This document shows, piece by piece, positions 1-64,000 of a stretch of 64,000 bases of DNA. A program made the position numbers and the translations under genes. The first letter of the stretch is position 1, and each line of letters begins with the position of its first letter. Under the pieces are notes generated by a model. That model was not told where the DNA came from, did no database searches, and worked only from the letters and a program-made list of their open reading frames with translations. The DNA comes from an uncultured Alphaproteobacteria bacterium (GTDB lineage: Bacteria; Pseudomonadota; Alphaproteobacteria; RUG11792): contig CALXQI010000011.1 of the NCBI GenBank assembly GCA_944390585.1, positions 8,190 to 72,189 of the forward strand. Reading direction: 5' to 3'.

Positions 1-13213: not shown

Positions 13214-15723
13214 TTTATTATGTCTCCCTCTTTGTAATCGTTAAATCCTTCAGTCAAAATACCACATTCATGTGTTTGCTTTGACTCTTTGATTTCATCC
13301 TTTTCATGCTTCATTGAAGTAATTTTTCCGCTGTATACGTTATTGCCATTACGTTCAACATAAATTTTTGTATTATTACGACGAATTATTCCATCAGTAA
13401 CGTAACAACCAGCTATTGTGCCTACACGACTAATGTGGAAGATCTTCCTAACTTCACAAGCTCCGATGTACACTTCTTCTGTGATTGGAGTTAGCAGCTT
13501 GCCTAGTCTACGTTTTACTTCATCAACTACTCGATAAATAATATCGTCAGAAAAAATTTGAACATTGTGTATTTTTGCATAACTTTTTGCTGCTGGTGAT
13601 ACATTGATATTAAACCCAATTACCAAAGATCCTGTTTGATGAGCAAACTCAACATCACTCTCATTAACATCGCCTATGCCTGTTCCTGTTACAACAATGC
13701 CTACCTCATCATGCGTAATAGATGATAGTGTCAAGACAAGCGCTTCAACGGATCCAGCAACATCGCCCTTGACAAATAGCTTTAAGAAACGTTTCTCTTT
13801 TACAGAATCCATCAGTTTGGACATTCTTGCAGAGCTGTCGGCAAATAGTTTTTCTTTTTGACGTCTCTTCCTATTTTCCGCGATTTCTCGTGCTTTTTGC
13901 TCTGAATCAACAACAACTAACGTATCTCCAGGTTCTGGGGAAGAATCAAAACCGACAATATTTACAGGCTCCGCTGGAATCGCATGTGTAACAGCAACAC
14001 CAGCATCGTTGTACAATGCTCTAACTTTGCCAAATGATGCTCCAGCAACAAACACATCTCCAACAGATAATGTACCATTCTGCACAATTGCACTGCCAAC
14101 AAGACCCCTGCCTTTTACAAGTTGCGTTTCTAATATTACACACGAAGCTGGACGGTTTTTATTCGCTGTTAATTGCATAATTTCAGCTTGTAAAAAAATC
14201 GCATCAAGAAGTTTGTCTAGATTTTGCCCTGTTAATGCAGAAATTTCTGCAGACAAAACATCCCCAGAGTATTCCTCTAATACAACCCCATATCCTAGAA
14301 GTTCTGACTTGATGCGTTCTATATTTGTGTTTGGTTTATCTATCTTATTAATTGCAACAATTAATGGAACATTTTGAGACTTTGCATCTGTTATTGCTTC
14401 AATAGTTTGTGCTTTAACTCCATCTTCTGCGGAAACAACAAGCACTATAATGTCTGTTATTTTTGCTCCACGTTCACGTATTTTAGAAAACGCAGCATGT
14501 CCAGGTGTATCTATAAATGTGATACGTTTGCCATCGATCACTATTTGATATGACGATACATGTTGTGTGATTCCACCAGATTCGCGCGCAGCAACAGAGG
14601 TTTTTCTCAACGTATCAAGAAGAGTTGTCTTTCCATGATCAACATGTCCCATAACAGCTACAACAGGTGGTCGTTCTGTCAAATCAGCTACATCGTCAAC
14701 ATAATTATCAATCTCAGTCTCAATGTCCATATCTGAGATACGCTTTGCTTTATGTCCAAATTCTCCACAGATAATTTCTGCAGTATCTCCATCAATGTAT
14801 TGATTAACAGTGACCATGATCCCGAGTTTCATCAATAATTTTATGACTTCCGCACTTCTTACAGCCATCCTGTTTGCAAGATCAGAAACTACAATCATGT
14901 CAGGTATTTCAACCTCACGTACTACTTTTTGTGCCTCTTTCTTTTGTTCAACATTGCGCAACTTTTGTCTTGCACGTTTAAAAGATGCATCTGATCTTGT
15001 ACGCTCTAAGCTGTCATCATCCAAAACGCGACCTAATGCAGCACGTGAAATTTTTTTGCCCTTTTTATCACCATACCTGGATGATTTACTTGTATCAACA
15101 CGAGTTTTATTTTTTTGTTTATCAGGTTCTGTAGAAGTTTTAATATTGCGCTTTTCCTTATCACGTTGTGAAGAACGTTTAGTATTTTGTTTGACTGTTT
15201 CTATATTGTTATGTTCTCTTACCGGTGTTTGCGTTTGCTTTGTGTATTCGCTTGCTTTAAACACTATTGGCTGTTTCTTTTCGACTTTAACATTCTCGCG
15301 TTTCTTCTGTTGTTTTTTATATTCACGTTTATTGCTCACTACGTCGGCGTTTGGCTCCGTGTGCTGAATGCTAGCATCTGGTTTTTCAACATCATTGTTT
15401 TCAATGTGCTCTGTTGTTGCGTGGGTATCTTCTTGTTCTTTCTGGCTTTCTTGCACGTGTATTGTACTTTGCAAAACAGCAACACGCCTTTTAACTTCCT
15501 CTTCTGTTAGGCCAAACGTTTCTTGTTGCTCCTTTGATTTATTTTCCTGTAGTTTGGTTGTATTACTTTCTTTTAAGTTAATACGTAGACCAGAAGATTT
15601 TTTAGTTTTTATTTCAACCTCAACTACACGGTTTTTCCCAAAACTACCGTGAGATTGCGGTATATCTACACGCTTTTTAACGGTAATGGTACCTTTTGTA
15701 CTATTTTTATCATTTTCATTCAT
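13174..15723 (-). CDS. infB: Translation initiation factor IF-2
   Basis: 849 aa with a charged N-terminal region followed by a GTPase domain ([21 protein letters not shown]). Confidence 0.97.
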
Positions 15724-17221
15724 AGAACCAATCTTTCCTCACATTCATAATTAGCGCTTCTGCGTCTTCTTGAGACAACATATCGCCTGCAATTTCCATT
15801 AATTCATCAGTTGCAAGATCGCCCAAATCTTGTAAATTTTTTATTCCAGCTTCAACAAGTACTTCTAAAAGATCTGTGCTAATAACATCATAGTTCTTTA
15901 GATCATCAGCAACCCCGTGTTTTTTGCATAGATTATCTATGGATTTGCGTCTCTTCTCCATATAAACATCTGCTCTTTTTAGCAATTCTTCTGCTGTTTC
16001 ATTGTCAATACCATCAATGCTGCACAATCCATCAACTCCAGCGTCAATAATATCTGGGATGCTAGTATATCCTTCATTGATGAGCAGTCTGGCAACCATA
16101 TCATCAACATCAAGGCCAACACACAAATTATTAACGATTTGCTCTATTTCTTCTGTTCTTCTTTTTGTGTCCTCTTCCTCTGTGACTATACTTATGTTCC
16201 AACCAGTTAGCTTGGATGCTAGTTTTACATTTTGACCTCTGCGTCCAATAGCAATGCTTTGCTGACTGCTTGGAATAACAGCAGTTGCTGTCTCGGTGTC
16301 AGATTCAAAAACGATACGTGCTACATCTGCTGGGGCAAGCGCATTTACTATAAAAACTGCTGGATTGTCAGACCACATGACAACATCAACCTTTTCTCCC
16401 TTTAACTCGTCGCATACTGCTTGTATTCTAGAACCTTTGACACCAACACAAGCTCCTATTGGATCTTGCTTAATATCTGATGTGGCAACAGCTATTTTTG
16501 CCTTGCTTCCCGGGTCTCTAGCTATGGACATGATCTTTATTATTCCATCGTAAATTTCTGGCACTTCACGCTCAAGCAACTTTTTCAAAAAATCATCATG
16601 TGTACGCGATAATTGCAGCATTGGTCTTGAAATATCATCATGTATAGCAATAAGTAACATACTAATGCGATCACCAACATTAAAGACTTCGTTTTGTAAA
16701 ATATCGCTTTTTCTTAGTACACCTTCTGCTCTACCAACGTCAACAACAACCTCTGCAAAATCACACCTTTTTACAACACCTGTGATAATTTCCCCAACTC
16801 TGCCAGTAAATTCCTCATATTGTTTTTTACGCTCAGCAATTTTGACTTTTTGTGTGATTATTTGCTTGGCTGTTTGCGCGGCGACACGCCCAAATTCTAA
16901 TGGAGGCAGTGGTTCCTCAATAATTTGTCCTAATTCTTTACCATCTTTAGCTAGTATTTCAGTATCACGATTCACTACATGATCAACGACTTTAAGACGG
17001 CGTGCGATAAAGATTTCGCCAGTCTTTCTGTCGATATGCGCAACAATATCACAATGCTCTCCGTATTTTAGTTGAGCTGTTTTCAAAATAGCAGTTTCCA
17101 TTGCTTCTAACAGCTCTTCTTTGTCTATTCCTCTATCTTTAGCAACAATCTCTGCAACTTGTATAATCTCATTGTTTACAGGTGTTGCTGTTTTGTTATC
17201 AGTTTTAATTTTGCGGCTCAC
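15716..17221 (-). CDS. nusA: Transcription termination factor NusA
   Basis: 501 aa with an S1/KH-type organisation (GACVGVKGSRIQ). It sits in the rimP-nusA-infB operon. Confidence 0.97.
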   Translation of the reverse strand: MSRKIKTDNKTATPVNNEIIQVAEIVAKDRGIDKEELLEAMETAILKTAQLKYGEHCDIVAHIDRKTGEIFIARRLKVVDHVVNRDTEILAKDGKELGQIIEEPLPPLEFGRVAAQTAKQIITQKVKIAERKKQYEEFTGRVGEIITGVVKRCDFAEVVVDVGRAEGVLRKSDILQNEVFNVGDRISMLLIAIHDDISRPMLQLSRTHDDFLKKLLEREVPEIYDGIIKIMSIARDPGSKAKIAVATSDIKQDPIGACVGVKGSRIQAVCDELKGEKVDVVMWSDNPAVFIVNALAPADVARIVFESDTETATAVIPSSQQSIAIGRRGQNVKLASKLTGWNISIVTEEEDTKRRTEEIEQIVNNLCVGLDVDDMVARLLINEGYTSIPDIIDAGVDGLCSIDGIDNETAEELLKRADVYMEKRRKSIDNLCKKHGVADDLKNYDVISTDLLEVLVEAGIKNLQDLGDLATDELMEIAGDMLSQEDAEALIMNVRKDWFYE

Positions 17222-17244
17222 AGAATTCTCCTCACTGGCAAAAT

Positions 17245-17721
17245 TTACATCTCTTTTGCACCGTCTATATGGGCAAATTTTATCTCTTTGTAGCCAAAAT
17301 CTACAAGACTATTTTTATCTTTTATTTGAATATTGTCATCTGTTGCTGCAGATAAGATACCACAAAACGTTTTCTTCCCGTCCTTTTCAGCAAAAGTTTT
17401 TATTACAACATGTTTCCCAACAAATTTTTGATAATCAAGCGGCTTTACCAATGGCCGGTCTAAACCAGGTGATGATACTTCTAATACGTATCTGTGTTGT
17501 ATTATATCTTCCACATCTAGTATAGCTGATACATCTTTACTTACCATTTCACAGTCATTAATTGTTACATACTGTCCATCAAGCCTCTCAATCATGATTT
17601 GCAGGCGTGTTGTTTTTCCAGAGCTGTGTATAGCAGTACGCACAATATCACAACCATTTCTCTTAACAGCTGGTGTGATAATATCATTGATCTTATCAAT
17701 CAAAGCCATACAACAAAGCAC
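17245..17721 (-). CDS. rimP: Ribosome maturation factor RimP
   Basis: 158 aa immediately upstream of nusA, with the LEVSSPGLDRPL motif. Confidence 0.85.
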   Translation of the reverse strand: MLCCMALIDKINDIITPAVKRNGCDIVRTAIHSSGKTTRLQIMIERLDGQYVTINDCEMVSKDVSAILDVEDIIQHRYVLEVSSPGLDRPLVKPLDYQKFVGKHVVIKTFAEKDGKKTFCGILSAATDDNIQIKDKNSLVDFGYKEIKFAHIDGAKEM

Positions 17722-17774
17722 AAATCAACATGGTAAAAGTATACATCACTGCAAGATTGTTTGTAAAAGTAATA

Positions 17775-19085
17775 TCAAAATGTATGATTTAATATTCCAA
17801 TCGTGTGTGGAGGTAATGACTTAATAACGCGCCCTCTACTGTTTATTATACAAGATATTCCACTATTAGCACACCTAATAACTGGCTGATTTTCTTCTAT
17901 TGCTCTGCATCGCACGATGCGCAGGTGTTGCACCATCTCATCGCTATATTTACTGTCAAACCATGCATCATTTGTAATATTAATAATTATTGATGACTTG
18001 CCTTCAGTGATACACTTTGGAAATACGCTTTCATAACAGATAATTGGAGTTATCGTAGGCAGTCCATCAATGTTTATTAAACGTATATTATTGCCACTTG
18101 TATAGTTTAGTTCTGAAGCAATATTTTTTATTCCAATTTTTGATAAGAATTGTGGAGAAAATTCTCCAAATGGTACAAGGTGTTTTTTGTCATATCGTGC
18201 TTCAATACCATTTTTACCTATGACAACAATACTGTTAAACATTTTATTATTTTCATGTATATCAACTCCAGCAATAAGATGAATATTGTTATTTTTAATA
18301 TTTTTTGATATGTACTCAACAATACTTGTCTGTAATTGAAAAGCAGCTTCCGGCCAAATTATTAGTGTTGTTTTATCATCTTTAGATTCAAAATCAGATA
18401 AATCAAGGTGATATTTTAAGTTTGCATAAGCCAAGCTGGCATTCATTTTGTCTATTTGTGGAATAGATGGCTGTACAATAACAATTTTGCAATTTTGTAA
18501 TTGTGTATTGTCAGGTGCAAAGTGTTCCCTATAAATTCCAAATAATAGTAAAGTTGTGGTTAAAGTGATTTTCCACCGTATATTTACAACTGCTATTAAA
18601 ACAACAAAAAATGATAATCCGTATGCTGTTATTATATATGCAATTTGTGGTAGATAAGGCGTATCCATAAAAGTATAACCAATCAAATTCCACGGAAATC
18701 CAGAAAATAAAACCCCACGCAAAATCTCGCATACTGTCCATGCTAAACTAAATATCAATTTGTTTTTATAAAAAATACAACTGATTGCGGGATAAATCGC
18801 CAAGTATAGCGATAATAAAATAGTAGATAAAATGCCAGTTGTTATCATATCATAATACTGAAATGATAAATATAGCCAAGAAATAGAACTTAAGAAATAT
18901 CCGATGCCAAAAAAATACCCTATTATAAATGAAGTTTTAACATTACTATTTTTTAACAAATGTAGTAGTACATAGAACATGACGCATGGCATAAAGAATA
19001 TGGCGTAGTATTTCCAAAAGCAGAATTTTGCCAAACATCCTGTAAGAAAGGCATATATGTATTTTTTTACTATTTCCTTTTCCAT
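17775..19085 (-). CDS. lnt: Apolipoprotein N-acyltransferase
   Basis: 436 aa with a polytopic N-terminal half and a nitrilase-type C-terminal half. The E/K/C triad contexts are present (IIWPEAAF, DKKHLVPFGEF, ICYESVF). It is shorter than typical Lnt and overlaps the cysS 3' end by 16 nt. Confidence 0.85.
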   Translation of the reverse strand: MEKEIVKKYIYAFLTGCLAKFCFWKYYAIFFMPCVMFYVLLHLLKNSNVKTSFIIGYFFGIGYFLSSISWLYLSFQYYDMITTGILSTILLSLYLAIYPAISCIFYKNKLIFSLAWTVCEILRGVLFSGFPWNLIGYTFMDTPYLPQIAYIITAYGLSFFVVLIAVVNIRWKITLTTTLLLFGIYREHFAPDNTQLQNCKIVIVQPSIPQIDKMNASLAYANLKYHLDLSDFESKDDKTTLIIWPEAAFQLQTSIVEYISKNIKNNNIHLIAGVDIHENNKMFNSIVVIGKNGIEARYDKKHLVPFGEFSPQFLSKIGIKNIASELNYTSGNNIRLINIDGLPTITPIICYESVFPKCITEGKSSIIINITNDAWFDSKYSDEMVQHLRIVRCRAIEENQPVIRCANSGISCIINSRGRVIKSLPPHTIGILNHTF

Positions 19086-20473
19086 ATGGTGCCACTTTGT
19101 GTATCTTCTATTATTATGCCTTCATTGATAAGTTCTTGTCTTATTTTGTCAGCCATAATATAATCCTTGTTTTTTCTTGCGTTATTGCGTTTTTTGATCA
19201 TATCTTCTATCCATTCCGTGTCTATTGTGTTATTTGTTTTAAACCATTCGTCTTGTGTTTTATTTAAAATTCCAAGTAAAGTTCTTGCTGTATACGTAGC
19301 AATTTCAGGCTGTTTTAGAAATGCACTATGCAATGCAGTTATTGCAGATGGTGTATTTAGATTATTACATAGAGAAGAAAAAACATCTGCAGATAGTGTT
19401 GTACAAGTATTATCATGTTTAGCTTGAGTATACCATTTATCCAATACTGCCTTTGCTTGTTGTAAAAGCTGTGTATTGAAATTTATAGGTGCTGCATATT
19501 GTGTCATTAACAGCGCTAACCGTATAACTTCTCCATCGTATTGTTTTAACAACTCGTGAATAGTTACAAAATTACCTTCTGATTTGGACATTTTACTGTT
19601 ATTTAATGTTACATGACCATTATGTATCCAATAATTGGCCATTCTATCTAGTTTTGATACAGAACAGGATTGCGCAATCTCATTTTCATGATGTGGGAAA
19701 ACCAGATCAATTCCTCCGCCATGTATATCAAAAACATCACCCAAATATTTTTTTGCCATTGCAGAGCATTCTATATGCCATCCAGGCCTTCCAATTCCAA
19801 ATGGACTCTCCCACCCTATGTTGAATTGGCTGCTTTTTGGTTTCCACAATACAAAATCCAAAGGGTTGCGCTTATGTTCTGAAATTGAGATGCGCGCTCC
19901 ACTACTTAATTCTTCAGTTTTTTTATTGGACAACTTGCCATAATGATTAAAAGATGTAACATCAAAATAAACGTGGTCATTGGATATATATGCCTTGTCT
20001 TCATCCAATAATATTTGTATAAAAGCGATAATGTCTTCTATATGTTCTGTGGCTTTTGGTTCAATTGTTGGCGACAAAATATTTAATGCAGACATATCAT
20101 CATGGTACATTTGTATTGTTTGTTGCGTGAGTTCATTAATACTGATATTTTGTTCAGTAGCTCGTTTATAAATTTTATCGTCTACATCGGTTATATTTCT
20201 AACATATGTTACGTTTTCATACATTACTTGTAACAAACGATATAAAACATCAAATACAATTGCAGGACGCGCATTGCCTATATGCGCCCTGTCATAAACT
20301 GTAGGCCCGCAGACGTACATCTTTATGTTACTAGCATCAATTGGTTTAAAAATTTCTATTGTCCTACTTAACGTGTTGTATAATCTGAGTTCCAAACTTT
20401 TGCCAGAATAGAAGTACACATAATGGTAACATGTTATTTGCCCTATCCACAAAATGTTTAGTATAAAGAACAT
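19070..20473 (-). CDS. cysS: Cysteinyl-tRNA synthetase
   Basis: HIGNARP (HIGH) and KMSKS motifs are present. The first 26 residues of the 467-aa ORF look non-homologous. The conserved start ELRLYNTLSR begins at an in-frame TTG at 20395, which is probably the true start. Confidence 0.95.
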   Translation of the reverse strand: MFFILNILWIGQITCYHYVYFYSGKSLELRLYNTLSRTIEIFKPIDASNIKMYVCGPTVYDRAHIGNARPAIVFDVLYRLLQVMYENVTYVRNITDVDDKIYKRATEQNISINELTQQTIQMYHDDMSALNILSPTIEPKATEHIEDIIAFIQILLDEDKAYISNDHVYFDVTSFNHYGKLSNKKTEELSSGARISISEHKRNPLDFVLWKPKSSQFNIGWESPFGIGRPGWHIECSAMAKKYLGDVFDIHGGGIDLVFPHHENEIAQSCSVSKLDRMANYWIHNGHVTLNNSKMSKSEGNFVTIHELLKQYDGEVIRLALLMTQYAAPINFNTQLLQQAKAVLDKWYTQAKHDNTCTTLSADVFSSLCNNLNTPSAITALHSAFLKQPEIATYTARTLLGILNKTQDEWFKTNNTIDTEWIEDMIKKRNNARKNKDYIMADKIRQELINEGIIIEDTQSGTIWKRK

Positions 20474-20542
20474 GTTTAAATTAAATTGCTCTTGACTACA
20501 AAACAGTGTAGATTGATATTTAAAGCAATTTGTGTGTAAGCA

Positions 20543-21250
20543 GTGTACTACGCACTGACTAGATTATTTTTTGCATTTTTATTGTCTGTAGTTGATTTAT
20601 ATGCAGCTCAGTATAACCGAACACAACTTCCACTATTGCCAGATATTCAAAAAACGTTTCCATTAATTACAGCTAATAGATTTATGATTGCAAATACAGA
20701 CACAATGTGTGTCTTGAATGAAAAAGGAGCTGATGGAGATTCTAGTAGCATCAATTTGTATACAGCAGCAATATTTGGCGCTGATGACAAACGTTATGTA
20801 TGTTACAAGTATAAAAATGTTAATAAGTGTAATTTTATTATTGTACTATATTATAATGAATATTATGTTGATCAAATACAACAAGATAAAGAATACATTA
20901 ATAAATGGTTAGATATGTTTTATATAAGTAAAGTATCATGTATAAAGTGTCATTTTGCAAGTACAAGGATAATTTATGCAGATGGAGTACATAATGTCCC
21001 AGCTACATTAAAAAAAGATATTCAAATTATAACAACAAAGCGATGTGCAATAAAAAAAGTATTACGATACAAAGCATCTGTAAAAGCACCAGTACATTTT
21101 TATACAAAGATAGGATCATTAAATATATATTCTATTTTTGTTAATCCAATATCTATTCCTATTTACGCTCATGTTAACGTAAAAAAGACAACAGTATACA
21201 AGAGAATTCTTGAATCTATCAGGATATTGATTTTTGGACAGAATTCGTAG
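20543..21250 (+). CDS. Signal-peptide protein resembling an internally deleted D-Ala-D-Ala carboxypeptidase (PBP5/DacA-like, probably non-catalytic)
   Basis: 235 aa with a GTG start. The N-terminal part (LPDIQKTFPLITANRFMIANTDTMCVLNEKGADGDSSSINLYTAAIF) parallels the DacA entry strand and SxxK region, but the Lys is absent. The C-terminal part (ASVKAPVHFYTKIGSLNIY..ISIPIYAHVNVKK) resembles the PBP5 C-terminal beta domain. The SxN/KTG core appears to be missing. Confidence 0.4.
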   Translation: MYYALTRLFFAFLLSVVDLYAAQYNRTQLPLLPDIQKTFPLITANRFMIANTDTMCVLNEKGADGDSSSINLYTAAIFGADDKRYVCYKYKNVNKCNFIIVLYYNEYYVDQIQQDKEYINKWLDMFYISKVSCIKCHFASTRIIYADGVHNVPATLKKDIQIITTKRCAIKKVLRYKASVKAPVHFYTKIGSLNIYSIFVNPISIPIYAHVNVKKTTVYKRILESIRILIFGQNS

Positions 21251-21282
21251 CGTAAACTATATGTATTAATATAAAAAAACAA

Positions 21283-21311
21283 TTGACATTATTAAAATGT
21301 AATGATATAAT
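21283..21311 (+). promoter_or_regulatory. Consensus sigma-70 promoter TTGACA-17-TATAAT
   Basis: TTGACA lies at 21283-21288, followed by a 17-nt spacer and TATAAT at 21306-21311. The -10 element is 36 nt upstream of ATG 21347. Confidence 0.55.
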
Positions 21312-21346
21312 ACTAAAGCGTTTATGTTGTTTTATAAGGAACTAAA

Positions 21347-22040
21347 ATGAAGAAAACAGTATTGTTATTAATTACATTATGCTGTTGGGGGGGCTGCAGC
21401 AGCAGGCACTGGTGTAGGTGAGAGGCAAGATGTTGAGTGGAGAGAAGAATTTGAGGCAATGTTTGTGGAAGTGAATAAGGGATTGGATAGTATGTTGGGT
21501 GATAGCAGGGAATGGATTGATGTGGACATTATTATGGATGAAAAAGAGAAGGAGAGAATGAAATATGCGATACATAGGGTGCTTGTGTATAGGGGGATGA
21601 TTCATGTACCTGTGGAGATTGTAGAAACTATGAATTATATGTGTGCGATATTGGAGGAGATGGGACGAGATGGGGCGGAAGTGATAAATGCGATTATGCC
21701 TGAACGGAGGCAAAGGTTTTGGGCAAAGGTTCACAAGTATGTGGAAATGCTTGAAATTTGTTGTGAAATGGAAGAAACGCAAAAACATGACTGGGATGAG
21801 GTGTCACGAGAAAATCTGGGGACAAGTGGTGTGTTGACTGCGTGCCGGGACAGTGCACGTCGGATGCGCGAATATCTTGCTGGAAAGTTTGTTGGCGCTA
21901 GGAGGGGTATTCAGCAACAAACGATCCAACGCAATGCGGGAAATGGCGAAGTGGAGACGAGAGTGCAAAACACAAACGAGAGGGGAAATAACACAAATGG
22001 GGATGCGGATTATTTTGATGGGCCAAGGGCCGCAATGTGA
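21347..22040 (+). pseudogene. Secreted-protein family member interrupted by a +1 frame change inside a G7 run (frameshifted or phase-variable)
   Basis: ATG 21347 encodes MKKTVLLLITLCCWGG and then reaches TGA at 21419-21421. The body (track ORF 21459..22040, frame open from 21372) is in the next frame. The two frames cross in GGGGGGG at 21387-21393. Confidence 0.6.
21387..21393 (+). repeat. Homopolymeric G7 tract at the signal-peptide/mature-protein junction
   Basis: Direct read of the sequence: tgttGGGGGGGctgc. Confidence 0.9.
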
Positions 22041-22207
22041 TGTTGAGTAATGGTGGCGTTCTGGCAAGCATGCTAGATACTACCGTTTGTAGTTTTACAA
22101 AAAATTAAAATAAGAACAGAATGTTTTAAATGTTAACAATATTAGATATATATTGTTATTCTATTTTTAGTAACATCTGCAAACAAAAAACACTTCACCA
22201 ATCAACA

Positions 22208-23092
22208 TTATGAGCAGCACCCGCACCTTTCATGTTTACCAATGGATGCAACACATGTTCCGCATACTATAAATATTGCTCCAGCTATTACAGTTAATGT
22301 AGGAATTTCGCCAAAGAACAAGTACCCAAGAATTACAGAGAAAATCAATTCTGTATATCTTAAAGGTGATAGGTTTGCAGCCGATGTTGCGCGATATGCC
22401 AAGAACATAAATAACTGGAGTAAATTTGCTCCACATCCAAGCAAAATTAATAAAAACAGCTCATGTATTGTGGGTGTCAACCACACAGATGGAACAAATA
22501 TTCCGGAAATTAACATTGTGTATAAACCAAAATAATACAACATGATCATGTTGTTTTCTTTTGAATCTACCATTTTTTTAATCATGATATTTTGCACAGA
22601 AAACAGCAAGGCGGCAGCTGTCGGTATTAGTGCATTAATATTAAAATTATTACTACTTGGCTTAAATATAATAAGTAGCCCAATTACCCCAATAACTGTC
22701 GCAAATAAAGTCCTGTAAGTAATCTTTTCACGCAAAAAGATAGCAGACATCGGCAACATAAAAATTGCCTCAGAAAACAGGATTGAAGCGTTTTCCGCAA
22801 GCGGCATCAGTTTGACGCTTAAACAACACATTGTAAGAGAAACAGCACCAACTACACTTCTTGCAAAATGCATTTTGTGCATACTGGATGCGATACTGAT
22901 TTTCTTGCTATGTACTATTGCTGCAACGGACAAAAATGAAAACAAAAACCTAAAAAACGATATTTCTATAAAATGCAACCTATCGCCTAATATACGCATA
23001 AGAACATCGTTCATAGCGCATACAACGTACACCATAATTCCCCAAAATACTCCCTGTTTCAGCCCACTTTGGAAAAACCAATTTACAAACAT
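22208..23092 (-). CDS. EamA/DMT-family transporter (resembles the rickettsial S-adenosylmethionine uptake transporter type)
   Basis: 294 aa with about 10 TM helices and two EamA-like halves. Motifs such as NDV..LG.RLH..E..FFRF and WLTP..EL recall the Rickettsia Sam transporter. That comparison is from memory and is unverified. Confidence 0.8.
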   Translation of the reverse strand: MFVNWFFQSGLKQGVFWGIMVYVVCAMNDVLMRILGDRLHFIEISFFRFLFSFLSVAAIVHSKKISIASSMHKMHFARSVVGAVSLTMCCLSVKLMPLAENASILFSEAIFMLPMSAIFLREKITYRTLFATVIGVIGLLIIFKPSSNNFNINALIPTAAALLFSVQNIMIKKMVDSKENNMIMLYYFGLYTMLISGIFVPSVWLTPTIHELFLLILLGCGANLLQLFMFLAYRATSAANLSPLRYTELIFSVILGYLFFGEIPTLTVIAGAIFIVCGTCVASIGKHERCGCCS

Positions 23093-23178
23093 ATAATACT
23101 AGAGCAGTGCTACTAATGGTGGAAAGTATAGCATAAAATCATCAATATTATTTAATTTCTCCCCATCATTTTACAATT

Positions 23179-23769
23179 CTACATTATGGAGTCCCCATAG
23201 CATAATCTTGCAAGAACATTCATTATCCAATAATGATGAACTTCACACAACTTTAGCATTTCTATTTTAAGTTCAAATTTATGAAGCGCGTTATCAGTTT
23301 TTTGCATTTTTTCCACAACGTTATGGCATCTACAAAGATAATTTCCTATTTTGCTTGCTCGCACAAACAGGTCACCACGGATAATATCGTGTTTAATAAG
23401 TTTGTTATTATCACACACCATGTATCAATCATTCAAGTTCGCTTACTTCTTTAATCCTTGACTTTTCAATAAATTCTTTATAAATTTTTAACTCTGCATC
23501 ATCTATTTCTTGTTGTCTTTTTAATTTTAATTCTTTTATCTTCCGTGCATCGCTAATTGACTTTATCAATTGATCATGCTTATCATTTATTGCCACAAGT
23601 CAGGATATGGTTCAAAAAACTGGACAATGCGTGCTCTAACTTACAAAATGCCCCCATAATTTGTGTTGTTTGCTCGCTTGTTTGCGCTACTACACCTTTG
23701 CTACTAGCAAAACTACCCCCTCCCCCCACAGCAACAAACAACAGTCAACACTAATAAAATCTTATTCAT
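23179..23769 (-). pseudogene. Decayed tandem paralog of the 24032..24676 secreted protein
   Basis: ATG 23769 encodes MNKILLVLTVVCCCGGRG and then a stop. The other frames continue as GSFASSKGVVAQTSEQTT..FCKLEHALSSFLNHI, then PYPDLWQ-stop, then INDKHDQLIKSISDARKIKELKLKRQQEIDDAELKIY. The remaining 80-aa ORF is 23179..23421. All segments are collinear with the intact neighbour, with at least 3 frame disruptions. Confidence 0.7.
23716..23727 (-). repeat. G6-A-G5 tract right after the signal peptide of the pseudogene
   Basis: The plus strand reads CCCCCTCCCCCC at 23716-23727. Confidence 0.9.
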
Positions 23770-53443: not shown

Positions 53444-53857
53444 ATGTTTACAAAAAGTGTGATTATTGCTTTGTGCTGTTTGCAGTGTTTTGACATATAT
53501 GCAAGTAATAATGCAGCATCTGAAACACAAACTACAGAAGATGATAAAGAAAATGTAGATTGGCAATTTTTAGGATCAAATGATAATTCTGGAAAAGAAG
53601 TGAATGAAAAAATATTTGCTTTATTAAAAAAAATACATGAGGCTGATAAAGAAAATGCAAAAAATAACAATGAACGTATAAAAAATATTGAAGAAAAACT
53701 TGCAGAGCTAAGCAATAAAATTGATACTATCTTGATGAATGCAAATATACAGACAACACAACAAGAAAATAATACGCCAGAGAATACACAACAGAAAGGT
53801 GGAAATAATGTTGTAGATGGGCAAGAGGTTGCATCTGAACAAGAAGCTATCGTTTAG
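53444..53857 (+). CDS. Secreted low-complexity / coiled-coil protein, unknown function
   Basis: 137 aa with the signal MFTKSVIIALCCLQCFDIYAS and an N/E/K/Q-rich body. Its stop abuts the next gene. Confidence 0.55.
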   Translation: MFTKSVIIALCCLQCFDIYASNNAASETQTTEDDKENVDWQFLGSNDNSGKEVNEKIFALLKKIHEADKENAKNNNERIKNIEEKLAELSNKIDTILMNANIQTTQQENNTPENTQQKGGNNVVDGQEVASEQEAIV

Positions 53858-53865
53858 TGAAAATT

Positions 53866-54276
53866 ATGAAATTGTTAAGAAAATGTATACAAGGTTTTGC
53901 ACTTATAGAAGTTGCAATTGCTTTGGCAATTTTGGGCGTGTTATCTATTGCGGCTGTTAAGGGGTTGTCAATGCTGGATAACGCAAGAATGGATAAACAG
54001 GTTAATACTGTTTCTGCTATCGTGGCAGCGTACAATATGTATATACAAAGTTATGGTGATGAAAATAGTGAAGAGATAAATAATTTTATTCATGAGCAAG
54101 TTATGATTGATAAGTCTATTGATGTTGATACTGGGAATAAAACAATTACTATAACAACAGACAAAAAACATGTCGAACAAATGTTTAAAAAATTACAAAT
54201 GTGCTTAAATACAGAGCAAGTTACAAAAGGTGAGGATAGTGCAACAATAACAGTTACACTGTCGCCTGGCGCATAA
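53866..54276 (+). CDS. Prepilin-type N-terminal cleavage/methylation domain protein (pilin/pseudopilin-like), orphan
   Basis: It has a class III signal: the leader MKLLRKCIQG is followed by FALIEVAIALAILGVLSIAAV (G-1, F+1, E+5). The track ORF starts at GTG 53857, but ATG 53866 gives the canonical short basic leader. Confidence 0.65.
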   Translation: MKLLRKCIQGFALIEVAIALAILGVLSIAAVKGLSMLDNARMDKQVNTVSAIVAAYNMYIQSYGDENSEEINNFIHEQVMIDKSIDVDTGNKTITITTDKKHVEQMFKKLQMCLNTEQVTKGEDSATITVTLSPGA

Positions 54277-54581
54277 AATATCTGGGATTATCATTAATAT
54301 GCCCACCATACAGTGATCAATTTTTCTCTGCATGTTAGTAACTAGCATTGGATACAACATCTTGTTTTTGTACAGACTTAACAGTATTTATAAATTTCTG
54401 CAAAACTATTTGTATTGTAAAATATTCACAAAATGTTCTTAATAAAACATCAACACTGTCCCACTCAGTCTTCTTTCTGTGCTGAATAAAAGCTGTAATA
54501 TCTTCACCAAATTGAATTGACTATATTTTATATCCTCTTCCAGTTTTATCATATCAAGCACCACTACATGCAAACCAATGC

Positions 54582-55448
54582 TTAAGTAGTGCATGCATCA
54601 AGAGAAACAACCCAAACAAAGTTTGTTTCATATATATTGACAACAGGTCTTATCATCAGTTTTTTATCTACAATTGCAACGGGGACATTTTTTGGGAAAA
54701 TACATCCTTCACCAGATGTTGTTAACAATTCGTCAGGTTGAAGTTTTGCATCTTGATAGTTTTCTATTTCGCATATTTTAAAAATCCCACGTCCATCTCC
54801 TCCCAATATTAAACGAATACCGCTTTTTGTCTTTACAGAAATGCGAAACTTTGGATCAAAGATATGCACAACGCTGGCAAACTTACTGCCAACGTGACCA
54901 ACAATACCTACTACTCCGTCGCATGATAAAACTGCCATGCCATTTTTTATATTGCCATTTCCTGTAGTAATAATCATAGGCGTTGAATATGCACATCCTT
55001 CAAAACCAAGCACCTTTTCAACTGTCTTAGAGTATTCAAAATCATAAACAAAGTTTAGCGCATGTTTTAAATTTATCATTTCTTGTTTTAAGGTATTTAA
55101 ATAAATGTTTTCCTTTTGCAAAGCAACGTTTTCAAATGTCAATCTTTTAAGCTCATTCTGCAGTCTTCTATTTTCTGCAACATATTCCAACATCTTAGAA
55201 TGGAATATCATGACATCGTCACAAAATAATTTTGTTTTAATACTAACTTCGTACAAGTAGTTATACACTGTCTGTCCAATTTTCTGCGAAAAAATAACAA
55301 TACAAGAAGCACATATTGCAAAAAAATAACTGAGAGAATGCTTAAAAAACACAGAATATCTAATTTTCATTGCATATAAAAAAAACTTATTCTGCCTTTT
55401 AAAGCCTGAAACGCGTAACCCAAAGAAGCCGAGTAAAAAATCTAACAC
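54582..55448 (-). CDS. mreC: Rod shape-determining protein MreC
   Basis: 288 aa with a GTG start, an N-terminal TM helix, a coiled coil (ENRRLQNELKRLTFENVALQKEN) and beta domains (GMAVLSCDGVVGIVGHV, LLTTSGEGCIFPKNVPVA). Confidence 0.8.
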   Translation of the reverse strand: MLDFLLGFFGLRVSGFKRQNKFFLYAMKIRYSVFFKHSLSYFFAICASCIVIFSQKIGQTVYNYLYEVSIKTKLFCDDVMIFHSKMLEYVAENRRLQNELKRLTFENVALQKENIYLNTLKQEMINLKHALNFVYDFEYSKTVEKVLGFEGCAYSTPMIITTGNGNIKNGMAVLSCDGVVGIVGHVGSKFASVVHIFDPKFRISVKTKSGIRLILGGDGRGIFKICEIENYQDAKLQPDELLTTSGEGCIFPKNVPVAIVDKKLMIRPVVNIYETNFVWVVSLDACTT

Positions 55449-55507
55449 CTAATTCTCTCACACAACAGCGTCACACAAGCACATTGCATATAACGCTTTA
55501 AAAACAC

Positions 55508-55583
55508 TGGCAGGAGTGGAGGGACTCGAACCCCCAACCGACGGTTTTGGAGACCGTTACTCTACCAATTGAGCTACACTCCT
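55508..55583 (-). tRNA. trnW: tRNA-Trp (CCA anticodon), 3' CCA encoded
   Basis: The reverse complement is AGGAGTGTAGCTCAATTGGTAGAGTAACGGTCTCCAAAACCGTCGGTTGGGGGTTCGAGTCCCTCCACTCCTGCCA. It folds as a cloverleaf with anticodon loop CTCCAAA. The 76-nt length is consistent with ORF-track anchors. Confidence 0.93.
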
Positions 55584-55607
55584 AACGTATTAATGATAAC
55601 ACATAAA

Positions 55608-56183
55608 TCAATAAATTTCTTTACCTTTCTGTGTATACATTTTTGTGTACGTCTGTGGGCGCCCATTTTCGTACATTGTCTCTGTCATTTTCTCTCCATT
55701 TGGGTAATATGTAATTCTTTTTCCACATATTAGATCATTTATATAAAAACATTTTTCAGATATGCCACCACCATTTGTTTTAGGAAAATATGCAGTATAT
55801 TCTCCGTTTTTAAGACCGTCTTTATATGTAAATTCTATGATTTTATCTCCAAATTCATCGTACGATGCGGTATATCCATTTAAAACACCGTTTTCATAAT
55901 TTGTCTCAAATTGCAAAACACCGCTTTCATAAAAGCTCATCATTTTTCCATTGGGATGATTTTCTTTATACTCGGCTTTTAGTGCAATATTGCCATTTAT
56001 ATGGTAATTACAAATATATCCAGAAATCATATCGTTTTTATATTCTATTTCTGCTATCAGTCTGCCTGTAATGTCAAATGATTTTAAAATACCTTCACGT
56101 TTTCCATTGACAAAATTAATAATCAGCTTTCCAAAATCTGTATTCTCTACATACTCACCAGAAAAATTATCATCAATAATCAT
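55608..56183 (-). CDS. MORN-repeat (YwqK-like) protein
   Basis: 191 aa built from tandem Y.NG...G repeats (YKNDMISGY, YKENHPNGK, YENGVLNGY, YKDGLKNGEY, YPNGEKMTE, YENGRPQ). Confidence 0.75.
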   Translation of the reverse strand: MIIDDNFSGEYVENTDFGKLIINFVNGKREGILKSFDITGRLIAEIEYKNDMISGYICNYHINGNIALKAEYKENHPNGKMMSFYESGVLQFETNYENGVLNGYTASYDEFGDKIIEFTYKDGLKNGEYTAYFPKTNGGGISEKCFYINDLICGKRITYYPNGEKMTETMYENGRPQTYTKMYTQKGKEIY

Positions 56184-56186
56184 AAA

Positions 56187-56846
56187 TTATACCAACCGCG
56201 AGCATAACAAAGAAACAGCAGCTTGTACATCTGGGCTTTTTATTTGTGTAACTAATTGTACAATATCCATATATAGCTTTGCCGCTTGTATTGTTTTTGC
56301 TTTTTTACATGCTTTATAAGCAAAAAACTCAATCAATTCGTAAAAATCACATAAATCATCTTGTGTAATAATTTTTGAAATATTAGAAATATTTTTGTCA
56401 CACAAAAATTTATTAAAGCATTCTACAATTTCATTATTATTAACAAAACTGTAATCACTTTCGCTTTTTATATAGTATTTTTTACATCTTGATCTTACAG
56501 TTGCTAATATTGTATAGAGATTGATAGTTGTCAAAAATACAAAGCAATTTTCAGGCAATTCTTCCAGAGTTTTGAGAATAGCATTTGCTGCGTTTGTTGT
56601 CATAAGATCAGCTCGTTCAATTATAACAACCTTATACCCACCAAATTCTGCTTTCATTGCTACAAATTCTGATACAAACTTTACTTGCTCTATAGAAATC
56701 ACATCATCATTTGGCTGTATACATAAGAAATCTGGAAAAGCGTTCGCTCTAACATTGCTATCATTCTTTAAAATCCTGCAAGCAATTGCGTACGCACACT
56801 CCCTGTTTGCATTATGTCCAGCACCATAAAATATAAAAGCAGCCAT
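56187..56846 (-). CDS. holB: DNA polymerase III delta-prime subunit (N-terminally shortened ORF)
   Basis: 219 aa with ANAILKTLEELPENCFVFL and ILATVRSRC motifs. Homology appears to continue upstream of ATG 56846 (see findings). Confidence 0.8.
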   Translation of the reverse strand: MAAFIFYGAGHNANRECAYAIACRILKNDSNVRANAFPDFLCIQPNDDVISIEQVKFVSEFVAMKAEFGGYKVVIIERADLMTTNAANAILKTLEELPENCFVFLTTINLYTILATVRSRCKKYYIKSESDYSFVNNNEIVECFNKFLCDKNISNISKIITQDDLCDFYELIEFFAYKACKKAKTIQAAKLYMDIVQLVTQIKSPDVQAAVSLLCSRLV

Positions 56847-57073
56847 TCTACCAGTGCAATTGCAATCCAGAAGAACTGTAACATAAAAATGCGTAAATCG
56901 CCATTAAACATATGTCATTTGCGCTCCAAGCCGTTTATTATTAATTTATAAAAAATGTTATTAAAACTTATCGCAAAAATAGTTTTAAATAAATAAGGTA
57001 TAAAAAAATAGTATTGACATTGTTTAAATATAGTAGTAATACAGCGCTGCGTTGTTATATTTACGGTACAAAA

Positions 57074-57748
57074 ATGAACAAGGTTGTATTAGTGCTAGCT
57101 GCTGCTTGTTGTTGTGGAAATGGTTTTGCAAGTGGAATAAGAACAGCTTTTGTAGAATCATGGGTGAAGTTAGGAGAATTATTGGATAATGCTGCTCCTG
57201 ACGACAATGAATACAAACAGATGGGTGAATATAGATGTTCTGCTCTTGGTAAGGAAATGCTTGTGTGTAGGTATTCGTGTTGGCGTCCTGTCGTGAACAA
57301 TAACGAAGAGTTGCTGGAAGCTACAGTAAAGGCACGTGATGAAGCTACAATGAGATGGCGTGAAGTGAGAAGTGTGTGGTATGTGAATATGTGTAAAAAT
57401 ATGGAGAATGGTGAACCTGATATGGTAAATGCGGTTGTAGACACGATAAACGATGTTTGTGACAAGTATGAAACTATGAAAACGTGGAAACTAGATGTAG
57501 AGGGGATTGTGAACAGAGAAAGCGTGGAAGAATATAAACGTAAGATTGAGGTTTTGAAGGATTGTTGTAATGAATGTTTAGAAGAACGTTGTGAACTCGC
57601 GAGTGAATGTGATTGGTATTATTGTGGCACGCAAGAAGGAAAGATGGCGAAACGTGCTCAAGGAGGATGGTTGAGCATGTGTTATTCTAGTATGAAAACT
57701 GCTAAAATGTTGTTTTCCAGAGTATTTTCCGTGGAGAATGTTGGATAG
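57074..57748 (+). CDS. Secreted Cys/Trp-rich acidic protein, lineage-specific family
   Basis: The start was set at MNKVVLVLAAACCCGNGFAS. The track start at 57014 is actually the TTGACA -35 hexamer. The 5'UTR is nearly identical to that of pseudogene 23769. Confidence 0.65.
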   Translation: MNKVVLVLAAACCCGNGFASGIRTAFVESWVKLGELLDNAAPDDNEYKQMGEYRCSALGKEMLVCRYSCWRPVVNNNEELLEATVKARDEATMRWREVRSVWYVNMCKNMENGEPDMVNAVVDTINDVCDKYETMKTWKLDVEGIVNRESVEEYKRKIEVLKDCCNECLEERCELASECDWYYCGTQEGKMAKRAQGGWLSMCYSSMKTAKMLFSRVFSVENVG

Positions 57749-57976
57749 GCGAGAAACGGAAAAACAAAAGGTGTAAGTTGAAATAAAGTGAGTGAAAATA
57801 ATAATGAAAAACTAAGATATACATTGTTGCGCACTGATATTTGTGTGCACTTAAGAAATTTGGTTATTTTGATAATATTTGGAAAATTTAAAAATAATAC
57901 TTTGATACAACAATATTTTGACATTAATTACAATATTGTGATAGCATGACGCGGCATTGTATATTCAGAAAATAGA

Positions 57977-58744
57977 ATGAAAAAGGTATTATTATTGTTG
58001 GTTACTATGTTATCTTACAATGATGGGAATGCATCAGATGTTGCGCAAAATGCTGCGCAATATGAAGAAAAGAGAAGCGTCGTTTTGGACAAGCTTAACA
58101 AAGTTGAAAGTATAATAAGGGAAATGTCTGCCAAAGGTTTATTACCAAGTGATGAGTGCTGGCAGCTTGTCAAGGATATACAGGATCATGGTGTTGGTGG
58201 GGGTTTAAGCATGATAACAGAGCGGGATAAACGCGCACTTAGTGAGTTGTGGCTAAAATTGTTTAGCGGAGATGTGCTTGAAGAGTGTATTGCGAATAGG
58301 CTTGGAATAAATTGGGGCAGTTTTGGTAAGATTGCAAAAGCAGTGAACGAGTTTTTGGATGCACGCGATGAATTGCTGAAAGAACATGATAGAGAGGAAT
58401 TATTTTGCGATGGTTCCAAAATGTGTGGTGTGATGCAAGACTTGACTAGTAAGTTGCGTGAGATGCATGAGATAATGATGATGTGTGAGGAATGGGAAGA
58501 ATTTGAGAAAAAATTTGACAAACGTGTATATAGGAAAAATGAAGGGAGTATACCTACATATTATACATGTATTAGTATACCGTTGGAGAAAAAGAGAGGT
58601 GGGTTTGGTTGTGATGAAGTTTGCTGGTTGCAAACAATAAAGGTGGTAGAGATTTGTGACCCGAATAGCGATGCACGTTTGCAAATATACAGAAGATTAA
58701 AAAATTTGTTTGAGGAACAATGCACAAGATGCGGTGTTATATGA
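57977..58744 (+). CDS. Secreted Cys-rich acidic protein, lineage-specific family
   Basis: 255 aa with the signal MKKVLLLLVTMLSYNDGNAS. Upstream, TTGACA (57918-57923) plus GTGATAGCATGA is shared with the 23769 upstream region. Confidence 0.65.
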   Translation: MKKVLLLLVTMLSYNDGNASDVAQNAAQYEEKRSVVLDKLNKVESIIREMSAKGLLPSDECWQLVKDIQDHGVGGGLSMITERDKRALSELWLKLFSGDVLEECIANRLGINWGSFGKIAKAVNEFLDARDELLKEHDREELFCDGSKMCGVMQDLTSKLREMHEIMMMCEEWEEFEKKFDKRVYRKNEGSIPTYYTCISIPLEKKRGGFGCDEVCWLQTIKVVEICDPNSDARLQIYRRLKNLFEEQCTRCGVI

Positions 58745-58751
58745 GCTGATA

Positions 58752-59177
58752 CTAGTGACGTTTTGATTTAAAAAAGTTTTGCATTATATTTGCACATTCA
58801 TCTTCGTATAACCCACCAACAATATTTGTTGTATGTGTGGAATTATCAAAAATTCTTTTCCCATGTGTGATGCTGCCTGTTTTTACACTATAAGCACCAA
58901 AAAAAATATCTTTGATTCTAACATTTAATAGTAATGATGAACAAAGTATACATGGTTCAAGAGTTATATAAATACTTGCGCTGTCTAAGTATTTGTTAGA
59001 AAGAATTTTTATGGCATCTGTTATAACCAAAAATTCCGCATGTTCAAAAGAATAAGAAGAATTATTTGTTAATATTGATATAATTCTATCTTCAACTGCT
59101 ATTGCTGCACATACTGGGATATTGTTTGAGGACTTTGCACATTCGATAACTTGGCGCATAATACTACGAATATACAT
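58752..59177 (-). CDS. tadA: tRNA-specific adenosine deaminase
   Basis: 141 aa with the HAE and PCxxC zinc motifs (FEHAEFLV, TLEPCILCSS). Confidence 0.9.
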   Translation of the reverse strand: MYIRSIMRQVIECAKSSNNIPVCAAIAVEDRIISILTNNSSYSFEHAEFLVITDAIKILSNKYLDSASIYITLEPCILCSSLLLNVRIKDIFFGAYSVKTGSITHGKRIFDNSTHTTNIVGGLYEDECANIMQNFFKSKRH

Positions 59178-59181
59178 AGCT

Positions 59182-59652
59182 CTATATTGATTTCATTAGG
59201 TTTAATGCTTTTTCTATTTGTTTATTATGCTGCGCACGTGTCATATAATGCATCTCTTTGGCAGCATTTTCTACAGCAAGCTTAACAAGTTTATTTTTTA
59301 GTGCATACTCAACTCCATGTCGTATTTGCATGATTGCGCGCTCGCCTTCTGCTTGTTTTTGTGCAAGTATTATTGCTGTTTCTTCATTACTTTGTTGCAT
59401 GATTTTTTCTGCTTGTTTATGTGCGTGCATTATATTTTCTTCATTCATAACACTAATATTGTGCAATAAAGTATTTAGCTGTTTTAATTTATGTTCACTC
59501 TCTATTTGTTCTTGCTCAACTTGATCAATAGCATTAACAATGGAAGCTATTTCAGCATCAATTTTTTTTGATATGTTACTTTTGTAGTACTTTATAAGTA
59601 TTACAATCATACCAGCAAAACTAATACACAGAGATAGTTCTACGCTAAGCAT
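59182..59652 (-). CDS. Membrane-anchored coiled-coil protein, ATP synthase subunit b-like (tentative)
   Basis: 156 aa with one N-terminal TM helix and a long A/E/K/Q-rich helix, as in F0 subunit b or b-prime. No other atp genes are adjacent. Confidence 0.4.
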   Translation of the reverse strand: MLSVELSLCISFAGMIVILIKYYKSNISKKIDAEIASIVNAIDQVEQEQIESEHKLKQLNTLLHNISVMNEENIMHAHKQAEKIMQQSNEETAIILAQKQAEGERAIMQIRHGVEYALKNKLVKLAVENAAKEMHYMTRAQHNKQIEKALNLMKSI

Positions 59653-59752
59653 TGCAAAAACACAGCAACTACTTTATACTGTAGCACTTTATTAAATACC
59701 TATCAATGCAAAATATGGTAAAATTATAGTGTTAGCATAGAGCATCTATTAT

Positions 59753-61156
59753 ATGGAAAATGTTGTTGTTAGGTTTGCGCCTAGCCCAACTGGTGTCTTG
59801 CATATAGGTTCTGTTAGGACTGCGTTTTTTAATTGGTTATATGCAAAACATAATGGTGGAAAGTTTATCTTGCGCGTAGAAGATACGGACAAAATGCGAT
59901 CTACTGATGAAAATACGCAGCTCATTTTTGATGTTATGAAATGGCTTGGGCTAAGTTATGATGAAGTTTTTATACAATCTGCGCGGATAGAACGTCATAA
60001 AGAAGTTGCACAAAAGCTTGTAGAAGAAGGTAAAGCATACTATTGCTACTGTACACAAGAAGAGTTGGAGCAGAAAAAAGCACAGGCGTTGGAGGATGGT
60101 GTGTCGTATAAATATGATAGGAAGTGTAGGGATGGTGTGCCAGAAAATGCTGATAGTGCAGACCCAGTGATTAGAATTAAGTGTCCACTTGAAGGTGCAA
60201 CAAGCGTGAATGACCTTGTGCAAGGAGAAGTGCAGGTAGATAATGGGCAGTTAGATGATTTTGTGTTGCTACGTTCTGATGGCACACCTACATACATGTT
60301 GTCTGTGGTTGTTGATGATCATGATATGGGTGTGACACATGTTGTACGTGGAGATGATCATTTGACCAATACATTTAGGCAAATTCAAATTTACAGGGCG
60401 TGTGGATGGGATATCCCTGTATATGCACATATTCCACTTATTTATGGTGATGATGGTACCAAATTATCAAAGAGACATGGTGCTGTTAGCGCAGTGGAAT
60501 ATCAGAATTTAGGGTATTTACCGGAAGCTCTGTTAAACTATTTGTTGCGTCTTGGATGGTCGCATGGTAACGATGAGATTATCTCCGTTGAACAGGCAAT
60601 TGAGTGGTTTAATTTTGATAATGTAGGAAAGTCACCAGCACGGTTTGATTTAAATAAGCTAAATAATGTGAATTCACATTATATAAGAAATACTGCAAAT
60701 GACGAGCTGTACTTGCGTCTTGAAAGTTTTTTTGAGAGAGAGATTGATGATGAGCATAAAAACATTATTTTAGCCGGTATGCGTAGTTTAAAAGAACGTG
60801 CAGTAACGCTTGTTGATTTGGCAGAGGCAGCTATATTGTATGCATATGGGCCTACACAGTATACAGAAGAATGTATCAAGTATCATGACGAAGAGCATCT
60901 AACATTGACGGGAGAGTACTTAAAGTATATTAGTGGAAATGAAAATTATGATGAAGAAGCACTTTTGATGATGGCTAGGACATTTGCTAAGGAGCATGAT
61001 ACAAAACTTGTTGAGATTGCGCAGTGTTTGCGATGTGCGCTTGTTGGTAAACTGGCATCGCCAAGCGTTTTTGAAATTATGCAAAATATAGGATGTACTG
61101 CTGTAGAAAAGAGGTTTAATGATTACAGGAATTGGGACGGATATAGTAGAAATTAA
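59753..61156 (+). CDS. gltX: Glutamyl-tRNA synthetase
   Basis: 467 aa with RFAPSPTGVLHIGSVRTA (HIGH) and KLSKRHG (KMSKS). Confidence 0.95.
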   Translation: MENVVVRFAPSPTGVLHIGSVRTAFFNWLYAKHNGGKFILRVEDTDKMRSTDENTQLIFDVMKWLGLSYDEVFIQSARIERHKEVAQKLVEEGKAYYCYCTQEELEQKKAQALEDGVSYKYDRKCRDGVPENADSADPVIRIKCPLEGATSVNDLVQGEVQVDNGQLDDFVLLRSDGTPTYMLSVVVDDHDMGVTHVVRGDDHLTNTFRQIQIYRACGWDIPVYAHIPLIYGDDGTKLSKRHGAVSAVEYQNLGYLPEALLNYLLRLGWSHGNDEIISVEQAIEWFNFDNVGKSPARFDLNKLNNVNSHYIRNTANDELYLRLESFFEREIDDEHKNIILAGMRSLKERAVTLVDLAEAAILYAYGPTQYTEECIKYHDEEHLTLTGEYLKYISGNENYDEEALLMMARTFAKEHDTKLVEIAQCLRCALVGKLASPSVFEIMQNIGCTAVEKRFNDYRNWDGYSRN

Positions 61157-61487
61157 ACGCATTGAGCATGCGATAGAAAAGTATGGCGATCGTTTTTTAA
61201 ACAAAATTTTTACCAATAATGAGATTGAATTTTGCAAAAAACGCACCAATTTTGTACATTCATTAGCAAAAATGTTTGCAATTAAGGAGGCTACAGGCAA
61301 GGCGATATCTGATATGAGGGGGATAGGATGGCGTGATATAGAGGTTGATCATGATAAATTTGGTAAACCAATTGTGTTATTGCATAATAAAGCAAAAGAA
61401 AAAATTAAGTCATGTACAAATATATTTGTGTCAACAAGCGATGAAAAATTGTATGCTACTGCTTTTGTTATAATAGTTGGTAAGTAA
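61119..61487 (+). CDS. acpS: Holo-[acyl-carrier-protein] synthase
   Basis: 122 aa with the N-terminus MITGIGTDIVEIKRIE. It overlaps gltX by 38 nt. Confidence 0.9.
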   Translation: MITGIGTDIVEIKRIEHAIEKYGDRFLNKIFTNNEIEFCKKRTNFVHSLAKMFAIKEATGKAISDMRGIGWRDIEVDHDKFGKPIVLLHNKAKEKIKSCTNIFVSTSDEKLYATAFVIIVGK

Positions 61488-61554
61488 TTGTCGCATTACA
61501 AAACATTTTGTGATTATGGTATGATGTTTTTATAGTCCAGCTTATATAATTTTT

Positions 61555-62058
61555 ATGCAAGCAAAGAAAGAAAAAAAATTCAGGCTGGGTGTTGGAATGG
61601 TTATCGTGAATAACGATAAAAAGGTTTTTGTAGGACGAAGATCAAGCATCAATACAAAGATGGTTTCTTGGTTTTTGAAAAAGCCTTGGCAGATGCCGCA
61701 GGGTGGCATAGAGCCTCATGAATCACCCATTGATGCCGCAAATAGAGAAACACTTGAAGAGGTTGGTATACAAGGATTACAGGTAATAAAAGAAACGGAT
61801 GATTGGTTGCGGTATGTAATACCAAGAAATTTGCGTAGACAAAATGCGATGTTTATTGGACAGAAACAAAAGTGGTTTTTAATGAAATATGATGGCCCGG
61901 ATTCTGACATTAACTTACGGTATACAAATCATAGTGAGTTTGATGCCTGGAGATGGATGCATTATAAAAACGTTATTAGATTGGCCGTACATTTTAAAAG
62001 ACATGTATATGTAGATGTTTTTAAGCAGTTTGGATGGTTTTTTAGGAGCAATGATTGA
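61555..62058 (+). CDS. rppH: RNA pyrophosphohydrolase / Nudix hydrolase (RppH/InvA type)
   Basis: 167 aa with the Nudix box QMPQGGIEPHESPIDAANRETLEEVGI. Confidence 0.88.
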   Translation: MQAKKEKKFRLGVGMVIVNNDKKVFVGRRSSINTKMVSWFLKKPWQMPQGGIEPHESPIDAANRETLEEVGIQGLQVIKETDDWLRYVIPRNLRRQNAMFIGQKQKWFLMKYDGPDSDINLRYTNHSEFDAWRWMHYKNVIRLAVHFKRHVYVDVFKQFGWFFRSND

Positions 62059-62408
62059 AAAAGATAATTAAGCAGTGGTGTGATGCATTTTTGTTTTCGT
62101 GCTCTGGTTTTAAAAGGTTGTTTTCTGAGCGTGCATTTAGGCAGGAGTTTATCTTTTTGCCAGTGGTGCTTTGTTTACTAGTTTTTGTAAAAACTTGTGC
62201 ATGTAGTGTATATTTGTTGATTTCTTATGTTATTTTATTGATTACAGAAGCATTAAATACAGCTATAGAAATTACGATTAATCGTATTTCTGTAGAAAAA
62301 CATCAACTATCAAAAGAGGCAAAAGACGTTGGTAGCGCAGCAGTAGCAATCGCTCTGGTTAATTTAGCCATATCTGTTGTATTTTGTTTAATAGAAATAT
62401 TTCTGTAA
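62055..62408 (+). CDS. dgkA: Diacylglycerol kinase
   Basis: 117 aa with a TTG start and AGGAG 7-11 nt upstream. Motifs are ERAFRQE, EALNTAIE and KDVGSAAV. It overlaps the rppH stop. Confidence 0.88.
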   Translation: MKKIIKQWCDAFLFSCSGFKRLFSERAFRQEFIFLPVVLCLLVFVKTCACSVYLLISYVILLITEALNTAIEITINRISVEKHQLSKEAKDVGSAAVAIALVNLAISVVFCLIEIFL

Positions 62409-62495
62409 AAATTGGATTTCGACTTATTTAACGGCTTATTTTTGTACTATGAGAAGTTTGCCTTTATTACAGTTTCACAGAGAACGATTCTGAAA

Positions 62496-62571
62496 TGGCG
62501 TCTCCTACGGGAGTCGAACCCGTGTTGCAGCCGTGAAAGGGCTGTGTCCTAGGCCTCTAGACGAAGGAGAC
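62496..62571 (-). tRNA. trnE: tRNA-Glu (TTC anticodon), CCA encoded
   Basis: The reverse complement is GTCTCCTTCGTCTAGAGGCCTAGGACACAGCCCTTTCACGGCTGCAACACGGGTTCGACTCCCGTAGGAGACGCCA (76 nt). Confidence 0.93.
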
Positions 62572-62573
62572 GT

Positions 62574-64000: not shown

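Follow-up and report, generated by a model that had tools for sequence, protein, structure and literature searches.

Five loci (designated A to E) in the 64-kb stretch of DNA analysed here (the window), which start at 21347(+), 23769(-), 24676(-), 57074(+) and 57977(+), respectively, constitute a genuine lineage-restricted paralogous family with no recognisable domain. Common to all five is a module of ~135 nt, comprising a near-consensus σ70 promoter, a leader of ~25-30 nt and a Sec-type signal peptide, which precedes far more divergent mature parts. The loci are best read as a birth-and-death family, specific to this lineage, of exported helical proteins rich in Cys, in which constraint falls on the expression and export module. 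Overall, it is fairly probable that A to E are paralogues descended from a single ancestor that encoded a small exported protein, with the module being kept, the bodies drifting and copies being lost. The initial annotation of this region had proposed such a conserved module on divergent bodies, which our results support, and all of the sequence strings it quoted are present where it placed them. Its designation of the loci as an undescribed system was overstated, as dedicated partner genes are lacking and each copy stands alone among housekeeping genes; the loci represent a fairly ordinary fast-evolving family, not a new system.

Table 1. Features of loci A to E and of gene F in the window
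Feature	Position	Strand	Description
A 5′ module	21267..21406	+	Perfect TTGACA-17-TATAAT (12/12) with extended -10, 21283-21311; AAGGA Shine-Dalgarno; ATG 21347; signal peptide MKKTVLLLITLCC
A G7 tract	21387..21393	+	In signal-peptide c-region; only G/C run of at least 7 in 64 kb; body shifted to frame +1
A body	21387..22040	+	~217 codons open in frame +1; removal of one G restores continuity with the signal peptide
B body	23179..23715	-	Pseudogene in the window; clear paralogue of C
B G6AG5 tract	23716..23727	-	Followed by TAG; body resumes in frame +1 as ...SFASSKG
B 5′ module	23710..23848	-	TTGATA-16-TAGCAT (23827-23800); leader ~80% identical to that of D; ATG 23769; signal peptide MNKILLVLTVVCCC
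Gene C	24032..24676	-	214 aa, intact, in tandem with B; dN/dS 0.55; AlphaFold all-alpha bundle, pLDDT 70
C 5′ module	24617..24754	-	TTAACA-17-TAATAT (24736-24708); ATG 24676; signal peptide MNKILLVLATFCCLECSNSFA, predicted cut before S
Gene F	53444..53857	+	137 aa; Cys-free body; adjoins pilin-like gene; lacks family promoter and leader
D 5′ module	56998..57133	+	-35 TTGACA 57014, -10-like TAATAC ~57037 (TTGACA-17-TAATAC, read by eye); ~25-nt leader; ATG 57074; signal peptide MNKVVLVLAAACCCGNGFA, predicted cut before S
Gene D	57074..57748	+	224 aa, intact in the window; mature part ~205 aa, pI 4.9, 12 Cys, 7 Trp
D polymorphic site	57379	+	G>A: Trp102 TGG to TGA in the L043, L044 and L045 alleles
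E 5′ module	57899..58036	+	TTGACA 57918; 18-nt spacer; TAGCAT with extended -10 TG; ATG 57977; signal peptide MKKVLLLLVTMLSYNDGNA, without CC, predicted cut before S
Gene E	57977..58744	+	255 aa, intact in 6/6 variants; dN/dS 0.22; body unlike C or D

A shared promoter, leader and signal peptide module

When nhmmer profiles were built from four of the loci (-80 to +60), the fifth was always the best non-training match in the window (e-values: A, 3e-9; B, 4e-16; C, 9e-9; D, 2e-20; E, 2e-8), with the next-best window match at an e-value of ~1e-3 or worse. Furthermore, a degenerate DNA pattern for the signal peptide matched four loci, as compared to none expected from 100 shuffles. The resemblance of the five 5′ regions far exceeds what chance would produce. 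The similarity ends at about -80 and weakens past +60, and upstream of -80 the comparison of the five loci yielded a single 30-nt match between B and C, at differing offsets. The common promoter and 5′UTR proposed for every locus hold for the module as a whole, but the 80 nt of non-coding upstream sequence taken alone is significant in the leave-one-out comparison only for B (3e-6), D (1e-6) and E (5e-3), and not for A (0.57) or C (no match). Detection of the latter two modules relies on the signal-peptide part and on pairwise promoter similarity (A-D: 87%, z 5.1). The predicted promoter sites lie 58-64 nt ahead of each ATG, and the TTGACA-like -35 ascribed to all loci is exact in A, D and E, with variants in B (TTGATA) and C (TTAACA).

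Each copy would constitute a stand-alone transcription unit, in which a near-consensus σ70 promoter with an extended -10 is predicted to drive a short (~25-30 nt), unstructured leader. No conserved fold was detected for a leader RNA element, with an RNAalifold consensus of just -3.8 kcal/mol and no Rfam match in this region. Divergence among strains upstream of A, D and E amounts to 0-1.3%, as compared to 0-6.5% in other spacers on the same contigs, several of which exceed 3%. The ~135-nt module may thus be kept by purifying selection, possibly aided by exchange between the copies, with the mature parts being weakly constrained and drifting apart.

Six-frame phmmer and hmmsearch searches and a leader-motif regular expression, applied to the 596 ORFs of the window, identified no further members beyond A to E and the leader of gene F. 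A recurrent weak profile match at 43140-43190 was considered as a sixth member and judged a chance match because it lies inside a ksgA/rsmA-like ORF. Gene F had been suggested as a distant member, and its CC-containing signal peptide does resemble that of C (43% over 23 aa; ALCCLQC..YAS versus TFCCLEC..FAS), but the resemblance is confined to the signal peptide and the DNA profile misses F, whose membership in the family is doubtful.

Signal peptides and predicted localization

The signal peptides of A to E comprise a positively charged n-region of M-N/K-K followed by an 11-residue hydrophobic core (mean Kyte-Doolittle: 2.4-3.2), a length within the 7-15 residues typical of Sec-type leaders. 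Small residues can be read from the sequence at positions -3 and -1 in B and C (SFA-S, cut between A and S), D (GFA-S) and E (GNA-S), and are also provided by an AAAA/G run in the c-region of A once its frame is repaired. The motif M(N/K)K-hydrophobic-CC(C)G..(F)AS initially given for every locus describes their general layout, but E lacks the CC and A lacks the FAS. The lipobox [LVI][ASTVI][GAS]C is absent: the first Cys is preceded by ITL in A, TVV in B, ATF in C and AAA in D, with L, V or F at position -1 in A to C; the Cys of D occurs unusually early, at position 12, and the leader of E contains no Cys. Because no lipobox is present, the possibility that these are lipoproteins processed by signal peptidase II was rejected. 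The Sec-type signal peptide, consisting of M-N/K-K, an 11-residue core usually ending in CC(C) and a c-region of the form G/S-x-A before S, would be cut by signal peptidase I at the site we infer from these residues. The mature product, an acidic, Cys/Trp-rich and all-helical protein of 19-27 kDa, would reach the periplasm, probably acquire disulfide bonds there and possibly be released.

Composition and relationships of the mature proteins

With a pI of 4.9-6.0, the mature parts are acidic, and they are rich in Cys (3.9% versus 1.3% background) and Trp (2.0% versus 0.8%), in agreement with their initial description. They had likewise been described as helical, and the AlphaFold models are indeed all-alpha but of low confidence; the model of E, predicted without an alignment, reached a pLDDT of 52, too poor for a structure search. 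The bodies were also thought not to be alignable with one another. Alignments tested against shuffles, however, link B to C (p = 4e-12) and C to D (p = 5e-4), with values of 0.014 for A-C, 0.008 for A-E and 0.49 for B-D. A profile of C, B and D searched against the 596 window ORFs returned A as its top non-self match (e-value: 0.019), and the A body is a weak relative of those of C, D and E. For E the original view stands in part, as neither the shuffle-tested alignments nor the C/B/D profile search over the 596 window ORFs detected any similarity of its body to C or D. E may therefore have originated by simple duplication and divergence or by transfer of the module.

That the bodies contain no known domain was borne out by profile and structure searches, which place them in no family. 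Comparisons against Pfam, NCBIfam, PHROGs and PADLOC returned sub-threshold noise only, and searches of 5.8 and 1.84 billion proteins recovered nothing beyond self clusters. A profile search of the PDB (best e-value: 0.078) identified no homologue, and Foldseek with the pLDDT-70 AlphaFold model (best e-value: 1.4; TM 0.31) no fold match; searches of viral contigs, for which E and C served as queries, yielded nothing. A degenerate leader DNA pattern matched 34 stretches of GTDB genomes and 93 of JGI metagenomes, collections in which the source genome is absent or masked, all of them single chance matches; the one inspected among the 34 (L031) lies inside a gpsA-like ORF, and an nhmmer and tblastn screen of the 93 metagenome stretches revealed no true relative. 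A to E are true orphans, with nothing related among billions of predicted proteins or solved structures.

Strain variation and selection

The uncultured bacterium that carries the family, with a GC content of ~35%, is probably an alphaproteobacterial diderm and occurs in several metagenome projects. The exact D protein is encoded on ten metagenome contigs, and the D alleles are mosaic, with nucleotide differences of up to 9.6%. The dN/dS ratios are 0.22 for E, 0.55 for C, 0.63 for B and 0.64-1.04 for D, as compared to 0.03-0.33 for neighbouring genes. E, which alone among the members is intact throughout the strains, evolves under ordinary purifying selection, and C, B and D show relaxed constraint and pseudogenisation. 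The bodies had been described as rapidly diverging, which is correct for C, B and D in that their dN is ~10 times that of the neighbouring genes, but this reflects relaxed constraint (0.55-1.0) and does not extend to E (0.22). Positive selection is not supported, as no dN/dS value clearly exceeds 1. Individual copies would be dispensable and subject to loss, with C and E as the probable working copies in the window. The presence of five loci within 64 kb and their gain and loss at the strain level are as expected for genes acting at an ecological interface, be it with a host, phage or competitor. The host-facing or effector role initially put forward is a candidate role, for which the Sec-type leader is the only feature that connects the proteins with a host, surface or secretion system.

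Probable common descent and possible exchange of the module

All five paralogues, which appear to be confined to this lineage, would have arisen from one ancestor that encoded a small protein for export. Several observations would also fit a promoter-leader-signal unit that gene conversion or recombination has spread to, or homogenised on, unrelated bodies. E carries the module on a body without detectable similarity to C or D, and the relationships of B are incongruent: by its body it is sister to C, and its nearest relative by leader similarity (79%, z 7.6) and by promoter similarity (81%) is D, at a distance of 33 kb, with the leaders and promoters of B and C not being significantly similar. 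B and D retain ~80% identity in non-coding sequence beside protein similarity at noise level, which simple constraint does not readily account for, and active recombination at these loci is evident from the mosaic strain alleles of D and E. However, only five short sequences are compared and rate variation could mimic the incongruence, no repeat, integrase or recombination site borders the module, and the weak body similarities of A to E and to C and D fit one old family. We therefore consider a spreading module an unlikely origin for the five loci.

Disrupted copies and their G tracts

The initial annotation overlooked the nonsense allele of D in other strains and the fact that A and B are not intact genes: G tracts that follow the CC motif shift both bodies into the +1 frame, and the two frameshifts fall at the identical codon position. 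A slippage-prone repeat thus lies inside the reading frame, in leader-peptide codons, in A (G7) as well as B (G6AG5). The A tract occurs as G7 in the window and at least seven assemblies, G8AG in L047 and L048, and G9AG in L049, each of the three length alleles being fixed within its own haplotype. In-frame tracts are found in 0/11 cases for A and, with the tract identical in all ten covering assemblies, in 0/10 for B, these being consensus assemblies in which a minority of ON cells would not show. The B body in the window, compared with the L047/L048 allele, is short of 4 nt, distributed over three gaps, and contains an in-frame stop; in L047/L048 it is open over 184 codons. We suggest that A and B were lost through slippage in the G-rich tract encoding the Gly of the signal-peptide c-region, with B having acquired further lesions in the window. 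With the two frameshifts at one codon position, the ~217-codon A body open in most strains and the 184-codon B body open in a haplotype diverged by 9.9%, the shifted genes could still be expressed.

Alternatively, A and B may be phase-variable contingency genes, in which slipped-strand mispairing at the G tracts flips copies ON and OFF and so generates a variable exported repertoire; a slipped ON allele would yield the peptide CCCGGGGSFASS. The longest G/C run of the 64 kb (G7 of A) and one of its two 6-base runs (within G6AG5 of B) share their codon position; three haplotypes carry three length alleles of the A tract, yet only 1-3 substitutions in the A body of 650 nt; and the bodies are still open in frame +1 in most strains. 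This is countered by the want of an in-frame allele in 11 assemblies for A and ten for B, the stability of the A tract as G7 over at least eight assemblies of one haplotype from several projects, the invariance of the B tract, the further B lesions in the window and a stop in A of L049, and we regard such switching as improbable. If the G tracts prove to be switches, they would exemplify leader-peptide contingency control in an alphaproteobacterium, of which we know of no description. Rather less probable still is the combination of both alternatives, namely an exchangeable cassette that recombination keeps uniform over a genome-wide set of unrelated, fast-evolving exported proteins, with a G-tract switch on each copy that acts through slippage or +1 recoding. 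If true, this would represent a previously unseen contingency repertoire in an uncultured, probably host-associated alphaproteobacterium.

Programmed +1 ribosomal frameshifting at the G tracts would produce the junction peptide CCCGGRGSFASS. B reads ...GGG GGG AGG GGG TAG T.., with a Shine-Dalgarno-like GGAGG/AGGGGG, a P-site GGG and a stop, which resembles the prfB site, and a slip here gives CCCGGRG-SFASSKG, restoring the family consensus. The B tract is furthermore invariant in 10/10 assemblies, including the L047 haplotype with its 9.9% diverged and fully open body, and the B dN/dS of 0.63 is not clearly neutral. The A tracts of the window and L047 differ by 3 nt, and therefore the same +1 requirement is kept. 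The Shine-Dalgarno-like element of B, however, abuts the slippery codon, as opposed to the 3 nt that separate them in prfB, A has no stop at the tract, L049 needs another shift and B is multiply broken in the window, making recoding very improbable as the function of these tracts. Lastly, convergence of AT-rich promoter sequence and generic signal peptides in the absence of any family, to which the non-significant upstream-only comparisons of A and C and the many sites from a promoter scan of AT-rich DNA (15 versus 8.3 expected) might point, is already refuted by the whole-module leave-one-out profiles (2e-8 to 2e-20, with the next-best window match at ~1e-3 or worse), the shuffles and the homology of the B-C and C-D bodies; in addition, the leader pattern found only single, unrelated matches in 596 Gb of genomes.

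Comparison with known systems

The Erp/OspE-F/Elp and Mlp proteins of Borrelia burgdorferi combine a conserved promoter or upstream region and leader peptide with mature parts that are greatly different or unrelated; the copies are separate transcription units that encode lipoproteins on cp32 prophage plasmids. The term "upstream homology box" (UHB) is in use for Borrelia (PMC10016077; PMC7002432). A to E are alike in architecture only, with a conserved upstream region and leader ahead of divergent mature parts, and differ in that they are chromosomal, among housekeeping genes, and lack a lipobox and phage context. No homology to Erp or Mlp proteins or to the UHB was found in Pfam, NCBIfam, PHROGs or the sets of 5.8e9 and 1.84e9 proteins.

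A conserved 5′ non-coding region and signal peptide on divergent bodies, with switching by a homopolymer tract, is also characteristic of the Vlp proteins of Mycoplasma hyorhinis and the Vsp proteins of M. bovis. A to E share the conserved 5′ region, signal peptide and divergent bodies, and A and B the homopolymer tracts. The Vlp tract, however, is a poly(A) in the promoter spacer and the Vlp bodies are repetitive lipoproteins, whereas the A and B tracts are poly(G) in leader-peptide codons, the bodies are non-repetitive, Cys-rich and helical, and no ON allele was seen.

In the Opa genes of Neisseria and the poly-G contingency genes of Campylobacter and Helicobacter, a slippage-prone repeat is located in the signal-peptide or 5′ coding region of multigene families of exported proteins, and in AT-rich genomes G tracts are rare and concentrated in contingency genes. 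Similarly, A and B carry such a repeat in signal-peptide codons in a window where G tracts are rare. Opa proteins are β-barrel outer-membrane proteins with CTCTT pentamers in their genes, and contingency systems have coexisting ON and OFF alleles; in contrast, 21/21 observations of the A and B tracts are OFF. In the +1 site of prfB (RF2), a Shine-Dalgarno-like element is located 3 nt from the slippery codon. B likewise has a Shine-Dalgarno-like AGGGGG/GGAGG, a codon able to re-pair in +1 and an in-frame stop, but differs in its slippery codon and in having no spacer, and this candidate site is not conserved in A. If the G tracts are not switches, A to E provide a clean small case of regulatory and export signals that outlast their proteins during the decay of a family, and the module profile can be used as a simple probe for counting its members genome-wide.

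Shared 5′ module

The 57001-58744 region holds two genes on the same strand, D and E, each with its own promoter-like site upstream, and three further loci some 33 kb away (A, B and C) start in the same manner (see table). All sequence strings quoted for these loci in the initial annotation were found at the positions given, and the common start it proposed was upheld by both a MAFFT alignment and nhmmer leave-one-out profiles. In the former (-120 to +60 relative to the ATG) a clear consensus spans the -35 hexamer and everything downstream of it up to where the signal peptide ends. For the latter, profiles of positions -80 to +60, each built from four loci, were searched against the 64-kb window, and the left-out locus ranked first among non-training matches in all five cases (E-values: A 3e-9; B 4e-16; C 9e-9; D 2e-20; E 2e-8), with the next-best matches at ~1e-3 or worse. 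The non-coding 80 nt by itself recovered B (3e-6), D (1e-6) and E (5e-3), while A was not recovered (0.57) and C gave no match. Region-by-region comparison limits the similarity to about -80 to +60, as seen in the promoters of A and D (87% identity; z 5.1), the leaders of B and D (79%; z 7.6) and the signal-peptide codons of C and D (82%; z 9.3), with z near zero at -200 to -81 and across most body segments. Six-frame protein and motif scans identified no further family members in the window, and a recurring weak match at 43140-43190, which lies inside a ksgA-like ORF, was ascribed to chance.

The -35 hexamer is located 58-64 nt ahead of the ATG at all five loci, and this promoter-to-ATG geometry predicts a leader of about 25-30 nt, in which neither a conserved secondary structure (consensus -3.8 kcal/mol) nor an Rfam match was found. 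The encoded N-terminus opens with M-N/K-K, followed by an 11-residue hydrophobic core (mean Kyte-Doolittle 2.4-3.2), usually with CC or CCC at its end, and a c-region of the pattern G/S-x-A|S. This fits a predicted Sec signal peptide cleaved by signal peptidase I; a lipoprotein reading is ruled out, as the leaders lack a lipobox. A small GC-rich palindrome (ACAGCGCTG..), flagged by the terminator scan, coincides with the transcription start predicted for D and is missing from the modules of the other four loci. A 30-nt upstream element (AATATG...ATAATGCATTAAT..TTATGA) is common to B and C and is ~90 nt farther from the ATG in B, pointing to an insertion or deletion between element and promoter.

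Features of the five loci and their surroundings
Feature	Position	Strand	Promoter-like site	dN/dS	Remarks
Locus A	21347 (ATG)	+	TTGACA-17-TATAAT		12/12, extended -10
Locus B	23769 (ATG)	-	TTGATA-16-TAGCAT	0.63	tandem with C
Locus C	24676 (ATG)	-	TTAACA-17-TAATAT	0.55	tandem with B
Gene D	57074-57748	+	TTGACA-17-TAATAC	0.64-1.04	224 aa; site read by eye
Gene E	57977-58744	+	TTGACA-18-TAGCAT	0.22	255 aa
Neighbouring housekeeping genes				0.03-0.33	
Palindrome at D	57041-57055	+			
30-nt element, B	23839-23868	-			
30-nt element, C	24746-24775	-			
235-aa ORF	20543-21250	+		0.33	immediately upstream of A
138-aa ORF	27436-27852	+			upstream of leuS ORF
RNase P RNA, class A	30963-31344	-			278 bits
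Gene F region	53444-54276	+			gene F, 137 aa; 139-aa ORF
tRNA genes	55508-55583; 62496-62649	-			tRNA-Trp, tRNA-Glu, tRNA-Lys
191-aa protein	55608-56183	-			between tRNA-Trp and holB

Mature proteins

The bodies are acidic and Cys/Trp-rich, as initially described (pI 4.9-6.0; Cys 3.9% and Trp 2.0% in the mature parts, versus 1.3% and 0.8% in 13 housekeeping ORFs). By eye, they had also been considered unalignable to each other. With the leaders taken off and Smith-Waterman scores compared against 500 shuffles, this held for C-E and D-E (not significant), but not for B-C (p 4e-12) or C-D (p 5e-4); A-E (p 0.008), A-C (p 0.014) and A-D (p 0.04) gave weaker values. Among 596 window ORFs, a profile of the mature C, B and D alleles had the A body as its top non-self match (E-value: 0.019) and did not detect that of E, and small-profile hhalign comparisons between bodies gave marginal, co-linear matches. 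On these pairwise, profile and hhalign results, B, C and D are classed by sequence as one family to which A probably belongs, while E is linked to the other loci only via the 5′ module and the weak A-E match.

That the bodies carry no known domain was borne out, with sequence and structure searches returning noise or the queries' own clusters. Only sub-threshold noise was obtained from Pfam, NCBIfam, PHROGs and PADLOC, and nothing from PDB sequence profiles or viral contigs. Searches of 5.8 billion clustered proteins with D, E and a whole-family profile returned their own clusters only, and a C+D profile run exhaustively with HMMER over 1.84 billion representatives matched just C and a D fragment; a leader pattern search of GTDB representatives and JGI metagenomes did not recover the genome. 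The AlphaFold2 model of C, from the five-sequence alignment, is all-alpha with seven helices (pLDDT 70; pTM 0.53) and has no fold match in the PDB by Foldseek (best E-value: 1.4; TM 0.31), while that of E, made without an alignment, is poor (pLDDT 52).

Broken copies and strain variation

The initial annotation overlooked that the five loci include broken copies. The A leader (...TGC TGT TGG GGG GGC...) meets a 0-frame stop 11 codons on, while its body is open for ~217 codons in frame +1, such that one G fewer would fuse the two; the B leader (...TGT GGG GGG AGG GGG TAG) is likewise followed by a body resuming in +1 as SFASSKG... The window allele of B furthermore lacks 4 nt and carries an in-frame stop, although its body is wholly open in two strain contigs (L047 and L048). 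D is intact in the window, while TGG is changed to TGA at 57379 in L043, L044 and L045, and E is intact in 6/6 variants. At least four metagenome projects contributed the strain contigs.

For C, B and D, dN is ~10x that of the neighbours at similar dS, which reflects relaxed constraint and pseudogenisation; positive selection is not demonstrated. Strain-to-strain difference is 0-1.3% upstream of A, D and E, as against 0-6.5%, with several values above 3%, for the remaining spacers of these contigs, as would be expected under constraint on the module. D alleles are mosaic (up to 9.6% nucleotide difference), and the window and L002 show 21 differences over 1.9 kb, every one of them within 58479-58735, the last 260 nt of E. 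Such clustered and mosaic differences suggest frequent homologous recombination between co-occurring strains. In D, where the clustered differences lie in 57088-57379, the L043 allele is L044-like in its 5′ half and window-like in its 3′ half.

The loci are best explained as a lineage-specific family of predicted-exported, Cys-rich helical proteins under birth and death. The module would be conserved because every copy needs it for expression and export, while the bodies would be under weak constraint and single copies dispensable and in the process of loss, two of them by slippage where Gly codons make the leader G-rich. A minority reading takes the G tracts as sites of phase variation. It draws on their position, at the same codon within the c-region Gly codons of A and B, on their rarity, with the G7 of A being the sole G/C run of at least seven bases in 64 kb and the B tract containing one of just two 6-base runs, and on the three length alleles of A (G7 in the window allele and in seven or more assemblies sharing its haplotype; G8AG in L047 and L048; G9AG in L049). 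None of these A alleles is in frame, however, ON alleles number 0 in 21 tract observations, and the bodies carry additional lesions, such as a stop in the A body of L049. Another minority reading, prfB-like +1 recoding in B, is favoured by its GGAGG-GGG-TAG arrangement, a tract identical in 10/10 assemblies and a body open in a 9.9% diverged haplotype, but the spacing is unlike that of prfB, A differs from B, and B is broken in the window. Spread of the module by recombination onto unrelated bodies, also a minority reading, would suit the unlinked E body and a B leader whose nearest relative is that of distant D, not that of the tandem sister C, but the sequences are too few to tell recombination from rate variation.

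The architecture resembles that of the upstream-homology-box families of Borrelia (Erp/Mlp), the Vlp/Vsp families of Mycoplasma, and contingency genes of the Opa or poly-G type. The five loci nevertheless share no sequence homology with these systems and have no lipobox, no phage or plasmid context and no observed ON alleles; they belong to none of the three. The proteins themselves are new, while an orphan secreted multigene family with a common leader is of a familiar kind. They may have a host-facing or effector role.

Organism and genomic neighbourhood

The window has a GC content of ~35% and, apart from the loci above, comprises housekeeping genes, including rpoBC, nusA-infB, several aminoacyl-tRNA synthetases, lon and prfA, together with an RND pump and its membrane-fusion partner, mreC, RNase P RNA and tRNAs dispersed among the housekeeping genes; there is no rRNA in the window. 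The presence of lnt and the RND system indicates a diderm. RpoB has its top PDB match in chain 7ye1 (1741 bits), presumably Caulobacter RNA polymerase, followed by 7f0r and 7xya (1600 bits), which we take to be Pseudomonas aeruginosa, and a chain labelled E. coli in the match table (1563 bits), and these scores suggest an alphaproteobacterium. The exact proteins are present in metagenome assemblies only, and one project prefix, BRZ_, also carried by a Bacteroidaceae MAG, hints at gut-type samples.

Several smaller genes were also observed. The 138-aa ORF overlapping that of leuS has a Pfam Phage_connect_1 (head-tail connector) match in the precomputed annotation of equivalent contigs and is possibly a remnant of a gene-transfer agent or a prophage. 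Gene F, a doubtful family member, combines a CC-containing leader like that of C with an acidic, Cys-free body; its end abuts the start of the 139-aa ORF, which carries a weak type IV pilin/pseudopilin N-terminal methylation motif (N_methyl), and the two, which adjoin the RND pump genes, look co-transcribed. The 235-aa ORF, with a hydrophobic N-terminus, has no NCBIfam family, and PHROGs and PADLOC gave nothing above noise for it; kept in all strains, it is a further lineage-specific protein. Finally, the 191-aa protein shows faint MORN_2 repeat matches and differs by only 0-0.7% at the nucleotide level between strains.
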